Positions 1-64,000 of a DNA stretch of 64,000 nucleotides are shown here, one piece after another; the first letter of the stretch is position 1, and each line of letters starts with the position of its first letter. A program made the position numbers and the translations under genes. Origin of the DNA: an uncultured Gemmatimonadales bacterium (GTDB lineage Bacteria > Gemmatimonadota > Gemmatimonadetes > Longimicrobiales > RSA9). The DNA lies in the NCBI GenBank assembly GCA_963708135.1, contig OY970192.1, forward strand, positions 4,320,001-4,384,000. The letters are read 5' to 3'. Under the pieces are notes generated by a model. It was not told the origin of the DNA. It worked only from the letters and a program-made list of their open reading frames with translations, and did not search any database.

Positions 1-1
1 T

Positions 2-1093
2 TTCGTGGACGTGCCGCCGCGGGACTACGGCGGCACGGAGCTGGTGGTCTACGAGCTCGCGGAGGGGCTGACCCGACGTGGGCACGAGGTGGTCCTGTTC
101 GCGACCGGCGAGTCGCGCACCAGCGCCGAGCTTCGCTGGCTCTATCCGCGCGCGCAGTGGCCACCGGCCATGCTCCCGGACGTGGAGCACGTGGCGTGGG
201 CGCTCGCGCAGGTGCGCGCGGAGGGGTTCGACCTGGTCCAGGCGAACTCTGCGGCGACGCTGGCCATGGGCCGCCTGGTCCCGGAGGTGCCGATCGTCTA
301 TACGCTGCACCACGCGCGCGATGCGGGACTGTCGGCCTTCTACCGTCGCTTTCCGGAGGCATGGTACGTGGCGATCTCGGCGGACCAGCGCTCCCGGGAG
401 GTGCTGGTGCCGCACTGCGACGTCATCCACCACGGGCTCGACCCGGCGAACTACCGAGTGGCGTCGCGGGCGGAGGACTACGTCTGCTTCGTTGGCCGGT
501 TCGCCTGCGTCAAGGGGCCGCACACCGCGATCGACGCGGCCGCGCGCGCGGGCGTGCGGATCCGCGTCGCGGGCGAGGTGCACCCGGTGGACCGGGAGTT
601 CGGCGCGCGCGAGGTCGAGCCGCGCCTCGCCCGGCCCCACGTCGAGTATCTCGGCCGGATCGGGCTGCGCGAGAAGGCGCCGTTGCTCGCCGGCGCGCGG
701 GCGCTGCTCGCGCCGATCGAGTGGGACGAGCCGTTCGGCCTCGCCCTGATCGAGGCCATGCTCTCCGGTTGCCCCGTGGTGGCCTACGGCCGCGGCAGCG
801 TGCGGGAGCTGGTCGAGGAGGGGGTGACCGGCTTCATCGCGCGCGACGCGGACCACCTGGTCGCGCTCATCCGGCACGGCGGCCCGCTGGACGACTTCGA
901 CCGCGCCGCGTGCCGCGCCCGTGCCGTGAAGCGCTTCAGCGCGGACCGCATGGTGCGCGACTACGAGCGGCTGTTCGAGCGGGTGCTCCGCGCGCGCGAG
1001 GCGGCCGCGGCCGCGCCGGCGGGCGCCGCGGTCGCTCCGATCCCCGGAATGGCGGGAGCCAATGGCGAGTCGGACTACGGCCTCGTCGCCTGA
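2..1093 (+). CDS. Glycosyltransferase family 4 (GT-B fold), 5'-truncated by the window edge
   Basis: N-terminal VPPRDYGGTE motif, HHGLD and EPFGLALIEAMLSGCPVV GT4 signature; the frame is open from base 2. Confidence 0.9.
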   Translation, partial: FVDVPPRDYGGTELVVYELAEGLTRRGHEVVLFATGESRTSAELRWLYPRAQWPPAMLPDVEHVAWALAQVRAEGFDLVQANSAATLAMGRLVPEVPIVYTLHHARDAGLSAFYRRFPEAWYVAISADQRSREVLVPHCDVIHHGLDPANYRVASRAEDYVCFVGRFACVKGPHTAIDAAARAGVRIRVAGEVHPVDREFGAREVEPRLARPHVEYLGRIGLREKAPLLAGARALLAPIEWDEPFGLALIEAMLSGCPVVAYGRGSVRELVEEGVTGFIARDADHLVALIRHGGPLDDFDRAACRARAVKRFSADRMVRDYERLFERVLRAREAAAAAPAGAAVAPIPGMAGANGESDYGLVA

Positions 1094-3524
1094 CGCGGTG
1101 GCGGACGAGCGCACCATTCCGATGGAGGAAGCGGTGGGCTACACCTCCATCGACTGCGGGCACGAGCCGACCATCTTCGGCAAGCTCGTGCTCAAGCACG
1201 ACCGCATCTTCCTGCTGCTGGACGAGCACGGCAACGTGGAGCCGCCGGGCAGCTGCGACCTGGGGCTGTTCGAGGACGACACGCGCATGCTCAGCCACTA
1301 CGCGCTCTGGTTCGATGCGGGCGAGCCCGCGGTGTTGTCGAGCCAGGTGCCGGACGTCTACCGGGCCCAGATCGACCTCGCCATGCGCAGCACCGCGCTC
1401 GGCGTGCAGGAGGGCGAATCGCGCAGCGTGGTGCACGTCCGGCGCGAGATCCTGCTCGAGGACCGGCTGGTCGAGCGCGTCACGATCACCAACTACCTGA
1501 CGCGCGGAGTGGACCTCTCCTTCGCGCTGAGGGTGGCATCCGACTTCGCCGACATCTTCGAGGTGCGCGGCTGGGACCGCGACGGGCGCGGCGAGTTCCT
1601 CGAGCCGCGCGTGGGCGAGCGCTCGATCGTCTTCGGCTACATCGGCGTGGACGGCAGGCCGATCCGCAGCGCGCTCCGCTTCGCCGAGGCGCCCGCCGCG
1701 CCGCCGGACGAGGTGGACCGCCGCGGCGCCCGCTGGCGGCTGCACCTCGAGCCGAACCAGTGCCAGACCGTCGAGTGGCAGGTGCTCACGGACTCGCTGC
1801 TGCGCGAGAGCGTTGCGCCCGGCCCCGCGGACACCGCCGATCCGGCCCTCGCGCCGTTCGAGGACGAGGACGAGGACGAGGGGGGCTCCGGACCCGGTGG
1901 GGGCGGCAAGGCCGCGCGGGACCTGGCCGGCGGGAACGGAACGGGCGGCCGGAACGACGGCCGCGCCCGGGAGCAAGGCGACGGGCACCGCGCGCCGCCG
2001 GGGCCGCTGTCCGGCCCGGACGAGTGGATGCACGGGGTGCAGCCCGGCGCGTCGCTGATCCGGCGCCGGGCGCGCATGGCCCGCGTCTACGAGGACTGGC
2101 GCGACGCGTGCGCCGGCTGGTCGAGCGACGTGGCCGAGTTCGACCTGGCCCTCGACCAGGCGGTGGACGACCTGCGCGCGCTGTACTCGGAGGCCGACGG
2201 GGAGCCGATTCTCTCGGCCGGCATCCCGTGGTACACGACGGCGTTCGGCCGCGATTCCATCATCGCCTCGCTCCAGACGCTGGCGCTGAATCCGCGCATC
2301 GCGCGCGACACGCTGCGCTGGCTCGCCCACCACCAGGGCACCAAGGAGGACGCGTACACGGAGGAGCAGCCGGGTCGGATCATGCACGAGCTGCGGCGGG
2401 GCGAGATGGCGCGCGCGGGCGAGGTCCCGCACACGCCGTACTACGGCACGGTGGACGCGACGCCGCTCTGGCTGATCCTGCTGCACGAGACCTGGCGCTG
2501 GACCGGCGATGCCGGCCTCGTCCGCGAGCTGCTGCCCAACGCCGACCGCGCGCTCGACTGGATCGACCGCTGCGGCGACCTCGACGGCGACGGCTTCATC
2601 GAGTACGCCCGCAGGAGCGACAAGGGGCTCGTCAACCAGGGCTGGAAGGACTCGACCGACGGCGTGCCGTTCCCCGACGGCACGCTGCCCCAGGGGCCGA
2701 TCGCGCTGGTCGAGGTGCAGGGCTACGTGCACGACGCCAAACGGCGCATGGCCGAGCTCTACGAGGCCTTCGGCGACGACGAGCGCGCCGCCCGCCTGCG
2801 CCGCGAGGCCGCCGCGATGGCCGACCGCATCCGGACCCGCTTCTGGCTCGAGGACCTCGGCACCTTCGCCATCGCGCTGGATGGCGAGAAGCGGCCGCTC
2901 CCGACCGCCACCAGCAACGCCGGGCACCTGCTCTGGAGCCGCGTGCCCACGGACGCCCAGGCCGCACGCCTGGGCGAGCAGCTCCTCGACGACCCCATGT
3001 TCTCCGGCTGGGGCATCCGCACGCTCGCCGCGGGCCACCCCGTCTACAACCCGATGAGCTACCACGACGGCAGCGTCTGGCCCCACGACAACTCGCTGAT
3101 CGGGCTGGGCCTCTCGCTCTACGGCCAGACCGACCGCGTGCTGCCCGTCCTCCAGTCGCTCTACGAGGCGACGCGCGCCATGACCTTCCGCCGCCTCCCC
3201 GAGCTCTTCTGCGGGATGCGGCGCGGCCACAGGAGCTCCCGCCCCGTGCTCTACCCCGTGAGCTGCTCGCCCCAGGCGTGGGCCTCGGGCGCCCTCTTCC
3301 TCCTGCTCCAGGCCGTCACCGGACTGCTCCCGGACGCGAACACCGGCGTGCTCCACATCCGGCAGCCCACCCTCCCCCGCTTCCTGCATCGCCTGCAGGT
3401 GGACCGCCTCCGCATCGGAGGGTCGGTCGTGTCGCTCCAGCTCAGGCGGCACGGCGAGAGGACGCTGGCCAACCTGCTCAACGTGGAAGGTGATGACCTG
3501 CAGGTGAGGATCGAGTTCGACTGA
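1062..3524 (+). CDS. Amylo-alpha-1,6-glucosidase / glycogen-debranching-enzyme family glycoside hydrolase
   Basis: AGIPWYTTAFGRDS, YYGTVDATPL, NQGWKDS, YHDGSVWPHDN and CSPQAW motifs; overlaps the GT4 stop; true start may be ATG 1122. Confidence 0.9.
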   Translation: MASRTTASSPDAVADERTIPMEEAVGYTSIDCGHEPTIFGKLVLKHDRIFLLLDEHGNVEPPGSCDLGLFEDDTRMLSHYALWFDAGEPAVLSSQVPDVYRAQIDLAMRSTALGVQEGESRSVVHVRREILLEDRLVERVTITNYLTRGVDLSFALRVASDFADIFEVRGWDRDGRGEFLEPRVGERSIVFGYIGVDGRPIRSALRFAEAPAAPPDEVDRRGARWRLHLEPNQCQTVEWQVLTDSLLRESVAPGPADTADPALAPFEDEDEDEGGSGPGGGGKAARDLAGGNGTGGRNDGRAREQGDGHRAPPGPLSGPDEWMHGVQPGASLIRRRARMARVYEDWRDACAGWSSDVAEFDLALDQAVDDLRALYSEADGEPILSAGIPWYTTAFGRDSIIASLQTLALNPRIARDTLRWLAHHQGTKEDAYTEEQPGRIMHELRRGEMARAGEVPHTPYYGTVDATPLWLILLHETWRWTGDAGLVRELLPNADRALDWIDRCGDLDGDGFIEYARRSDKGLVNQGWKDSTDGVPFPDGTLPQGPIALVEVQGYVHDAKRRMAELYEAFGDDERAARLRREAAAMADRIRTRFWLEDLGTFAIALDGEKRPLPTATSNAGHLLWSRVPTDAQAARLGEQLLDDPMFSGWGIRTLAAGHPVYNPMSYHDGSVWPHDNSLIGLGLSLYGQTDRVLPVLQSLYEATRAMTFRRLPELFCGMRRGHRSSRPVLYPVSCSPQAWASGALFLLLQAVTGLLPDANTGVLHIRQPTLPRFLHRLQVDRLRIGGSVVSLQLRRHGERTLANLLNVEGDDLQVRIEFD

Positions 3525-3568
3525 CGCTGAGCGGGGGGAGCGGGCTGGCTCGGATTCACGCCGCTCTC

Positions 3569-3691
3569 GCGGCTCGGCGCATCTCCGCGGCTCGGCGCAT
3601 CGCTGTGGCTCGGCGGCTGCCGGCCGTAGCTCCGGCCGCCGGGCGGGGCTTCTCTCTCGCGGGGTCGCGGAGGATTCGCAGAGCCGCGGAG
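3569..3691. repeat. 18-bp tandem repeat (GCGGCTCGGCGCATC core, about 3 copies) with an inverted copy at 3677-3691
   Basis: Copies at 3569, 3587 and 3605; CGCAGAGCCGCGGAG (3677) is the near reverse complement of CTCCGCGGCTCGGCG (3583). Confidence 0.65.
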
Positions 3692-3803
3692 CCCCACTTC
3701 CAACGCCCCCTCTCTCTTCTCCCCTCACCCCCTCCCTCACCCTGTACTCACCCCAACCCGAATCCCCACCCTCCCCCTCTCCCTCTCCCTCTCCCTTCCG
3801 TCC

Positions 3804-4634
3804 CTATCCCCCCGCGAGGTGCCGTAAGTATCGGTCGGGGTCGTTCAGGAACTCGCGCGTCAGGCGGACGTGCTCGAGCTCGTCGAACCGGACGGCGGCG
3901 GGCGGGACGCGGTCGAAGCTCAGGATCGTGGCGCCGGGGAAGCCGAGCAGGATCGGCGAGTGGGTGGCGATCACGAACTGCGCGTCCTGCGCGACCATGT
4001 CCATCAGCATGGCGATGAGGGCGAGCTGGTTCTGCGGCGAGAGCGGCGCCTCGGGCTCGTCGAGCAGGTACAGCCCGCCCGGCACGAAGCGCGACTGGAA
4101 CAGCTTCAGGAACCCCTCGCCGTGAGAGCGGGCGTCCAGCGAGACGCCGTAGCTCCGCTCCAGCTCGGCGAGCGAGCTGGCGACGGGGCCCAGGGCCCGC
4201 CGCTTGTGGTAGTCCGACGCACCGTGCATCTCTGGGTCCGCCTCGAGCTCGGCGTTCCGCGCGGCCAGCTCGGCGCGCAGCTCGGAGGCCCGCCGCGCGA
4301 AGCCGAAGAAGTCCTCCGCCCGGAGAAAGAATCCTCGTCGCGTGCGACGATTCCACACGAGCTTCAGCCGCGCGCCGAGCCCCCGCTGCGCCCGCAGCGT
4401 GTCGTCCGCCTCGACCGGCGCCGCGCCCACCGCGATCGAGCCGGCTGCGGCCGCGAGCCCCTCGAGCAGCGTGGACTTGCCCGAGCCGTTCTCGCCGACG
4501 AGGAAGGTGACCGGGGTGGTCAGCTCGAGAGTTCCGAGGGAGCGGATGGCGGGGACGGAGAAGGGGAAGGCGTCGCCGCCGTCCGTGGGCGGACGGTAGG
4601 TGACCGAGCGGAGAGGAGGCCTGGTCTGCGGCAT
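3804..4634 (-). CDS. AAA/ABC-type ATPase (COG3910-like predicted ATPase)
   Basis: Walker A GENGSGKS, signature-like SHGEGF, Walker B LLDEPE and ATHSP; start set at ATG 4634 (MPQTRPP). Confidence 0.85.
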   Translation of the reverse strand: MPQTRPPLRSVTYRPPTDGGDAFPFSVPAIRSLGTLELTTPVTFLVGENGSGKSTLLEGLAAAAGSIAVGAAPVEADDTLRAQRGLGARLKLVWNRRTRRGFFLRAEDFFGFARRASELRAELAARNAELEADPEMHGASDYHKRRALGPVASSLAELERSYGVSLDARSHGEGFLKLFQSRFVPGGLYLLDEPEAPLSPQNQLALIAMLMDMVAQDAQFVIATHSPILLGFPGATILSFDRVPPAAVRFDELEHVRLTREFLNDPDRYLRHLAGG

Positions 4635-4737
4635 CCCGCATGGTAGCCGGTGGGCAACGCGAGGGGTAGATGCTCGGCGGGACGCGTCACAGAGGCGGGA
4701 CCTGCGAGGCAGGACGACGCGGATGGAGGAGCCGGAG

Positions 4738-5865
4738 ATGCGGTTGAGCGGAAGGTTGGCGGTGGGCCGATTCCGATGGGTGCTCGCGGGCCTCATGGCG
4801 GGGCTCGGTGGCGGCACGGTCGCCGTGCTTGCGGCCGCGTCGTTACCACCGCCCGGAGAGGCCGCCGCCGGCAAGGGAGCGGCCATGGGCGGGATCCTGG
4901 CGGCGTCGGCGTCGCCTGCGGCGGTCTCGTACTCTGGCCCCGTCTGCGAGGCGGTCTGGCACGATGCAGCGCGCGACCGCGACGTGCCGGTGCGGATCCG
5001 GATGCCGGCGGGCACGGGGCAGGTGCCGGTGATCCTCTTCTCGCACGGGCTGGGCGGCTCGCTCGACGCGGGCACGACCTGGGGCGAGGCGTGGGCGAGA
5101 AACGGCTTCGCGGTCGTGCACCTGCAGCACCACGGCAGCGATGATGCGCTCTGGCGCGGCAAGTCCCGTCCGGCGGCGATACTGGCGGCAATGCGCTCGG
5201 GGATGACGGCCGAGCAGCTGATCGCGCGCGCCGGGGACGTGCATTTCGTGCTCGACGAGCTGGCGCGCCGGCCCCGCGAGGGCCGCTGCGACCTCACGCG
5301 CATCGACCTCTCCCGCATCGGCATGTCGGGCCACAGCTTCGGCGCGCAGACGACGCTGGCTGTCGCCGGCGAGAGCTTCCCCGGGACCGGCGACGGTGCG
5401 CTGCGCGACGGGCGCATCCGCGCCGCCGTCGCCTTCAGTCCGGCGCCGCCGCGGGGCGCGAGCGAAGAGGCGACCCGCCAGGCCGTCGCGACCATCCGCA
5501 TCCCCTTCTTCTCGCTCACCGGCACGGAGGACCAGGTCCCCGTGCTCACGCGCACCACGCCCGAAGAGCGGACGCTGCCGTACCGCTACATGCCCCCGGG
5601 CGGCAAGTACCTGCTCGTGCTGAAGGGCGCCGGCCACGCGGCGTTCGGCGGGCAGTCGCCGGCCGAGACCGGCCGCCGCGGCGGGTGGTGGGCGCGCCAT
5701 GGCGCCGGCAGCGCGCCGCCCGCGCACGTGGACAGCGTCGCCGTCGCGTCCACGCTCGCGTTCTGGAAGGCGACGCTGCTCGGCGACCCCGCCGCGCGCG
5801 ACTTCCTCACCGGCGGCGGAGTGCAGCGGCTGCTGGCGCCGGGGGATCGGTTCGAGAGCAAGTGA
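4738..5865 (+). CDS. Exported alpha/beta hydrolase (dienelactone hydrolase / PAF-acetylhydrolase-like)
   Basis: FSHGLGGS, nucleophile elbow GHSFG, acid GTEDQ and His GAGHAAF; GGAGGAG RBS before ATG 4738; hydrophobic N-terminus. Confidence 0.8.
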   Translation: MRLSGRLAVGRFRWVLAGLMAGLGGGTVAVLAAASLPPPGEAAAGKGAAMGGILAASASPAAVSYSGPVCEAVWHDAARDRDVPVRIRMPAGTGQVPVILFSHGLGGSLDAGTTWGEAWARNGFAVVHLQHHGSDDALWRGKSRPAAILAAMRSGMTAEQLIARAGDVHFVLDELARRPREGRCDLTRIDLSRIGMSGHSFGAQTTLAVAGESFPGTGDGALRDGRIRAAVAFSPAPPRGASEEATRQAVATIRIPFFSLTGTEDQVPVLTRTTPEERTLPYRYMPPGGKYLLVLKGAGHAAFGGQSPAETGRRGGWWARHGAGSAPPAHVDSVAVASTLAFWKATLLGDPAARDFLTGGGVQRLLAPGDRFESK

Positions 5866-6033
5866 GGCGGTTCGGGCGCGAAGCGCCTCGGGCCGCCTCG
5901 GCGGGGTACCGATCGTGGCTGACTCGACCACCTGAAGCCCTTCCGGGCAATGGATGGGAGCCGCGGCCCCGCTATGTCACCACGTCGGGTGGGCCGTCCG
6001 GGCGGGTCCGCTGGAGCTCCGCGGCCGCCACGA

Positions 6034-7905
6034 TCACCGCACCGGAATGGCCTCGATCAGGCCGTTCGGGACGGCGCGGCCGCTCTCGTCCCGCGTGATG
6101 CTGAACCGGGCCTTGCGGTACGCCGTCTGGAGCGAGGCATCCAGCCGCGCGTCCCCCGAGCTCCGCAGAAGCTTCGCCGCGGAGACCTTCCCCTCGGCAT
6201 CGACCGCGAGCGCGACCGCGAAGATATGTGCGCCACTGTTCGATGAGGCGGTGCCGGCAAGCGCCGCCTTCACCGCCGTGTGCACCGCCTCCTCGTTGAG
6301 CGTCGTCGGAATCCGCCGGGGGGTGATGGCCTCGGTGCGGAGGAACGCCTTGGTCTCGAGGATGATGCGATGCATGTCTTCCTGAGTCGCATTGCTGAGC
6401 CGGACCGAGTCCGCCGGCACCACGTGCCCATTCTTCGCCTGGAACACGATCGGCACGGCGATCCAGACCGGCGTCGGCGTCCCCCGGTTGAGGGCTGGCT
6501 CGAAGCGCATCGAGGCCACGACGCGCAGCGCCGCCTGGTCGAGCGCCTCGTGGCCGCTGCCATCCTTATGCATGATCAACGTCTTCGCCACCTGGCCGTC
6601 CTCATCGATGTACAGCCACACCAACACCTTGCCGCCCACACCCGCATCCCGGAGCAGCGGCGGATAGTTCTCGATCAGCGCCTCCCGGGTCTCCGCGACG
6701 TTCGCGAGCTTCGGCGGGCTCGTGTAGGGGCGGTTTGGCGGTGTCCAGAACGCCTCCGCGGTGAAGTTGGGAGCGAAGTTGCCCGGCGGCGGAGCCTGGC
6801 CGGGACCGGCCACGCCCGCAGTGTCCCCGCCGGCCGCCGTCGCCCCGGTGGCCGCCCGCGCGCTCGTCGGCGGAGGCACGCGCGGCGCGTGCATGTTCAC
6901 GTTTGTCGGCGCGTCGGGGTGCGGCAGCCCGCACGCGCCGGCGGCAAGCAGCGCCCCACCGGCCAGGGCGGCCAGCGCCCGGCGGCCGCGACGGGACTGC
7001 GGCGCCGCGGTCAGCGCCCGGATCCGGCGCTCCAGCAGCGAGCGAGGCTCGGCGAACGTCGCCGCCCACGCCCCGGCACCACCTCGCCGGACGACGTCCA
7101 GCAGCAGCGCGCCGTAGCGGTGGCGGTCCGCGGCGCCGCGCAGCACGCGCGCGTCGCAGTCCAGCTCCAGCGCCAGCCGGAGCCGGCGCGCCTGCCACCA
7201 CAGCGCCGGGTTCCAGGGCGCAACCAGTAGCGCCAGGAACGAGAGCAGCAGCAGGCGCGGGTCCCCGGCGGCCACGTGCTCGCGCTCGTGCGCGACGATC
7301 ATGCGGCGCGCGGCGTCGCCTTCCTCGAGCACCCACGCGGGCAGCACGATCCGCTGGCGCAGCAGCCCCACGACGGCCGGGCCGGTGCCGGCCGAGACCA
7401 GCACGTCATGGCCGTCCACGCGTGCCGGCCGCGAGGAGCGGAGTGCGCGGCGCAGCCGCCACGCCGAGAGGACGAGGTACGCCGCGAGCGCCATGCTCGA
7501 CATGACCCAGAAGGCGACCAGAACGGGGCCGAACGGCTCCAGCCTCGCGTCCATCCGCGCCGCCGCCGCAGCGGCAGCCGCACGCAGCGCGCTCTCGAGC
7601 GCGCCCGCCTGGTGGATCCAGCCGGACAGCGTGGCAAGGAGCGCGGCGAGGCCGGTCGGCGAGGCCACCGTGGGGGCCGCGCCGGGCAGGACGCCGATCG
7701 TGCCGAAGGAGAGCGAGCCGCCCGCCGCGGCGGGGGAGGCCCGCAGCCACGCCGCGAGCGGAAGCGCCAGGGAGCCGGCCAGCGACAGAACCCACGCCCA
7801 GCGGCCGGGACGGCCGTAGAGGCGCGCCACCCGCTCCGCCCCGCCCGCCGCCGCGCCCAGAAGCAGCGCCACGGCCATCGTGTACAGCATCCAGTGCGCG
7901 ATCAT
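6034..7905 (-). CDS. BlaR1/MecR1-type M56 membrane metallopeptidase fused to TonB C-terminal domain(s)
   Basis: GPAVVG, HEREH (HExxH), PWNPALWW, ELDCD and LERRI; C-terminal YPPLLRDAGVGGKV...LDQAALRVV...FEPA plus a second degenerate TonB_C repeat; ATGA overlap with the upstream regulator. Confidence 0.9.
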   Translation of the reverse strand: MIAHWMLYTMAVALLLGAAAGGAERVARLYGRPGRWAWVLSLAGSLALPLAAWLRASPAAAGGSLSFGTIGVLPGAAPTVASPTGLAALLATLSGWIHQAGALESALRAAAAAAAARMDARLEPFGPVLVAFWVMSSMALAAYLVLSAWRLRRALRSSRPARVDGHDVLVSAGTGPAVVGLLRQRIVLPAWVLEEGDAARRMIVAHEREHVAAGDPRLLLLSFLALLVAPWNPALWWQARRLRLALELDCDARVLRGAADRHRYGALLLDVVRRGGAGAWAATFAEPRSLLERRIRALTAAPQSRRGRRALAALAGGALLAAGACGLPHPDAPTNVNMHAPRVPPPTSARAATGATAAGGDTAGVAGPGQAPPPGNFAPNFTAEAFWTPPNRPYTSPPKLANVAETREALIENYPPLLRDAGVGGKVLVWLYIDEDGQVAKTLIMHKDGSGHEALDQAALRVVASMRFEPALNRGTPTPVWIAVPIVFQAKNGHVVPADSVRLSNATQEDMHRIILETKAFLRTEAITPRRIPTTLNEEAVHTAVKAALAGTASSNSGAHIFAVALAVDAEGKVSAAKLLRSSGDARLDASLQTAYRKARFSITRDESGRAVPNGLIEAIPVR

Positions 7906-8276
7906 CGCTCTTCCTCCTCGATCCGCATGTCGAGGAGCGCGCGCATCCGGCGCAGCTCCTCCGCCGTGAGCCGCTCGTCCGCCACCAGCCCCGTCAGCAG
8001 CAGCTCCGGCCGCCCCGCGAAGAGCTTCCGCGTCAGGCGCCGGAGCGCGCTCTCGCCCGCCTCGTCGCGCGCCACCAGCGGCTGGTAGCGGTGCGCCTTC
8101 CCCTCCTCCACGTGGTCCACGTGACCCTTCTCCTCGAGCGTCCGCAGCACCGTCAGCACCGTCGTGTACGCCAGCTCGTCCGCGAGCGCCTGGCGGACCT
8201 CCGCGACGGTCGAGGGCCCGCGCTCCCAGAGCACCGCCATGACATCGAGCTCTCGGTCGGTGAAGCTGATCTCCAT
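7902..8276 (-). CDS. BlaI/MecI/CopY family transcriptional repressor
   Basis: FTDRELDVMAVLW and LAYTTVLTVLRTLEEKG winged-HTH signature; GGAGGC RBS. Confidence 0.95.
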   Translation of the reverse strand: MEISFTDRELDVMAVLWERGPSTVAEVRQALADELAYTTVLTVLRTLEEKGHVDHVEEGKAHRYQPLVARDEAGESALRRLTRKLFAGRPELLLTGLVADERLTAEELRRMRALLDMRIEEEER

Positions 8277-8285
8277 CGTGGCCTC

Positions 8286-8350
8286 CTACTAGGGTCGTAG
8301 TAGACGCTACCACGGCGTGGGCGGGATGTCAACTATGATCTTAGTAGACA
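8286..8350 (-). promoter_or_regulatory. Sigma70 promoter (TTGACA-17-TAGCGT, extended TG) overlapped by two ACTA-N6-TAGT operators
   Basis: Minus-strand -35 at 8327-8332 and -10 at 8304-8309; palindromes CTACTA-gggtcg-TAGTAG (8286-8303) and TGTCAACTA-tgatct-TAGTAGACA (8327-8350). Confidence 0.75.
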
Positions 8351-8436
8351 GGCGGATCGGCGGGAGTAACGTGGTGCCGGACCTGGAGATGGAGGCTCTT
8401 GGGCGTGGAGCGGGCGAGGATTTTGTGGCGGGCGGC

Positions 8437-8625
8437 GGAGAGTGGGAGAGTGGGAGAGTGGGGGACCGGGCGACGTTCGTCGCGGGCGAGGACGCGCGGG
8501 CCCACGCCGGCTTCGCGGCGGCCGCGGGTGCGCCGGGCGCGCCCCGGGATCGTCGCCGCGCCCGGGACACGCGCGCGCCGCGAGCCCGGCCGCATCTCCC
8601 ACTCCCCCACTCCCCCACTCTCTCC
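8437..8625. repeat. Inverted pair of 8-bp tandem repeats: (GGAGAGTG)3 and about (YCCCACTC)3
   Basis: Arrays at 8437-8460 and 8597-8625 are approximate reverse complements. Confidence 0.75.
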
Positions 8626-8722
8626 CCGTCCGGGCACCGCGCCGTCGGCCCGGCCACGCCTCGGGGGCACATGGAACGCCGGCCCGACCACCCCCCGCGG
8701 GCGCTGAACGCCGGCCCGACCC

Positions 8723-9082
8723 TCAGATCCACTCGGGCGCCTCCACCGTGCGGTCGCTCCGGACATCGCCGGTGTTGAGGGTGCCGGCGGGCTCGACCAT
8801 GAGGATCCAGCACTCCTCGTCGGCGACGGGGCGGTGCTCGATGCCCTTCGGGACGATCAGCATCTGGCCTTCACCGAGCTCGAGGCTGCGGTCGCGGAGC
8901 TCCATGCGGAAGCGGCCGCGGATGACGAGGAAGAGCTCGTCGGCGTCGTCGTGCCTGTGGAAGACGAAGGGGCCCTCGATGCGGGCGATCTTCACGTGCT
9001 GACCGTTCAACTCGCCGATGATCTTCGGCCGCCAGGGATCGGTGAAGAGCGAGAACTTCTGCTGCAGGTCGATGACGTCCAC
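8723..9082 (-). CDS. Cupin domain protein
   Basis: WRPKIIGELNG, FVFHRHDDADELFLV, VPKGIEHRP and NTGD; AGGAGGAG RBS before GTG. Confidence 0.9.
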   Translation of the reverse strand: MDVIDLQQKFSLFTDPWRPKIIGELNGQHVKIARIEGPFVFHRHDDADELFLVIRGRFRMELRDRSLELGEGQMLIVPKGIEHRPVADEECWILMVEPAGTLNTGDVRSDRTVEAPEWI

Positions 9083-9210
9083 GGAGCTCCTCCTGCGTAG
9101 GGGACCGCTCTGCTACTTCGTTCCCGGCGAGCGCCAGCGCGTACGGCAGCGCCCACTGGGCTGCATCGGGGTCTCCAGGTGGCGGTGGTCGGGATCGTGT
9201 CGGGCGGAGG

Positions 9211-9879
9211 TCAGCTCGAGAGGGAGCCGTCGAAGCGGGGGCGCGTCGCGTCGCGGCCGCACTCGATGACGAGCCCGTAGCTATCGGCGTCGCTCCCGCC
9301 CGGGCCGGACGTGGTGTCCGGGGCGGGGGCCTCCTGGCCGGGGTCGCCGTCCTCGCCGGCGGCATCCCAGGCGCCGGCCACGATGCAGAGCACGGTGCCG
9401 TCGCGGGCGGCGAGGGTGACGCCGTCGTCGCCATCGACCTGGAAGCGGAGGTCCTGCCTCCAGCCGCGTCCGAGAAGCAGCGAGAGGATGGTGTCGGGCG
9501 GCGTGGTGGTCGTGTCCACGTAGGCGAAGTTGCCGGTCCCGCTCAGCCGGCAGCCGGGGCGGGGGGAGGCATCGAGGTCGTCGAAGATCCCGGTCTCGCG
9601 GCGGGTGCGGACGTGGAGCACCCGTTCGGCGAGCGCGCGGGCGGTGTCGCAGGCTGCGGCCAGGTCGGGGGCCAGGGCGCCTCGGTCCCGGCGAGCGCGC
9701 GCGAGCTCGGCGCTGGCGGCGGCGGCGTCCGAGGCCTGGAGCGCATCGGCGAGGGAGTCCACGCCGGCGGCGCTGAGCGCGGCCCCGTTGCGGCGTGCGC
9801 CGTGCCGGGGCCCCGGGCCGCAGCCGGCGGCGAGCGCGATGGCGGTGGCGGCGGCGACGGCGCGCAGGGCGGGGCGCAT
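9211..9879 (-). CDS. Hypothetical lipoprotein
   Basis: MRPALRAVAAATAIALAAGC lipobox; four further Cys; TGATG coupling with the upstream gene. Confidence 0.65.
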   Translation of the reverse strand: MRPALRAVAAATAIALAAGCGPGPRHGARRNGAALSAAGVDSLADALQASDAAAASAELARARRDRGALAPDLAAACDTARALAERVLHVRTRRETGIFDDLDASPRPGCRLSGTGNFAYVDTTTTPPDTILSLLLGRGWRQDLRFQVDGDDGVTLAARDGTVLCIVAGAWDAAGEDGDPGQEAPAPDTTSGPGGSDADSYGLVIECGRDATRPRFDGSLSS

Positions 9880-10118
9880 CAGCCGAGCTCCCACGGCATC
9901 TCGGTGGCCAGCGGCCAGCGGGCGGCGATCTTCTGGAGGTCCTTCTCGCGCTTCACGTAGGTCTCCATGTAGCCGCAGCCGGCGCAGACGTAGTGCGTGA
10001 GTGGCGCGGGCGCGTTGAAGCCGCCGAGCGGGAGTTGCGACGCCTGGCCGAGCACGCGCCGACTGGCGTCCGTCCGCACGTTGCTGGAGCCGCACTTTGG
10101 ACACTTGCCGCTTCGCAT
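9879..10118 (-). CDS. Small zinc-ribbon protein (CPKCG...CAGCGY), 79 aa
   Basis: MRSGKCPKCGSS and HYVCAGCGYMETYV; start set at ATG 10118. Confidence 0.75.
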   Translation of the reverse strand: MRSGKCPKCGSSNVRTDASRRVLGQASQLPLGGFNAPAPLTHYVCAGCGYMETYVKREKDLQKIAARWPLATEMPWELG

Positions 10119-10257
10119 GACCCGGAGCCGGTGGAGGGTGGGATGATAGGACAAGATGGCGACGCCGCGGCGCGTGGCAAGGGGGGAATCTTGCAGCGGC
10201 GCGGCGGTCATCGCCATCTTGGTGGAGCGTTCTTCCTCCCACCCCCAGAGTCGAGCC

Positions 10258-10797
10258 GTGAGCTTCCCGAACGCCGCGCCCCGGAGCCGTGCGTCCGCCC
10301 TGCTGCGCCGCCATCCCACGCTGCTGGGCACCATCCTGGTGGTGGCCGTCTTCGCACTGGCGACGCCGCTCGCCGTCTGGCACCTGCGGCACGAGCGCGG
10401 CGACGCGGCAGCGCCGCCGGTGTCCGCGGATGTCGCGGTCGCGGCGGATCGCGCGCCGCCCGCCCCGGAGGTCGTCCCGGTGGAGGTGCTCGCCACGCTC
10501 GAGGCGCTCGCCCGCGCAGTGCGGAGCGCGGACACGGCCGCCGTTGCGCGCCTCTACCCCGCCGCGCCGGCGCATTTCCTGGACGGCTTCGGGGCGGTGC
10601 GGGCTCGCCTGGGCCCGGGCGGCACGCTCGCGCTCGGACGGGCGCGGCCGGTCGGCGCCGGCGGGGACCGGCTGGACGTCGAGTTCGTCCTGCGCGCGGA
10701 GGGTACGGCGGCGCCGGCGGAGATGCCCTTCGTGGCGCGGCTCGTGCGGTCGGGCGACGTCTGGAGGATCGAGACGCTGCGGCGGCTCGGGAGCTGA
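10258..10797 (+). CDS. Hypothetical membrane-anchored protein
   Basis: One hydrophobic helix (LLGTILVVAVFALA) followed by a soluble domain ending GDVWRIETL; start uncertain (10156-10258). Confidence 0.55.
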   Translation: MSFPNAAPRSRASALLRRHPTLLGTILVVAVFALATPLAVWHLRHERGDAAAPPVSADVAVAADRAPPAPEVVPVEVLATLEALARAVRSADTAAVARLYPAAPAHFLDGFGAVRARLGPGGTLALGRARPVGAGGDRLDVEFVLRAEGTAAPAEMPFVARLVRSGDVWRIETLRRLGS

Positions 10798-10807
10798 GGC
10801 GAGGATC

Positions 10808-12367
10808 ATGCGGCCGGACTCCGAGGATACCCGATCAGCCCGGGAGCGAGCGGCGCGGGCCGCCCGTGGCGCGTTCGCGGCGTGGCGCGGCCACTGTTGC
10901 GCGCCGACACCGCCGGGCGGCCCGCGGATCGGCCGTGCCGGCGGCACCGGTTTCATCGCGGCGGCGGCGCTCGTCCTCGTCACGGGCGGCCCGGCGCTGG
11001 TCCGTGCGCAGGTGGACTCGACGCACCTCGTGATCCCGGGGCGGCTGGCCGAGCGCATGGACTCGCCGACGGACACCTCGCAGCGCTACGCGCTCTACCT
11101 GCCCTCCTCCTACACGGCCGAGCGAACCTGGCCGGTGCTCGTGGTGATGGATCCGCGCGGGCAGGCGGTCCCCGCGCTGCGGCTCTTCCAGCCCGCGGCG
11201 GAGCGGGACGGTTACATCGTCATGAGCTCCTACGAGACCCGCAGCGACGGTCCGGTCGATCCGAACGTGCGCGCCGTGAACGCGATGCTCGCCGACGCGC
11301 AGGCGAGCTTCTCCCTCGATCCCCACCGCCTCTACTTCGCCGGGATGTCGGGTACCGCCGCCGTGGCGTGGGGGATCGCCCTCGAGCTGCCCGACCGGGT
11401 GGCGGGCGTGGTCTCCGCGAGCGGCGTCGCCTCCGTGTTCAGGGACACGGCCGGCGCGCCGCCCTTTGCCTTCTTCGGCACGGCGGGGACGCACGACTTC
11501 AACTACGAGCAGCTCGTGGCCTTCGAGCCGCGGCTCGCGAAGTGGAAGACGCCGCACCGCCTGCGATACTTCGACGGACCCCACGGCTGGCCGCCTGCGG
11601 TGCTCTGCGCGGAGGCGCTCGACTGGCTGAGCCTGGAGGCGATGCGCGCGGGCACCGCGCCCCGCCGGACCGCCTGGATCGACTCGCTCTACGAATCCGA
11701 GGCGGCGGCCGCGCGCGCGCTCGAGGCCGCCGGCGACCTGCCCGGTGCCGTCTCGCGCTGGCGCGACATCGAGGCGTCCTTCTCCGGGCTGCGCGACGTG
11801 GCCGCCGCGCACGCGAAGGCGGAGGCCCTCGCGGCCGAGCCGGCCGTACGTACGGCCGCAGCGCAGCGCGACAGCTCGCTCGCCCGGGCCGGCCGCTTCG
11901 GCGCCCTGCTCGGCGCGGTCATGACGCGGATCCGCGAGGCCGGCGGAACCCCCGACCCGGACCGGCTGCGTGAGCTGCTCGGCATCGACCCGCTGCGCCG
12001 GGCCGCCGCCGACAGCACCGACGCCGCCGCCGCCGCGGAGGCGGCCCGCTTCCTGGCGCTGGTCTTCGTGCAGGCTGGGTTCTACCAGCCGCGCCAGCTC
12101 ATCAAGGACGGGAAGCCGGGGTCCGCGCTTGCCGTGCTGCGACTGGCGGACGTGATCCGACCCGACCAGCCGGGCGTGCTGCTCCGCATGGCCCAGGCCT
12201 ATGCGGGGATGAAGATGCCGCGCGAGGCCATGCTCTCGCTCCACCGCGCCGTGGAGGGCGGGCTCGCCGCCGACCTGGACGCCGACCCCTACCTCGCCTC
12301 GCTGCGCGGCGATCCGCGCTTCGCCGCGCTGGCCGCGCGCGCCCGCACCGCGCAATCGTCGAAGTAG
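10808..12367 (+). CDS. Exported alpha/beta hydrolase (esterase-like) with C-terminal TPR-like helices
   Basis: YALYLPSSY, DPRG, AGMSGTA nucleophile loop, DFNY and GPHGWPP; C-terminal DADPYLASLRGDPRF TPR-end motif; GAGG RBS. Confidence 0.7.
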   Translation: MRPDSEDTRSARERAARAARGAFAAWRGHCCAPTPPGGPRIGRAGGTGFIAAAALVLVTGGPALVRAQVDSTHLVIPGRLAERMDSPTDTSQRYALYLPSSYTAERTWPVLVVMDPRGQAVPALRLFQPAAERDGYIVMSSYETRSDGPVDPNVRAVNAMLADAQASFSLDPHRLYFAGMSGTAAVAWGIALELPDRVAGVVSASGVASVFRDTAGAPPFAFFGTAGTHDFNYEQLVAFEPRLAKWKTPHRLRYFDGPHGWPPAVLCAEALDWLSLEAMRAGTAPRRTAWIDSLYESEAAAARALEAAGDLPGAVSRWRDIEASFSGLRDVAAAHAKAEALAAEPAVRTAAAQRDSSLARAGRFGALLGAVMTRIREAGGTPDPDRLRELLGIDPLRRAAADSTDAAAAAEAARFLALVFVQAGFYQPRQLIKDGKPGSALAVLRLADVIRPDQPGVLLRMAQAYAGMKMPREAMLSLHRAVEGGLAADLDADPYLASLRGDPRFAALAARARTAQSSK

Positions 12368-12412
12368 GTCGCGACCGCTGGCCGATCGATCCATCGTCGA
12401 ACGAACTCCGCC

Positions 12413-12820
12413 ATGATGCCCCCCCACGGGTCCCCTTCGAGCGACGATTCGCCCGCCTCGCACCAGCAGCCGCCGCCGCGCCCACCCCGCGCCCCGCGCG
12501 AGCGGCCCAGCTGGCGCGCCGTCCTCTGGCTCCGGCGCCAGCGCGTGCGCGGCCGACGCCGCTTCATCTGGGCCTGGGGCGTCCTCCGGCTGGGCGTCCC
12601 GATCGCGGCGCTCGCGACGCTGCTCCGCTTCCTGGACGAGCCCTTCCGCTGGGTCCACTTCCTCGCGCACCTCGTCGTGAACGTGCTCGTGGCGGGCATC
12701 GTCGGCGGCTACGTCATGGGCGCCCTGCTGTGGGCGCTGGTCGTGGGGCGAGGCCGGCGGCCCCGACCTGCCCCGCCACGCCGCCCGTCGCGGGGACGCG
12801 GGGACACGCCACGATCGTGA
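12413..12820 (+). CDS. Hypothetical membrane protein
   Basis: Two hydrophobic segments with GRRRFIWAWGVL; fills the gap between genes. Confidence 0.55.
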   Translation: MMPPHGSPSSDDSPASHQQPPPRPPRAPRERPSWRAVLWLRRQRVRGRRRFIWAWGVLRLGVPIAALATLLRFLDEPFRWVHFLAHLVVNVLVAGIVGGYVMGALLWALVVGRGRRPRPAPPRRPSRGRGDTPRS

Positions 12821-12881
12821 TCGCGCGCCGCGGCTGCCGGGAGGCGCCACCTCCGCGCCCGCCCGGCCGGCGGCGAAGGCG

Positions 12882-14279
12882 TCAGACTCCCGCGGACAGC
12901 TTCAGGACGTCCGTGGCCAGCCACCAGAGGCCGACGGCGACGATGGCGCCGGGGATGGCGTAGCGGACCCAGAGGTAGAGCGCGCGCACGGCGCGGCGGT
13001 CCGCGGCCCCGCCCTCGCCGTCGGCCAGCGCGGCGAGGGCGCGCGAGCGGTGCATGGCCCAGCCGACGGTGAGCACGGCCAGCAGCGAGCCGAGCGTCTG
13101 CATCCCGGAGCCGAAGGTCAGGTCCCAGGGGACGAACACGCGCAGGCTGATCATCGGCGGGAGGGAGAGGACGAGCACGGCGGCGGCGACGAGCCACGTC
13201 GCCTTGCGGCGCGTCAGGCGGGTGTTGTCGGTGAGCCCGGCGATGAGCACCTCGAACGCGGGCACGTCCGAGAGGTAGGCGGCGCCGAAGAGGCCGGCAA
13301 AGAAGAGCAGGCCGAAGGCCCACCCGGCGGGGATCCGGGCGAAGACCGCCGGGAGCGTCGAGAAGATGAGCGCGGGTCCGCTCCCGGGCTCGCCGCCGAC
13401 GGCGAAGAGGGCGGGGAAGATGGCCAGGCCGGCCAGCAGCCCGGCGAGGGTGTCGGCGCCGGCGGTCCACGCGGCGTCGCGGACCAGGCGCTCCTTGCCG
13501 CTCAGGTAGGAGCCGTAGACGAGCATGAACGTACCGCCCAGCGAGAGCGAGAAGACCGCCTGCCCGAGCGCGGCGACCATCACGCGCGGCGTGAGGTCCG
13601 AGATCTGGAACTTGAGGATGTACCAGCGCAGCCCCGCGCCGGCACCGGGCAGGGTGAGGGAACGTGCCACGAGCACGAGCAGGATGGCGAACAGCGTAGG
13701 CATGATCACCTTGCTGGCCCGCTCGATGCCGCCGCGCAGCCCGCGCAGCAGCACGGCCACGCAGGACAGGATGACGAGCGTCGTGCAACCGAGCTGGAGC
13801 GCGAACGCGCGCGCCGAGAAGCCCGTCTCCGGCGGCAGCACGGCGGACGCGTGCAGGTCGATGCCGAGCGCGCCGGCGGCCTGCCCGGCCGCGTAGTAGA
13901 GCACCCAGCCGAGCACGTCCGTGTAGTACGCCGTCGCCGCGGTCACCACGAGGAAGAAGAACCACCCGACCTGCCGCCCGAGCGGCAGCCCGCCGCGCTC
14001 GAACGCCCCCACCGTACCGCGGCGCGTGGCACGGCCGAGCGCCCATTCCGTGGCCAGCGCCGGCACGCCGATCACGAGCACGACCGCCACGTAGAACAGC
14101 ACGAACGCCGCGCCGCCGAACTTCCCGACCATGTACGGGAAGCGCCACACGTTCCCCAGTCCCACGGCCGCGCCGATCATCGCCATGAGCGCGCCGAAGC
14201 GGGAGCCGAACGTCTCCCGGAAGGCGACGTCGCCGCCGCCCGCCACCGGCGTGGCCGCGGACTCCGCGGCCACGCTCAC
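12882..14279 (-). CDS. Sodium-dependent transporter, NSS/SNF (LeuT-like) family
   Basis: GAAVGLGNVWRFPY, GGAAF, GIERASK, QAVFSLSLG and GPALIF; GTGA overlap with the upstream PLP enzyme. Confidence 0.95.
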   Translation of the reverse strand: MSVAAESAATPVAGGGDVAFRETFGSRFGALMAMIGAAVGLGNVWRFPYMVGKFGGAAFVLFYVAVVLVIGVPALATEWALGRATRRGTVGAFERGGLPLGRQVGWFFFLVVTAATAYYTDVLGWVLYYAAGQAAGALGIDLHASAVLPPETGFSARAFALQLGCTTLVILSCVAVLLRGLRGGIERASKVIMPTLFAILLVLVARSLTLPGAGAGLRWYILKFQISDLTPRVMVAALGQAVFSLSLGGTFMLVYGSYLSGKERLVRDAAWTAGADTLAGLLAGLAIFPALFAVGGEPGSGPALIFSTLPAVFARIPAGWAFGLLFFAGLFGAAYLSDVPAFEVLIAGLTDNTRLTRRKATWLVAAAVLVLSLPPMISLRVFVPWDLTFGSGMQTLGSLLAVLTVGWAMHRSRALAALADGEGGAADRRAVRALYLWVRYAIPGAIVAVGLWWLATDVLKLSAGV

Positions 14280-15457
14280 GCGCCGTGCTCCAGCACCGCC
14301 GCCACCGCGTCCAGGGAGCGGTCCACGTCCTCGGTCGTCGAGTAGAAGTGGGGCGCCAGCCGGATCGCGGGCCCGCGCGCCGAGGCGAGGAGCCCGCGCG
14401 CCCGGAGCGCCGTCTCGACCGCGTGGCTGTCCCGCGCGCCGCAGTGGAAGGCCGTCGTCGCCGTCTTTCGCTCCGGCTCGGGGGCCCCCATCGGGCGGAG
14501 CCCGCGCGCGAGGCCGCCCTCCACCAGCCGGCGGGAGAGGACGGTGTTCCACGCCTCGATGGCCGCTGGGCCGATCTCGTTCAGCACCGCCATGCCGGCG
14601 CGCGCGATGGCGGCGCACACGACCGGCGGCGTGCCTGTGTCGAAGCGGCGCGCGCCGGGTGCCCAGTCCAGCCGCTTGGCGTCGAACGCGTACGGGTCCT
14701 CCCGCCCGAACCAGCCCGTGGCCGTCGGCTCGAGCCGCTCCGCGAGGCCCGGGCGCACGTACAGGAAGGCGATGCCGGGGACCCCGAGCAGGAACTTGAG
14801 GGCGCCGCTCGAGAGCATGTCCACGCCCAGCGCAGCGACGTCCAGGTCAACGGCACCGAGCGCCTGGTAGGCATCGACGTAGAGGAGCGCGCCCGCGCCG
14901 TGCGCCAGCCGCGCCAGCCCCGCGATGTCCTGACGGAAGCCCGTCTGGTAATAGGCGGCGCAGGCGGAGACGAGGAGCGTGCGCTCGTCGACCGTCGCCT
15001 CGTAGCCCTCCTCGGGGACGACTCCGTCGCGCACCGGCACCCAGGCGATGTCCGCTCCCAGCCGGCGCTGCGCCAGCCACTCGTGCGCCACAGTCGGGAA
15101 CTCCGCCTCGCTGACCACGACCCGCCCGCGCGCCTCCGTGTACTGCAGCGCGCTCGCCACCAGCGCCGTGGCGTGCGACACCGACGCGCATACGGCCACG
15201 TCCGCCGCGTCCGCGTGGATCAGACGCGCGAACTCCGAGCGCGCCGCCTCCACCTCCGTCATCCAGCCGTCCCAATCCATCCCTACCCGGTCCCATCCGT
15301 CCAGGTAGGCCTCGGCCGCCGCGCGCGTCGCCTCCATCTGCGGCGCGTGCGAGCAGTTGTTCATCGGGATGGAGTGCGCGAGGATCGGGATGCGCGCGCG
15401 CCAGAAGCCGATGTCGTACGCGGGCGCCGCCGGCGCGGCGGTCTGCGGGTCGGGCAT
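14276..15457 (-). CDS. Aminotransferase class V PLP-dependent enzyme (kynureninase-like subgroup)
   Basis: EFPT, VDAYQALG, PLP lysine in SGALKFLLG, GWF, RRFDTGTPP and IRLAPHFY. Confidence 0.85.
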   Translation of the reverse strand: MPDPQTAAPAAPAYDIGFWRARIPILAHSIPMNNCSHAPQMEATRAAAEAYLDGWDRVGMDWDGWMTEVEAARSEFARLIHADAADVAVCASVSHATALVASALQYTEARGRVVVSEAEFPTVAHEWLAQRRLGADIAWVPVRDGVVPEEGYEATVDERTLLVSACAAYYQTGFRQDIAGLARLAHGAGALLYVDAYQALGAVDLDVAALGVDMLSSGALKFLLGVPGIAFLYVRPGLAERLEPTATGWFGREDPYAFDAKRLDWAPGARRFDTGTPPVVCAAIARAGMAVLNEIGPAAIEAWNTVLSRRLVEGGLARGLRPMGAPEPERKTATTAFHCGARDSHAVETALRARGLLASARGPAIRLAPHFYSTTEDVDRSLDAVAAVLEHGA

Positions 15458-15658
15458 CCTTCGAGCTCCATCGAGATCGGGACGGGAGCGGGGCCGGAGC
15501 GGCCCCGGCTCGCAAGGTACGGTGGAGGAGGCCGCCCGGACCAGCCGATTCCGGCGTCACCCGTCCCGGCGAATCGCGGCTGCCGCGTCGGGCCCGGTGC
15601 GCTGGCGCCCGGGCGCCGTAGGCCGGCTACCGGGCTCGCCCAGCGCCGCGCCCGGGAG

Positions 15659-15832
15659 GTGCGGAACTCGCCAGTCGCCGCGCCCCGGACCTGGACTGGC
15701 GTGTCTTGCCTGCCTGGGCGGCACAACTCGCCGCTGGTTTCGCGGCGCCCGAGGGAGTGGCGAGTTCTGCATGCGTGAAGCGCACAACTCGCCGGTCGAA
15801 GGTGGCGACAGGCCGATCGGCAGGTTGTGCAC
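15659..15832. repeat. Array of three tandem ~50-bp imperfect palindromes with 60-61 bp period (REP/BIME-like)
   Basis: Arms GC(A/G)(C/G)AACTCGCC... start at 15661, 15721 and 15782; each is closed by a reverse-complement arm (e.g. GGCGAGTTCTGC, GGCAGGTTGTGC). Confidence 0.75.
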
Positions 15833-15988
15833 CCTGGCGCGGCTGCCGCAGTCGGAGCCACGCGCTCGGCCGGCGCCGCACCTCCACGCCGCCGCCGGCG
15901 CTTGCACGGAAGCTCGCGCGTGTGCACCGTAGGCGGGCTCCGCGCACCCGCGCGCCGCACCCGTCCTCGCCGCCACCGGCTCGCCACG

Positions 15989-16486
15989 ATGCCCGACATC
16001 GGATCTCCCTCCCCCTTTCCTCCCGCTCTCGTCCGCTTCGTGAAGCTGTTCGACGCCGGCGCCTTCTGGGAGAGCCACGAGGCGCTCGAGGGCGCCTGGC
16101 GCGAGAACCGCAGCGCCTTCTACAAGGGCCTGATCCTGCACGCGAGCGCGCTCGTCCACGCCCAGCGCGCCAACGCCCACGGCGTCCTGGCCCAGCTCGG
16201 AAAGGCCCGTCGCCACCTCCGCCCCTACGCGCCCGCCTACCTCGGCATCGACGTGGCCGCCGTGCTCGCCCACGGCGAGGAGTGTCGGGTGGTGGTCGAG
16301 GCGGCGCCCGGCCCCGAGGCGGCGCCCGGCCCCGAGGCGGCGCCCGTGAGCCCCCCGCGGCGGGGCGGGCCCGAGGCGCGGGCACCGGATGCCCCCCCTT
16401 CATGGCCCGCGCGCATCCCTCCGCTCGAGCTCACCCTCGATCCCGGTCTCCTCCGCGGCACCGAGCCCGAGCTCCGCGCCCCCTGA
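15989..16486 (+). CDS. DUF309 family protein
   Basis: LFDAGAFWESHEALEGAW and FYKGLI motifs; start set at ATG 15989; EAAPGP tandem repeat in the tail. Confidence 0.85.
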   Translation: MPDIGSPSPFPPALVRFVKLFDAGAFWESHEALEGAWRENRSAFYKGLILHASALVHAQRANAHGVLAQLGKARRHLRPYAPAYLGIDVAAVLAHGEECRVVVEAAPGPEAAPGPEAAPVSPPRRGGPEARAPDAPPSWPARIPPLELTLDPGLLRGTEPELRAP

Positions 16487-16620
16487 GCGCCGTCCTCGCC
16501 CGGGCGTTAGATTTCCCGGTGTACGTGCGGCGCCTGGCCGCGCCGTAGCCCGGGCCGGAGCCGGACCTGAATCGCCGACCCCGGACCCCGGATACCCGAC
16601 CCCGATCCCCCGGCCCTCGG

Positions 16621-17103
16621 ATGCTCACTTTCCTCGCCCTCGCCCTCATGGTGCTGTCCCTGTTCCTCATCCCGCTCGGGCTGCCGGGGATCTGGATCAT
16701 GGTGGGCGTGGTGGCGGTGGGGACGATCTATCACGCCGTGTCGCTGCCGATCCTCGTCGTCGTGACCCTCATCGCGCTGGCCTCCGAGCTGGCCGAGTAC
16801 GGGGTGACCAAGCGACTGACGCGGCGCTACGGCGGCTCGAACCGAGCCTTCTGGGGGGCGCTGCTCGGAGGCTTCCTGGGGGTCTTCTTCGGGCTTCCGA
16901 TCCCGATCGTCGGCTCCGTGGTGGCCGGGATCCTGGGCTCGTTCCTCGGCGCCGGCGCGGTCACCTACTGGGAGACGCGCCACCTGCCGTCCGCGGGCCG
17001 CGTGGGGTGGGGCGTCGTGCTCGGCCGGATGCTCTCGGCCGCCGTGAAGATGGCCGCCGGGATCGCCGTCCTGGTCCTCGGCGGCGGGGCGCTGCTCCTG
17101 TGA
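16621..17103 (+). CDS. DUF456 family membrane protein
   Basis: PLGLPGIWI, RYGGSNRAFWGALLGG and GSFLGA; multiple transmembrane helices. Confidence 0.85.
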   Translation: MLTFLALALMVLSLFLIPLGLPGIWIMVGVVAVGTIYHAVSLPILVVVTLIALASELAEYGVTKRLTRRYGGSNRAFWGALLGGFLGVFFGLPIPIVGSVVAGILGSFLGAGAVTYWETRHLPSAGRVGWGVVLGRMLSAAVKMAAGIAVLVLGGGALLL

Positions 17104-17486
17104 GGGGGCCGCTGCCCGCCGAGCCGCTCGCGCTCCGGCGGGATGCGCGCGGCGTCGTATTCGAGCCGATCGATGCCGAAACGCTTTCCATGCAGCGCAA
17201 CTGCCACGTCGTGCTCACCGCCGCCGGGCAGGTGCGGGGCAACCACTACCACACCCGCGCCACCGAACGGCTCATCGTGCTCGGCCCGGCCCTGGCCCGC
17301 TTCCGCATCGAGGGGAGGGTGGTCGAGGCGCGCGTTCCAGAAGGCGAGGCCTGGCGCTTCACCATCCCGCCGGGCGTCGCGCACGCGATCCGCGGCACGG
17401 GAGAAGGCCCGAACGTCATCGTCGCCTTCGCCACCGAGCCGTTCGAGCCCGGCGATCCGGACACCGTCCGCGACGTTCTCCTCTGA
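17100..17486 (+). CDS. Cupin-fold protein (WxcM/FdtA-like sugar isomerase domain)
   Basis: DARG, GQVRGNHYH and IPPGVAHAI; GTGA overlap with the DUF456 stop. Confidence 0.75.
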   Translation: MRGPLPAEPLALRRDARGVVFEPIDAETLSMQRNCHVVLTAAGQVRGNHYHTRATERLIVLGPALARFRIEGRVVEARVPEGEAWRFTIPPGVAHAIRGTGEGPNVIVAFATEPFEPGDPDTVRDVLL

Positions 17487-17571
17487 GGCCGTGTCGCGCC
17501 AGTGAGGCGCGTCGGGCCAGCGGCCGCGCCCCCCGGCGAGGCGCTGCGCGGGATCGGTCGCTGCCGGTCCT

Positions 17572-17985
17572 TCAGCGCGTCAGCACCTGCAGGATGCGGA
17601 TCCCCCAGGACGCCGCCGCCAGCACCACCGGGAGCAGCGTGAGCCCGATCGAGAAGAGCATGCCCTGCCGGAAGAGGAGCGGCGCCGCCTCCGGCGCCTC
17701 CTCGCGCCACACCGCTCCCATCAGCGTGTCCAGCCCCCAGCCGGCCGTGTAGCACACGTTGGCCATCACGCCGTAGAGCACAATCGCCTGCCACGGCACG
17801 AACAGGTGCGCCGGGTGCGGCGGCAGGATCGCGAACACCTGCACCACCCCCAGCGAGATCACCCCCGTGCCGCCGACCAGCACGTTGTAGATGGCACGGC
17901 GCGACTCCCACCACACGAGCCGCGACACCCACGTCCGTCGCAGGTCCGGCAGGGGGTAGAAGAGTCGCTCGATCGCCCGGTTCAT
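17572..17985 (-). CDS. Hypothetical membrane protein
   Basis: WWESRRAIYN and ANVCYTAGW; three hydrophobic helices; GGAGG RBS. Confidence 0.75.
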   Translation of the reverse strand: MNRAIERLFYPLPDLRRTWVSRLVWWESRRAIYNVLVGGTGVISLGVVQVFAILPPHPAHLFVPWQAIVLYGVMANVCYTAGWGLDTLMGAVWREEAPEAAPLLFRQGMLFSIGLTLLPVVLAAASWGIRILQVLTR

Positions 17986-18233
17986 GGTATGGCCTCCGCG
18001 GGATTCAGGATTGCGGGTTTCGGGGATTGCAGGGTCCAGGATCGCAGCGCCCGGGGACCGGCGTCCTCACCAGGGTTCAGGTCACGTCCAGCAACGGCGC
18101 TCGGCTCCTGCACTCCTCCTCCTCGAGAAGATTTCGTCTGCTGGTGCCCTGCTGTCAAGTACTTTGTGATGCAAAGGCCGCGCCGCCGCGGGCGTTGGCG
18201 TGGCCGGCCCGGCGCCTGCATCTTGCGCGCACC

Positions 18234-19199
18234 ATGAGCACGGCCGACGATCCGCTTCCGCCCGATGTGACGCCCGAGCTGCCCTCCTCGGCCTGGCGCC
18301 TGATGCTGGCGGCGCTGGGGCGTCTGCCGCAGGGCCTGCTGAGCCGCGGGTTCGGGCGGCTCGCGGACCTGCCGCTCCCGGGGCGCGTCCGGCGGCCGGT
18401 GCTGGGGGCGTTCGCGCGGGCGTTCGGAATCGACGTCGCGGAAGCGGAGCACCCGCTCGAGGAGTATCCGACGCTGGGGGCGTTCTTCGTGCGCCGGCTG
18501 CGGCCGGGGCTGCGCGGGTGGCCGGAGGATCCGGCGCGCGCGGCGTCGCCGGTGGACGGGGTGGTGGGGCATGTCGGGGAGGTGGCGGACGGGAGAGCGG
18601 TGCAGGCCAAGGGCCGGCGGTACTCGGTGGCCGAGCTGCTGGACGACGCGACATCGGCGGCCCGCTTCGAGGGGGGCGTGTTCGTGACGCTCTACCTGAG
18701 CCCGCGCCACTACCACCGGATCCACGCGCCCTGGCCGGGGATGATCCCGCGGGCGCGGCACGTGCCGGGTGCGCTGCTGCCGGTGAACGCGGCGGCGGTG
18801 GCGCACGTGCCGGACCTGTTCGCGCGCAACGAGCGGCTGGTCTGCTACGTGGACGGGGCGGCGGGGCGCGCCGCGGTGGTCGCGGTGGGGGCGTACAACG
18901 TCGGGCGCATCTCGGCGGCGTTCGACGTCGCGTGGAACGCCCCGCGCGGCGGCGGTACATGGGTGACGAACCGGCCGGGCGCCGTGGCGGCGACGCACGA
19001 GTACGACCCGCCGGTCGAGGTCGGTGCGGGCGAGGAGATCATGGCGTTCCACCTGGGATCGACGGTCGTGCTGCTGTTCGAGCGCGGGCGGGTCGAGTTG
19101 GCGCCCGGCATCGTCGCCGGGGCGGAGGTGAGGGTGGGCGAGGCGATGGGAGGTCCGCCGCGGCGCGCGGGAGGGAGCCGCGCGCGGGCGGGGTCGTGA
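18234..19199 (+). CDS. psd: Phosphatidylserine decarboxylase proenzyme
   Basis: FFVRRL, SPVDG, QAKG, YLSPRHYHRIH, NER and the FHLGSTVV self-cleavage motif. Confidence 0.95.
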   Translation: MSTADDPLPPDVTPELPSSAWRLMLAALGRLPQGLLSRGFGRLADLPLPGRVRRPVLGAFARAFGIDVAEAEHPLEEYPTLGAFFVRRLRPGLRGWPEDPARAASPVDGVVGHVGEVADGRAVQAKGRRYSVAELLDDATSAARFEGGVFVTLYLSPRHYHRIHAPWPGMIPRARHVPGALLPVNAAAVAHVPDLFARNERLVCYVDGAAGRAAVVAVGAYNVGRISAAFDVAWNAPRGGGTWVTNRPGAVAATHEYDPPVEVGAGEEIMAFHLGSTVVLLFERGRVELAPGIVAGAEVRVGEAMGGPPRRAGGSRARAGS

Positions 19200-19213
19200 C
19201 GCCGGCGCCCGGG

Positions 19214-19567
19214 CTAGCGGACCTCGAGCAGCTCGACGTCGAAGACCAGCGTGGCGCCGGGCGGGATCGCGCCGCCGGCGCCGCGGCTGCCGTAGCCGAG
19301 CTCGGGCGGGATGACGAGCTTGCGGCGGCCGCCGACCTTCATGCCCGCCACGCCCTCGTCCCATCCCTTGATGACCCGACCGGCGCCGAGCGGGAAGCTG
19401 AACGGCTCGCCGCGATCGACGCTGCTGTCGAACTTGGTGCCGTCCTGCAGGTAGCCGGTGTAGTGGACGGTCACCTGCTTGCCGGCCCTGGCCTCCTCGC
19501 CGAAACCGCCCTCGACCTCGCGGTACTTCAGTCCCGACGGCATCGTCGTCATGTCTTCTTCGGCCAT
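19214..19567 (-). CDS. FKBP-type peptidyl-prolyl cis-trans isomerase
   Basis: [34 protein letters not shown] and LVFDVELL. Confidence 0.97.
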
Positions 19568-20526
19568 CCGCGCCCTCCCTCGTCCTCGTCGTCGTAGATG
19601 TGAACGGTGATCCGGCCGTCCGGGCCCGTCCAGCCGCGGTACATGCCCGGTGTGTTGAACGGCGCGGCGAAGCTGCCGTCGCGTCCGAGCGCGATCACCC
19701 CACCCTCGCCTCCGCGCTCCACCAGCACCCGCCCGACCACGTGCTCCGCCGCCTCGCGCACGCTCTGCCCCAGGTAGCGGACCCGAGCACAGATGTCGTA
19801 GGCGACGACGCCCCGCATGAAATCCTCGCCCGTCCCCGTGGCGGACACGGCGCAGCCCTCGTTGCTCGCGTAGGTGCCCGCACCAATGATCGGGGAATCC
19901 CCGATCCGGCCGGGATGCTTGTTGGTAAGGCCGCCCGTGGAGGTGCCCGCCGCGAGGTCGCCATGCACGTCGAGCGCCACCGCGCCCACAGTGCCGTGCC
20001 GCTCGTCGGGCCGGCCGAGCCTGGCCACCGGCAGCCCGGCCTCCTCCGCCGCGCGCGCCCTGCGCATCGACTCCCAGCGGCGCTCCGTGAAGAAGTAGCT
20101 CTGCGGCACCAGCTCCATTCCCTGCTCGCGCGCGAACGCCTCCGCGCCCTCGCCGCCAAGCAGCACGTGGCTCGAGCGCTCCATCACCAGCCGCGCCAGG
20201 TCGATCGGGTTGCGGATGTGCGTCACGGCGGCCACGGCGCCGGCGCGCAGGGTACGCCCCTCCATGATCGCGGCGTCCATCTCGTTGGTGCCCGCGCTCG
20301 TGAAGGCGGCGCCCCGCCCCGCGTTGAAGAGGGGCGAGTCCTCCAGGACGTTCACCGCCGCGTTGACGGCATCCACGCTGGTATCCTCGGCCGCGAGGAC
20401 GGCGTGACCCGCCCGCAGCGACTCCGCCAACGTGGAGCGGTACGCCGCCTCCAGGCGCGGCGTCATCTCGGAGCGCGGGATGGTCCCGGCTCCGCCGTGC
20501 ACGACCAGCAGGAAGCGCGGCTCCAC
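19549..20526 (-). CDS. iaaA: Isoaspartyl peptidase / L-asparaginase (Ntn hydrolase)
   Basis: [24 protein letters not shown] autocleavage site, TSTGG, GRIGDSP and SATGTGE. Confidence 0.95.
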
Positions 20527-20608
20527 CGGACCTCCTCGTTGCGGTGCGGCCGAGCGGAGAATGTCGGCCGCGTCGCGGGCCCGTGCAAGCTCCGGCGGCG
20601 TCGTGACG

Positions 20609-21082
20609 CTAATTGATCTCGGAGACCTGGAAGAAGAAGATCACTGTCGAGTTGGGCGGCACGTGGATGCCGTAGCCCGTCTGCCCGAAGGCGAGGGCGG
20701 GGGGAATGACGAGCACGCGAGAGCCGCCGGCCTTCATGCCCTGGAGCCCGTCGATCCACCCCTGCAGCGCGTTGTCGCTGTCGAGCGTGACCGGCTGGAG
20801 CGTGCCCTGCGCGAACTGGTACCCGTCCGGCGTGTAGCCGGAGTAGGTCGCCACGATGAGGTCGCCGGCCTGGACGAGCCGGTCGCCGCTCCCCGCCTCC
20901 AGGTCCTGCCAGTAGACGCCCGAGGCGGTCTGGTGCATCGACGCGAGGTCGATCCCCAGCGCCGCGTTGTAGTCGATCTTCGTCGGGTCCGACCAGTCCT
21001 CCGTCGGGCCCGTGACGCTGTAGCTGTAGCTGCTGCACGCCGTGGCGGCGAGGACGACGAGCGGAAGGAGGACGCGTCTCAT
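20609..21082 (-). CDS. Lipoprotein FKBP-type PPIase
   Basis: Lipobox LAATAC; GWIDGLQGMKAGGSRVLVIPPALAFG and VPPNSTVIF; start set at ATG 21082. Confidence 0.85.
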   Translation of the reverse strand: MRRVLLPLVVLAATACSSYSYSVTGPTEDWSDPTKIDYNAALGIDLASMHQTASGVYWQDLEAGSGDRLVQAGDLIVATYSGYTPDGYQFAQGTLQPVTLDSDNALQGWIDGLQGMKAGGSRVLVIPPALAFGQTGYGIHVPPNSTVIFFFQVSEIN

Positions 21083-21161
21083 GGGAGGCTCCGGAGTAAC
21101 GGGTGAACGCTGAAAGCTCGCCCGCCGGCGCGAAGGAATCAAGTGCGCGCGCGGCGCGGCG

Positions 21162-22469
21162 TCAGAAGAACACGCTCAGGGATACGTAGCCTGAGGCGGG
21201 CACGACGCCGAACTCGGAGCCGAGCCGGGCGGCCAGTGGCCGGACCGTGCCGTTGCCGATGCCGAGGAAGGCACCCGCCCGGAGCGAGGCCTCGTTGGAG
21301 AGCGACACCGTCGCCGCCGGCGCCACGAGGACGCTGCCGTCCCGCAGGTCCGCGAGCGCGAGCGCCTCGAGCGAGACGAGCGGGTGCGCCTGCCAGCTCG
21401 CCTGGAGCGCAGCCACGTCGCGCCCCAGCACCTGGAGCTCGCCACGGCGGTACGGCGCGGACCCCAGCACGCCGCCGAGGTCGTCCGCGCCCGCGGCGCC
21501 GAAGCCGTCGTGCTGGAGCTCGGCGACCAGGTAGAGGTCCCGCTCGGCCACCGTGAAGCGACGGTCCACCCCCACGGTGCCGCGCAGCGCCGCCCCGCCC
21601 GCCCGCCCCGCCACCCCGTCGGCCGAGCGGACGGACGCCTCCGCCCGCAGCGCCCAGCCGCCCAGCGAGCCGGACGCGCCCGCGGCCGCCGCCGCCCGGT
21701 CGTGCAGCACGCCGCCCCACGCGGAGAGCTCCCACGAGGCCACCGTGCTCCGAACCCGCGCGAGCGCGGTGAGGTCCGTCCCGAGCGGCGTGCGGGCGGG
21801 GCGCACCACGGCGTCGAGCTCGCTCAGCGGGCCCGGGAACACCTGCAGCCGCGCCGCGTCCACGCCGGGCCGGTACTCGCGGAAGGGGTCCGACGGGTCG
21901 AAGGGCGCGAACGGATCGGCCGGCGTGAGCAGCAGCGTGGTGGCCCAGGAGATCGCCTGCCGCCCCACCTCGAGCCGCGCGCGCGCGCCGAGCGGCGCCG
22001 AGAGGCTCAGCCGGTCTACCCGGTGCCGCCAGCGCGTGTGGCCGTTCTCCGCCAGCATGCCCTGCAGCGCGAGCCAGTCCGTGCCCGCCGCCTCCACGCC
22101 CGGCGTGAGGAGCCCCGGCGTCCCGCCCCTCTCCGACCACGCGAGCGTCTGCTCGTAGGCGGCGTCCAGCCGCGCCGGCCCCAGCCGCGGCGAGGCCATG
22201 AGCCGCAGCCGCAGGAACTCGCCCGCCCCGCCCTCCGTCAGCGGCGTCCGTGCCGTCGCCGACGCAATGTCGAGCGCGTAGCCCGAGATCCGCTGCGCCC
22301 CAGCCGCCCCGCCCGACAGCGCCAATGCCAGGAGTGCCGCCCCCACGCCGCTCGCGAGAGCGCGTGCGCTCGCGCGCCCGGCCGTTCCCCGCCGCCCGTC
22401 CCGCGGCCGCCGCCGGCGAGCCCGCGCACCCCGGCGTCCCGCCGTCCCCGCGTCGCCTGCGGGATGCAT
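21162..22469 (-). CDS. Putative outer-membrane beta-barrel protein associated with the ABC operon
   Basis: RVDRL, VGRQAISW, DPFAPF and EYRPGVDA; alternating beta pattern; C-terminal Phe. Confidence 0.65.
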   Translation of the reverse strand: MHPAGDAGTAGRRGARARRRRPRDGRRGTAGRASARALASGVGAALLALALSGGAAGAQRISGYALDIASATARTPLTEGGAGEFLRLRLMASPRLGPARLDAAYEQTLAWSERGGTPGLLTPGVEAAGTDWLALQGMLAENGHTRWRHRVDRLSLSAPLGARARLEVGRQAISWATTLLLTPADPFAPFDPSDPFREYRPGVDAARLQVFPGPLSELDAVVRPARTPLGTDLTALARVRSTVASWELSAWGGVLHDRAAAAAGASGSLGGWALRAEASVRSADGVAGRAGGAALRGTVGVDRRFTVAERDLYLVAELQHDGFGAAGADDLGGVLGSAPYRRGELQVLGRDVAALQASWQAHPLVSLEALALADLRDGSVLVAPAATVSLSNEASLRAGAFLGIGNGTVRPLAARLGSEFGVVPASGYVSLSVFF

Positions 22470-22475
22470 GGTGGC

Positions 22476-23231
22476 TCACTCTTCCGGGAACGGCGTGTCG
22501 TGGGCCGTGGAGCCGGCCGTTGCCGGCGGGGCGCGGCGCTCGTCGTCGGCGATCTGGCCGTCCACGAGCTGGATGAGCCGGTGCGCGCGCTCCATCACGT
22601 GCGGGTCGTGCGTCGAGAACAGGAAGGTCGTGCCGTGCTGGTGGTTGAGCCGCTCCATCACATCGAGCAGCGCGGCGCTGGTGTGGGAGTCCAGGTTGGC
22701 GGTCGGCTCGTCCGCCAGCACGATCGCCGGATCGCCGACCACGGCGCGGGCCACCGCCACCCGCTGCTGCTGGCCGCCCGAGAGCTTGCCGGGGCGCCGG
22801 TCCTCGAGCCCCTCGAGGCCGATCTCGCGGAACAGCGCCTCCACGCGCCGGCGCCGCTCGGCCGCCGGGACGCCGCGCAGCAGGAGCGTGAACTCCGCGT
22901 TCTCGAGCGCCGTGAGCACGGGGAGCAGGTTGTACGCCTGGAAGACGAAGCCGATTCTCTCGAGGCGCAGCCGCGCGAGCGCGGACTCGGACAGCTCCGT
23001 TAGCTCTTCGCCCGCCACCTGGACGCGTCCTTCGGTGGGACGCGTGAGCCCACCCAGCAGGTTCAGCAGCGTGGTCTTACCCGAGCCGGACGGGCCCGCC
23101 ATGGCCACGAAGTCGCCCCGCTCGATGGCGAAGCTCACACCCCGCACCGCCTGCACCGGCGCGGGCTCCTGCGGGTAGGTCTTCCACAGGTCCTCGACGC
23201 GGATCGCCGCGTCCGTCACGGGCTCGCTCAT
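22476..23231 (-). CDS. ABC transporter ATP-binding protein (LolD/MacB-like)
   Basis: GPSGSGKT, IGFVFQAYNL, LSGGQQQRVA, LADEPTANLD and STHD; start ATG 23231. Confidence 0.95.
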   Translation of the reverse strand: MSEPVTDAAIRVEDLWKTYPQEPAPVQAVRGVSFAIERGDFVAMAGPSGSGKTTLLNLLGGLTRPTEGRVQVAGEELTELSESALARLRLERIGFVFQAYNLLPVLTALENAEFTLLLRGVPAAERRRRVEALFREIGLEGLEDRRPGKLSGGQQQRVAVARAVVGDPAIVLADEPTANLDSHTSAALLDVMERLNHQHGTTFLFSTHDPHVMERAHRLIQLVDGQIADDERRAPPATAGSTAHDTPFPEE

Positions 23232-24514
23232 CGGTCGAATTTCATCGCCTCGGCGACGTCGATGCGCATCGCCTGCCAGGCCGGGTAGAGGGAAGCCAGC
23301 ACGCCGATCACGGCCACGAACGCCAGGCTCTGCACGACCTGGATCGGCCGGAAGATAGGCACCAGCACGGGGTCCACGATGGCGCCGGAGACGGTGATGT
23401 CCTGGCTCCACAGCGCCGACAGGTCCAGGCCGTGGCGGAAGAAGCCGAACGTCACGCCCAGCCCGAGCAGGATGCCGAGCACCCCGCTCGCGACCGTGAG
23501 CAGCAGCCCCTCCGTGAAGACGACGCCGCCCGTCTGCCGCCGCGTCAGCCCCAGCGCGCGCAACACGCCGAACTCCCGCGTGCGGTTGAGCACCGACATG
23601 AGGATCGAGTTCAGGATCGCCATCGCCACGATCCCGAGCAGCACGACGTGGAAGACGTAGTCGCCGAAGTCGTCAATGCGGATGGCGGCGTCCAGGTCGG
23701 GCGAGGCCTGCCGCCAGGACAGCACCCGCACGCCCGCCAGCGCCGCGGCCCGCAGCGCGGAGACCACCCCGTCCGTCTCGAACACCGAGTGCAGCAGCAC
23801 CGCCACCGTGGTGGCCCCGCCCCGCGCGCCCAGCCACGAGCGCGCCGTCTCCAGCGGGATCTGCACGAGCCCCTCGTCCATCTCCGGTATGCCGCTCCGG
23901 AAGATACCGACCACCCGCACGAGCTGCCCCTCGATCTGCCCCCCGGCCGCCTGCGCCGTCAGCACCAGCCGCGAGCCGACCTCGAGGTCGAGCCGCTCCG
24001 CCAGCCTCTGGCCGATGTAGACCGCCAGCCGGTCCTCCGGCTCCAGGTAGCGCCCCGCCACCTTCCTGGCGTCCAGCTCGGAGAAGGCCGCCTCCGCCGC
24101 CGGATCCACCCCCTGCACCTGCACCGCCACCGCCCCGCCCGGCGCGCTGGCCAGCCCGCTCACCGAGAGGCGGGGCGCCACCGCCGCCACCCTCCGCGCC
24201 ACGGCGGGCGCGGCCAGGGCGCGCCGGGCGCCCGCCAGCTGCGCCGGCGAGAGGCGGTCCGAGAGCGCGGCGCTCTTCAGGTAGCCCGGCGCCTGGAGCG
24301 CCACCTCCCCCGCCGCCAGCCGGACGCCCGACTCGATCCACTTCTCGTGCGCGCCGTCCGCGATGGCGCGCGACATCATGAGCAGCCCGAGCCCCAGCAC
24401 CATGGCCGCCATGGTCAGCACGCTGCGCCGCGCCTGCCGCAGCACGTTGCGCCCCGACAGCCGGAAGAGCAGCCCCAGCCGCAGCAGCGCCCGCCCGCGC
24501 CCGCGCCGGCTCAT
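23228..24514 (-). CDS. ABC transporter permease, FtsX/MacB (LolC/E-like) family
   Basis: RNVLRQARRSVLT and MSVLNRTREFGVLRALG; start ATG 24514 overlaps the upstream stop. Confidence 0.9.
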   Translation of the reverse strand: MSRRGRGRALLRLGLLFRLSGRNVLRQARRSVLTMAAMVLGLGLLMMSRAIADGAHEKWIESGVRLAAGEVALQAPGYLKSAALSDRLSPAQLAGARRALAAPAVARRVAAVAPRLSVSGLASAPGGAVAVQVQGVDPAAEAAFSELDARKVAGRYLEPEDRLAVYIGQRLAERLDLEVGSRLVLTAQAAGGQIEGQLVRVVGIFRSGIPEMDEGLVQIPLETARSWLGARGGATTVAVLLHSVFETDGVVSALRAAALAGVRVLSWRQASPDLDAAIRIDDFGDYVFHVVLLGIVAMAILNSILMSVLNRTREFGVLRALGLTRRQTGGVVFTEGLLLTVASGVLGILLGLGVTFGFFRHGLDLSALWSQDITVSGAIVDPVLVPIFRPIQVVQSLAFVAVIGVLASLYPAWQAMRIDVAEAMKFDR

Positions 24515-25839
24515 CGCCCCGCCAGCGCGTCCGCCGGCGGCACGCGCGTCGCGCGGTACGCCGGGTAGAGGGCGGCGAGGAGCGCCGTGATGAGCAGCGC
24601 CCCGGCCGAGACGAGCGGCGCCTCCACCGAGTACTCCACCCGCAGCACGGGGCGGATCAGCGCGCCCGCCATCGTGAAGCCGCCGACCACGGCGCTGAAG
24701 TCCGGCGGCGAATGGTGGAACCAGACGAGCAGCGGCGCGACGAGCACCGCACCCCCCGCCAGCGAGAGCAGCCCCAGGATGAGGCCCTCGTACAGCACGG
24801 TCCGCGACACGCCGGAGCCCGTCGTGCCCAGCGCCCGCACCACCGCGAACTCGCGCCGCCGCTCGAACGTGCCCATGAGCATCGTGTTCGCCACGCCGAA
24901 GATGGCCATGATGAAGACGATGCCGACGATCAGGATGTTGCTGGAGTCGGCCAGGCGGGCATACTCCGAGAGCTCGGGGCGGAACGTGGGCCACGCGTCG
25001 ACCTCCAGGCTCCTCGCCGGATCGGCGGCCGCGGACGGCGCCGCCGAGGCCGCGGCGTGCGCCACCGCCCCCGGCCGCGCCGTCCAGCCGGAGCGGCCGA
25101 GCAGCGCCGCCAGCGAGTCCGCCACCGCCGGCGCCTGCCACGGCTCCGGCACGGCCGCCGCGATCTCGTGCACCCGCCCGGGATCCAGTGCCAGCAGCCG
25201 CTGCAGCACGCCGATCGGCAGGATGGCGTAGGCGCCGTCCACGCCGACCATCCCCGTGTGGTAGATCCCCGCCACCCGGAACAGGTCGTTGCCCATGGAG
25301 CCGTCGGCCGCCGGCGCCACGAGCACCACCTCGTCGCCTGCGGAGACATGGAGCTTGCGCGCCATCTCGTCGCCGATGGCGATCTCGCTCCGACCCGACC
25401 GGGGCGCCGCGCCGCGCACGATCGTGGAAAGCAGCCGCGAGACCCGCGGCTCGAGCGACGGATCCACCCCGACCAGCGCCGCCGCCACCGTCTGCTCCCC
25501 CGCGCTCACCAGCCCACCGCCGTAGACGCGCGGCGCGGCCGAGCGCACCCCCGGCTCCGCCGCCACCGCCCGCACCAGCGCGGAGACGTCCGTGCCGGCC
25601 TCTCCCCCCAGCGTGGCGTAGAGCCCGCGCTCCGGCTTCCAGTCGCCTTCGTGGACCTGCACCTGCCCCGCCAGCAGGCTCGTCCCGTTCTCGACCATCT
25701 CCACCGTCGTGCCATCGGAGATGCCCACCATCAGCACCGACGCCACGTAGCCGAACGCCAGCGCGGCCGCCGTGATCAGCGTCCGCTTGCGGTTCCGCCA
25801 CAGGTTCCGCCAGGCCAGACGCCACCACACTCGCCTCAC
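24511..25839 (-). CDS. ABC transporter permease, FtsX/MacB (LolC/E-like) family
   Basis: LAWRNLWRNRKRTLIT, FERRREFAVVRALG and YPAYRA. Confidence 0.9.
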   Translation of the reverse strand: MRRVWWRLAWRNLWRNRKRTLITAAALAFGYVASVLMVGISDGTTVEMVENGTSLLAGQVQVHEGDWKPERGLYATLGGEAGTDVSALVRAVAAEPGVRSAAPRVYGGGLVSAGEQTVAAALVGVDPSLEPRVSRLLSTIVRGAAPRSGRSEIAIGDEMARKLHVSAGDEVVLVAPAADGSMGNDLFRVAGIYHTGMVGVDGAYAILPIGVLQRLLALDPGRVHEIAAAVPEPWQAPAVADSLAALLGRSGWTARPGAVAHAAASAAPSAAADPARSLEVDAWPTFRPELSEYARLADSSNILIVGIVFIMAIFGVANTMLMGTFERRREFAVVRALGTTGSGVSRTVLYEGLILGLLSLAGGAVLVAPLLVWFHHSPPDFSAVVGGFTMAGALIRPVLRVEYSVEAPLVSAGALLITALLAALYPAYRATRVPPADALAGR

Positions 25840-25843
25840 CGCC

Positions 25844-26644
25844 TCAGCCCCGCGCGCGCAGGTTCCGGAGCGAGAAGAAGTCCGGCGCCAGCTTGACCCC
25901 GAACTCCAGCGACTTGTAGCGTAGCACCGTACGCTCCGCCGGCTTGTCCGCGGGCTGGATCGTCATCGTCGCCGGCACCAGCCGCCCGCCCATCCGTGTG
26001 AAGTCGCTGAACGTGATCGTCCGCACCAGGGTGCCCCGGTCGTCGTAGTAGCGCGCCCACTGCGGCATGAGGTCCGCCTTGCGGACCCGCTCCACGATCT
26101 TCCCCCACACCACCGCCGCCTCCGGCTTGGGCGTCAGCACCAGCTCCCACGCCTCCGCGTCCCCGCCCGGACCGAACGCAATATCGTAATCCTCGATCAC
26201 CCGGCTCTCCTTCACCAGGTCGTCGTTCGTGAAGTGCGAGCCCATCCACGACCCCATCATCAGCGACGGCGGCACCTTGATCGTCCGGTCCACCCGCGGC
26301 AGATAGTTCCACACCTCGTCCTTGGACTTCAGCGTCGCCGTTCCCGCCTCCTTCGCCGGCGCCACCACCCGCACCAGCGCGTACTGCGTCCCCAGCGACC
26401 ACACCCGCATCTCCAGCGAGCGCGACCAGTGCGCCGTCACGATGTCCATCACCATGTCGCCCCGGCTCGACTCCCCCCGCAGCAGCCGGTCTACCCGGTC
26501 CGCCAGCTCCTTCGCCGTCTGCGCCCGTGCGGGCACCGCCAGCAGCACCATTCCCAGCCAGGCGACGACGATGCCCGCCCGCCACCGCGCCCCGCCGACG
26601 CTCGCCGCCCGCCACCTTGCCGTCCCCGATTCGTCCATCTCCAT
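25844..26644 (-). CDS. Outer membrane lipoprotein-sorting (LolA-like) protein
   Basis: Signal peptide ending ARA-Q; APAKEAG, WNYLPRVDRTIK, SWMGSHFTNDD and FFSLRNL; start approximate. Confidence 0.85.
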   Translation of the reverse strand: MEMDESGTARWRAASVGGARWRAGIVVAWLGMVLLAVPARAQTAKELADRVDRLLRGESSRGDMVMDIVTAHWSRSLEMRVWSLGTQYALVRVVAPAKEAGTATLKSKDEVWNYLPRVDRTIKVPPSLMMGSWMGSHFTNDDLVKESRVIEDYDIAFGPGGDAEAWELVLTPKPEAAVVWGKIVERVRKADLMPQWARYYDDRGTLVRTITFSDFTRMGGRLVPATMTIQPADKPAERTVLRYKSLEFGVKLAPDFFSLRNLRARG

Positions 26645-26687
26645 CCGTCCCTTTCTCGCCGCGCGCCCCCGCACCCCCCAGCCCCTC

Positions 26688-27308
26688 TCACACCCCCAGC
26701 ATCCTCCGGAACAGCCCCATCTCCCCCTGGATCATCCGCTCCCGGTCCGCCGGCGAGAGATGCTCCCAGTGCTCCAGCAGCCACCGGTCCGCCGCCTCCC
26801 CCAGCGCCAGCGTCATCTCGACCAGGAACACCCGCGGCAGGTCCGTCCGCACCACCCCCAGCTCCTGGCCGCGCGCGATCGTGTCCTCCGTCCACCGCCG
26901 CACCAGCCCCCAGACACGCACCGTCGCACCCCCGCCCCGCGACTCCAGCCGCAGCCGGTAGAACGAGCGCGCCAGCTTCACGTACCACGCGTTGCTGTCC
27001 AGGTACTCCGCAGACCGCCGCACCAGCCGGTCCAGTGTCGGCCAGAACGTCTCCGCCGTCAGCGACCCCAGCGTGAACCCGCCCACCAGCCCCAGCATCC
27101 GCGCCGTCGCCCGCTCCACCACCGTCGAGAACAGGTCCGTCTTGTCCTCGAAGTAGTAATACAGCGACCCCTTGCTCTCCCCCGCCCGCTCCACGATCCG
27201 GTTCAGCGACGCGCTCTCGTAGCCGCGCGCCGCGAACTCCTCGGCCGCCGCCCCCAGGATCCGCTCCTGCCGCTCCTCCTCCAGCCTGTCGAATCGGTTT
27301 CCCGCCAT
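26688..27308 (-). CDS. TetR/AcrR family transcriptional regulator
   Basis: ILGAAAEEFAARGYESASLNRI...SKGSLYYYFEDKTDLF HTH. Confidence 0.95.
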   Translation of the reverse strand: MAGNRFDRLEEERQERILGAAAEEFAARGYESASLNRIVERAGESKGSLYYYFEDKTDLFSTVVERATARMLGLVGGFTLGSLTAETFWPTLDRLVRRSAEYLDSNAWYVKLARSFYRLRLESRGGGATVRVWGLVRRWTEDTIARGQELGVVRTDLPRVFLVEMTLALGEAADRWLLEHWEHLSPADRERMIQGEMGLFRRMLGV

Positions 27309-27335
27309 CGTCGCTTCTCACCCTCGTTCAGTCGG

Positions 27336-27353
27336 TTGGACCGCTCGGTCCAA
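27336..27353. promoter_or_regulatory. Putative TetR operator, perfect palindrome TTGGACCG-CT-CGGTCCAA
   Basis: 8-2-8 inverted repeat 27 bp upstream of the tetR start; weaker copy TGGACAG-GA-CGGTTGG near 27363-27378. Confidence 0.75.
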
Positions 27354-27624
27354 ACACAAGGATGGACAGGACGGTTGGCTGCGGCAAGGGTAGCGCGGGT
27401 TGTCGAGCTCCCTCCGCGTCGGGCGACCTCTTCGCGCGAGGACGCTTCGTCGTCGGATGCCTTCTAGAGAGAGGTGCGCCGGCAGCCTCGGGAACGCGCG
27501 CCTCTGCCGAGAGAGAGGCACACCGGCACCTGCCGGGCGCCGAGCGCGCTTTCGCCCGCCTGCGGGGGGGCCTATCTTCCGGAACCTCGCCGCCTCGGCG
27601 CCCGTGAATCCCGGAAGAGATCCG

Positions 27625-30231
27625 ATGATGCCGACCCCGATCCGTGCGCGCGCCGGCGCCGCGCTTCTCGCCGTCCTGGCTCTTCTCGGTGGCTGTGCCG
27701 CGCCCGCGCCCAGGCCCGCTCCCGCGCCCGCCCCGCGGGCGGATCTCTCGGCCGCGGGGCGCCTGCCCACCGGGGCACGTCTGGACCCGGTGGTTCCGGG
27801 CACCCCGGCCGGCAACTTCCCGCTCTCGATCGCACTCGCGCCGGACGGCCACCACGCGCTGCTGCTCACGAGCGGCTGGCGCGAGCAGGCCATCGAGGTC
27901 GTGGACCTCGATGCGGGGCAGGTGACGCAGACGATCGTGCAGCCGGCGGCGTTTCTTGGGCTGGCGTTCGCGCCGGATGGGCGGACGGTCTACGCCTCCG
28001 GTGGCAACCAGGACGCGATCTACCGCTACGGCTGGGCGGACGGGCGGCTCTCCGCGCGCGACTCGATCTCGCTGGCGCCGCCCGACACGGCGCTCGCGGC
28101 CAATCCGGCGGCGCCCGGCGTGACTGCCGTTCATGGCCGCCAGTCGGGGAAGCACTACCCGGCCGGCCTCGCGCTCTCCGGTGATGGCAGCACGCTGTAC
28201 GTGGCTGAGAACCTCGGCGACCGGCTGGCGGTGGTTGATGTGGCGAGCGGCAGGGTGATCCAGGGCTTCCCCACCGAGCGTTACCCGTACGGGGTGGCGG
28301 TGGGCCCGGACGGCCGCGTGTACGTCTCGGCGTGGGGCGGCCACACCGTGTCCGTGTTCGCGCCGACGGGCGAAGGCGGGCGCGTCCGTCCGCTCGCGCG
28401 GATCCGGGTCGGGAGGCACCCCTCGGCGCTTGCGCTCTCGGCGGATGGCGCGCGCCTCTTCGTCGCCTCCTCGACGACGGACCGCGTGAGCGTGGTGGAC
28501 ACTCGCGCCGGCACGGTGGTGGCGGAGCTCCGGGATGCGCCGCCGTCGGGGCCGGACGAGGGGAGCACCCCGGACGCGCTGGCGCTCTCGGCGGACGGGC
28601 GCCGCCTCTTCGTGGCGGAGGCGGACGCGAATGCCGTCGCCATCTTCGATCTGAGCGCGGCGACGTCCGGCGTTTCGGCTGCGGCGGGCGACGACTCGCT
28701 GGCCGGCCGGCTCCCCGTGGGCTGGTACCCGACGGCACTGGTCACGAGCGGCGGCGCGCTGCTGGTCGTGAACGGCAAGGGCTTGCCGCCCACGGCGAAT
28801 CCCGGGCTGCCCCAGCCGGGGCACCGGACCCCGCCGGATTCGCGCGACTACACCCTCGGGCAGCTGACGGGGACGCTCATGCGGGTGCCGGACGCCGCCG
28901 GGCTGGGTGGCGCGGCGCTGGCGCGTCTGAGCGCCCGGGTCGAGCGGGCGAACGGCTGGGGCACGCTCGGCCGGGCCCACGTCGGGCGCGACGCCTACCC
29001 GCCCTTCGAGCACGTGCTCTACGTCATCAAGGAGAACCGCACCTACGACCAGGTGCTGGGGGACCTTCCCGGCGGCGACGGCGACACCGCGCTCGTCTTC
29101 TTCCCGCGCGCGGTCACGCCCAACCACCACGCCCTCGCGGAGCGGTTCGGCATCTTCGACCGCTTCTTCGTGAACGCGGAGGTCAGCGCGGACGGCCACA
29201 ACTGGTCGACCGCGGCCTACGCCGCGGACTACGTGACCAAGACCGTCGCGTCCAACTACTCCAGGCGCGGCCGCAGCTACGACTACGAGGGCACCAACCG
29301 CGGCCGGGCGGTGGATGATGACGAGGACGTGAACGCCCCCGCCAACGGCTATCTCTGGGACCTGGCCGCGCGCGCGGGCGTCGGCTTTCGCGACTACGGC
29401 GAGTTCGTGCACCTGGCCACCCCCGGCGGCGAGCCGGTGCCGGACGGCGACAAGCCGACGCCCGCTGACGTTTACGCCGGCAACAAGCCGGTGCTGGCCG
29501 GGCACGTGGACCCGCGCTTCCCCGGCTTCGATCTCTCGATTCCCGACCAGGCCCGCGCCGACGAGTGGATCCGCGAGCTCCACGAGGACGAGCGCTCCGG
29601 CGAGATGCCCGCCCTCGAGATCATCCGGCTGCCGGACGATCACACGGCCGGCGCGAGCGCGGGCATGCCCACGCCGCGCGCCTTCCTGGCGGACAACGAC
29701 CTCGCCCTCGGCCGCATGATCGACGCGCTCTCGCACAGCCGCTTCTGGAAGAGCACCGTGGTCTTCGTCCTCGAGGACGATGCCCAGAACGGCCCGGACC
29801 ACGTGGACTCGCACCGCTCGCCCCTGCTCGTCATCTCGGCCTACAACCGGCCCGGCGTGATCCACCGCTTCGCCAACACGACCGACGTGCTGGCCACCAT
29901 CGCGGACATCCTCGACCTCGGCTCGCTTTCGCAGTTCGACTACTACGGCCGCCCGCTGCACGGCATCTTCGCCGAAAGCGCGGACCTCACGCCGTACACG
30001 GCGGTCCAGCCGTCCGTGGACCTGAGCGAGAGGAACCCCGCCACCGGCGTGGGCGCCATCGAGTCGCGGCGGCTACGCCTCCACCGCGAGGATGAGTCCG
30101 ACGACGATCTCTTCAACCACATCCTCTGGCGCGCCATCAAGGGGCCCGACGTGCCGTACCCCGGCGCCCGCCGGGCCTCCACACTGACGCTGCAGCACGG
30201 CGGCCGCGACACCCCGAACCCCAGCCGCTGA
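27625..30231 (+). CDS. Lipoprotein with YVTN/YncE beta-propeller and alkaline-phosphatase-superfamily phosphoesterase domain
   Basis: Lipobox LLGGC; repeated LALS(A/P)DG..L(Y/F)VA blades; YVIKENRTYDQVLGD, SADGHNW and EDDAQNGPDHVDSHRS. Confidence 0.9.
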   Translation: MMPTPIRARAGAALLAVLALLGGCAAPAPRPAPAPAPRADLSAAGRLPTGARLDPVVPGTPAGNFPLSIALAPDGHHALLLTSGWREQAIEVVDLDAGQVTQTIVQPAAFLGLAFAPDGRTVYASGGNQDAIYRYGWADGRLSARDSISLAPPDTALAANPAAPGVTAVHGRQSGKHYPAGLALSGDGSTLYVAENLGDRLAVVDVASGRVIQGFPTERYPYGVAVGPDGRVYVSAWGGHTVSVFAPTGEGGRVRPLARIRVGRHPSALALSADGARLFVASSTTDRVSVVDTRAGTVVAELRDAPPSGPDEGSTPDALALSADGRRLFVAEADANAVAIFDLSAATSGVSAAAGDDSLAGRLPVGWYPTALVTSGGALLVVNGKGLPPTANPGLPQPGHRTPPDSRDYTLGQLTGTLMRVPDAAGLGGAALARLSARVERANGWGTLGRAHVGRDAYPPFEHVLYVIKENRTYDQVLGDLPGGDGDTALVFFPRAVTPNHHALAERFGIFDRFFVNAEVSADGHNWSTAAYAADYVTKTVASNYSRRGRSYDYEGTNRGRAVDDDEDVNAPANGYLWDLAARAGVGFRDYGEFVHLATPGGEPVPDGDKPTPADVYAGNKPVLAGHVDPRFPGFDLSIPDQARADEWIRELHEDERSGEMPALEIIRLPDDHTAGASAGMPTPRAFLADNDLALGRMIDALSHSRFWKSTVVFVLEDDAQNGPDHVDSHRSPLLVISAYNRPGVIHRFANTTDVLATIADILDLGSLSQFDYYGRPLHGIFAESADLTPYTAVQPSVDLSERNPATGVGAIESRRLRLHREDESDDDLFNHILWRAIKGPDVPYPGARRASTLTLQHGGRDTPNPSR

Positions 30232-30335
30232 GTCCCGGGGGTCGGAACCTCTCGCCGGCCGCCGTGTTTAGAGTACGACCGGCCTCCGGCCGGATCCCGG
30301 CCCACCGCCCCAGACATCTCGGGAGGTGTTCCGCC

Positions 30336-31118
30336 ATGCCCGCCGTCCCGAACGGACGCGGTCCTGCCCGTCCCACTCTTCGCCTCGCCGGCGCCTGCCT
30401 GATGCTCGGCCTGATCGGGGTCGCCCCGCTGCGGGCGCAAGGCGCCTCCGATTCCGCCGCCGTCATCTCCGGCCGCGTGGTCAATGCCGAGACCGGACAC
30501 CCGCTGCTCGGCGCCGCCATCTCGTTCGGAAAGAAGGGGCGCGAGGTGCTCACCGACAGCGCCGGCCGTTTCGCGGTGCGCGTCGCTGCCGGAACCTACC
30601 CGCTGCGGATCTCGCAGCTCGGCTACCGCGACCAGTGGCGGGCGATCGACATCGACGCCGCGGCACGACCCGCCAGCCTCGAGGTGCGGCTGGAGCCCGA
30701 CCCGGTGCTGCTGGAGGGGATCACCGCCATCGCGGACCGGTTCCGCGCCCGCCGCAACGCAGTCTCCGTGGCGGTGCGCGCCTTCGACCGGCAGCGGCTG
30801 TTGGCGACCGGAGCACAGAACATGGCGCAGTTCCTCGAGGAGGATGCGTTCCTGCACCGCGCCGCTTGTCGGGGCGGCAGCTTCTCGGACGTGTTCCTGG
30901 ACTGTGCCTGGGTGCGCGGCAGGGCCACGCCGATCCAGGTCTACATCGATGACATGCCCAAGCTCGGCGGCCTGAACGAGCTCGCCATGTACCACCCCTC
31001 CGAGATGTACCTCATCGAGGTTTACGCCGGCGGCAGGCAGGTGCGCGCCTATACCACCTGGTGGGTCGCGTTCAGCGCGCGGCATCACATCAGGCCACAG
31101 CCCGTGATCCTGTACTGA
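30336..31118 (+). CDS. Exported carboxypeptidase-regulatory-like domain protein with a plug-like C-terminal domain
   Basis: Signal peptide; ISGRVVNAETGHPLLGA, TDSAGRF and LGYRD; C-terminal VYIDD...IEVY; GGAGG RBS. Confidence 0.75.
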   Translation: MPAVPNGRGPARPTLRLAGACLMLGLIGVAPLRAQGASDSAAVISGRVVNAETGHPLLGAAISFGKKGREVLTDSAGRFAVRVAAGTYPLRISQLGYRDQWRAIDIDAAARPASLEVRLEPDPVLLEGITAIADRFRARRNAVSVAVRAFDRQRLLATGAQNMAQFLEEDAFLHRAACRGGSFSDVFLDCAWVRGRATPIQVYIDDMPKLGGLNELAMYHPSEMYLIEVYAGGRQVRAYTTWWVAFSARHHIRPQPVILY

Positions 31119-31167
31119 TCCGATCGCCACTCGGTCCGAGCCCGGGCGCCCCCCTTCCCGCGCCAGT

Positions 31168-31196
31168 TTGTCTTTGCCCGACCCCGCCCATATTCT
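31168..31196 (+). promoter_or_regulatory. Putative sigma70 promoter of the heme operon (TTGTCT-17-TATTCT)
   Basis: Canonical spacing; AT-rich island about 80 bp upstream of hemQ. Confidence 0.55.
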
Positions 31197-31278
31197 TTTT
31201 CCCGTGGCACCTTCGTGAACGCGAACCATCGCCGCGGCACGCTCCCGCCAGGGAGTCGCCGCGGCGGGGCGAGGTTGA

Positions 31279-31970
31279 ATGTCCGAGAACGTCGAACGCA
31301 CGCTGAACCATTACGCCCTCGTCGCCTTCACCGACGCCTACTGGGCGCTGGACGCGGAGGCGCGCGAGACCTTCCACGCGGCCTGGCTGTCCGGGATGCG
31401 CAATGCGGCGGCCGCGGTGCACCTCTACCAGGTCTTCCCCACCGAGACCGACGCGGACCTGCTCGTCTGGAGCGCCGTGCCGGCGGACGAGGTCGGCGCC
31501 GCCGCGCGCTTCTTCGAGGCGTTCGCGCGCGCGACCAACCCCTGGCGCCGCTACCTGCGCCTGACCACCACGCTGTGGGGCTACACGAAGCCCTCGCAGT
31601 ACAGCCGCGCGCAGCGCTCGCCACAGGAGCTGGAGCCGTTCTCGGCCGAGAGGAAGCACTACCTCACGATCTATCCGTTCGTGAAGACGGCCGGCTGGTA
31701 CCTGATGAGCCGGGACGCGCGCCAGGGCATGATGAACGAGCACATCCGGGTCGGGAAGCAGTACCCGGAGATCCTGCAGCTGCTGCTCTACTCCTTCGGC
31801 GTGCAGGACCAGGAGTTCGTCGTCGTGTACGAATGGACGACCTGCGCCAGTTCTCCGATCTCGTCGCCGACCTCCGCGCCGTCGAGGGCCGCAAGTACAC
31901 CGAGCGCGACACGCCCCTGCACGCAGGCGTCTGGAGGCCGGCCGAAGAGACGCTGGCGCTGTTCCGATGA
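31279..31970 (+). CDS. hemQ: Coproheme decarboxylase (HemQ/ChdC, chlorite dismutase family), with a one-base frameshift near 31831-31833
   Basis: YPFVK...WY...R..MMNEHIRVGKQY and YSFGVQDQEFVVVYE in one frame; the continuation MDDLRQFSDLVADLR...YTERDTP is in another frame and ends at 31970, overlapping the hemE start. Confidence 0.85.
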
Positions 31971-33085
31971 GCGCCACGCCAGGCGACGCCGCCGCCGATC
32001 GCGCCGGGCGCGCCGCGGTCCCCGCGTCGCCTTCCGCCGCCGAGCCGACCGAGCGTTTCCTGCGCGCCTGCCGCGGCCTGCCCGTGGACGCCACCCCCGT
32101 GTGGTTCATGCGTCAGGCCGGCCGCTACATGGCCGAGTACCGCGAGATCCGGAAGCATCACACGCTGCTCGAGATCTGCGCGCAGCCGGAGCTCGCCGCC
32201 GAGGTCACGCTCCAGCCCGTCCGCGCCCTCGGCGTGGATGCCGCCATCCTGTTCGCCGACATCCTGCTCCCGCTCGAGCCAATGGGCATCGAGCTGGAGT
32301 TCGCGAAGGGCGAGGGGCCCGTCATCCACAACCCGGTGAGGACCGCGGGTGACGTCGCCGCGCTCCGCCACTTCGAGCCGCGCGAGTCGCTCGCCCACGT
32401 CCTCGACGCCATCCGCATCCTGCGCCGCGAGCTGCCCGCCGGCGTGCCGCTCATCGGCTTCGCCGGCGCGCCCTTCACGCTGGCCAGCTACCTCGTGCAC
32501 GGCGGCTCGAAGGGCGGCCTCGCCCGCGAGGCAGTGGATGCCAGGCGCTTCATGTACGAGCGGCCCGCCCTCTGGCACGAGCTCATGGCGAAGGTCGCCG
32601 GGGTGGTCGCCGACTACCTCGTCGCCCAAGTCGAGGCGGGTGCGCAGGCCGTGCAGCTCTTCGACTCCTGGATCGGAGCCCTCGGCCCCGACGACTACCG
32701 CGAGTATGTCGCGCCCCATTCGGCCGCCATCCTGCACGCCGCCGCGGCGACGGGCGTGCCCGTGATCCACTTCGGCACCGGCACCGCCACGCTGCTCGGC
32801 GAGATGAAGGCGGCCGGCGGGGACGTCATCGGGCTTGACTGGCGCACGCCGCTCGACTGGGGCCGGAAGACGCTCGGCGAGGCGGTGCCCGTGCAGGGTA
32901 ACCTGGACCCCGTCGCCCTCTTCGCCCCGCGCGCCGAGCTCGACCGCCGGATCCGCCGGATCGTCGAGCAGAACGCGGGCCGCCCCGGCCACGTCTTCAA
33001 CCTCGGCCACGGGATCCTGCAGGGCACGCCGGTCGAGAACGTGCGCCACGTGGTCGAGCAGGTCCACGAGCTTTCGAGGACCTAG
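31967..33085 (+). CDS. hemE: Uroporphyrinogen decarboxylase
   Basis: PVWFMRQAGRY, DAAILFADIL, IGFAGAPFTLASY, QLFDSW, QGNLDP and FNLGHGI. Confidence 0.98.
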   Translation: MSATPGDAAADRAGRAAVPASPSAAEPTERFLRACRGLPVDATPVWFMRQAGRYMAEYREIRKHHTLLEICAQPELAAEVTLQPVRALGVDAAILFADILLPLEPMGIELEFAKGEGPVIHNPVRTAGDVAALRHFEPRESLAHVLDAIRILRRELPAGVPLIGFAGAPFTLASYLVHGGSKGGLAREAVDARRFMYERPALWHELMAKVAGVVADYLVAQVEAGAQAVQLFDSWIGALGPDDYREYVAPHSAAILHAAAATGVPVIHFGTGTATLLGEMKAAGGDVIGLDWRTPLDWGRKTLGEAVPVQGNLDPVALFAPRAELDRRIRRIVEQNAGRPGHVFNLGHGILQGTPVENVRHVVEQVHELSRT

Positions 33086-33088
33086 GAC

Positions 33089-34591
33089 ATGCCACACCGC
33101 GTCGTCATCGTCGGGGGCGGCATCGCCGGACTGGCCGCCGCGCACCGGCTGGCCCGGGGCGGGGACGGCCTGGAGGTCACGCTGCTCGAGGGCGAGGACC
33201 GGCTCGGCGGGAAGATCGCGACGGAGCGCACGGACGGCTTCGTGCTCGAGAAGGGGCCCGACATCTTCCTCGGCAGCAAGCCGGGCGGCGTCGGCCTCGC
33301 CCGCGAGCTCGGGATCGAGGATCGCCTCCACGGCGTCCGGCGCGAGCTGCAGAAGACCTTCATCATGCGCGACGGTCACCTGCTCCCGATGCCCGAGGGG
33401 CTGACCGGCCTCGTGCCCGCGCAGTTCGGTCCCTTCATCCGCACCCGGCTCATCTCCCCGTTCGGCAAGATGCGCATGGCGGAGGACCTCTTCATTCCGC
33501 CGCGCCGAGGCGGCGGCGACGAGTCGCTGGCCAGCTTCGTCACGCGCCGTCTCGGCCGCGAGATGTACGAGCGGCTCGTCGAGCCCCTGCTCAGCGGGAT
33601 CTATGCCGGCGACGGCGAGGAGCTCAGCCTCGCCGCCACCTTCCCGCAGCTGCGCCAGCAGGAGATCGAGCACGGCTCGCTCGTGCGGGCGGCGCTCACC
33701 GCCCGGCTGCGCGCCGTGGGCGGCGGCGCGGCATCCGCCGCGCGCCCGGCGGCGGGAGACGGCGAGACGGCGGGGCAGGCCCCCGGGGAGAGCGACGCGC
33801 CCCGCCCCAGCCGGCCGGCGGGGCGTGCAGGGTTCCTCTCCTTCCCTTCCGGCCTCGCGGAGCTGTCGGAGGCGGCCGAGCGCGCGCTCGACGGCCGGGT
33901 GCGCATCGTGCGCGGCGTGCGTGCCACGCGCCTGTCGCCTCCCTCCGGAGAAGCCGGCCACTGGACGGTCGAGCTGGCGGACGGCTCCTCGCTTCCCGCC
34001 GACGCAGTCGTGCTGGCCACCCCCGCGTACGTGAGCGCCGAGCTGGTCGAGAGCTTCGACGCCGCCCTGGCCGGGCCGCTCCGCGCGATCCCCTATGTCA
34101 CGACCGCCACAGTCTCGCTGGCCTATCCCCTCGGCGACATCCCGCGTGCGCTGGATGGCCACGGCTACGTCATCCCCCGCATCGAGCAACGGAGCGTGCT
34201 GGCTGTGACCTGGAGCTCGAGCAAGCTCCCGTACCGCGCGCCGGAGGGCTGGGTGCTGCTGCGCGCCTTCCTGGGCAGCGCGCGCACGGCCGAGGACCTC
34301 CCTCCGGGCGACGACGCCCTTCTCGAGCTCGCCCGCGCCGAGCTCCGCGACACCATGGGGATCACCGCCCCACCGAGCCTCAGCCGCGTCGCGCGCTGGG
34401 ACCGCGGCATGCCCCAGTACACCATGGGCCATCTCGACCGCATCGCCGTCATCGATGAACGGGTCGGCGCCCACGCCGGCCTCCATCTTGCCGGCGCCGC
34501 CTACCATGGCGTCGGCATCCCGGACTGCATCGCCTCCGGGCGCGCCGCCGCCGAGAGGATCCTCCAACGCCGGGACCGGAGCCCATCATGA
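33089..34591 (+). CDS. hemY: HemY-type FAD-dependent proto-/coproporphyrinogen oxidase (CgoX-like in this context)
   Basis: GGGIAGLAAA, RLGGKI, EKGPD, PLLSGIYAGD, MPQYTMGH and GVGIPDCI. Confidence 0.95.
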   Translation: MPHRVVIVGGGIAGLAAAHRLARGGDGLEVTLLEGEDRLGGKIATERTDGFVLEKGPDIFLGSKPGGVGLARELGIEDRLHGVRRELQKTFIMRDGHLLPMPEGLTGLVPAQFGPFIRTRLISPFGKMRMAEDLFIPPRRGGGDESLASFVTRRLGREMYERLVEPLLSGIYAGDGEELSLAATFPQLRQQEIEHGSLVRAALTARLRAVGGGAASAARPAAGDGETAGQAPGESDAPRPSRPAGRAGFLSFPSGLAELSEAAERALDGRVRIVRGVRATRLSPPSGEAGHWTVELADGSSLPADAVVLATPAYVSAELVESFDAALAGPLRAIPYVTTATVSLAYPLGDIPRALDGHGYVIPRIEQRSVLAVTWSSSKLPYRAPEGWVLLRAFLGSARTAEDLPPGDDALLELARAELRDTMGITAPPSLSRVARWDRGMPQYTMGHLDRIAVIDERVGAHAGLHLAGAAYHGVGIPDCIASGRAAAERILQRRDRSPS

Positions 34592-34938
34592 GAGCCGCCG
34601 CCGCCTTCGCCCTCTGCGCCGCCGCCCTGCTCCCCGCCTGCGCCGGGAAGCATGCGGCCGCGCGGGAGCAGCAGCCGCCCACGGTTCTCGAGGTGCAGAA
34701 CGACAACTACCTCGACATGGACGTCTTCCTGCTGCCCTCCGGCGGCGCCCGCATCCGCCTGGGCGAGGTCACCGGGCACAGTACCGCCCGGCTCACGATC
34801 CCCGCCCGCTACATCTTCGGGCCGACGCCGCTCCGCTTTCAGGCGCACCCGGTCGGGAGCGGCGCCAACCCGGTCACGCAGGAGATCCAGGTCAGTCCGG
34901 GCGACACCGTCGTGATGCAGATCCCGCCCGGCGGCTGA
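34588..34938 (+). CDS. Small hypothetical lipoprotein
   Basis: Lipobox LLPAC; beta-rich (VLEVQNDNYLDMDVF, RLGEV); ATGA overlap with hemY. Confidence 0.75.
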   Translation: MRAAAAFALCAAALLPACAGKHAAAREQQPPTVLEVQNDNYLDMDVFLLPSGGARIRLGEVTGHSTARLTIPARYIFGPTPLRFQAHPVGSGANPVTQEIQVSPGDTVVMQIPPGG

Positions 34939-34969
34939 TGGAGCGTTCCGCCCGCACCCCGGAGGCATC

Positions 34970-35539
34970 GTGCTGAACCTCACCGGCGCCGCGCGGGAGC
35001 GCGTCCTCGATCTCGTCCGGCAGCTCGGTGCGGACGCCCCCGCGCTTCGCATCTCCGTATGCCAGGGCGGCAGCCCGCTCGCCCCCGAGTACGACATCAC
35101 CCTCGTCGAGGCGGAGGATGCCCTGCCCGGCAATGTGACGGTCGAGCAGCCCGGCTTCCCGGTCCTCGTCGAGCCGGGCGCGGCCGAGCGCCTGCAGGGT
35201 GCCGCGCTCGATTTCCAGGACGGCGCCTTCCGGATCCGCGAGGCCGCGGCGGCCGCGACCGGCGGCGGCCCCCTCGCCGAGCGCGTCCGCGACCTCATCG
35301 AGCGCCGCGTCAACCCGGCCGTGGCGGCACATGGCGGCCGCATCACTCTGGTGGAGGTGCGCGACGACGTCGCCTACGTCCGCATGAGCGGCGGCTGCCA
35401 GGGGTGCGGCATGGCGGCGGTCACCCTCCGCCAGGGCGTCGAGCGCATGATCCGCGACGCCATCCCCGAGATCCGCGGCGTGGCCGACGTGACCGACCAT
35501 GCCACTGGCGCGACCCCGTTCTTCGCGCCCGCCAAGTAG
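34970..35539 (+). CDS. nfuA: NfuA-like Fe-S cluster carrier (degenerate A-type domain plus NifU C-terminal domain)
   Basis: VNPAVAAHGG, MSGGCQGCGMA, TLRQGVE and DVTDH; GGAGG RBS before GTG. Confidence 0.9.
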   Translation: MLNLTGAARERVLDLVRQLGADAPALRISVCQGGSPLAPEYDITLVEAEDALPGNVTVEQPGFPVLVEPGAAERLQGAALDFQDGAFRIREAAAAATGGGPLAERVRDLIERRVNPAVAAHGGRITLVEVRDDVAYVRMSGGCQGCGMAAVTLRQGVERMIRDAIPEIRGVADVTDHATGATPFFAPAK

Positions 35540-35804
35540 CCGCGCCGCCGGCCCCCGCGCTCGCCTCATCTCTATTCGGACCCGCTACTTATTTCCGGCG
35601 CGCGCGCCCGGCGCCTCGTCGCGGGGACGCGGCCCTTCCCGCCGCCCGCTCCGCAACTCGTTGGCGGACCGCATCCTGGCCGGCCAGACCGGGGCGCCGG
35701 CGCGGGCGCCCCGCCTTCGCCGGGTGCGGGCGCGCCATTTGCCCCCATCCCCGCCCGGCGCATCAGCGATACACCTCCCCGGTACTCTCACAAGGACGCT
35801 ACGG

Positions 35805-36467
35805 ATGAGTGGACGGCCGACGGCCAGGAGCGTGCGTGCCGGCAGCGCGCGCAAGCTGCGCATCGCGGCGGCGGTGGCGCGGGAGGCGCTGCTCGACGTG
35901 CACGTGGTGCGTGCGCTGGAGCTGGTGGAGCTGGCGCGCGGCCGCGTCGAGGCGGTCCGGATGCTCGACATCTATCGACGGCTGCACCACCTGGACGACG
36001 CGGTGATGTCGAGCGTCTCGAACCGGGTTCTCGCCATCCTCGGCGAGCAGGCGCTGGAGACGGTGATCGCGCCCGTGGACGAGGACGCCGAGGCGGAGCG
36101 GCCGAGGCGGATTCCGGCGCGCACGCTGCGGGGTCGCCTGCGCGCCCTGCTGGGCGGCGGGAGGGTGCACTTCTCGCTCCGGCGCCAGGTGGATCTCCAC
36201 ACGGGGCGGACCGAGATCGCGCTCATGCAGGTCCACGCCGAACACGCGTTGCGGTTCGCCGACATCCTCCTCGCGGAGGCCACGGCGGATGAGGCCGTGG
36301 CGGTCTACCGCGAGATGCTCGGCGTGCGCGACTCGCTGCACGAGACCCTCTATTTCCTGATGCTCAGCCGCATGAGCGAGCAGGAGGCGGCGCGATCCGG
36401 CCCCGGCGGCGATCCCGCCGTGGTCCCGCCGAACCTGCGCGCCCGCGGCCTCGCCCTCTTCTCCTGA
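35805..36467 (+). CDS. Hypothetical all-helical protein with internal duplication (paralog of 44068-44763)
   Basis: Shares LELVEL, IYxRLH, RVLAxLG, GRVH, LHTGR and YREMLGV with 44068-44763; AAGGA RBS. Confidence 0.8.
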   Translation: MSGRPTARSVRAGSARKLRIAAAVAREALLDVHVVRALELVELARGRVEAVRMLDIYRRLHHLDDAVMSSVSNRVLAILGEQALETVIAPVDEDAEAERPRRIPARTLRGRLRALLGGGRVHFSLRRQVDLHTGRTEIALMQVHAEHALRFADILLAEATADEAVAVYREMLGVRDSLHETLYFLMLSRMSEQEAARSGPGGDPAVVPPNLRARGLALFS

Positions 36468-36581
36468 CCTCTCGACCTTCTCGATTCCGGCGCGACGCCG
36501 GCGCGACGCCGGCGCTCGCCGGCGCCCCGGCCGCGCCGCGCCCATGGGAACCCTCCCGCACCTGCGGCAGTACCACCGGCC

Positions 36582-37364
36582 GTGATCGAGACACGGGCCC
36601 TTCATCGCTACGCCTGCCTGCCGCTGCCGGCACTGCTGCTCTCGCTGCTCGCCGCCACCACGATGGCCGCCGCGGCCGGGGGCGCGAGCGCGCAGGGCGT
36701 GCCGCTGCGGGCGCGCGGGGTGCCCCCCGGCCAGGTGCTCACGGGGCGGGTGCTGGATGCGGCCACCGGACGGCCGCTTTTCGGGGCGGTCGTCGGGCTG
36801 CCGGACCTGGGCGTCGAGGCGCAGACGGACAGCGTGGGGCGGTTCGTTCTGCACCGGGTGGGCGCCGGGACGCACAAGGTCTACGTCAGCGAGATCGGCT
36901 ACCGTGACCTCCTCCAGCGGGTCGAGCTCTCTCGGGATGGCGCCGACCTGCGGGTCGAGCCGGACCCGGTCCTCCTCAAGGGCATTGCGGTGCTGGCCGA
37001 TCGCTTCCGCGCGCGCCGCGAGGCCGCGCCATACGCGGCCGTCGCCTTCGACCGGGAGACCCTGCTGCGCAGCGGCGCCGCGGACATGCGGGAGTTCCTT
37101 TCCAACGTCGCCGGTATCACCCTCGTGCCGTGCCCCCGGGAGCCGTTCGCCACCTGCGCGCTCGTGAATCGCCGGCCCGCCCGCACCGCCGTCTTCGTCG
37201 ACGAGCGCCGCGCCTACGGCGGCATCGAGGAGCTCACGTCCTACCTCCCGTCCGATCTGTTCCTCCTCGAGGTCTACGGCGAAGGCCGCATGGTGCGCGC
37301 GTACACCGGCTGGTGGTTCGCCCGCAGCGCCCGCAAGCGCCTTCTGCCCGTTCCCCTCTTCTGA
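36582..37364 (+). CDS. Exported carboxypeptidase-regulatory-like domain protein (paralog of 30336-31118)
   Basis: LTGRVLDAATGRPLFGA, TDSVGRF, IGYRD, EPDPVLL, ADRFRARR, EVY and VRAYT shared with the paralog. Confidence 0.75.
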   Translation: MIETRALHRYACLPLPALLLSLLAATTMAAAAGGASAQGVPLRARGVPPGQVLTGRVLDAATGRPLFGAVVGLPDLGVEAQTDSVGRFVLHRVGAGTHKVYVSEIGYRDLLQRVELSRDGADLRVEPDPVLLKGIAVLADRFRARREAAPYAAVAFDRETLLRSGAADMREFLSNVAGITLVPCPREPFATCALVNRRPARTAVFVDERRAYGGIEELTSYLPSDLFLLEVYGEGRMVRAYTGWWFARSARKRLLPVPLF

Positions 37365-37383
37365 GCCCCGCCGACGCCCCCCC

Positions 37384-37409
37384 TGAAACCCACACCCGTC
37401 CCCGCCGTA
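37384..37409 (+). promoter_or_regulatory. Putative ECF sigma promoter TGAAAC-N16-CGTA
   Basis: Exact match to the SigW-type consensus, 35 bp upstream of ATG 37445. Confidence 0.65.
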
Positions 37410-37444
37410 AGGATTTCCGAGAGCCCCATCACAGGAGGCAGACC

Positions 37445-37957
37445 ATGACCGACTCCAGCGAGCCCGGTGGCAGGCGGGACGTCTTCGAGGAGCTGCAGGC
37501 CCGCATCGATGCCGCCATCGAGGAGCTGCGCCCGAAGATGAAGAAGGCCTTCGACGAGCTGGACGAGCGCGTCGATGCCGCGCTGCGCGACGTCCGCCCG
37601 CGCGTCGAGGAGGCCAGGCGTGGCGTCCGGCCGCGCCTCGATGAACTTGTAGAGGATCTGCAGCCGCGCGTGGATGGACTGCTCAGGACCCTGCAGGAGA
37701 GGATCGCGGCGCTCCGCCGCGATCTGGAGCGCCGCGCCGAAAGTGCCGCGGAGCGCTCCGGTGAGGGCGAGCAAGGCACCGGCCCAGCGCCCGGCGGGCC
37801 CCCGCCGCCGCCCCCTCCGGCCGAGCCGCCGCCCCCTCCGGCGGAGCCCCCGCCCCCTCCAGCCGAGCCGACGGCTCCCCCGGCCGAGCCGACGCCGCCG
37901 CCGGAGCCGCCCCCGGGCGGTCCGCCGCCGCCGAAGCGGCCGCCGCGGACGCCGTGA
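37445..37957 (+). CDS. Hypothetical amphipathic helical-repeat protein with Pro-rich tail
   Basis: AGGAGG RBS; repeated (L/V)(R/Q)P(R/K) units about 11/22 residues apart (apolipoprotein-like); PPPPAE repeats. Confidence 0.7.
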   Translation: MTDSSEPGGRRDVFEELQARIDAAIEELRPKMKKAFDELDERVDAALRDVRPRVEEARRGVRPRLDELVEDLQPRVDGLLRTLQERIAALRRDLERRAESAAERSGEGEQGTGPAPGGPPPPPPPAEPPPPPAEPPPPPAEPTAPPAEPTPPPEPPPGGPPPPKRPPRTP

Positions 37958-37962
37958 TGCGC

Positions 37963-38000
37963 GAGGGCGGGCGCCCCGATCCCGGGCGCCCGCCCTCTTT
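37963..38000 (+). terminator. Intrinsic terminator-like hairpin
   Basis: GAGGGCGGGCGCCC / GGGCGCCCGCCCTC 14-bp stem followed by TTT, between convergent genes. Confidence 0.65.
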
Positions 38001-38059
38001 CCTGCCCTTCGAACCGGCCCCGGAGCCGCGCTCGGCCCCGGGGCACCGGCTCGCGCTGC

Positions 38060-39634
38060 TCAGTGGCAGCGCAGCGTCTTTCCGCGCACCGCGCAGGAGA
38101 CGGTCTGGCTTGCGCTGGCGGAATCCGTGTCGTTGCTCGCCGTGAGCGTCACCGTGAAGGTGCCTTCGGCGCCGTAGGTGTGGCTCGCCGTCACGCCGGT
38201 AGCGGACGCTCCATCGCCGAAGGTCCAGCTGAAGGAGCTCGCGCCGGTCGATGCGCTCGCGTCGAAGGCGCAGGTGGCGACCTGGCAGCTCGTTGTGAAC
38301 GAGGCAGTGGCCGTCGTGCCCCCGCCGCCGCCGCCGCCCCCGCCGCCCCCGCCGCCCGAACCCGTGACTGCGGCGTACGTGTTCAGTCTGCCGCTGCCGA
38401 AGTGGCTCGCATCGCCAATGTTGTCCGCCGTGCCCAGGATCCGGTCGCGGAGGGCGGCGCCGCGCAGGCCGTCCTTCGATGCCACGACGGCCGCCGTTCC
38501 GGTCACCTGCGGCGCGGCCATGGAGGTGCCCTGGAGCCACTCGTACCCGCCGCCCAGGTAGGCGCTGTAGATGCACCCCTCGGGCGTGGTGTTCGAGTAG
38601 CACTCGCCGCCTGGCGCGGAGATGTCCAGGCCGGAGCCCCAGTTGGAGTAATAGGTGAGCGTGTCCTGCCAGTTCGTCGCCGCCACGGAGATGGCGTTCC
38701 GGTCGCACGCCGGGCAGGAGACCGTCGAGGTTCCGTCGTTCCCGGCCGAGGCGATGACGAGGGCGTCCTTGCCGGTGGCGTAGGCGATCGCGTCGGATTC
38801 CGCCTGCGACTCGCTCGCGCCGCCGAGGCTCAGGTTCATGGCCACCACGCCGTAGTCGGCCGCGGCGCGGATCGCGTTGACGATGGCGGTGGTGGGGCAC
38901 CCGCGCTGGCCGCACACCTTCTGCACGTAGACCTGCACATGCGACGCGGCGCCGCTCACGCCCGCGACCCCCACGTGCTCGCCGGCCATGGTGCCCGTCG
39001 TGTGCGTGCCGTGGCCCTCGTCATCCGCGGGGTCGCTGTCGTTGTTGTACCAGTCCTCTCCGGCGATGAGCCGCCCCGTGAACTCCGAGTGCGAGAAGTC
39101 CACTCCGGTGTCGATGCTGCCGATGACGACAGCGGTCCCGCCGGCCCCGTAGGTGCTCGACACGTCAGCACCCGACGCATCCTCGTCGGCATCCGTCGTC
39201 GAGGCGTAGGAGGACGGCAGCGGGCTGCCCTTCGAGCGGCCCGTCGTGAACAGCATGTTCAGGCCGCCGGGGTTATGGAACGCCCAGAGCGTGTCGGCGG
39301 TCGGCTGGCGCAGGTAATTCGGCTCGGCGTAGACGACACGGGAGTCGCGCGAGAGGCGGGCCGCCAGGGCGCGCTCGTTACCGGCCGCGCCGTGCAGCAC
39401 GACGAACGCGTTCGCATAGCCGGACCGGCCTACGGTCACCCCGTTCGCGCGGGCAATGGCGGCCACGTCCGCGCCAGGCGCGGACTTTACCACGATCTCA
39501 CCGGGCACGACCTGCTCCGCGGCGGCGGCCATGCTCATCCGCGGCGCCGCGGGCGCGGGCGGAGGAACGGTGGGCGACTCCGAGCACGCCGCGGCGCCAA
39601 GCGCCAGCAGCGCGACGAAGGAAACGATACGCAT
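38060..39634 (-). CDS. S8 subtilisin-like serine protease lipoprotein with C-terminal PKD domain
   Basis: Lipobox AAAC; catalytic IDTG, GHGTHT, GTSMAAP and oxyanion SAGN; poly-Gly linker; SWTFGDG PKD motif. Confidence 0.95.
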   Translation of the reverse strand: MRIVSFVALLALGAAACSESPTVPPPAPAAPRMSMAAAAEQVVPGEIVVKSAPGADVAAIARANGVTVGRSGYANAFVVLHGAAGNERALAARLSRDSRVVYAEPNYLRQPTADTLWAFHNPGGLNMLFTTGRSKGSPLPSSYASTTDADEDASGADVSSTYGAGGTAVVIGSIDTGVDFSHSEFTGRLIAGEDWYNNDSDPADDEGHGTHTTGTMAGEHVGVAGVSGAASHVQVYVQKVCGQRGCPTTAIVNAIRAAADYGVVAMNLSLGGASESQAESDAIAYATGKDALVIASAGNDGTSTVSCPACDRNAISVAATNWQDTLTYYSNWGSGLDISAPGGECYSNTTPEGCIYSAYLGGGYEWLQGTSMAAPQVTGTAAVVASKDGLRGAALRDRILGTADNIGDASHFGSGRLNTYAAVTGSGGGGGGGGGGGGGTTATASFTTSCQVATCAFDASASTGASSFSWTFGDGASATGVTASHTYGAEGTFTVTLTASNDTDSASASQTVSCAVRGKTLRCH

Positions 39635-39916
39635 CACGGGACCTCCGGGAGGGGCTCCGGCGCTCGTGAACGCCCCGTTTGGGTCAGGGGCCACGCCGGG
39701 AAAGGGCGCATGCAACACGTTTCTACTTAACGAAGCGTCGGCGGCGGGTCAACTCCCATGCTGCCCGGGCCGGGAGCGAGGCTGCGGGTTTGCCGGGGAT
39801 GCGCGCGAGGGCGGGCCCCATGGGGGAGCGTCCGCCCTCGTGTCCGGTGCAGAGGTCCCGGCGCCGCGCCCGCCGCTCCGCCCCAGCCGCGCGGGCGGCA
39901 CGGGGCGGAGGTGCTA

Positions 39917-41062
39917 GTGTAGTGTCTGCCAATTGAGTTGATTTAACAAGACTCCGAGCGTACTGCGGTGAGCGCCTCGCGTGCACGCTGGATCTTGCGC
40001 AAGATGTCCTCGCCTTTGGCTCGCCACCGGTACGGCTTGGGATGGAGCTTTCGTTCGGCCAAGTAGCTCTCGATGTCACTCACCAGCTCGCGTACGCTGG
40101 AGAAGCTGCCCTCCCGAATCACGTCCTGCGTCAGCTCTCCGAAGAAGCGCTCGCCGAGATTCAACCAGGACGAACTGGTCGGCGTGAAGTGAAGGTGGAA
40201 GCGCGGATGCTTCGCAAGCCACTGGGTTACGCTCTCTTGCTTGTGCGTGCAGTAATTGTCCACGACGAGGTGTAGATCGAGATCCTTGGGCGTCTCCCGA
40301 TCGATCTGCTTGAGGAAGCGAAGCCACTCGACGTGCGTGTGACGCTCTTCCGTGCGCGCGATCAATTTGCCGTCGAGGTAGTTCAGTGCAGCAAACAGCG
40401 TGATGGTGCCGTGGCGGGTGTAGTCGTGGGTCTTGGTGCGAATCTCCCCGACGCCGAGGGGTAAGCCCGGTTGGGTGCGCTCCAAGGCCTGGCACTGGCT
40501 CTTCTCGTCACAACACAGGACCAGCGCCCTCTCGGGCGGATCGAGATACAGCCCGATCACGTCCCAGAACTTCTCCTCGAAGCGCGGATCGTTCGACAGC
40601 TTGAACGTCTGCGTCAGGTGCGGCTTGATCTCGTTTGCCCGCCAGATCCGGTGCACGCTGTCCGGCGAGATCCCGACCTCACGGGCCATCGTGCGCACAC
40701 TCCAACGCGTGCACGGCTTGGGCGGCCGAGTCGCCCGCGTGATGACCTGCTCCACCTTGTGCGCCGGGATCGAGGGGCGCCGGCCCCGTCCTTTTCGATC
40801 CTTCAGGCCGTCCAGGCCTTCGCGCTCGAAGCGTTGGGACCACTTGTTGACGCACGTGGCGCTCACGCCCAGCTCCCGCGCCACCTGCACCTGGCCGAGA
40901 CCGCGCCCGCGCCGCAGCACGATGGCGGCACGAAGGCTGTCGCGCTTGGACACGCTGGGCGCCTTCACACGCCGCTCAAGCTCTTGCCGTTCGGCGTCGG
41001 TGATCTCGATCTTGGACACAGGTCGCGCCATGGCGCAAGGATACGCCCGGCGCCTCCTACAC
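39917..41062 (-). mobile_element. IS630-family insertion sequence (about 1146 bp)
   Basis: Ends CTA|GTGTAG and CTACAC|TAG are inverted; TA duplicated (39915-16 and 41063-64) within CTAG; visibly lower GC than the flanks. Confidence 0.9.
39943..41031 (-). CDS. IS630 family DDE transposase
   Basis: N-terminal HTHs; LCCDEKSQ (D), HDYTRHGT, VVDNY (D) and SWLNLGERFF (E); single intact ORF. Confidence 0.97.
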   Translation of the reverse strand: MARPVSKIEITDAERQELERRVKAPSVSKRDSLRAAIVLRRGRGLGQVQVARELGVSATCVNKWSQRFEREGLDGLKDRKGRGRRPSIPAHKVEQVITRATRPPKPCTRWSVRTMAREVGISPDSVHRIWRANEIKPHLTQTFKLSNDPRFEEKFWDVIGLYLDPPERALVLCCDEKSQCQALERTQPGLPLGVGEIRTKTHDYTRHGTITLFAALNYLDGKLIARTEERHTHVEWLRFLKQIDRETPKDLDLHLVVDNYCTHKQESVTQWLAKHPRFHLHFTPTSSSWLNLGERFFGELTQDVIREGSFSSVRELVSDIESYLAERKLHPKPYRWRAKGEDILRKIQRAREALTAVRSESC

Positions 41063-41268
41063 TAGAGCCCGTCGCGGGAGGGCATGTCGCGGAAGTACCG
41101 GAGCGCCTTCAGACCGAGCCAGACCAGCACCACCACGATGGCGAGCTTGAACAGCAGCACCAGGATGAAGCCGACCACGGCCCCGATCATGGCGAACAGC
41201 ACGCGCGCCACCAGCACCCCCACGACGGCCAGGACTCCGCCTCCCACGAGCTTCATTGCCAGCTGCAT
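41062..41268 (-). CDS. Small membrane protein (68 aa)
   Basis: Almost entirely hydrophobic; GAGGAGAGGA RBS; its TAG stop is the IS target. Confidence 0.7.
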   Translation of the reverse strand: MQLAMKLVGGGVLAVVGVLVARVLFAMIGAVVGFILVLLFKLAIVVVLVWLGLKALRYFRDMPSRDGL

Positions 41269-41295
41269 TGCGTCCTCTCCTCGGCTCGGCCCGGC

Positions 41296-41511
41296 TCAGA
41301 TCTCGGACTTCGGGTTGAAGTGCTGCCACGCCTTCAGCAGCAGCCACCCGATCAGCAGCAGGGGAACCACCCGGAAGATCAGGAACAGCCCCACGCCGAG
41401 CACCACGAAGACCAGCCGCAGGGCGAGCAGCACCACCGCGGCGATGATCACCCAGGTGATCAGCTTCCCGAGCAGCGTGCCGCCGCTCTTGCCGGTCACT
41501 TCGTCCGTCAT
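41296..41511 (-). CDS. Small membrane protein (71 aa)
   Basis: GGAGGA RBS; MTDEVTGKSGG followed by two hydrophobic helices. Confidence 0.7.
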   Translation of the reverse strand: MTDEVTGKSGGTLLGKLITWVIIAAVVLLALRLVFVVLGVGLFLIFRVVPLLLIGWLLLKAWQHFNPKSEI

Positions 41512-41549
41512 CGCTTCCTCCGCGTCAGGGACCAACTGCCGGGATACCC

Positions 41550-41576
41550 TACGCAGGAAGTCCCGTTCGAGATTCA
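41550..41576 (-). promoter_or_regulatory. Putative ECF sigma promoter TGAATC-N17-CGTA
   Basis: Resembles the 37384 motif; about 40 bp upstream of the small membrane protein pair. Confidence 0.5.
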
Positions 41577-41659
41577 AACCCTCGCGCCGCGGGCGGGCGG
41601 CGGCGAGATTCAGGGCGCGCTGCCGCACCAATCCTATCGCCCCGGAGGGGTGAACGTCC

Positions 41660-42472
41660 ATGCCCGGTCGTCCCTACATCCTTGCCGAGACCCCGCTGCG
41701 CGTGCTCCAGGAGACCCGCTGGGAGGTGGCGGTCCTGCCGTGGGGAGCTACGGAAGCGCACAACCTGCACCTCCCCTACGGTACCGACACGCTCGAGTCG
41801 GAGCGCGTGGCCGCCGAGTCCTGCCGCGTGGCGTGGGAGCGAGGCGCGCGCGTGGTCGCGCTTCCGGCCGTGCCCTTCGGCGTGAACACCACCCAGCTCG
41901 ACATTCCGCTGACCCTCAGCCTGGATCCCACCACGCAGCTCGCCGTGCTCGGCGACCTCGTCGCCTCGCTCGAGCACCAGGGCATCCCGAAGCTGGTGAT
42001 CCTGAACGGCCACGGTGGCAATGACTTCCGCTGGATGGTCCGCGAGCTGTATCCCCGCCACGAGCTGTTCGCCTGCGTGATCGAGTGGTGGAAGGTCGCC
42101 GACGCGGCTGCATGGTTCGACGAGCCGGGCGACCACGCAGGCGAGCTCGAGACCAGCGTCATGCTGCACCTGGCCCCCGAGCTGGTGCTGCCGCTCGAGC
42201 AGGCCGGGTCCGGTCATGCCCGCCCCGCCGCGCTCGAGGCGCTCCGGCGCGGATGGGCCTGGACGCCGCGCCCCTGGACGCGCGTCACCGACGATACGGG
42301 CGTCGGCGACCCGGCCGCCGCCTCCGCCGAGAAGGGCCGCGGCTTCTTCGAGGCCACGACCGGCGCGATCGCCGAGTTCCTGGTGGAGCTCGCCGCCGCG
42401 GATCCCGATGCCATCTTCGGCGGCGCGGAGGGGCCGGGGCTCCCGCGCGCCGACCATGGCCCCCACGGCTGA
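41660..42472 (+). CDS. Creatininase family amidohydrolase
   Basis: LPWGATEAHNLHLPYGTD, NGHGGN, DHAGELETS and GVGDP. Confidence 0.92.
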   Translation: MPGRPYILAETPLRVLQETRWEVAVLPWGATEAHNLHLPYGTDTLESERVAAESCRVAWERGARVVALPAVPFGVNTTQLDIPLTLSLDPTTQLAVLGDLVASLEHQGIPKLVILNGHGGNDFRWMVRELYPRHELFACVIEWWKVADAAAWFDEPGDHAGELETSVMLHLAPELVLPLEQAGSGHARPAALEALRRGWAWTPRPWTRVTDDTGVGDPAAASAEKGRGFFEATTGAIAEFLVELAAADPDAIFGGAEGPGLPRADHGPHG

Positions 42473-42505
42473 CGGCGCCCGCCGGCGGCGCGTCCGCCCC
42501 GGACC

Positions 42506-43780
42506 TCAGCGGCCGTCCTGGCCATTCCGGAGCGCCGGGGCCGTGCCGGCCACCACCACCTCCAGCCGTGCCTGTGCGGTCCGGAGCGCAGCCTCGACGG
42601 CCGCCGGCGTAGCGGCGCGGGCGAAGACGAACCCGAGGTAGCGGTTCCCCTCCGGGAGCGGCCGCAGCTCCGAGCCGGCGGGGATCGACAGCACCACGTC
42701 TTCCACCCCCTCGACCTCGCGCGCGGCGGCCATGCCGCGGACCTCGGCCAGGATACCCGCCCGCGGGATCGGCAGCATGAGCACGCCGCTCGCCCGGAGC
42801 GCGGGCGTCGCATCGACCGGCAACCCCAGCGCATGGCGGATCACCAGCGTTTCGAGCGAGGCGACGTCCCCGCCGCCGAAGCGGAGCGAGCGCGAGCACA
42901 GGCCGCCGATCGTGCGCGGCGCCACCTCGAGCGGCCACGCGCCTGCGTCGTTCCAGCGCAGCTCGGCGTGGATCGGGCCTTCCCGCAGCCCGATCGCTGC
43001 CGCCGCGCCGGCCGCCGTCCGCTCGAGCTCCGTCTGCGCCGCCGCCGGCAGCCGCGAGGGCGTGATGAAGAGGGTCTCCTCGAAGAACGGGCCCTCCAGC
43101 GGGTCCGGCTTGTCGAAGAGCGCGAGCACCCGCAGCCGTCCGGACTCGAGCAGCCCATCCAGCGCCACCTCCTGCCCCGGCACGTAGCCTTCCACAAGCA
43201 CCCTCTCCGCTGCCGGGCCGTGCGCGCGCCGTACCTCCGGCTCGGCGAGAATACGCGCGATCCGCCGGAACGCGCGCGCGAACGAGTCCGCATCGTCCGC
43301 GCGGATGACCCCCCGGCTGGCGGACAGCGCGGTCGGCTTCAGCACGCAAGGGTAGGCGACGTGGCCCGCGGCGCCTTCCGGGTCCGCTCCGACTTCGAAG
43401 CTCCTGAACCATGGCGTCGCCACCCCGGCCGCGCGCAGCGCCGCGCGCATGGCATCCTTGTGTCGGGCCGTGCGCACCGCGGCGGGCGGATTGTGCCGCA
43501 GGCCCAGCGCGGCGGCGGCCGCGGCCGCCACGGCGACGCCCTCGTCCTCCGCCGCCAGCACGGCATCCAGCGGCCGCTCCCGCGCGAGCGCGCGGATGCG
43601 CTCGACCGAGCCCGCCACGTCCGCCAGGTCCAGGTACAGCGTCCCGCCCGGCGCTTGCGCCGCCAGCGTCTGCCGATGGTCCGAGCCCACCACCACCTCC
43701 GCGCCCACCACCGCGGCCGCGGCGAGGAAATCCGCCGCCCGGTAGCTCGTCCTGGCCAGGATCAGCAGGATGCGCGGCAT
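42506..43780 (-). CDS. ATP-grasp domain protein
   Basis: TSYRAADF, YPCVLKP, SASRGVIRAD, LVEGYVPG, FDKPDPLEGPFFEET, HAELR and EVAPRTIGGLC; GGAGG RBS before ATG 43780. Confidence 0.9.
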   Translation of the reverse strand: MPRILLILARTSYRAADFLAAAAVVGAEVVVGSDHRQTLAAQAPGGTLYLDLADVAGSVERIRALARERPLDAVLAAEDEGVAVAAAAAAALGLRHNPPAAVRTARHKDAMRAALRAAGVATPWFRSFEVGADPEGAAGHVAYPCVLKPTALSASRGVIRADDADSFARAFRRIARILAEPEVRRAHGPAAERVLVEGYVPGQEVALDGLLESGRLRVLALFDKPDPLEGPFFEETLFITPSRLPAAAQTELERTAAGAAAAIGLREGPIHAELRWNDAGAWPLEVAPRTIGGLCSRSLRFGGGDVASLETLVIRHALGLPVDATPALRASGVLMLPIPRAGILAEVRGMAAAREVEGVEDVVLSIPAGSELRPLPEGNRYLGFVFARAATPAAVEAALRTAQARLEVVVAGTAPALRNGQDGR

Positions 43781-44067
43781 CGGACCTCCGGCGTCCGGCC
43801 CGTCGAAGGGCGGGAGCGCCCGGCAAAGAGTAGCGGGTGCCGGAAAAAAGTACGCGCTCGCCACGCCGGCGGCCACGTGGCGCGACCAAGCCGACGGCCG
43901 CATCCGCGACACGGCCGGCGCGCCGGCCTGCGCTCGGCGCCCGGGGCCGCGGGCGCGGGACGGATCCGCCCGCCGCCGGGGTACGCCAGTTGCGAGACGC
44001 ACCTCCTCCGGCCGCAGCGGACTCCTCGACCGTCCTCCGCACGCCGGCTTTTCCGGGAGCCCCACCT

Positions 44068-44763
44068 ATGCCCGAACGCTACAGGACGCGCAGGCTGAGC
44101 GCGGATCTCCGGCGGCAGCTGGATGTCGCCACGGCCATCGCCACCGAAGAGCTGATGGCGGCCCACGCCATCCACGTGCTGGAGCTGGTCGAGCTCAGCG
44201 GCGCCCGCGTCGCGCCCGAGCGGCTCGTGGAGATCTATCTTCGGCTCCACGGCGTCGAGGGTCCCCAGGCACTGGTCGTCCGCACGCGCGTGCTTGCCGC
44301 GCTCGGCCACAAGGCGCGCTCCACGGTCGTCGAGCCGCAGGAGGCTGGCGAGAGCCGCGGCACGGTCGGCGAGGCCGGGGCGCCCCCGCCCCGCGGCATC
44401 TTCCGCTACCTGCGGGAGCGGTTCCGCGGCCGCGTCCACACCGACCTGCGCCGCTGGGTCGAGCTCCACACCGGCCGGGCCGCCATGGGCCTCCTCGACA
44501 TCCACGTCCGCAACGCGCTGGCCTTCGTGGACATCCTCGGGGACGCCCCCCTGCACCTCGGGGTCCAGACCTACCGCGAGATGCTCGGCGTCTCCGAGAG
44601 CCTGCGCGATGTCCTGTACTGGATGGTGCTCGAGCGGATCGGCCGCGCCGAGCTGCCGCCTACGGGCGCGCTCCCGCTGCCGCGCAGCTCCGACGCCGGT
44701 GCCGGATCCGCCCCCTCGAACGGCCGCCGTCCCCGCCTGCGCCCGCCCTACCGCACCGCCTGA
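44068..44763 (+). CDS. Hypothetical all-helical protein with internal duplication (paralog of 35805-36467)
   Basis: Motifs shared with the paralog; GGGAG RBS; same strand as, and directly upstream of, hemH. Confidence 0.8.
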   Translation: MPERYRTRRLSADLRRQLDVATAIATEELMAAHAIHVLELVELSGARVAPERLVEIYLRLHGVEGPQALVVRTRVLAALGHKARSTVVEPQEAGESRGTVGEAGAPPPRGIFRYLRERFRGRVHTDLRRWVELHTGRAAMGLLDIHVRNALAFVDILGDAPLHLGVQTYREMLGVSESLRDVLYWMVLERIGRAELPPTGALPLPRSSDAGAGSAPSNGRRPRLRPPYRTA

Positions 44764-44922
44764 GGCCGCGAGCCGCGGCCACGCGGGCGTCGCGCCGGCA
44801 GTGCCGCGACTTCCGCGTGAGCCGGTTGACTATGGCCCCCTTCCGTGCGCATTCTGCCGCGGCGGAGGCGGCCGACGCCCGCCGCTCTCCAGAATTCGGC
44901 GATCCATCACGCTGGGGGAGCG

Positions 44923-45978
44923 TTGAGAGAAGGCATCATCCTGCTGAACTTCGGGGAACCGGCCGAGCCAACCCCCGAGGCCGTCGTCCCGTTCCTCGAG
45001 CGCATCTTCCTCGCCAACGCCCCGCTCGAGTCGCAGGCCACCGCCGAGGCGGTGCGGGCGCGCTGCCGCCAGCTCGCGGAGCAGCGCGCGCCCGGACTCA
45101 TCGCGGAGTACCGCGCCATCGGCGGTTCGCCGCTCGACCGGCAGGCCCGCGCCCAGGCCGATGCCCTCGCCGGCGAGCTGGCGCGGCGCGGGCACGATGC
45201 CGTGGTCCACGTCGCCAACCAGTTCTCCGATCCCCTGATCCGCGACGTGGTGGCCCGCGCCCGCGCCGACGCCGTCGAGCGGCTCGTCGGGCTGCCCGTC
45301 TTTCCGATATGTGGGCCGTCCACCAACCTGGCGGCGCTGGAGGAACTCGCGGCCGAGATCGAGGCGGCCGGCTGGGCCGTCGAGCGCGTGGAGGTCACCG
45401 GCTGGCACAGCCACCCCCAGTACGTGCGCATGCGCGCCGACGGGATCGTGGCCGCGGCCATGGCCGCCGGCCTCGACCTGAACGGCGGACGCCACCGCCT
45501 CGTCTTCTCCGCACACGGGACGCCCATGAAGTACATCGAGGCGGGAAGCCGCTACCGCGCCTACACCGGGGAGAGCTGCGCCGCCATCGCCGCCGCGGCC
45601 GGCGTGACCGACTACGTCCTCGGCTATCAGAACCACGGCAACCGGCCGATCGAATGGACCCAGCCCGCCATCGACGCCGCCGTCGCCGACATCGAGGCCG
45701 ACGCCGTGCTCGTCGTCCCCGTCAGCTTCATGCACGAGCAGTCGGAGACGCTCGCCGAGCTGGACATCGAGCTGCGCGAGGAGGTCGAGGAGCGCGGCAT
45801 CGCCTTCCACCGGGTGCCCGTCCCGCACGATGATCCCCGCTTCGCGACCATCCTCGCGGACCTGGTCGAGGGCGCCCTCGGCGAGGCGGCGGCAGCGCCG
45901 ATCCGGCTGCGCCAGTGCGTGTGTCGGCCCGTGCCCTGTGCCCGGTGCACGAACGCAGCGCCGGTCGAAAAGACTTGA
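44923..45978 (+). CDS. hemH: Ferrochelatase (probably coproporphyrin ferrochelatase CpfC) with C-terminal Cys cluster
   Basis: [26 protein letters not shown]...WTQP and [17 protein letters not shown] start at 44923 after GGGGAG. Confidence 0.92.
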
Positions 45979-46002
45979 CTCGGCGCCCGATCGCGATAAA
46001 TT
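45975..46002 (+). promoter_or_regulatory. Putative sigma70 promoter of the cold-shock gene (TTGACT-16-TAAATT)
   Basis: Near-consensus hexamers overlapping the hemH stop; implies a 5' UTR of about 180 nt. Confidence 0.55.
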
Positions 46003-46190
46003 CATCGTTTGGCGGCAGGATCCGGCCGAGAGGCCGGTTATACCAGTCTTCGAGAAAGGGACTCGGGCGCACGTCGCACGGGCCCCTTTTTCATGCGAGC
46101 ACCCCTGCCGCCCGGTGGCTGGGCTCGCGCAACACGTCGGTTGGTACGGAAATGCCGGACCCCGACAAACAACACGAGAGGGAGTACCGC

Positions 46191-46397
46191 ATGCGTACCA
46201 CCGGAACGGTGAAGTGGTTCAACGACGCCAAGGGCTTCGGGTTCATCACCCCCGAGAACGGCGAGAAGGACTGCTTCGTCCACCACACGGCCATCCAGGC
46301 CACCGGCTTCAGGACGCTCGCCGAGGGCGACCGGGTGGAGTTCGACATCGTGCAGGGCCAGAAGGGCCCCGCCGCCGAGAACGTCACGAAGATCTGA
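46191..46397 (+). CDS. Cold-shock protein (CspA family)
   Basis: [15 protein letters not shown] (RNP1), DCFVHHTAI (RNP2) and [20 protein letters not shown]. Confidence 0.98.
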
Positions 46398-46421
46398 GCT
46401 CGCGCCCCCAGGCAGGGGCAA

Positions 46422-46461
46422 GAGAAGAGGGCTGCGCCGGAAACGGTGCAGCCCTCTTCTC
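46422..46461. terminator. Strong hairpin terminator between convergent genes
   Basis: GAGAAGAGGGCTGCGCCG-GAAA-CGGTGCAGCCCTCTTCTC, an 18-bp stem with GNRA loop. Confidence 0.8.
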
Positions 46462-46493
46462 ACATTCGGCGGCCGGCTGGCGCCGCGCGCGTC

Positions 46494-47618
46494 TCAGCGC
46501 CGCCGGCGCGACGCTCGGCCGCTGGCCGCCTTGGCCGCCATCCGCGCCGGGGCGCGCGCCGCCGTGCTCGGGCCACCCCGGGCCCCGGCGGCGGCCTTCC
46601 CCGCCGGCTCCTTGCGCACCGCAGAGGCACGCGGAGCGGAAGCCGGCCCCGCCCCGGCACGGGCGCCGGAGCGGGATCCGCCCTTCCCTGGCCCGCCCAC
46701 CTTCGCCGCTCCCTTCCGCGCGGCCGCGCCGCCGGCCTTCTTCGGGGTGGGCTTCGCGGCCGGCGACCGTCTCGCCGGCGACTTCTTCGGCGCGGCCTTG
46801 CTGGCCGGCTTCTTCGCGGCCGACTTCTTCGGCGCGGACTTCTTCGCCGATTTCTTCGCGGCCGGCTTCTTCGCCGCGGCCTTCTTCACCGCGGACTTCT
46901 TCTTCGCGGCCGGCTTCTTCGCGGCCGGCTTCCTCGCCGCGGCCTTCTTCTTCGCGGCCGGCTTCTTCGCGGCCGGCTTCTTCGCGGCCGGCTTCTTCGC
47001 GGCCGGCTTCTTCGCGGCCGGCTTCTTCGCGGCCGGCTTCTTCGCGGCCGGCTTCTTCGCCGCAGGGGCCTCCGCGGCCGGCTTCCTGGCGGGCGGCTTC
47101 CTGGCGACCGGCTTGTTCGCGGGCGGCTCCTTCGGGGCGGCGGCCGTCGCGGGCGGCTTCTCGCGGGCGGCCTTCTTCGCGGCGCGCGGCTTCGTGGCGG
47201 CCGGCTTCTTCGCGCGTCCACGGGCGTCCGCCCTCGAGCGTCCGGCACGCGCAGCCGCGGCCCGCTCGGCCGCGGCGGCCTCGCTCAGCGGCTTGAGCGG
47301 CTCGGCGGAGGCGGGCTCGGGCTCCGGCTCGGGCTCCTCGACCACGGGCGGCTCGGGGGGGCTGGGGTCCACCAGGATGTTGGAGGAGGCGGCGTAGAAG
47401 GGGTGGGTCCTGGGCGGTGGCAGGCGGAGCTCCAGAAGTCGGCTGCCGTCCCCGGTCTTGCCGAGAACGCGCGAGACCTCCGCCAACCCCTCCGTGCAGT
47501 AGACCTGCTCGCCGACCCCGGGCAGGCGCTGGTCACCCGAAACCCAGCCGGGAACCGCGTCCTCGTCGACGCGCAGTGAGGCATTGGAGAGCCGCCTCGA
47601 GCTGTTCAGGTGCGACAT
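46494..47618 (-). CDS. Histone H1-like Lys/Ala/Pro-rich protein with a small N-terminal globular domain
   Basis: About 85-aa N-domain, PEPEPE linker and a long KKPAA repeat tail; GGAG RBS before ATG 47618. Confidence 0.8.
   Translation of the reverse strand: MSHLNSSRRLSNASLRVDEDAVPGWVSGDQRLPGVGEQVYCTEGLAEVSRVLGKTGDGSRLLELRLPPPRTHPFYAASSNILVDPSPPEPPVVEEPEPEPEPASAEPLKPLSEAAAAERAAAARAGRSRADARGRAKKPAATKPRAAKKAAREKPPATAAAPKEPPANKPVARKPPARKPAAEAPAAKKPAAKKPAAKKPAAKKPAAKKPAAKKPAAKKPAAKKKAAARKPAAKKPAAKKKSAVKKAAAKKPAAKKSAKKSAPKKSAAKKPASKAAPKKSPARRSPAAKPTPKKAGGAAARKGAAKVGGPGKGGSRSGARAGAGPASAPRASAVRKEPAGKAAAGARGGPSTAARAPARMAAKAASGRASRRRR
46954..47058. repeat. Seven perfect copies of the 15-bp unit GCGGCCGGCTTCTTC (encodes KKPAA on the minus strand)
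   Basis: Counted directly; degenerate copies extend over about 46730-47210. Confidence 0.95.
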
Positions 47619-48033
47619 CGGCTCGCTCCATTCATAGGTCCCTCCCGCGGCACCGACGCAGCGACGGCCACGTGCGCCCGGAACCAGTTCGGGGATCGGC
47701 CCGCGCCACACGGAGCCCCCGTTCGAGGAGGAGACTCGCGATCGCCGAATCCCTACCCCGAAGAGCAACCAAATGTTGCATTTTCCACCGGGTGCACGGG
47801 CCGCCCCTCCGACGATGGAGGACGGGCGCGCGACCTCGCTAAACCTCGTGGTCCGCCCGCCCGGAATGCCGCCTCGCGGCAACCAAGATAGCGAATTTTC
47901 CGCGGAACGGGGACGGCTTTCTTGCGCGCGTCCGTTCACGGGGCGGGCAGGGGCCCGCTGCAGGCAGATCCAAGTTGCGGTCCGCCAGTAACTTGACGGT
48001 CATGTGCGCAAGTGGTTTCGCACCTGTCCGGGC

Positions 48034-49323
48034 TCACGCCCGCAGCAGCCCCGGCAGCAGCACGCCGTCCGGGGCGTCGAAGTCGAGGCCGAGTAGCTCG
48101 GCCACGAGCGGAGCGATCTGGGTCAGTCCCATTATCGGGACGGTGATGCCGGGGCGGAAGCCGGCGGACCATCCGATGAAGCCGGTGTCCATGGCATGGA
48201 GCGAAGGCAGATACCCATGGGTGCCGCGGTGCGGAGCGTGGCCCATGGCGCGGGCGGCGTCGCCGAACATGATACCGGGGGCGGCGGTGAGGGCGAGCGG
48301 GATGTCGGGCTCGGCGCGGAGGGTGTCGAGCTCGTCGCGGTCCATCAGGCGGAAGAGCCTGCGCTTTCCCTCGGGGCGGGCGCGGAGGACGTCGATGACG
48401 CGGGCGACGGCGTCGTCATCGGCGGGGTCGCGCAGGTGGAGGGTAGTCGTGCCGAAGCCGCCGTGGAAGGCCGCGCGCCAGTCGCCGCGGTCGGGGCGGT
48501 CCTCGAGGAGTCCGGCGTCCGCGAGCCAGCGGTTGGGGAAGATGGCGGTATGGACGTCGGTGAAGCCGTGGTCGCCGGTGATGATGAAGGCGGTGGAGTC
48601 GATGAGGCCGCAGCGCCGTGCGGTCTCGAGGATCTCGGCCACCCCGACGTCGGCGGCCGCGAGAGCGCTTCGGGTGCGGGGCCCGTCCGTTCCCTCCTCG
48701 TGGCTCCAGTGGTCGAGCTCGAGGAGGTGGACGAGGAGCAGGTCGGGGCGCATCGCCTCGAGGAGCCAGGACGCCATCGCCGCGGCGCGGCCGTCCCTGG
48801 CCAGGTCGGCCGAGGTGAAGCTGCCCGCGCGGAGTCGGCCGGTGGCCTCGCGCTCGAGGACCTCGAGGAAGCCGGGAGGCGACGTCGCCTGACGTACGGG
48901 CTCAATGGGGTCCGCGGCATCCGCGTCGAGAGGCCAGATGTCGGGGACGCACCAGTCCAGCGGGGCGCCGACGCTGACGGGCCACCCGATGCTGGCGCTG
49001 GTACGGCGCTGGGCGGCCGTGGCGTCCCAGAGCGCAGGGATCCGAACGTGGGAGGCCTCCCACAGCCAGCGCTCGGTGTGGCCGGCGGCCTCGAAGGGGC
49101 GGTTCGCGTAGATGCCGTGCTGGCCGGGCGTCGCGCCGGTGAGGATGGAGGTATGGGAGGGGTAGGTGAGCGTGGGGAAGACGCCTTCCACACGGATGGC
49201 GTGCGCGCCCTCGCGGGCCAGGTGCTGGAGAGTGGGCGCCGGCCACCGGTCGTCCAGGTAATGATCCGGCCGGAGCCCGTCGATCGAGACGAGCACCACG
49301 CGGCGGGTGCGCGTGCGAGGCAC
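48034..49323 (-). CDS. Nucleotide pyrophosphatase/phosphodiesterase (alkaline phosphatase superfamily)
   Basis: SIDGLRPD, PTLTYPSHTSILTG, DHWSHEEG, TGDHGF and GTHGY. Confidence 0.92.
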   Translation of the reverse strand: MPRTRTRRVVLVSIDGLRPDHYLDDRWPAPTLQHLAREGAHAIRVEGVFPTLTYPSHTSILTGATPGQHGIYANRPFEAAGHTERWLWEASHVRIPALWDATAAQRRTSASIGWPVSVGAPLDWCVPDIWPLDADAADPIEPVRQATSPPGFLEVLEREATGRLRAGSFTSADLARDGRAAAMASWLLEAMRPDLLLVHLLELDHWSHEEGTDGPRTRSALAAADVGVAEILETARRCGLIDSTAFIITGDHGFTDVHTAIFPNRWLADAGLLEDRPDRGDWRAAFHGGFGTTTLHLRDPADDDAVARVIDVLRARPEGKRRLFRLMDRDELDTLRAEPDIPLALTAAPGIMFGDAARAMGHAPHRGTHGYLPSLHAMDTGFIGWSAGFRPGITVPIMGLTQIAPLVAELLGLDFDAPDGVLLPGLLRA

Positions 49324-49326
49324 GCT

Positions 49327-49884
49327 TCAGTGGCCGAGGTTGAGGAGAACGAGGTCGGCGCGGCCATCGCCGTTGCGGTCCACCAGCTCGGCGAGGGGGA
49401 TGCCGGCGGCGCGGATGGTGACCGCCGATCCGCCGCCGGCCGGGGTCAGCCATCGTCCCGTCAGGGGCCCCGCGGCGCCGAGGAGTTGCGCGCGCTCGGC
49501 GAGCCGGCCGAGGATGACGCTGCCGAGCACCTGCGCGAGCGTGGGCTGCGTGATGACGGTGCCCGCGCCGTAGCGACGCGAGAGCGGAATGCTGTCCCAG
49601 CCGGCGCGGCCCCAGCGGTACGTGCCGCCCAGGCCGAAGCCCTTCTCGAGGCACCATTGCCGGCCGTAGACGGGGTGGCCCGCGCCGCTCCGGCAGAAGG
49701 CGGGGGCGCCGGCGCGGGCGCGCTCGACAGGGCGGGTCTCCCGCTCCAGCTCGCGTTGCTGCTTCCCGTGCTCCTTCTGCGCGTGGGCGGGCCGGGGGTG
49801 GGGCTTCTGCGCGGCTGCCGGGGCCGCGGCCGCGAGGGTGATCGCGAGGGCGGCGCCGGTAGTGAGAATTCCGTAGCGAAGCAT
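49327..49884 (-). CDS. Hypothetical secreted protein
   Basis: AAGGAGGA RBS; signal peptide AAA-Q; PAFCRSGAGHPVYGRQWC; C-terminal DRNGDGRAD Ca-loop-like motif. Confidence 0.75.
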   Translation of the reverse strand: MLRYGILTTGAALAITLAAAAPAAAQKPHPRPAHAQKEHGKQQRELERETRPVERARAGAPAFCRSGAGHPVYGRQWCLEKGFGLGGTYRWGRAGWDSIPLSRRYGAGTVITQPTLAQVLGSVILGRLAERAQLLGAAGPLTGRWLTPAGGGSAVTIRAAGIPLAELVDRNGDGRADLVLLNLGH

Positions 49885-49969
49885 CGGGTCCTCCTTATCT
49901 CATGGTTTCGCCATGCTTTACGTGTCCCGGTCGGCGCCCCGGGCGAGCCGGGCCGCGCGGGAGCGACGG

Positions 49970-49985
49970 TGCAAGGGGCTTGCCT
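49970..49985 (-). promoter_or_regulatory. Putative sigma54 promoter AGGCAAGCCCCTTGCA
   Basis: GG-N10-GC with TTGCA at -12, about 85 bp upstream of ATG 49884. Confidence 0.5.
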
Positions 49986-50071
49986 CGGGACCCCCGTCCG
50001 CCCCACCGTGCGGGCTGCAGCGTACCTGGAACGTGCAACGTCCGCAGATCCGGCCCGACCGGGAGGCCCCG

Positions 50072-51466
50072 ATGTATCGCACGCTCTTCGAGCTGACGTC
50101 GCTGGCGCTGGTGGGCTGGCTGCTGCCGATCGCGCTGCCGCGCTGGTCGGTGACGCGGCGCCTGGGGGAGTCGGAGGTGCTGCCCGCGTACCTCGCGGTT
50201 CTCTACCTGCTGGGCGTGGCGCCGGTTCTCGTGCGGATCGGGCCCGGCCTGGTGCGCGCGATCGCGGATCCCGCGGCGGCGACACGGCTGCTGGCCGTGC
50301 CGGAGCTGGCGCTGCTGGCGTGGATCCACATTCTCACGTTCGACCAGGTCGTCGGGCTGCTGATCTACCGCGACAACATGCGCCACGGCTGGGTCTCGAT
50401 GCGGACGCAATCGGTGCTGCTCGTGGTGACGCTGGTGCTCGGGCCGGTCGGGTACCTGGCCTATTGGGCCCTGCGTCTGCCGCGCCGGAGCGAGGGGGCG
50501 GCGGGGAGCGCCGGCCTGCGCCGCGCCCGCGCCCGGGTGGCCTCCCGCTTCGCCGGGGAGCCGCTGCTCCTGCGGACGGCGACCGGCATCCTCGGCCTCG
50601 GCCTCTTTCTCGCCGCGCTCCTGGCGGTGAACGGCCGCACCATCCCGCCGCACGGCGACCTGGTCCGGGCGCTCGGGTTCGCCGCCGGGCTCGCGGGCTA
50701 CGTCCTGACGCTGGCGATGCTCGCGGGGCCCGCCGCGCTGGATGGCGCCACCGGCAGGCACTGGCGGCGCACCGTCGTCGCGGTGGCCGTGCTGGCGGCG
50801 GCGATCGAGACCGTGCAGTCGCTGCGCGGGCTGACGCCGCGCTTCCCGGTCTCCGGCGGCGCCGCCGACCGCAGTGTCGCCGCGCTCCTCCTCGCCGATG
50901 TGGCGGGCCTGCTGGCCCTGTTCGGCGCGCTGGCCGCGCGCTTCTACACGGGGCGCGACCGGGGCGGTCCGCTCTTGCGGGCGGCCATCCGCTACGCCGC
51001 CGGCGGTGCGGTGGCGGGGCTACTCGGTGGCGGCTTCCTGGCGATCACGGGAGGCGCGACGGTTCCGCCGGCCGGAACCTTCCTTCCGCTGCACCTTCTC
51101 GGGTTGGCCGCGGCCGCGGCGGTGCCGGCGGTGGCGGGGCTCTTCCGGCTCGCGGAGACCCCCGACCGGGCGGCGCTGCCGTGGCTCCACGCCGCCGGAT
51201 TGGGCTGGCTGGGCGCCTGCGCCGCCGTCGCCTGGCAGGCGGGACTCGGCGAGGCGCCTCTCGCGGCTACGGCCGCGAACGCGCTCGCGGCGCTGGCGCT
51301 CGGCACGTGGCTGCTCGCGGCCGGGCAGGCGCTGCTGGCGTGGCGCATCCGGGCGCGCTGGGAGACGCGGGTGGACAGCGCGAGTCCCAATGCGGGCCCG
51401 CCGGAGCCGGCGCTCGAGCTCCTCGAGCCGGCCGAGGCGGGGGAGACGGTCGCTATCCCGAACTGA
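50072..51466 (+). CDS. ABA4-like (DUF4281) domain fused to a multi-pass membrane domain
   Basis: LAWIHILTFDQVVG and LGPVGYL in the N-terminal ~140 aa; many further TM helices; GGAGG RBS. Confidence 0.75.
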   Translation: MYRTLFELTSLALVGWLLPIALPRWSVTRRLGESEVLPAYLAVLYLLGVAPVLVRIGPGLVRAIADPAAATRLLAVPELALLAWIHILTFDQVVGLLIYRDNMRHGWVSMRTQSVLLVVTLVLGPVGYLAYWALRLPRRSEGAAGSAGLRRARARVASRFAGEPLLLRTATGILGLGLFLAALLAVNGRTIPPHGDLVRALGFAAGLAGYVLTLAMLAGPAALDGATGRHWRRTVVAVAVLAAAIETVQSLRGLTPRFPVSGGAADRSVAALLLADVAGLLALFGALAARFYTGRDRGGPLLRAAIRYAAGGAVAGLLGGGFLAITGGATVPPAGTFLPLHLLGLAAAAAVPAVAGLFRLAETPDRAALPWLHAAGLGWLGACAAVAWQAGLGEAPLAATAANALAALALGTWLLAAGQALLAWRIRARWETRVDSASPNAGPPEPALELLEPAEAGETVAIPN

Positions 51467-51592
51467 TACGGCCCGGGCGCACGAGGAGAGGACGCCCGCC
51501 AGGGAAGGAGGACCGGCCCGGAACGGACGAGCGGGTGGCCGCTGTCGCGACCACCCGCTTTCCGGTTTCCCGTCCGGACCGCCGCCCGGGCT

Positions 51593-51772
51593 TCAGCCGT
51601 GGTCCGGCAGAAGTCCCTGATAGCGGCGATGGAATACGGGCGCCATGCGCTGGCACCACTGCTCCTGCGTGCCGCCGCGCGAGATATAGCGCGCCAGCAG
51701 CGCACGCTGGAGTGCCATGTACGCGGCGAACGACGTGCCGTAGAGCGCCCGATACTGTTCCGCCAGGATCAT
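51593..51772 (-). CDS. Small hypothetical protein (59 aa)
   Basis: GGAGGAG RBS before ATG 51772; composition not GC-shadow-like (YMALQRALLARY, RGGTQEQWC, FHRRY). Confidence 0.6.
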   Translation of the reverse strand: MILAEQYRALYGTSFAAYMALQRALLARYISRGGTQEQWCQRMAPVFHRRYQGLLPDHG

Positions 51773-51858
51773 CTCCTCCACCTCGACCGATCATTCCGGG
51801 AGCCGCCTTCAAATGGGCGGTTCGGGCCCCTGCGGCCCCGCTCCCGGTCGCGTGCTAG

Positions 51859-51874
51859 TGCGAGGACCGTGCCG
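51859..51874 (-). promoter_or_regulatory. Putative sigma54 promoter CGGCACGGTCCTCGCA
   Basis: GGCACG-N4-TCGCA (GG-N10-GC), about 85 bp upstream of ATG 51772. Confidence 0.5.
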
Positions 51875-52371
51875 TCGCGGAATGCCAGGCCGATCTCATT
51901 GAGGCACAACGTAATTGGGGGGTGTTTCCCCCGGCTCCGAGCGGTCGTTTCACACCGGTCGATCGACCACTTTGTACCATCTCAGACACTCGCGTGCGTC
52001 CTCTGACGTGGACGGTTCCCGCTCAGATCCAGCGCAGCGGAATTCGGATCCGAATCCCGCTATCTCCGATACGGGCCGATGCGCCTGGGCTCGTCACGCA
52101 TTGACGACCGGGTCTTCTTGCACGCGGCCGAGGCACGGCGGGGAACCGTCGGATTCGGGTTCCGGGGCTGCGGCCCTGGATTCGGATTCGTGCCCTCGCG
52201 CCATCTCTTCCCTCGCGCGACCGTTTCCGCCCGCGGAGCCGCCTGTGCCGGCCCGCGGCTTGCGTGGCGCGGACCGATCCCCCCGGCCCGCGATCCGCGG
52301 CCGGGCCAGGGGGCGGCGGTCCGGGGGGAGGTGCGTGCCGCCGACATACCAGCGCGCGGGAAATCGTCCAA

Positions 52372-53628
52372 GTGGCGCGGAATTACGATTTGAACCGGAC
52401 CGGAGCGGCCTTCGAGTCCGTCGAGCTGTTCAGGCTGCTGGTCGAATCCGTGATGGACTATGCGATCTTCGCCCTCGACGCGACGGGCCACGTGGTGACC
52501 TGGAACGCCGGGGCGGAGCGGATCAAGGGCTACACGCGCGAGGAGATTGTGGGGCTGCACTTCTCGACGTTCTACCCGGAGGAGGACCGGCTGGCGGGGA
52601 AGCCGGACTGGGAGCTGCGGGTGGCGGCGGAGGAGGGGCGGGTCGAGGACGAGGGGTGGAGGATCCGGAAGGACGGCACGCGCTTCTGGGCGAACGTCGT
52701 GATCACTGCGCTGCGTGCGCCGGACGGCTCGCTCATGGGCTACGCGAAGGTCACACGGGATCTGACGGAGCGGAAGGCGTCGGAGGAGCGGGCGCGTGAG
52801 GATGCGGCGCGTCTGGCGGCGGAGGAAGCCGGTCGCACGGCGGCGGAGCAGCGGGCGCGCGCGTTGGGCGAGCTGCTCGACCGGCTGCAGGAGCAGGCGG
52901 AGGAGTTGGAGCAGCGGCGCGCGGAGGCGGAGGAGGCGAACCGGGCGAAGAGCGCGTTCCTCGCGGCCATGTCCCACGAGCTGCGGACGCCTCTGAACGC
53001 CATCGCCGGCTATACCGATCTGATGCTGCTGGGGATCCGGGGCCCGCTCACTCCGGACCAGATCGCGGACCTGGAGCGGGTGCGCCGGAGCGGGCGCCAC
53101 CTGCTCGCGTTGATCGACGATGTCCTGAATTTCGTCCCGCTCGAGGCCGGCAGCGTGACGTATGACCTGCGCCCGGTGCGGGTGGCCGACGTGCTGGACA
53201 TCGTGCTCGGGATGGTCGATCCGCAGTCCGCCGGCAAGACCCTGGAGTTCGCGGTTCACCCGTGCGGCCCGGAGGTGAGTGTGACTGCGGACCGGGACCG
53301 CTTCGCGCAGATCCTCATCAACCTGCTGGTGAACGCGATCAAGTTCACTCCCGCGGAGGGGCGGATCACGCTCGCCTGCGAGTCGGCGGGTGAGGACGTG
53401 CTGGTGCGCGTTTCGGACACGGGCCCGGGGATCGATCCGGCCCGACTGGAGGCGATCTTCGAGCCGTTCGTGCAGCTCGACACGGGACTTACGCGCGCCG
53501 CGCAGGGGATCGGCCTGGGGCTGTCGATCAGCCGCGAGCTGGCGCGTGGCATGGGCGGCGAGCTCACGGTGGCCAGCGAAGTCGGAGAGGGCTCGACCTT
53601 CACGCTGCGGCTGCGCCGGACCAGCTGA
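52372..53628 (+). CDS. Cytoplasmic PAS-domain sensor histidine kinase
   Basis: DYAIFALD..WNAGAERIKGY PAS and RKDGTRFWANV PAC; H-box SHELRTPLNAI, N-box NAIKFT, DTGPGI and GLGLSI; start approximate. Confidence 0.93.
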   Translation: MARNYDLNRTGAAFESVELFRLLVESVMDYAIFALDATGHVVTWNAGAERIKGYTREEIVGLHFSTFYPEEDRLAGKPDWELRVAAEEGRVEDEGWRIRKDGTRFWANVVITALRAPDGSLMGYAKVTRDLTERKASEERAREDAARLAAEEAGRTAAEQRARALGELLDRLQEQAEELEQRRAEAEEANRAKSAFLAAMSHELRTPLNAIAGYTDLMLLGIRGPLTPDQIADLERVRRSGRHLLALIDDVLNFVPLEAGSVTYDLRPVRVADVLDIVLGMVDPQSAGKTLEFAVHPCGPEVSVTADRDRFAQILINLLVNAIKFTPAEGRITLACESAGEDVLVRVSDTGPGIDPARLEAIFEPFVQLDTGLTRAAQGIGLGLSISRELARGMGGELTVASEVGEGSTFTLRLRRTS

Positions 53629-53786
53629 GCCGAGGGGGGCGCAGCACGGGGCGCCCGGGCCGCCCGCCGCGCCGGCTTTGCGACTTGCCGCGCCGCCGCG
53701 CGCGCTCCCATAATGAAGCCGCACACCCACCCGAAGCCCACGTCCCTCCGACGGCCGACCGCCGTGCCGAACCCGGGAGTCGCCCC

Positions 53787-56700
53787 ATGCGCCTTTCCGC
53801 CCTCCTGCTCCTGCCTCTCGCCCTCGCCCCGCTGAACCGTCCGTCTCGCGCAGCCTACCCGGGGACCGCCCTCGGCCCGGCGGGCGCCCGTGCACCAGCG
53901 GCCGCCTCGGATCTCGGCTACTACCGGTTCCCGACCCTGCGCGGGAACACGATCGTCTTCACGGCCGAGGGCGACCTGTGGACGGTGCCGGCCAGCGGCG
54001 GCGAGGCCCGTCGCCTGACCACGCACCTGGCCGAAGAGACGCACCCGGCGATCTCGCCGGATGGCCGCACGCTGGCCTTCACGGCCGGCTACGACGGCCC
54101 CGCCGAGGTCTACACGATGCCGATCGAGGGCGGCGTGCCGACGCGGCATACGTGGGACGGCCTGCCCGGCACCAGGGGCGATCTCGTGCTCGGGTGGACG
54201 ACGGACGGGCGGATCCTCTATTCCACGACGCGCTACTCCACTTTGCCGGAGACGCAGCTGGCGACGCTGGACCCCTCGACCGGCCGGCGCAGCCTCGTCC
54301 CGCTCGCGCAGGCCTCGGACGGGGCGTGGGAGGACGCTACCGGCGCGCTCTACTTCACCCGCTTCGCGAAGCAGTCGAGCAATACGCGCGACTATCGTGG
54401 GGGTACGGCGCAGGGCATCTGGGTGTACGGCGGGGGTGGGGGGGTGAAGGCGGCGCGGGGGGAGGGGGAGGGTACGGGTAAGGGTACGGGTAAGGGTGAG
54501 GGCCCGGCGTGGGATGGCATGGAGGCGGTGGGGCTGACGGGGGACTACCCGGGCACATCGAAGACGCCAATGCCGTGGGGCGGCAGGATCTACTTCGCGT
54601 CGGACCGCGATGGGGTGATGAACCTGTGGTCGATGGACCGGGAGGGGAAGGACCTGAAGCAGCTGACGCACCACGAGGACTTCGAGGTGCAGTGGCCCGC
54701 GATGGACGACGGACGGATCGTCTACCAGGATGGGGCGGACCTGTGGCTGCTGGACGTGCGGAGCGGGCAGGATAGGAAGCTGGACATCCGGCTGCCGTCG
54801 GACTTCGACCAGCTCCGGGCGCGGCGGGTCGAGAAGCCGATGGAGTGGCTGACGTCGGCGCACCTCTCGCCGCACGGCAACCGGGTCGTGCTCACGGCAC
54901 GGGGCCAGGTCTTCGTGACGCCCGCGAAGGCGGGGCAGGGGCGGCTGGTCGAGGCCACGCGCGGGCAGGACGTGCGCTACCGCGACGCGCGCTTCCTGCC
55001 GGACGGCGGCTCGCTGCTGACGCTCTCGGACGAGAGCGGCGAGGTGGAGCTGTGGCGGCTGCCGGCGGACGGCGTGGGCGGGCGGGAGCAGCTCACGACG
55101 GACGGTACGATCCTGCGCTGGGAGGCGGTGCCGAGCCCGGATGGCAGGTGGATCGCGCACACGGACAAGGACCAGCGGCTGTGGGTGCTGGACGCGGCCG
55201 CGAAGACCAGCCGGAAGGTAGCGGAGAGCGCGTACGACGACTTCCGCGATCTGGCCTGGAGCCCCGACTCGCGCTGGCTGGCGTACGTCGAGGCGGGCGC
55301 GAACCAGCTCCGCCGGGTCGTGCTGTACGACACGAAGACGCAGGCGACGACGCCCGTCACCACCGACCGCTATTCCTCGTTCTCGCCGGTCTGGTCGCCG
55401 GACGGGAAATGGCTGTGGCTGCTGTCCGACAGGACCTTCGATTCCGCCGTGGGCTCCCCGTGGGGTGCGTACCAGCCCGAGCCGTTCTTCGACGAGCGTA
55501 CGAAGGTGTACGCCCTCGCGCTGGAGCCGGATGAGACGTTCCCGATGGCGCCCCGCACCGAGCTGATGGCCCGGCCAGCCGCCGCCGATGCGAATCCGGC
55601 GCGCAGCGCGGAGTCCGAATCCGGCGGCTCGGGGCGGGCTGCGGCGAAGAGGGCGGAGGGGCGCGGAGGGTCCGCCGCGGCCGCGTCGCCGAAGGCGGTC
55701 GCGATCCGGCTCGCGGGGCTCGCCGGCCGGCTCTACGAGGCGCCGATCCCGGCGGGCGACTACCGGGACCTGTCGGTGGACGGCGCCGGCAAGCATCTGC
55801 TGGCGCTCGGCGGGAAGGCGGGAGCGCGTACGGCTGACCTCGTCGCCTGGGAGATCTCCCCCGAGAAGCCGAAGCCGAAGACGCTGGCGGAAGGGGTGCG
55901 CGGCTACGAGCTCTCGGCGGACGGCCGGAAGGTGCTGGTGCGGAAGGGGGACGCGCTCTACGTCGTCGCCTCGGACGGGAAGGAGAAGCTGGAGGACGGC
56001 AAGGTGGACCTTTCGGGGTGGAGCTTCCGGCTCGACCCGCGCGAGGAGCTGCGGCAGATGTACGGCGAGGCGTGGCGCCTGGAGCGGGACTACTACTGGG
56101 ATCCGGCCATGCGCGGGCTGGACTGGAAGGCGATCCGGGCCAAGTACCGGCCGCTGGCGGAGCGCGCGACGGACCGCGAGGAACTCTCCGACGTGTTCAT
56201 GCAGATGATCGCCGAGCTCCGGACGCTGCACATGTTCGTCTACGGCGGCGACGTGCGGGAGGGCGAGCAGGTGCTGCCCGCCTCGCTGGGGGCGCGGCTC
56301 GAGCGCGACTCCGCGGCGGGCGGGTACCGTGTGGCCCACATCTACCGCGCGGACCCGGACCAGCCGGAGGATCTGGCGCCGCTGGCGCGGGCGGGCGTGG
56401 GCGTCCGGGAAGGCGATGTCATCACGGCCGTGAACGGGGTGGCGACGCTGTCGGTGCCGGACATCGGCGGATTGCTCGAGGACCAGGCGGGGAAGCAGGT
56501 GCTGCTGGAGGTTCGGCGGGGCACGGGCAGGGGCACGGGCACGGGGGAACTGCCGAAAGCGAAAGCGAAGGCGAAGGCGAAAGCGGGAACGGCTTCGGGA
56601 TTTCGGGTCGTGGTGGAGCCGATCACGCCGCGGGAGGAGGCGGATCTCCGGTACTCGGAGTGGGAGTACACGCGGCGGCTGGCGGTGGACAGCCTGGGTG

Positions 56701-57305
56701 GGGGGAAGCTCGGGTACGTGCATCTCAGGGCGATGGGGTCGTCCGACATCGCGGCGTGGTACCGGCAATTCTACCCGGTGTTCGACCGGGAGGGGCTGGT
56801 GATCGACGCGCGCAGCAACCGGGGCGGCAACATCGAGAGCTGGATCCTGGAGAAGCTGATGCGGAAGGCGTGGATGTACTGGCAGGGGCGGGTGGGGGCG
56901 CCGTACTGGAACATGCAGGATGCCTTCCGGGGGCCGGTGGTGGTGCTGGTGAACGAGAACACGGCGTCGGACGGCGAGCTGTTCGCGGCGGGGTTCCAGC
57001 GACTGGGGCTGGGGAAGGTGATCGGCACGCGCACGTGGGGCGGCGAGATCTGGCTGTCGTCGTCGAACGTGCTGGTGGACCGCGGCATCGCGACGGCGGC
57101 GGAGAACGGGGTGTACGGGCCGGACGGCGTGTGGCTCATCGAGGGCCACGGCGTGGACCCGGACATGGTGGTGGACGACCCGCCGGCGGCCACGTTCCAG
57201 GGCCGGGATGCGCAGCTGGACGCGGCGGTGAAGTACCTCGAGCAGCAGATCCGGGAGCACCCGCCCGTGGTGCCGAAGGCGCCGGCCCGGCCGCCGGTGC
57301 ACTGA
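53787..57305 (+). CDS. Tricorn-like S41 protease (beta-propellers, PDZ and S41 catalytic domain)
   Basis: GYYRFP, repeated SPDG blades, YRGG, GYVHLRAM, DARSNRGG, TASDGE, IGTRTWGG and EGHGVDPD; signal peptide. Confidence 0.95.
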   Translation: MRLSALLLLPLALAPLNRPSRAAYPGTALGPAGARAPAAASDLGYYRFPTLRGNTIVFTAEGDLWTVPASGGEARRLTTHLAEETHPAISPDGRTLAFTAGYDGPAEVYTMPIEGGVPTRHTWDGLPGTRGDLVLGWTTDGRILYSTTRYSTLPETQLATLDPSTGRRSLVPLAQASDGAWEDATGALYFTRFAKQSSNTRDYRGGTAQGIWVYGGGGGVKAARGEGEGTGKGTGKGEGPAWDGMEAVGLTGDYPGTSKTPMPWGGRIYFASDRDGVMNLWSMDREGKDLKQLTHHEDFEVQWPAMDDGRIVYQDGADLWLLDVRSGQDRKLDIRLPSDFDQLRARRVEKPMEWLTSAHLSPHGNRVVLTARGQVFVTPAKAGQGRLVEATRGQDVRYRDARFLPDGGSLLTLSDESGEVELWRLPADGVGGREQLTTDGTILRWEAVPSPDGRWIAHTDKDQRLWVLDAAAKTSRKVAESAYDDFRDLAWSPDSRWLAYVEAGANQLRRVVLYDTKTQATTPVTTDRYSSFSPVWSPDGKWLWLLSDRTFDSAVGSPWGAYQPEPFFDERTKVYALALEPDETFPMAPRTELMARPAAADANPARSAESESGGSGRAAAKRAEGRGGSAAAASPKAVAIRLAGLAGRLYEAPIPAGDYRDLSVDGAGKHLLALGGKAGARTADLVAWEISPEKPKPKTLAEGVRGYELSADGRKVLVRKGDALYVVASDGKEKLEDGKVDLSGWSFRLDPREELRQMYGEAWRLERDYYWDPAMRGLDWKAIRAKYRPLAERATDREELSDVFMQMIAELRTLHMFVYGGDVREGEQVLPASLGARLERDSAAGGYRVAHIYRADPDQPEDLAPLARAGVGVREGDVITAVNGVATLSVPDIGGLLEDQAGKQVLLEVRRGTGRGTGTGELPKAKAKAKAKAGTASGFRVVVEPITPREEADLRYSEWEYTRRLAVDSLGGGKLGYVHLRAMGSSDIAAWYRQFYPVFDREGLVIDARSNRGGNIESWILEKLMRKAWMYWQGRVGAPYWNMQDAFRGPVVVLVNENTASDGELFAAGFQRLGLGKVIGTRTWGGEIWLSSSNVLVDRGIATAAENGVYGPDGVWLIEGHGVDPDMVVDDPPAATFQGRDAQLDAAVKYLEQQIREHPPVVPKAPARPPVH

Positions 57306-57336
57306 CGGCCGGTCGGGGTCGATGCGGCCCGTCAGA

Positions 57337-57714
57337 TCACGGCGCGCCGGAGTCGCGCCGCCAGATCCAGACCGCTTCGCGGCGCAGCGTCGCGGCGAAC
57401 CGGGTAGCAGCCTCGGTCAATTTCGTCCACTCCGCCGCCTCGTAGACGAGAACGTCGGCGGGGACGGGAAGCGAGGACAGGTCCCAGTCGCGGCCGCGCT
57501 CCACGAACGGACGTGCGGCGCGGCCCACGAGCAGCACGACATCCGCATCGCTGCCGACGCCCCAGTTCCCTCGCGCATAGGAGCCGAACAGCCCGACCGC
57601 GAGCAGCTCCGGGTGCGCCGCGCCGGCGCGCTCGGCCCAGGCCTCGAGCGACCGCCGCACAGATGCGGCGTCAGGCCACCTGATTACGGACGAATTCAAT
57701 GATCTCACGGGCAT
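57337..57714 (-). CDS. Minimal nucleotidyltransferase (MNT), putative antitoxin
   Basis: GLFGSYARG...SDADV (GS-x10-DxD) and PADVLVY. Confidence 0.88.
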   Translation of the reverse strand: MPVRSLNSSVIRWPDAASVRRSLEAWAERAGAAHPELLAVGLFGSYARGNWGVGSDADVVLLVGRAARPFVERGRDWDLSSLPVPADVLVYEAAEWTKLTEAATRFAATLRREAVWIWRRDSGAP

Positions 57715-58057
57715 GGTCGATGGCCTGCTCGCTCTGCAGCGGTCCGTAATGCTCGAACGGCGCGCCTTCGGGGTGCCCGTTGGGATAGCGGGTGGGGATG
57801 TAGTAGGCGTCCAGGCCGCGGGCCTGCTCGATCAGGAGGGGCGGCACGGACACCGAGGAAGGCAGCTCCTCCAGGAGTCGCGCGACGGCGTGGCCCCAGG
57901 CCTCCTGTCCGAGCCGGAGGTGTAGCGACTTCACGGCCTTCTCCGCCGCCTGGTGCGCGGCGAAGCACGCCCACTCGTGCCGGTCCGCACCGCGCGCGTC
58001 CCGGGCCTGCTCGAGGTCCCGCTCACTCTGGCGAAACCAGTCGTTCCAGCGGTTCAT
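57671..58057 (-). CDS. HEPN domain protein, putative toxin
   Basis: WACFAAHQAAEKAVK, WGH and YIPTRYPNGH. Confidence 0.9.
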   Translation of the reverse strand: MNRWNDWFRQSERDLEQARDARGADRHEWACFAAHQAAEKAVKSLHLRLGQEAWGHAVARLLEELPSSVSVPPLLIEQARGLDAYYIPTRYPNGHPEGAPFEHYGPLQSEQAIDHAREIIEFVRNQVA

Positions 58058-58112
58058 CCCCGCCTTTCACGAACGAAGGCGATCGCGGCGGTCAAGCGGC
58101 CGCCGGAGATCC

Positions 58113-61100
58113 TTATGGCTGCATGCTACGGCGGCCGGCGCGAGACGACAAGGAAGGGGTCTCGGCGGCGCGGGTGCGGAGCCGGCACGCGGGCGGCGGC
58201 AGGAGCTTGCCGGCGGGGACGGGATGCAGCCCGGCCTTCAGGAGAGCGGCGTTCAGATCGGGGATCTCGCGGTCGTTGAGCTCCTTCCACGCGTCCACGG
58301 CCCGGGCCAGCCGGCCGCACTCGTCGGTCCAGGCGGCGAGGCTGGGCTCGGTGGGCGCCATGTCGCCGTTGTCGAGGCCATCGAGCTGGCGGAGGATGGA
58401 GGCGTTGAGCTCGACGAAGTCGGGCGGCGGTGCCGGGCCGCCCCTCCTGCCGAAGGAGCCGCGCCCTCGCTCGCGGCTCCCCGCGAGCGAGTCGAGCGTC
58501 GCCTCGATGCGTTTCGCGGCCGCGGCGACGGCGGTCGATGAAGCCGTCCCGGCCACGGCCTGCTTCACGGCGGCGGCCAGCGCCGCGGCGCTCGCGTGGC
58601 CCTGCCAGGCTTCGGCCGCCCCGTCGTAGAGGGGCATCTGCAACGCGTGCTGGGCGCGCAGGTCCGCCAGCGAGGCGGGCGAGCGGGGGTCGCGGTTTAC
58701 GGTCAGCTTCTGCGTGTAGCTCTTCCCAGCCACCGTCAGCCGCAGCGTGTACTCGCCGGGGAGCGCGAGCGGGCCCTCCGGCGTTGCGGGGGTGAGGGCG
58801 GGGTTCGCGCTGATCGGGAACGAGTGGCGGAACGCCGGCGGCGCGTCGTAGCGCAGGTCCCAGTTGACGCGGTTCAGGCCGACCGCGGTCGGCATGGGGT
58901 GGGGCGTGGCCAGCCAGAAGCTCGGCTCGGGCGGCTCGGCGGCCTCGGCGATCGGCTGTGCGGGTGCGCTCGACAGGTGGCGCACGACACGGCCGTCGCC
59001 GTCCAGCACGTCCAGGCCGATGGCGCCCTGCGGCGCGGCGCCGAGCGAGTAGTAGATCAGCGCGCCGGGCGGCGGGTTGAGCGAGTGCGGCACCTCGGGC
59101 GGGAAGGGCGTGTCCTGGTTGACGTTGCGGCGCACGCGCACGGCGTCGCCGGGGGCGAACAGGTGCGCCGGCTTGGCGGCCAACTCGGGTGTGAGCTGCC
59201 GCAGTGGCGAGATGTCATCGAGGATCCAGATGCCGCGCCCGTAGGTGCCGACAATGAGGTCGTTGTCCTTGATCGCGGCGTCGCGGAACGAGGTGTTGGG
59301 CAGGTTCAGGGCGAGCGACTGCCAGTGGTCGCCGTCGTCGAACGACACGTACATCGAGCTCTCGGTGCCGGCGAAGAGCAGCCCCTTCCGCTCCGTGTCC
59401 TCGCGGATCACGCGGGCGAAGCTGCCGGACGGCTCGTCCGCGGGCAGGCCGTCCACGATCTTCGTCCAGGTCTTGCCGTAATCGCGCGTCCGGTAGAGGT
59501 ACGGCGCGTAGTCGGCCGCGCCGTGCGTGTCGATGGCGACGTAGGCCTCCGCGGGATCCTGGTGCGAGGCCTCGATGGCGGACACGTCGGACAGCGTCGA
59601 GTCGGGCAGAGCGGGGATGGAGACGTCCTCCCATGTCTTCCCCTCGTCCCGGGTCAGCTTGATGAGGCCGTTGTTGGTGCCGACCCAGATGAGGCCGCGG
59701 GCGATAGTGGACGGCGAGATCGCCTCGATGGCGCCGGCCCGCCCGCCGCCGGTGAGGCGGCCGCCTCCGTTCTCCGCCTCGGGCTTCACGCCGCGGGGGT
59801 AGCCGAGATCGGGGCTCAGGCGGGTCCAGTGCATACCGCCGTCCGTCGTCGCCATGAGGTACTGGAAGCCGGCGAAGAGCTCGTGCGGGTTCCATGGCGC
59901 CCAGACGAGCGGGTTGGTGGACGTGGCGCGCAGGTGCAGCGCGGGATCCACGGCCGGGCTCACGTTCACGGTCTGCTCGCTCGGGTAGCTGATGCGCAGG
60001 ATGCCGCCGCCGCTGGCGTAGACCATGTCGGGGTTCTGCGGGTCCGGCGCGATGCTGCCCCACTCCCAGCCGCCGACGGGGTTCCAGTCGAGCGGCGTGA
60101 TCTCGCCGAAGTTGCCGCGGCTGCGCACGCGGATGGCGCCGGCGTCCTGCTGCGGCGCGTAGACCCAGTAGGGGAAGGAGTTGTCGGTCGAGATGTGGTA
60201 GACCTGCTCGGTGGACTGGTTGTACCAGGGGCTCCACGTGCGGCCGCCGTCGAGGCTGACCGTGGCGCCCTGGTCCATCCCCATGAAGATGCGCTGGGCG
60301 TTGGTCGGGTCGATCCAGAGCTGCTGCGGGTCATCACCGCCGGGAGCGCCCTTGAAGCCTGTGAAGGTCTGCCCGCCGTCCGTCGAGACGTAGCTCGAGG
60401 TGTTGAAGGTGTAGACGATGTCCGGGTTTTCGGAGCTCACGTAGACACCGCAGTTGTAGCCGCCCTGGCCGTTGCGGATGCGCGCGTCGGAGGCGTCCAT
60501 CCGTCGCCAGGTCGTGCCGCCATCATCGGACCGGTAGAGCCCGAACTCGCCGATGAGGTAGACGCGCTGCGCGTTGGTGTGCATGGCGACGGCGACGGCC
60601 GTGCGTCCCTCGAGCTTCGGCAGCCCGCCGCCCGCGATCTCGCGCCAGGTGACGCCCGCATCCGTCGACTTGAAGAGGTGTGTGCCGGTGGGCGCGCCGA
60701 AGTAGAAGCCGCGCCGGCGCGAGCCGCCAGGCTCGTTGTAGTGGCGCACGGTGGTGGCGAAGACGACATCCGGGCGGTCGTAGGCGCGGGCGAGCTTCTG
60801 GATGCCGGTCGAGTCGTTCACGAAGAGCGTCTTCGTCCACGTCCTGCCGCCGTCCGTGGAGCGGAACACACCGCGCGCGTCGCTCTTGTGGTGCATGTCG
60901 CCCTGCGCGGCGACGAGGACCACGCCGGGGTTCGAGGGGTCCACGAGGATCGAGGGGATCTGCTTCGTCGCCTCGAGCCCGATGTGCGTCCACGTGCGGC
61001 CGGCGTCCGCGGACCGGTAGACGCCGTCGCCCTCGTTGATCGAGCCGCCCGTGACCATGTCGCCGGTAGCGACGTAGACCACGTTCGGATCCGACGGCGC

Positions 61101-61517
61101 CACCTCGATTGCCCCCACGGAGGACACGCTCCTCACGGAGTCGAAGACGGGCTCCCACGTGATGCCGGCGTTCTCCGTCTTCCAGACGCCGCCCGCCGGC
61201 AGTCCCGCGTAGAAGACGCCCGGCTGCCCGACGGCGCCGGTCACGGCGGCGATGCGGCCGGCGCGCAGCGGCCCGATGTTGCGCCAGACGAGGCCGGCGA
61301 GGAGTTCGGCGGGAAGGGGCGGGCCGACGGTCGCGCCGGTGGGGTCCGGATGGATCGGCCGCGCGGGGGCGGCGCCGGCGCGCGGATCGACGGAGTGCAT
61401 GGCGGGGGCGTCGGCGACGCGCGGCTGGACGGGTCGCGTGGCGCCGAGTGTCAGGAGGGAGGCGGCGGCCAGGCCCACGGCGAGGGCCGGCCGGCGCGGG
61501 GAGTCGGGCAGCATCAT
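58113..61517 (-). CDS. VPS10/sortilin-like BNR (Asp-box) repeat protein, glycosyl-hydrolase-like
   Basis: WRNIGP..GR, many SxDxGxTW Asp-boxes, GDD, GTYGRGIWILD and VNWDLRY; signal peptide. Confidence 0.9.
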   Translation of the reverse strand: MMLPDSPRRPALAVGLAAASLLTLGATRPVQPRVADAPAMHSVDPRAGAAPARPIHPDPTGATVGPPLPAELLAGLVWRNIGPLRAGRIAAVTGAVGQPGVFYAGLPAGGVWKTENAGITWEPVFDSVRSVSSVGAIEVAPSDPNVVYVATGDMVTGGSINEGDGVYRSADAGRTWTHIGLEATKQIPSILVDPSNPGVVLVAAQGDMHHKSDARGVFRSTDGGRTWTKTLFVNDSTGIQKLARAYDRPDVVFATTVRHYNEPGGSRRRGFYFGAPTGTHLFKSTDAGVTWREIAGGGLPKLEGRTAVAVAMHTNAQRVYLIGEFGLYRSDDGGTTWRRMDASDARIRNGQGGYNCGVYVSSENPDIVYTFNTSSYVSTDGGQTFTGFKGAPGGDDPQQLWIDPTNAQRIFMGMDQGATVSLDGGRTWSPWYNQSTEQVYHISTDNSFPYWVYAPQQDAGAIRVRSRGNFGEITPLDWNPVGGWEWGSIAPDPQNPDMVYASGGGILRISYPSEQTVNVSPAVDPALHLRATSTNPLVWAPWNPHELFAGFQYLMATTDGGMHWTRLSPDLGYPRGVKPEAENGGGRLTGGGRAGAIEAISPSTIARGLIWVGTNNGLIKLTRDEGKTWEDVSIPALPDSTLSDVSAIEASHQDPAEAYVAIDTHGAADYAPYLYRTRDYGKTWTKIVDGLPADEPSGSFARVIREDTERKGLLFAGTESSMYVSFDDGDHWQSLALNLPNTSFRDAAIKDNDLIVGTYGRGIWILDDISPLRQLTPELAAKPAHLFAPGDAVRVRRNVNQDTPFPPEVPHSLNPPPGALIYYSLGAAPQGAIGLDVLDGDGRVVRHLSSAPAQPIAEAAEPPEPSFWLATPHPMPTAVGLNRVNWDLRYDAPPAFRHSFPISANPALTPATPEGPLALPGEYTLRLTVAGKSYTQKLTVNRDPRSPASLADLRAQHALQMPLYDGAAEAWQGHASAAALAAAVKQAVAGTASSTAVAAAAKRIEATLDSLAGSRERGRGSFGRRGGPAPPPDFVELNASILRQLDGLDNGDMAPTEPSLAAWTDECGRLARAVDAWKELNDREIPDLNAALLKAGLHPVPAGKLLPPPACRLRTRAAETPSLSSRAGRRSMQP

Positions 61518-61767
61518 CGTGCTCGCTTCTGCGGGGACCTGGTGGACCGGGCCAGAATAGCGGGAACGCATCCGGCCCGACAGAGACGCAGAGTGAGCTA
61601 CGTCGGGCGCGGCGCCGCGGTTGGGGGCCGCGCGGCAATGCCATGCAGCCCACGGACTTCCTTGACCGTCTCTTGCGGCCGGCCTTACACTCGCTCCGTC
61701 CGTGCAGCACCCCACCGATCGTTCGAGCGGACCCGCTCGGCTGGACCCCCCAACCCGGAGGAGCCCG

Positions 61768-62154
61768 ATGTCGGTCGAACGTACCAGGAAAGTGCTGGAA
61801 TCGTACTGGCGCGAGCACGACCCAAGCCACGTCGCGGAGGACGCCGTCTTCGTCATGCAGCCGACGGGCGAGGAGATCCGCGGCCGGCAGGCGATCGCCG
61901 AACACCTCGACGCCTTCTACCACATCACGCTCGATGCCCACGCGGAGGTCGTGAACTCGGTCTTCGCCGACGGCAAGGGCGTGCTCGAGGCGGTCGTGGT
62001 CGGCAAGCACACCGGCGCCTTCGCCGGGATCCCGGGCACCGGCCGGGACGTGCGCGTCCCGCTCTGCGTCTGCTACGACGTGGACGGCGACCTGATCCGG
62101 CGGGCGCGCATCTACCTCATGGCGAACGTGCTGATCCAGCAGATTTCGGGGTGA
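61768..62154 (+). CDS. SnoaL-like / ester cyclase (NTF2-like) protein
   Basis: GGAGGAG RBS; GRQAI, GKHTGAFAGIPGTGR and GDLIRRARIY. Confidence 0.85.
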   Translation: MSVERTRKVLESYWREHDPSHVAEDAVFVMQPTGEEIRGRQAIAEHLDAFYHITLDAHAEVVNSVFADGKGVLEAVVVGKHTGAFAGIPGTGRDVRVPLCVCYDVDGDLIRRARIYLMANVLIQQISG

Positions 62155-62287
62155 GGCGCCCGCCGGAACCGCGCCGCCCGGCCGGGCGGCGCAGGGGTAC
62201 CGGATGTCGGGAGTTCCGGAAGACCCGCGTATGTAGGATGAGGAGGGATCACCCCGATCCTGCCGGTCCTCTACGTGGAGGTGGGCA

Positions 62288-62671
62288 ATGCGACGCGTCA
62301 CGTCTTGGGTGCTACTGGGTGGCGCGGCCTGGGTCCTGGCCGCGTGCTCCGGCGACGCGGTGACGGCACCCACGGGCGCCAGCTCACGGATAGCGGCCTC
62401 CCAGGTCGCCGGACAGGCCGCTCCGCTACCCCAGGGGAGCTGCCAGTACTCGGACCCCGGTACGGGAACCTACCCGGTGGTCGTGTCGTGGTCCGGAATG
62501 AAGGTGACTCGAATCGATGTGTTCGACGGCGCGGGCAACCCCCTCTCGCAGACGGTGCTGGGGCATTCCGGGCGGAAGGGATCGCTGTCCCTGACCGAGA
62601 ACGGCCAGCCGGCGACTGCGGAGATCTTCGGCACGACCATCGGGCTGAAGGTACTCTGCTCGGCGGGCTGA
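62288..62671 (+). CDS. Hypothetical lipoprotein
   Basis: Lipobox LAAC followed by SGDAVTAP; GGAGG RBS; two further Cys. Confidence 0.7.
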   Translation: MRRVTSWVLLGGAAWVLAACSGDAVTAPTGASSRIAASQVAGQAAPLPQGSCQYSDPGTGTYPVVVSWSGMKVTRIDVFDGAGNPLSQTVLGHSGRKGSLSLTENGQPATAEIFGTTIGLKVLCSAG

Positions 62672-62867
62672 GCCGCGGCGTCGGCGCGATCACTCGAGGC
62701 CTCCCGGCACCACGAGTGTCGTGGGGGCTTCGGCGGCCGGCCGGATCCGGCCGGCCGTGAGCGAGATCGTGCACCCGGGCGCAGGGGACGCCGAGGTGGG
62801 CTGGACCACGGGCGGGCGCCGCGCTATATTACCGCTCAGTTGATCTATTGCGGAAGGAGCGGCGCGG

Positions 62868-63083
62868 ATGCCGATGTACGACTACGAGTGCCTGGCGTGC
62901 GGGCACCGTTACGAGGAGTTGCGTCGGATGGCGGAGCGGCAGGCGGCGAGGCCGTGTCCGTCGTGCGGGAGCGTGGAGACGGAGCTGGCGGTTTCGGCGC
63001 CGGCGGTGTTCGGCGGTGGGGGTGCGCCGCTGAACTACGGCTCATCGGGGAACTGCTTCAGCGGTGGCTGAGGCATCGGCTGA
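62868..63083 (+). CDS. FmdB family zinc-ribbon protein; ends at 63071 if UGA is a stop, or at 63083 if UGA encodes selenocysteine
   Basis: MPMYDYECLACG and CPSCGS; AAGGAG RBS; tail NCFSGG-UGA-GIG-UGA followed by a SECIS-like hairpin. Confidence 0.9.
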
Positions 63084-63101
63084 GCCGCCGGTCGGCGGCA
63101 G
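63072..63101 (+). promoter_or_regulatory. Putative bacterial SECIS hairpin
   Basis: Stem GCCGCC/GGCGGC with loop GGUC starting 18 nt after the UGA at 63069-63071. Confidence 0.55.
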
Positions 63102-63436
63102 GAGCAGTTGCGGCGCGCGCCGGTCCGTGATGGGCCGGCGCGCGGTGCATCTGGGGGTGAGGGATCGGGCAGCGGGAGGGGGTCGGAAGACGGGCAGAGC
63201 GAGGCATGGAGGAGGGGCACGGGGACGGGAACGAGCAGGGGCACGGGGCCGGGAAGGGATACACGGGCGTTGTGGGGGCGTGGCGGTGGCGGGTAGCTTC
63301 GAGGATGTGCGAGGGCCGGAGCCGGGTTGCGGCCGTGGCGAGGCCGGGGCCGATCGGGCCATGGCAGTGCCCCGGCCGGCGGTGTAACGAAAGGACGCGG
63401 GAGGCAAAGGTGACGAACCGCGAGGGAGAGGCCCCC

Positions 63437-64000
63437 ATGTCCACGCAGCCGCGGCGGCGGTTGAGGCCGGAAGAGTACCTGGAGGCGGAGCGCCGCGCGG
63501 AGCGGAAGAGCGAGTACTACGCGGGCGAGGTGTTCGCGCTGGCCGGGGCGAGCCGGGAGCACAACCTGCTCGTGACGAACCTGGTGGCCGGCCTGGCCAC
63601 GCGGCTCCGGGGCGGTCCGTGCGAGGTGTATCCGAGCGACATGCGGGTGAAGGTCCGGGCGAGCGGGTTGTACACCTACCCGGATGTCACGGTGGTCTGC
63701 GGCGAGCCGGAGCTAGAGGACGAGCATCTGGATACGCTGTTGAACCCGACGCTGCTGATCGAGGTCCTGTCTGCCTCGACCGAGCGACACGATCGCGGCT
63801 TCAAGGCGGACCATTACCGGCGGCTGGAAACGCTGCGGGAGTATCTGCTGGTCCCGCAGGAGGAGCCCCGGATCGAGCGTTACCGCCGGCGCGGCGAGCG
63901 CGAGTGGCTCCTGACGGAATTCCGGGGCCTCGAGGGCGTGATCGAGCTGGACTCCGTCGGCTGCTCGCTCGAGGCGGCGGAGGTGTTCGAGAGGGTGTTC
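63437..64000 (+). CDS. Uma2 family PD-(D/E)xK endonuclease, 3'-truncated by the window edge (absent from the ORF track)
   Basis: Manual translation: EEYLEAER..KSEYYAGEVFALAGASREHN, SDMRV, YPDVTVVCG, IEVLSAST..DRG.K and EYLLV; GGGAGAGG RBS. Confidence 0.92.
   Translation, partial: MSTQPRRRLRPEEYLEAERRAERKSEYYAGEVFALAGASREHNLLVTNLVAGLATRLRGGPCEVYPSDMRVKVRASGLYTYPDVTVVCGEPELEDEHLDTLLNPTLLIEVLSASTERHDRGFKADHYRRLETLREYLLVPQEEPRIERYRRRGEREWLLTEFRGLEGVIELDSVGCSLEAAEVFERVF

Follow-up and report, generated by a model that had tools for sequence, protein, structure and literature searches.

A predicted selenocysteine near the C-terminus of an FmdB-family zinc-ribbon protein and of its abruptly ending relatives

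A short gene with two TGA codons and a hairpin

Does the first in-frame TGA of a small FmdB-family gene end the protein, or is it read as selenocysteine (Sec)? This question is raised by a locus close to the end of the window, the whole stretch of 64,000 nucleotides that was analysed, from an uncultured Gemmatimonadales bacterium. The open reading frame (ORF) starts with ATG at 62868 and runs for 67 codons (MPMYDYECLACGH...CPSCG...SSGNCFSGG) to a TGA. The original prediction had given the frame as ...NCFSGG-TGA-GGC-ATC-GGC-TGA, and the same letters are read at 62868-63083. The features of the gene are as follows.

62802..62830, forward strand: sigma-70-like promoter candidate, TGGACC-17-TATATT (consensus match only)
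62854..62859, forward strand: Shine-Dalgarno-like AAGGAG, 8 nt 5' of the ATG, as read in the sequence
62868..63083, forward strand: full predicted gene, 71 aa with predicted Sec68 (67 aa if ended at the first TGA)
62868..62981, forward strand: FmdB-type zinc ribbon, CxxC (Cys8, Cys11)...CxxC (Cys30, Cys33), PF09723 and TIGR02605 above cut-off
63054..63056, forward strand: tail Cys63, likely partner of Sec; tail Cys column at least 90% conserved in alignment A4, spacing to the TGA variable
63069..63071, forward strand: in-frame TGA, predicted selenocysteine codon; TGA in 13 of 13 close relatives and in 62 of 62 abrupt-ending FmdB genes listed
63072..63080, forward strand: Gly-Ile-Gly codons (GGC ATC GGC) after the predicted Sec; [GRS][IV][GSA] in relatives, with synonymous and conservative changes
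63081..63083, forward strand: predicted true stop codon TGA; second stop shifted in relative G013 and mixed in the wide set
63084..63099, forward strand: bacterial SECIS-like hairpin in the 3' UTR, GCCGCC stem and GGUC loop, 18 nt past the predicted Sec codon

The ORF scores 60.1 bits with TIGR02605 (cut-off 31.3) and 52 bits with PF09723 (cut-off 34.4). Cys8, 11, 30 and 33 are invariant in 133 aligned FmdB sequences, and the four-Cys ribbon is, judging from this motif only, a putative zinc-binding site. The promoter candidate matches 9 of 12 consensus positions and is the sole such site in 62200-63500 (0.0 in shuffles). In the same interval, 0 terminator-like sites were found by the search for intrinsic terminators, and no U-tract follows the hairpin.

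The arms of the hairpin are GCCGCC (63084-63089) and GGCGGC (63094-63099), forming 6 bp around the loop GGTC (63090-63093), in agreement with the 6-bp hairpin and the GGUC loop opening 18 nt after the first UGA that had been proposed. The distance from UGA to the apical loop of bacterial SECIS elements is 16-37 nt (PMC10778597), and a figure legend gives a conserved G in the loop (PMC2398784). The 18-nt distance and the early loop G (GGUC) of this locus fall inside these published criteria. The folding energy gives a mixed picture: the hairpin alone has -13.2 kcal/mol (z -3.45), and within 34-62 nt of context the z value is -0.68 to +0.80 (-1.53 at 42 nt), which is ordinary for DNA of 72% GC. 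In the host genome, a comparable hairpin follows 37 of the 1737 TGA-ended ORFs (crude ORF set, at least 100 aa), and a comparable hairpin together with a second stop within 5 codons was found for 2 of the 1737 in this crude set.

One alternative is that translation truly ends at the first TGA, with the hairpin acting as a 3' structure that stabilises the mRNA or causes pausing and with the extra codons present by accident. With 1737 of 2482 ORFs in the crude set, TGA is the most frequent stop of the host, and the hairpin is unremarkable in its longer contexts, both of which speak for this explanation; the absence of a U-tract and the codon-like variation in the three added codons speak against it. 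The single locus is suggestive alone; it is the conservation across relatives that lifts the arrangement above chance.

Endings and hairpins across the FmdB family

In all 17 close homologs from the databases (69-79% identity), the very last residues are NCFSGG. For the DNA level, 61 and 73 genomes of the host's taxonomic family were searched and all 5 metagenome contigs returned were taken, which gave a close set of 13 including this gene (8 family genomes and 5 metagenome contigs). Every member (13 of 13) has the TGA, two or three further codons, a second TGA and a hairpin whose loop lies at 18-20 nt, so the alignment of homologs that the original prediction had called for shows TGA, short extension and hairpin kept throughout, with TAA or TAG at the first stop in none of the 13. 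Sequence identity drops immediately past the hairpin. The second stop of G013 lies one codon further upstream, with the distance from the hairpin to the first TGA unchanged, indicating that the hairpin is tied to the first TGA. The six stem pairs hold in all 78 cells of the 13 relatives. The stem is near invariant: a two-sided change occurs in one of the six pairs, which is equalled by 40 of 500 shuffles, and covariation is therefore weak among close kin.

A further family genome (G004) carries the form GFT-TGA-AA-stop, also with a hairpin. In a sample of 400 genomes of the phylum, no further TGA case was found at E <= 1e-12, with 14 candidates scored per genome, and this sample has little bearing on spread. 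A read-through alignment search of genome contigs gave no match, the reason being that its patterns required a Cys codon at the TGA position. In addition, contigs from RNA libraries (4 runs of 3 studies) contain tail-plus-hairpin segments (63038-63099) of relatives, several with 0-2 differences, and one of them lacks a base at 63082. They were set aside as expression evidence for this gene, being relatives' contigs with a small word share.

Of the best 150 FmdB representatives of a profile search, 83 end abruptly at F[TSGR], GG or G[TS]. The ending rule (F[TSG], GG or G[TS], less than 82 aa) was fixed from protein ends before the DNA was scanned. GTDB contigs were then scanned with a pattern that allowed TAA, TAG, TGA or TGG, which yielded at least 120 loci, a sample shaped by the pattern. 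Among the loci listed there are 121 FmdB ORFs. The 62 with the abrupt end have TGA as their stop without exception; in the remaining 59 the stop is TGA (27), TAA (19) or TAG (13). After the TGA, the 62 abrupt loci listed continue for 1-11 codons (one or two in 46 of 62), the first of which is Ala or Gly in 53, and then stop at TGA (32), TAA (17) or TAG (13). The GC content of these listed loci is 35-72%, and this range together with the mixed second stops argues that 62 of 62 TGA is not a stop-codon bias. Seven more TGA-ended ORFs among those listed end with PVG, GFR/PFR or NVT, outside the rule, and most of them look alike to the abrupt class.

Hairpins were scored by one rule (at least 5 pairs, a G early in a loop of 3-6 nt, 14-24 nt out). 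A matching hairpin follows 58 of the 62 abrupt loci listed, versus 15 of the 59 others and 12% of shuffles. The 58 listed hairpins have 45 different five-base 5' arms, cross-pairing between loci is 3%, and GT occurs in 49 of the 58 loops. A MAFFT alignment of distant hairpins is not structure-aware and was left out of the pair counts. Such fixed spacing and a GT-type loop in unrelated stems, and the contrast between uniform first stops and mixed second stops in the same listed loci, stand against the first TGA being a true stop.

By record title, the abrupt-end loci listed come from Desulfobacterota, Chloroflexota, Nitrospirota, Acidobacteriota, Aquificales, KSB1, Zixibacteria, Krumholzibacteria, Pirellulaceae, Leptospirales, Bacillota and Chthonomonadaceae, which we take to represent about 12 phyla.

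The position of the hairpin also deserves a comment. At this locus the SECIS-like element lies wholly beyond the predicted true stop and would thus escape any coding constraint. In the wide set, 47 of the 58 listed hairpins have a stem that begins at the true stop or beyond it, so these would be natural 3'-UTR SECIS elements, different from typical bacterial SECIS elements, most of which lie within the ORF (PMC10778597). The set (45 stems, GT-type loop) could serve as a library for SelB recognition free of coding constraint.

Selenocysteine machinery and its tie to the ending

The host genome (5.45 Mb, one contig, 97.65% complete) was searched for selA, selB, selC and selD, the check that had been suggested with the original prediction, and all four are present: SelA (E 1.6e-141), SelB, tRNA-Sec (selC; 69.7 bits) and a SelD gene with one in-frame TGA. 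The TGA of the host formate dehydrogenase (FdhA) is followed by a hairpin with a GGTCT loop that opens after the same 18 nt, while 15 nt separate the SelD TGA from a GCT loop. The hairpin of the FmdB gene thus resembles the formate dehydrogenase-type SECIS, whose loop also falls in the 16-37 nt range (PMC10778597), the FdhA loop being GGUCU in RNA.

Other in-frame TGA sites of the host contig (G000:C1) are located at 2907113-2908498 (reverse strand; formate dehydrogenase-type), 4174852-4175766 (reverse; SelD), 5310806 (reverse; ArsM-like) and 1016702 (forward; OsmC-like), the first two with hairpins. By the same hairpin rule, there is an element after the ArsM-like TGA and none after the OsmC-like TGA, indicating that the rule misses some candidates. 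On the same contig, 22 tRNA genes lie within less than 4 kb (5377229-5381066, reverse strand), as on integrated elements.

Could the UGA be read as another residue, namely Trp, Cys or Gly, by a suppressor or by hairpin-stimulated near-cognate decoding? A downstream hairpin can favour read-through in general. However, at the default threshold tRNA-Sec is the one tRNA of the host genome found to carry a TCA anticodon, TGA is the main host stop, and the ending tracks selA (below), so that we regard such decoding as extremely unlikely.

Within the host's taxonomic family, selA is present in 69 of 73 genomes, which is too uniform for a co-occurrence test. In the wide set, the search for selA covered the genome of every one of the 120 listed loci. 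Among the loci listed, selA was found for 57 of the 62 abrupt loci (61 genomes) versus 33 of the 57 other loci, kin not being independent in these counts. The five abrupt loci without a selA match come from assemblies whose completeness is not given: G569 and G480 contain selB, selC and selD with its TGA, G568 contains only selD with its TGA, in G566 just part of selD was detected, and all four sel genes are missing from G535. The other class includes 24 selA-negative genomes with 55 family matches. Of the 53 FmdB ORFs read from these, not one ends abruptly (0 of 53), and 24 of the 53 are the loci by which the selA-negative group was defined. A tRNA-Sec was detected in 2 of these 24 genomes.

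For a true stop at the first TGA, G535 with its missing sel genes is a favourable case, while 0 of 53 such ends in selA-negative genomes weighs against it, and together with the evidence from first stops, spacing and loops we judge that explanation very improbable. The preferred reading is selenocysteine insertion. With three codons, a second stop and a hairpin behind it, in a genome with selA, selB, selC and selD, the TGA is very likely a Sec codon, and judging from these sequence patterns the TGA of this FmdB gene is in all probability decoded as Sec, with the abrupt-end relatives sharing the hidden ending. The combined reading, an FmdB zinc ribbon with Sec insertion and a predicted 71 residues ending in ...NCFSGG-Sec-GIG, is very probable. 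The candidate hidden selenoprotein of the original prediction is thus supported by the machinery, by the conserved TGA, spacing and hairpin, and by the selA-linked endings.

The bacterial Sec pathway, in which SelB acts with Sec-tRNA, is well established (PMC9312934). At this locus, a ribosome positioned at the UGA would be served by SelB-GTP-Sec-tRNA bound to the apical GGUC loop, Sec would be inserted, and translation would end three codons after it.

Known systems, neighbourhoods and the possible role of the tail

The comparisons with published systems below follow the available portions of the cited papers. An FmdB selenoprotein (TIGR02605/COG2331) was described from two Global Ocean Sampling (GOS) reads with Sec at position 8 and/or 11, in the first zinc knuckle (PMC2398784), and reviews give the FmdB Sec motif as U/CxxU or UxxU, in that form only and with no accession (PMC9312934, PMC13188914). 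The earlier statement that the FmdB family has Sec-containing members is therefore correct for the family, but the published Sec lies in the first knuckle and not in the tail. The GOS protein and this one share the domain family and the prediction of Sec from an in-frame TGA with a bacterial SECIS. They differ in that the GOS reads have a tail of the FRL..GWYETD type, whereas the predicted Sec is here the fourth residue from the C-terminus; knuckle positions 8 and 11 are TGC at this locus, so the U/CxxU knuckle form is absent.

Two other families of small proteins are comparable. DUF466/KCU-star (NF033934, PMC4607533) also has Sec at the very end and a SECIS beyond the true stop, and its terminal Sec was overlooked because alignments stop short of the terminal U (PMC4607533). 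Its fold is unrelated, and it ends with CU-stop with CC-stop homologs, unlike the Cys-x4..9-U-x1..11 arrangement on a zinc ribbon found here. NF041197 (OS_HP3 / hypothetical protein DW) is likewise small, with two CxxC motifs and one predicted Sec (PMC13188914), but its motifs are RxU/GxU and it gives no match here, the best relative scoring 11.8 bits against a cut-off of 40. In NCBIfam 20.0, no selenoprotein model exceeds its cut-off for four read-through proteins. A RiPP or selenobacteriocin-like identity (SGUG motif, Table 1 of PMC13188914) was also considered and rejected, there being no NCBIfam match and no adjoining maturase.

The term "FmdB" is absent from the main texts, in the parts available, of deep-Sep (PMC12013277), Peng 2016 (PMC5029168), the Olavius study (PMC1976440) and BSepDB (PMC13326102), and the "FmdB" of PMC11227280 is formylmethanofuran dehydrogenase B, unrelated to the zinc-ribbon FmdB. 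A tail Sec in the FmdB family was not reported in the literature searched, on which other papers and supplements may bear. From the above, neither the domain family nor the recoding route is new, while the tail position of Sec and its spread seem absent from this literature. If Sec is inserted as predicted, a large share of the short FmdB proteins in public databases have lost their most reactive residue to truncation at the codon just before it; among the best 150 representatives, 83 would be affected, every such gene read in DNA stopping at TGA, and the selenoproteomes of Desulfobacterota, Chloroflexota, Nitrospirota, Acidobacteriota, the host's family and others would gain one member. Such a tail-Sec protein would be ill suited to detection by methods that align Cys with TGA. 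In BLASTP the alignment stops short of the tail, with no extension to a Cys homolog, and the F[ST]-TGA subtype has no counterpart with Cys among the best 150 representatives.

The C-x4-U motif of the original prediction needs a correction. Four residues separate the last tail Cys from the TGA in only 3 of the 62 listed abrupt loci, versus 5-9 residues in 51 of 62, and in 2 of 62 the tail lacks a Cys ahead of the TGA. Among the 13 close relatives, 6 have Trp at the Cys63 position and their Cys more to the N-terminal side, so C-x4-U is not a conserved motif. Tails of the form C-x3/4-C-G-[IVL]-stop, which when matched by eye put a Cys at the position of the predicted Sec, exist in 5 of the best 150 representatives and in loci L069/L074, and in sister FmdB proteins the corresponding place is taken by a Cys-rich tail (CCGGxC, CASGAC-GI). 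A host paralog with a Cys-rich tail (GCCGGACG) and a TAG end is located at G000:C1:4390947-4391168 (reverse strand), about 7 kb past the window end, and in G006 and in L077-L079 (three metagenome contigs) a paralog of this type lies directly downstream of the Sec-type gene. A third host FmdB, of a long-tailed type, is at 1880850-1880966 (reverse strand).

The structure model has low confidence (mean pLDDT 60), with strands at 3-8, 14-18 and 38-40 and a tail predicted to be disordered (pLDDT 41-51). Foldseek with this model gave nothing at E <= 0.001 and weak resemblance to HypA and rubredoxin, and a PDB sequence search returned generic zinc-finger matches only. A possible mechanism is that the four-Cys ribbon forms a structural Zn site and the Gly/Ser linker bears a mobile Cys...Sec arm. 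The arm would cycle between selenol/thiol and selenenylsulfide or persulfide states, which would make the protein a small relay, redox or sulfane-sulfur, whose partners are of the thioredoxin, OsmC or rhodanese type.

The neighbourhoods give uneven evidence on this mechanism. The neighbour scan covered 123 of 194 ORFs at 51 loci, 71 having been dropped by hand as more distant and likely antisense frames. Sulfur or redox genes are among the nearest neighbours at 13 of 37 wide Sec-type loci, a count that has no control set of non-Sec FmdB genes. These neighbours include OsmC (5 loci), CsoR-family repressors (4), rhodanese (3) and DUF302 (2), as well as thioredoxin with DsbD, TauE, SulP, DsrE and NifU, and 9 of the 13 loci belong to Chloroflexota. 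No sulfur or redox neighbour was found in the host's taxonomic family, where MacB/FtsX permeases occur instead, nor at this locus, which is flanked by SnoaL-like, hypothetical and Uma2 genes. The neighbours in the window are as follows.

53787-57305, forward strand: tricorn-type protease
57337-58057, reverse strand: HEPN gene overlapping a nucleotidyltransferase gene, a HEPN/MNT (type VII toxin-antitoxin-like) pair
58113-61856, reverse strand: Vps10/BNR-repeat protein
61702-62154, forward strand: SnoaL-like protein
62288-62671, forward strand: 127-aa ORF with no family match
63437-64000, forward strand: Uma2 protein

Because the neighbour evidence is Chloroflexota-heavy and lacking at this locus, we give a mobile Cys/Sec redox or sulfane-sulfur arm about an even chance, given that Sec is inserted. 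The recoding mechanism itself would be the standard one, and the function is hypothetical; if the sulfur or redox shuttle outlined below is real, it would provide the FmdB "regulatory" family with a chemical role that is testable.

With Sec inserted, the tail may alternatively be a ligand arm for soft metals or clusters (Cu, Hg, Ni, Zn, Fe-S), which would make the protein a metallochaperone or metal sensor. Paralogs with Cys-rich tails such as CCGGAC, the extra Cys after the TGA in 8 of the 62 listed Sec-type tails, neighbours including CsoR-family (4 loci), ArsR (2), NifB/NifX-type, NifU and MobA-like genes, and the weak modelled resemblance to HypA and rubredoxin would be consistent with this role. 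Most tails, however, have one Cys and one Sec with variable spacing, few ligands for a defined site, and the PF02583 family also includes persulfide sensors, which counts against it. We consider a metal arm possible but doubtful.

A broader version of the redox or sulfane-sulfur reading is that these proteins constitute an uncatalogued pan-bacterial selenoprotein subfamily, possibly among the commonest selenoproteins in anaerobes and soil bacteria, whose terminal Cys...Sec arm would shuttle sulfane sulfur, selenium or redox equivalents with rhodanese-, OsmC-, DsrE- or thioredoxin-type partners, the Cys-tailed paralogs being a selenium-free backup. As a whole, this proposal is speculative and rather less than probable.

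Partial decoding of the UGA would lead to a different role, in which a zinc-ribbon regulator or adaptor is switched according to selenium status by the ratio of 67-aa to 71-aa protein. Termination at the UGA would remove four residues only and leave the whole ribbon, so both forms could be stable, and the gene has its own promoter-like site. In several Desulfobacterota assemblies, FmdB genes, Cys-tailed ones being the case cited for this role, lie 1-4 kb from selA (L237-L239 in G494, G549 and G538), and FmdB is also near selA in G514, G530, G531, G562 and G497. But the FmdB genes beside selA that were read are not of the Sec type (3 of 3; two adjoin ispF), and the "regulatory" label of the FmdB family is annotation only, with no target or partner identified. 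Such a switch is improbable in our judgement.

One selA gene of this survey, L293:169-1533 (G546:C157:2068-3432, forward strand), has a single in-frame TGA. This codon lies in a variable segment, some 53 codons from where the match begins, and may be an assembly error, a nonsense allele or recoding.
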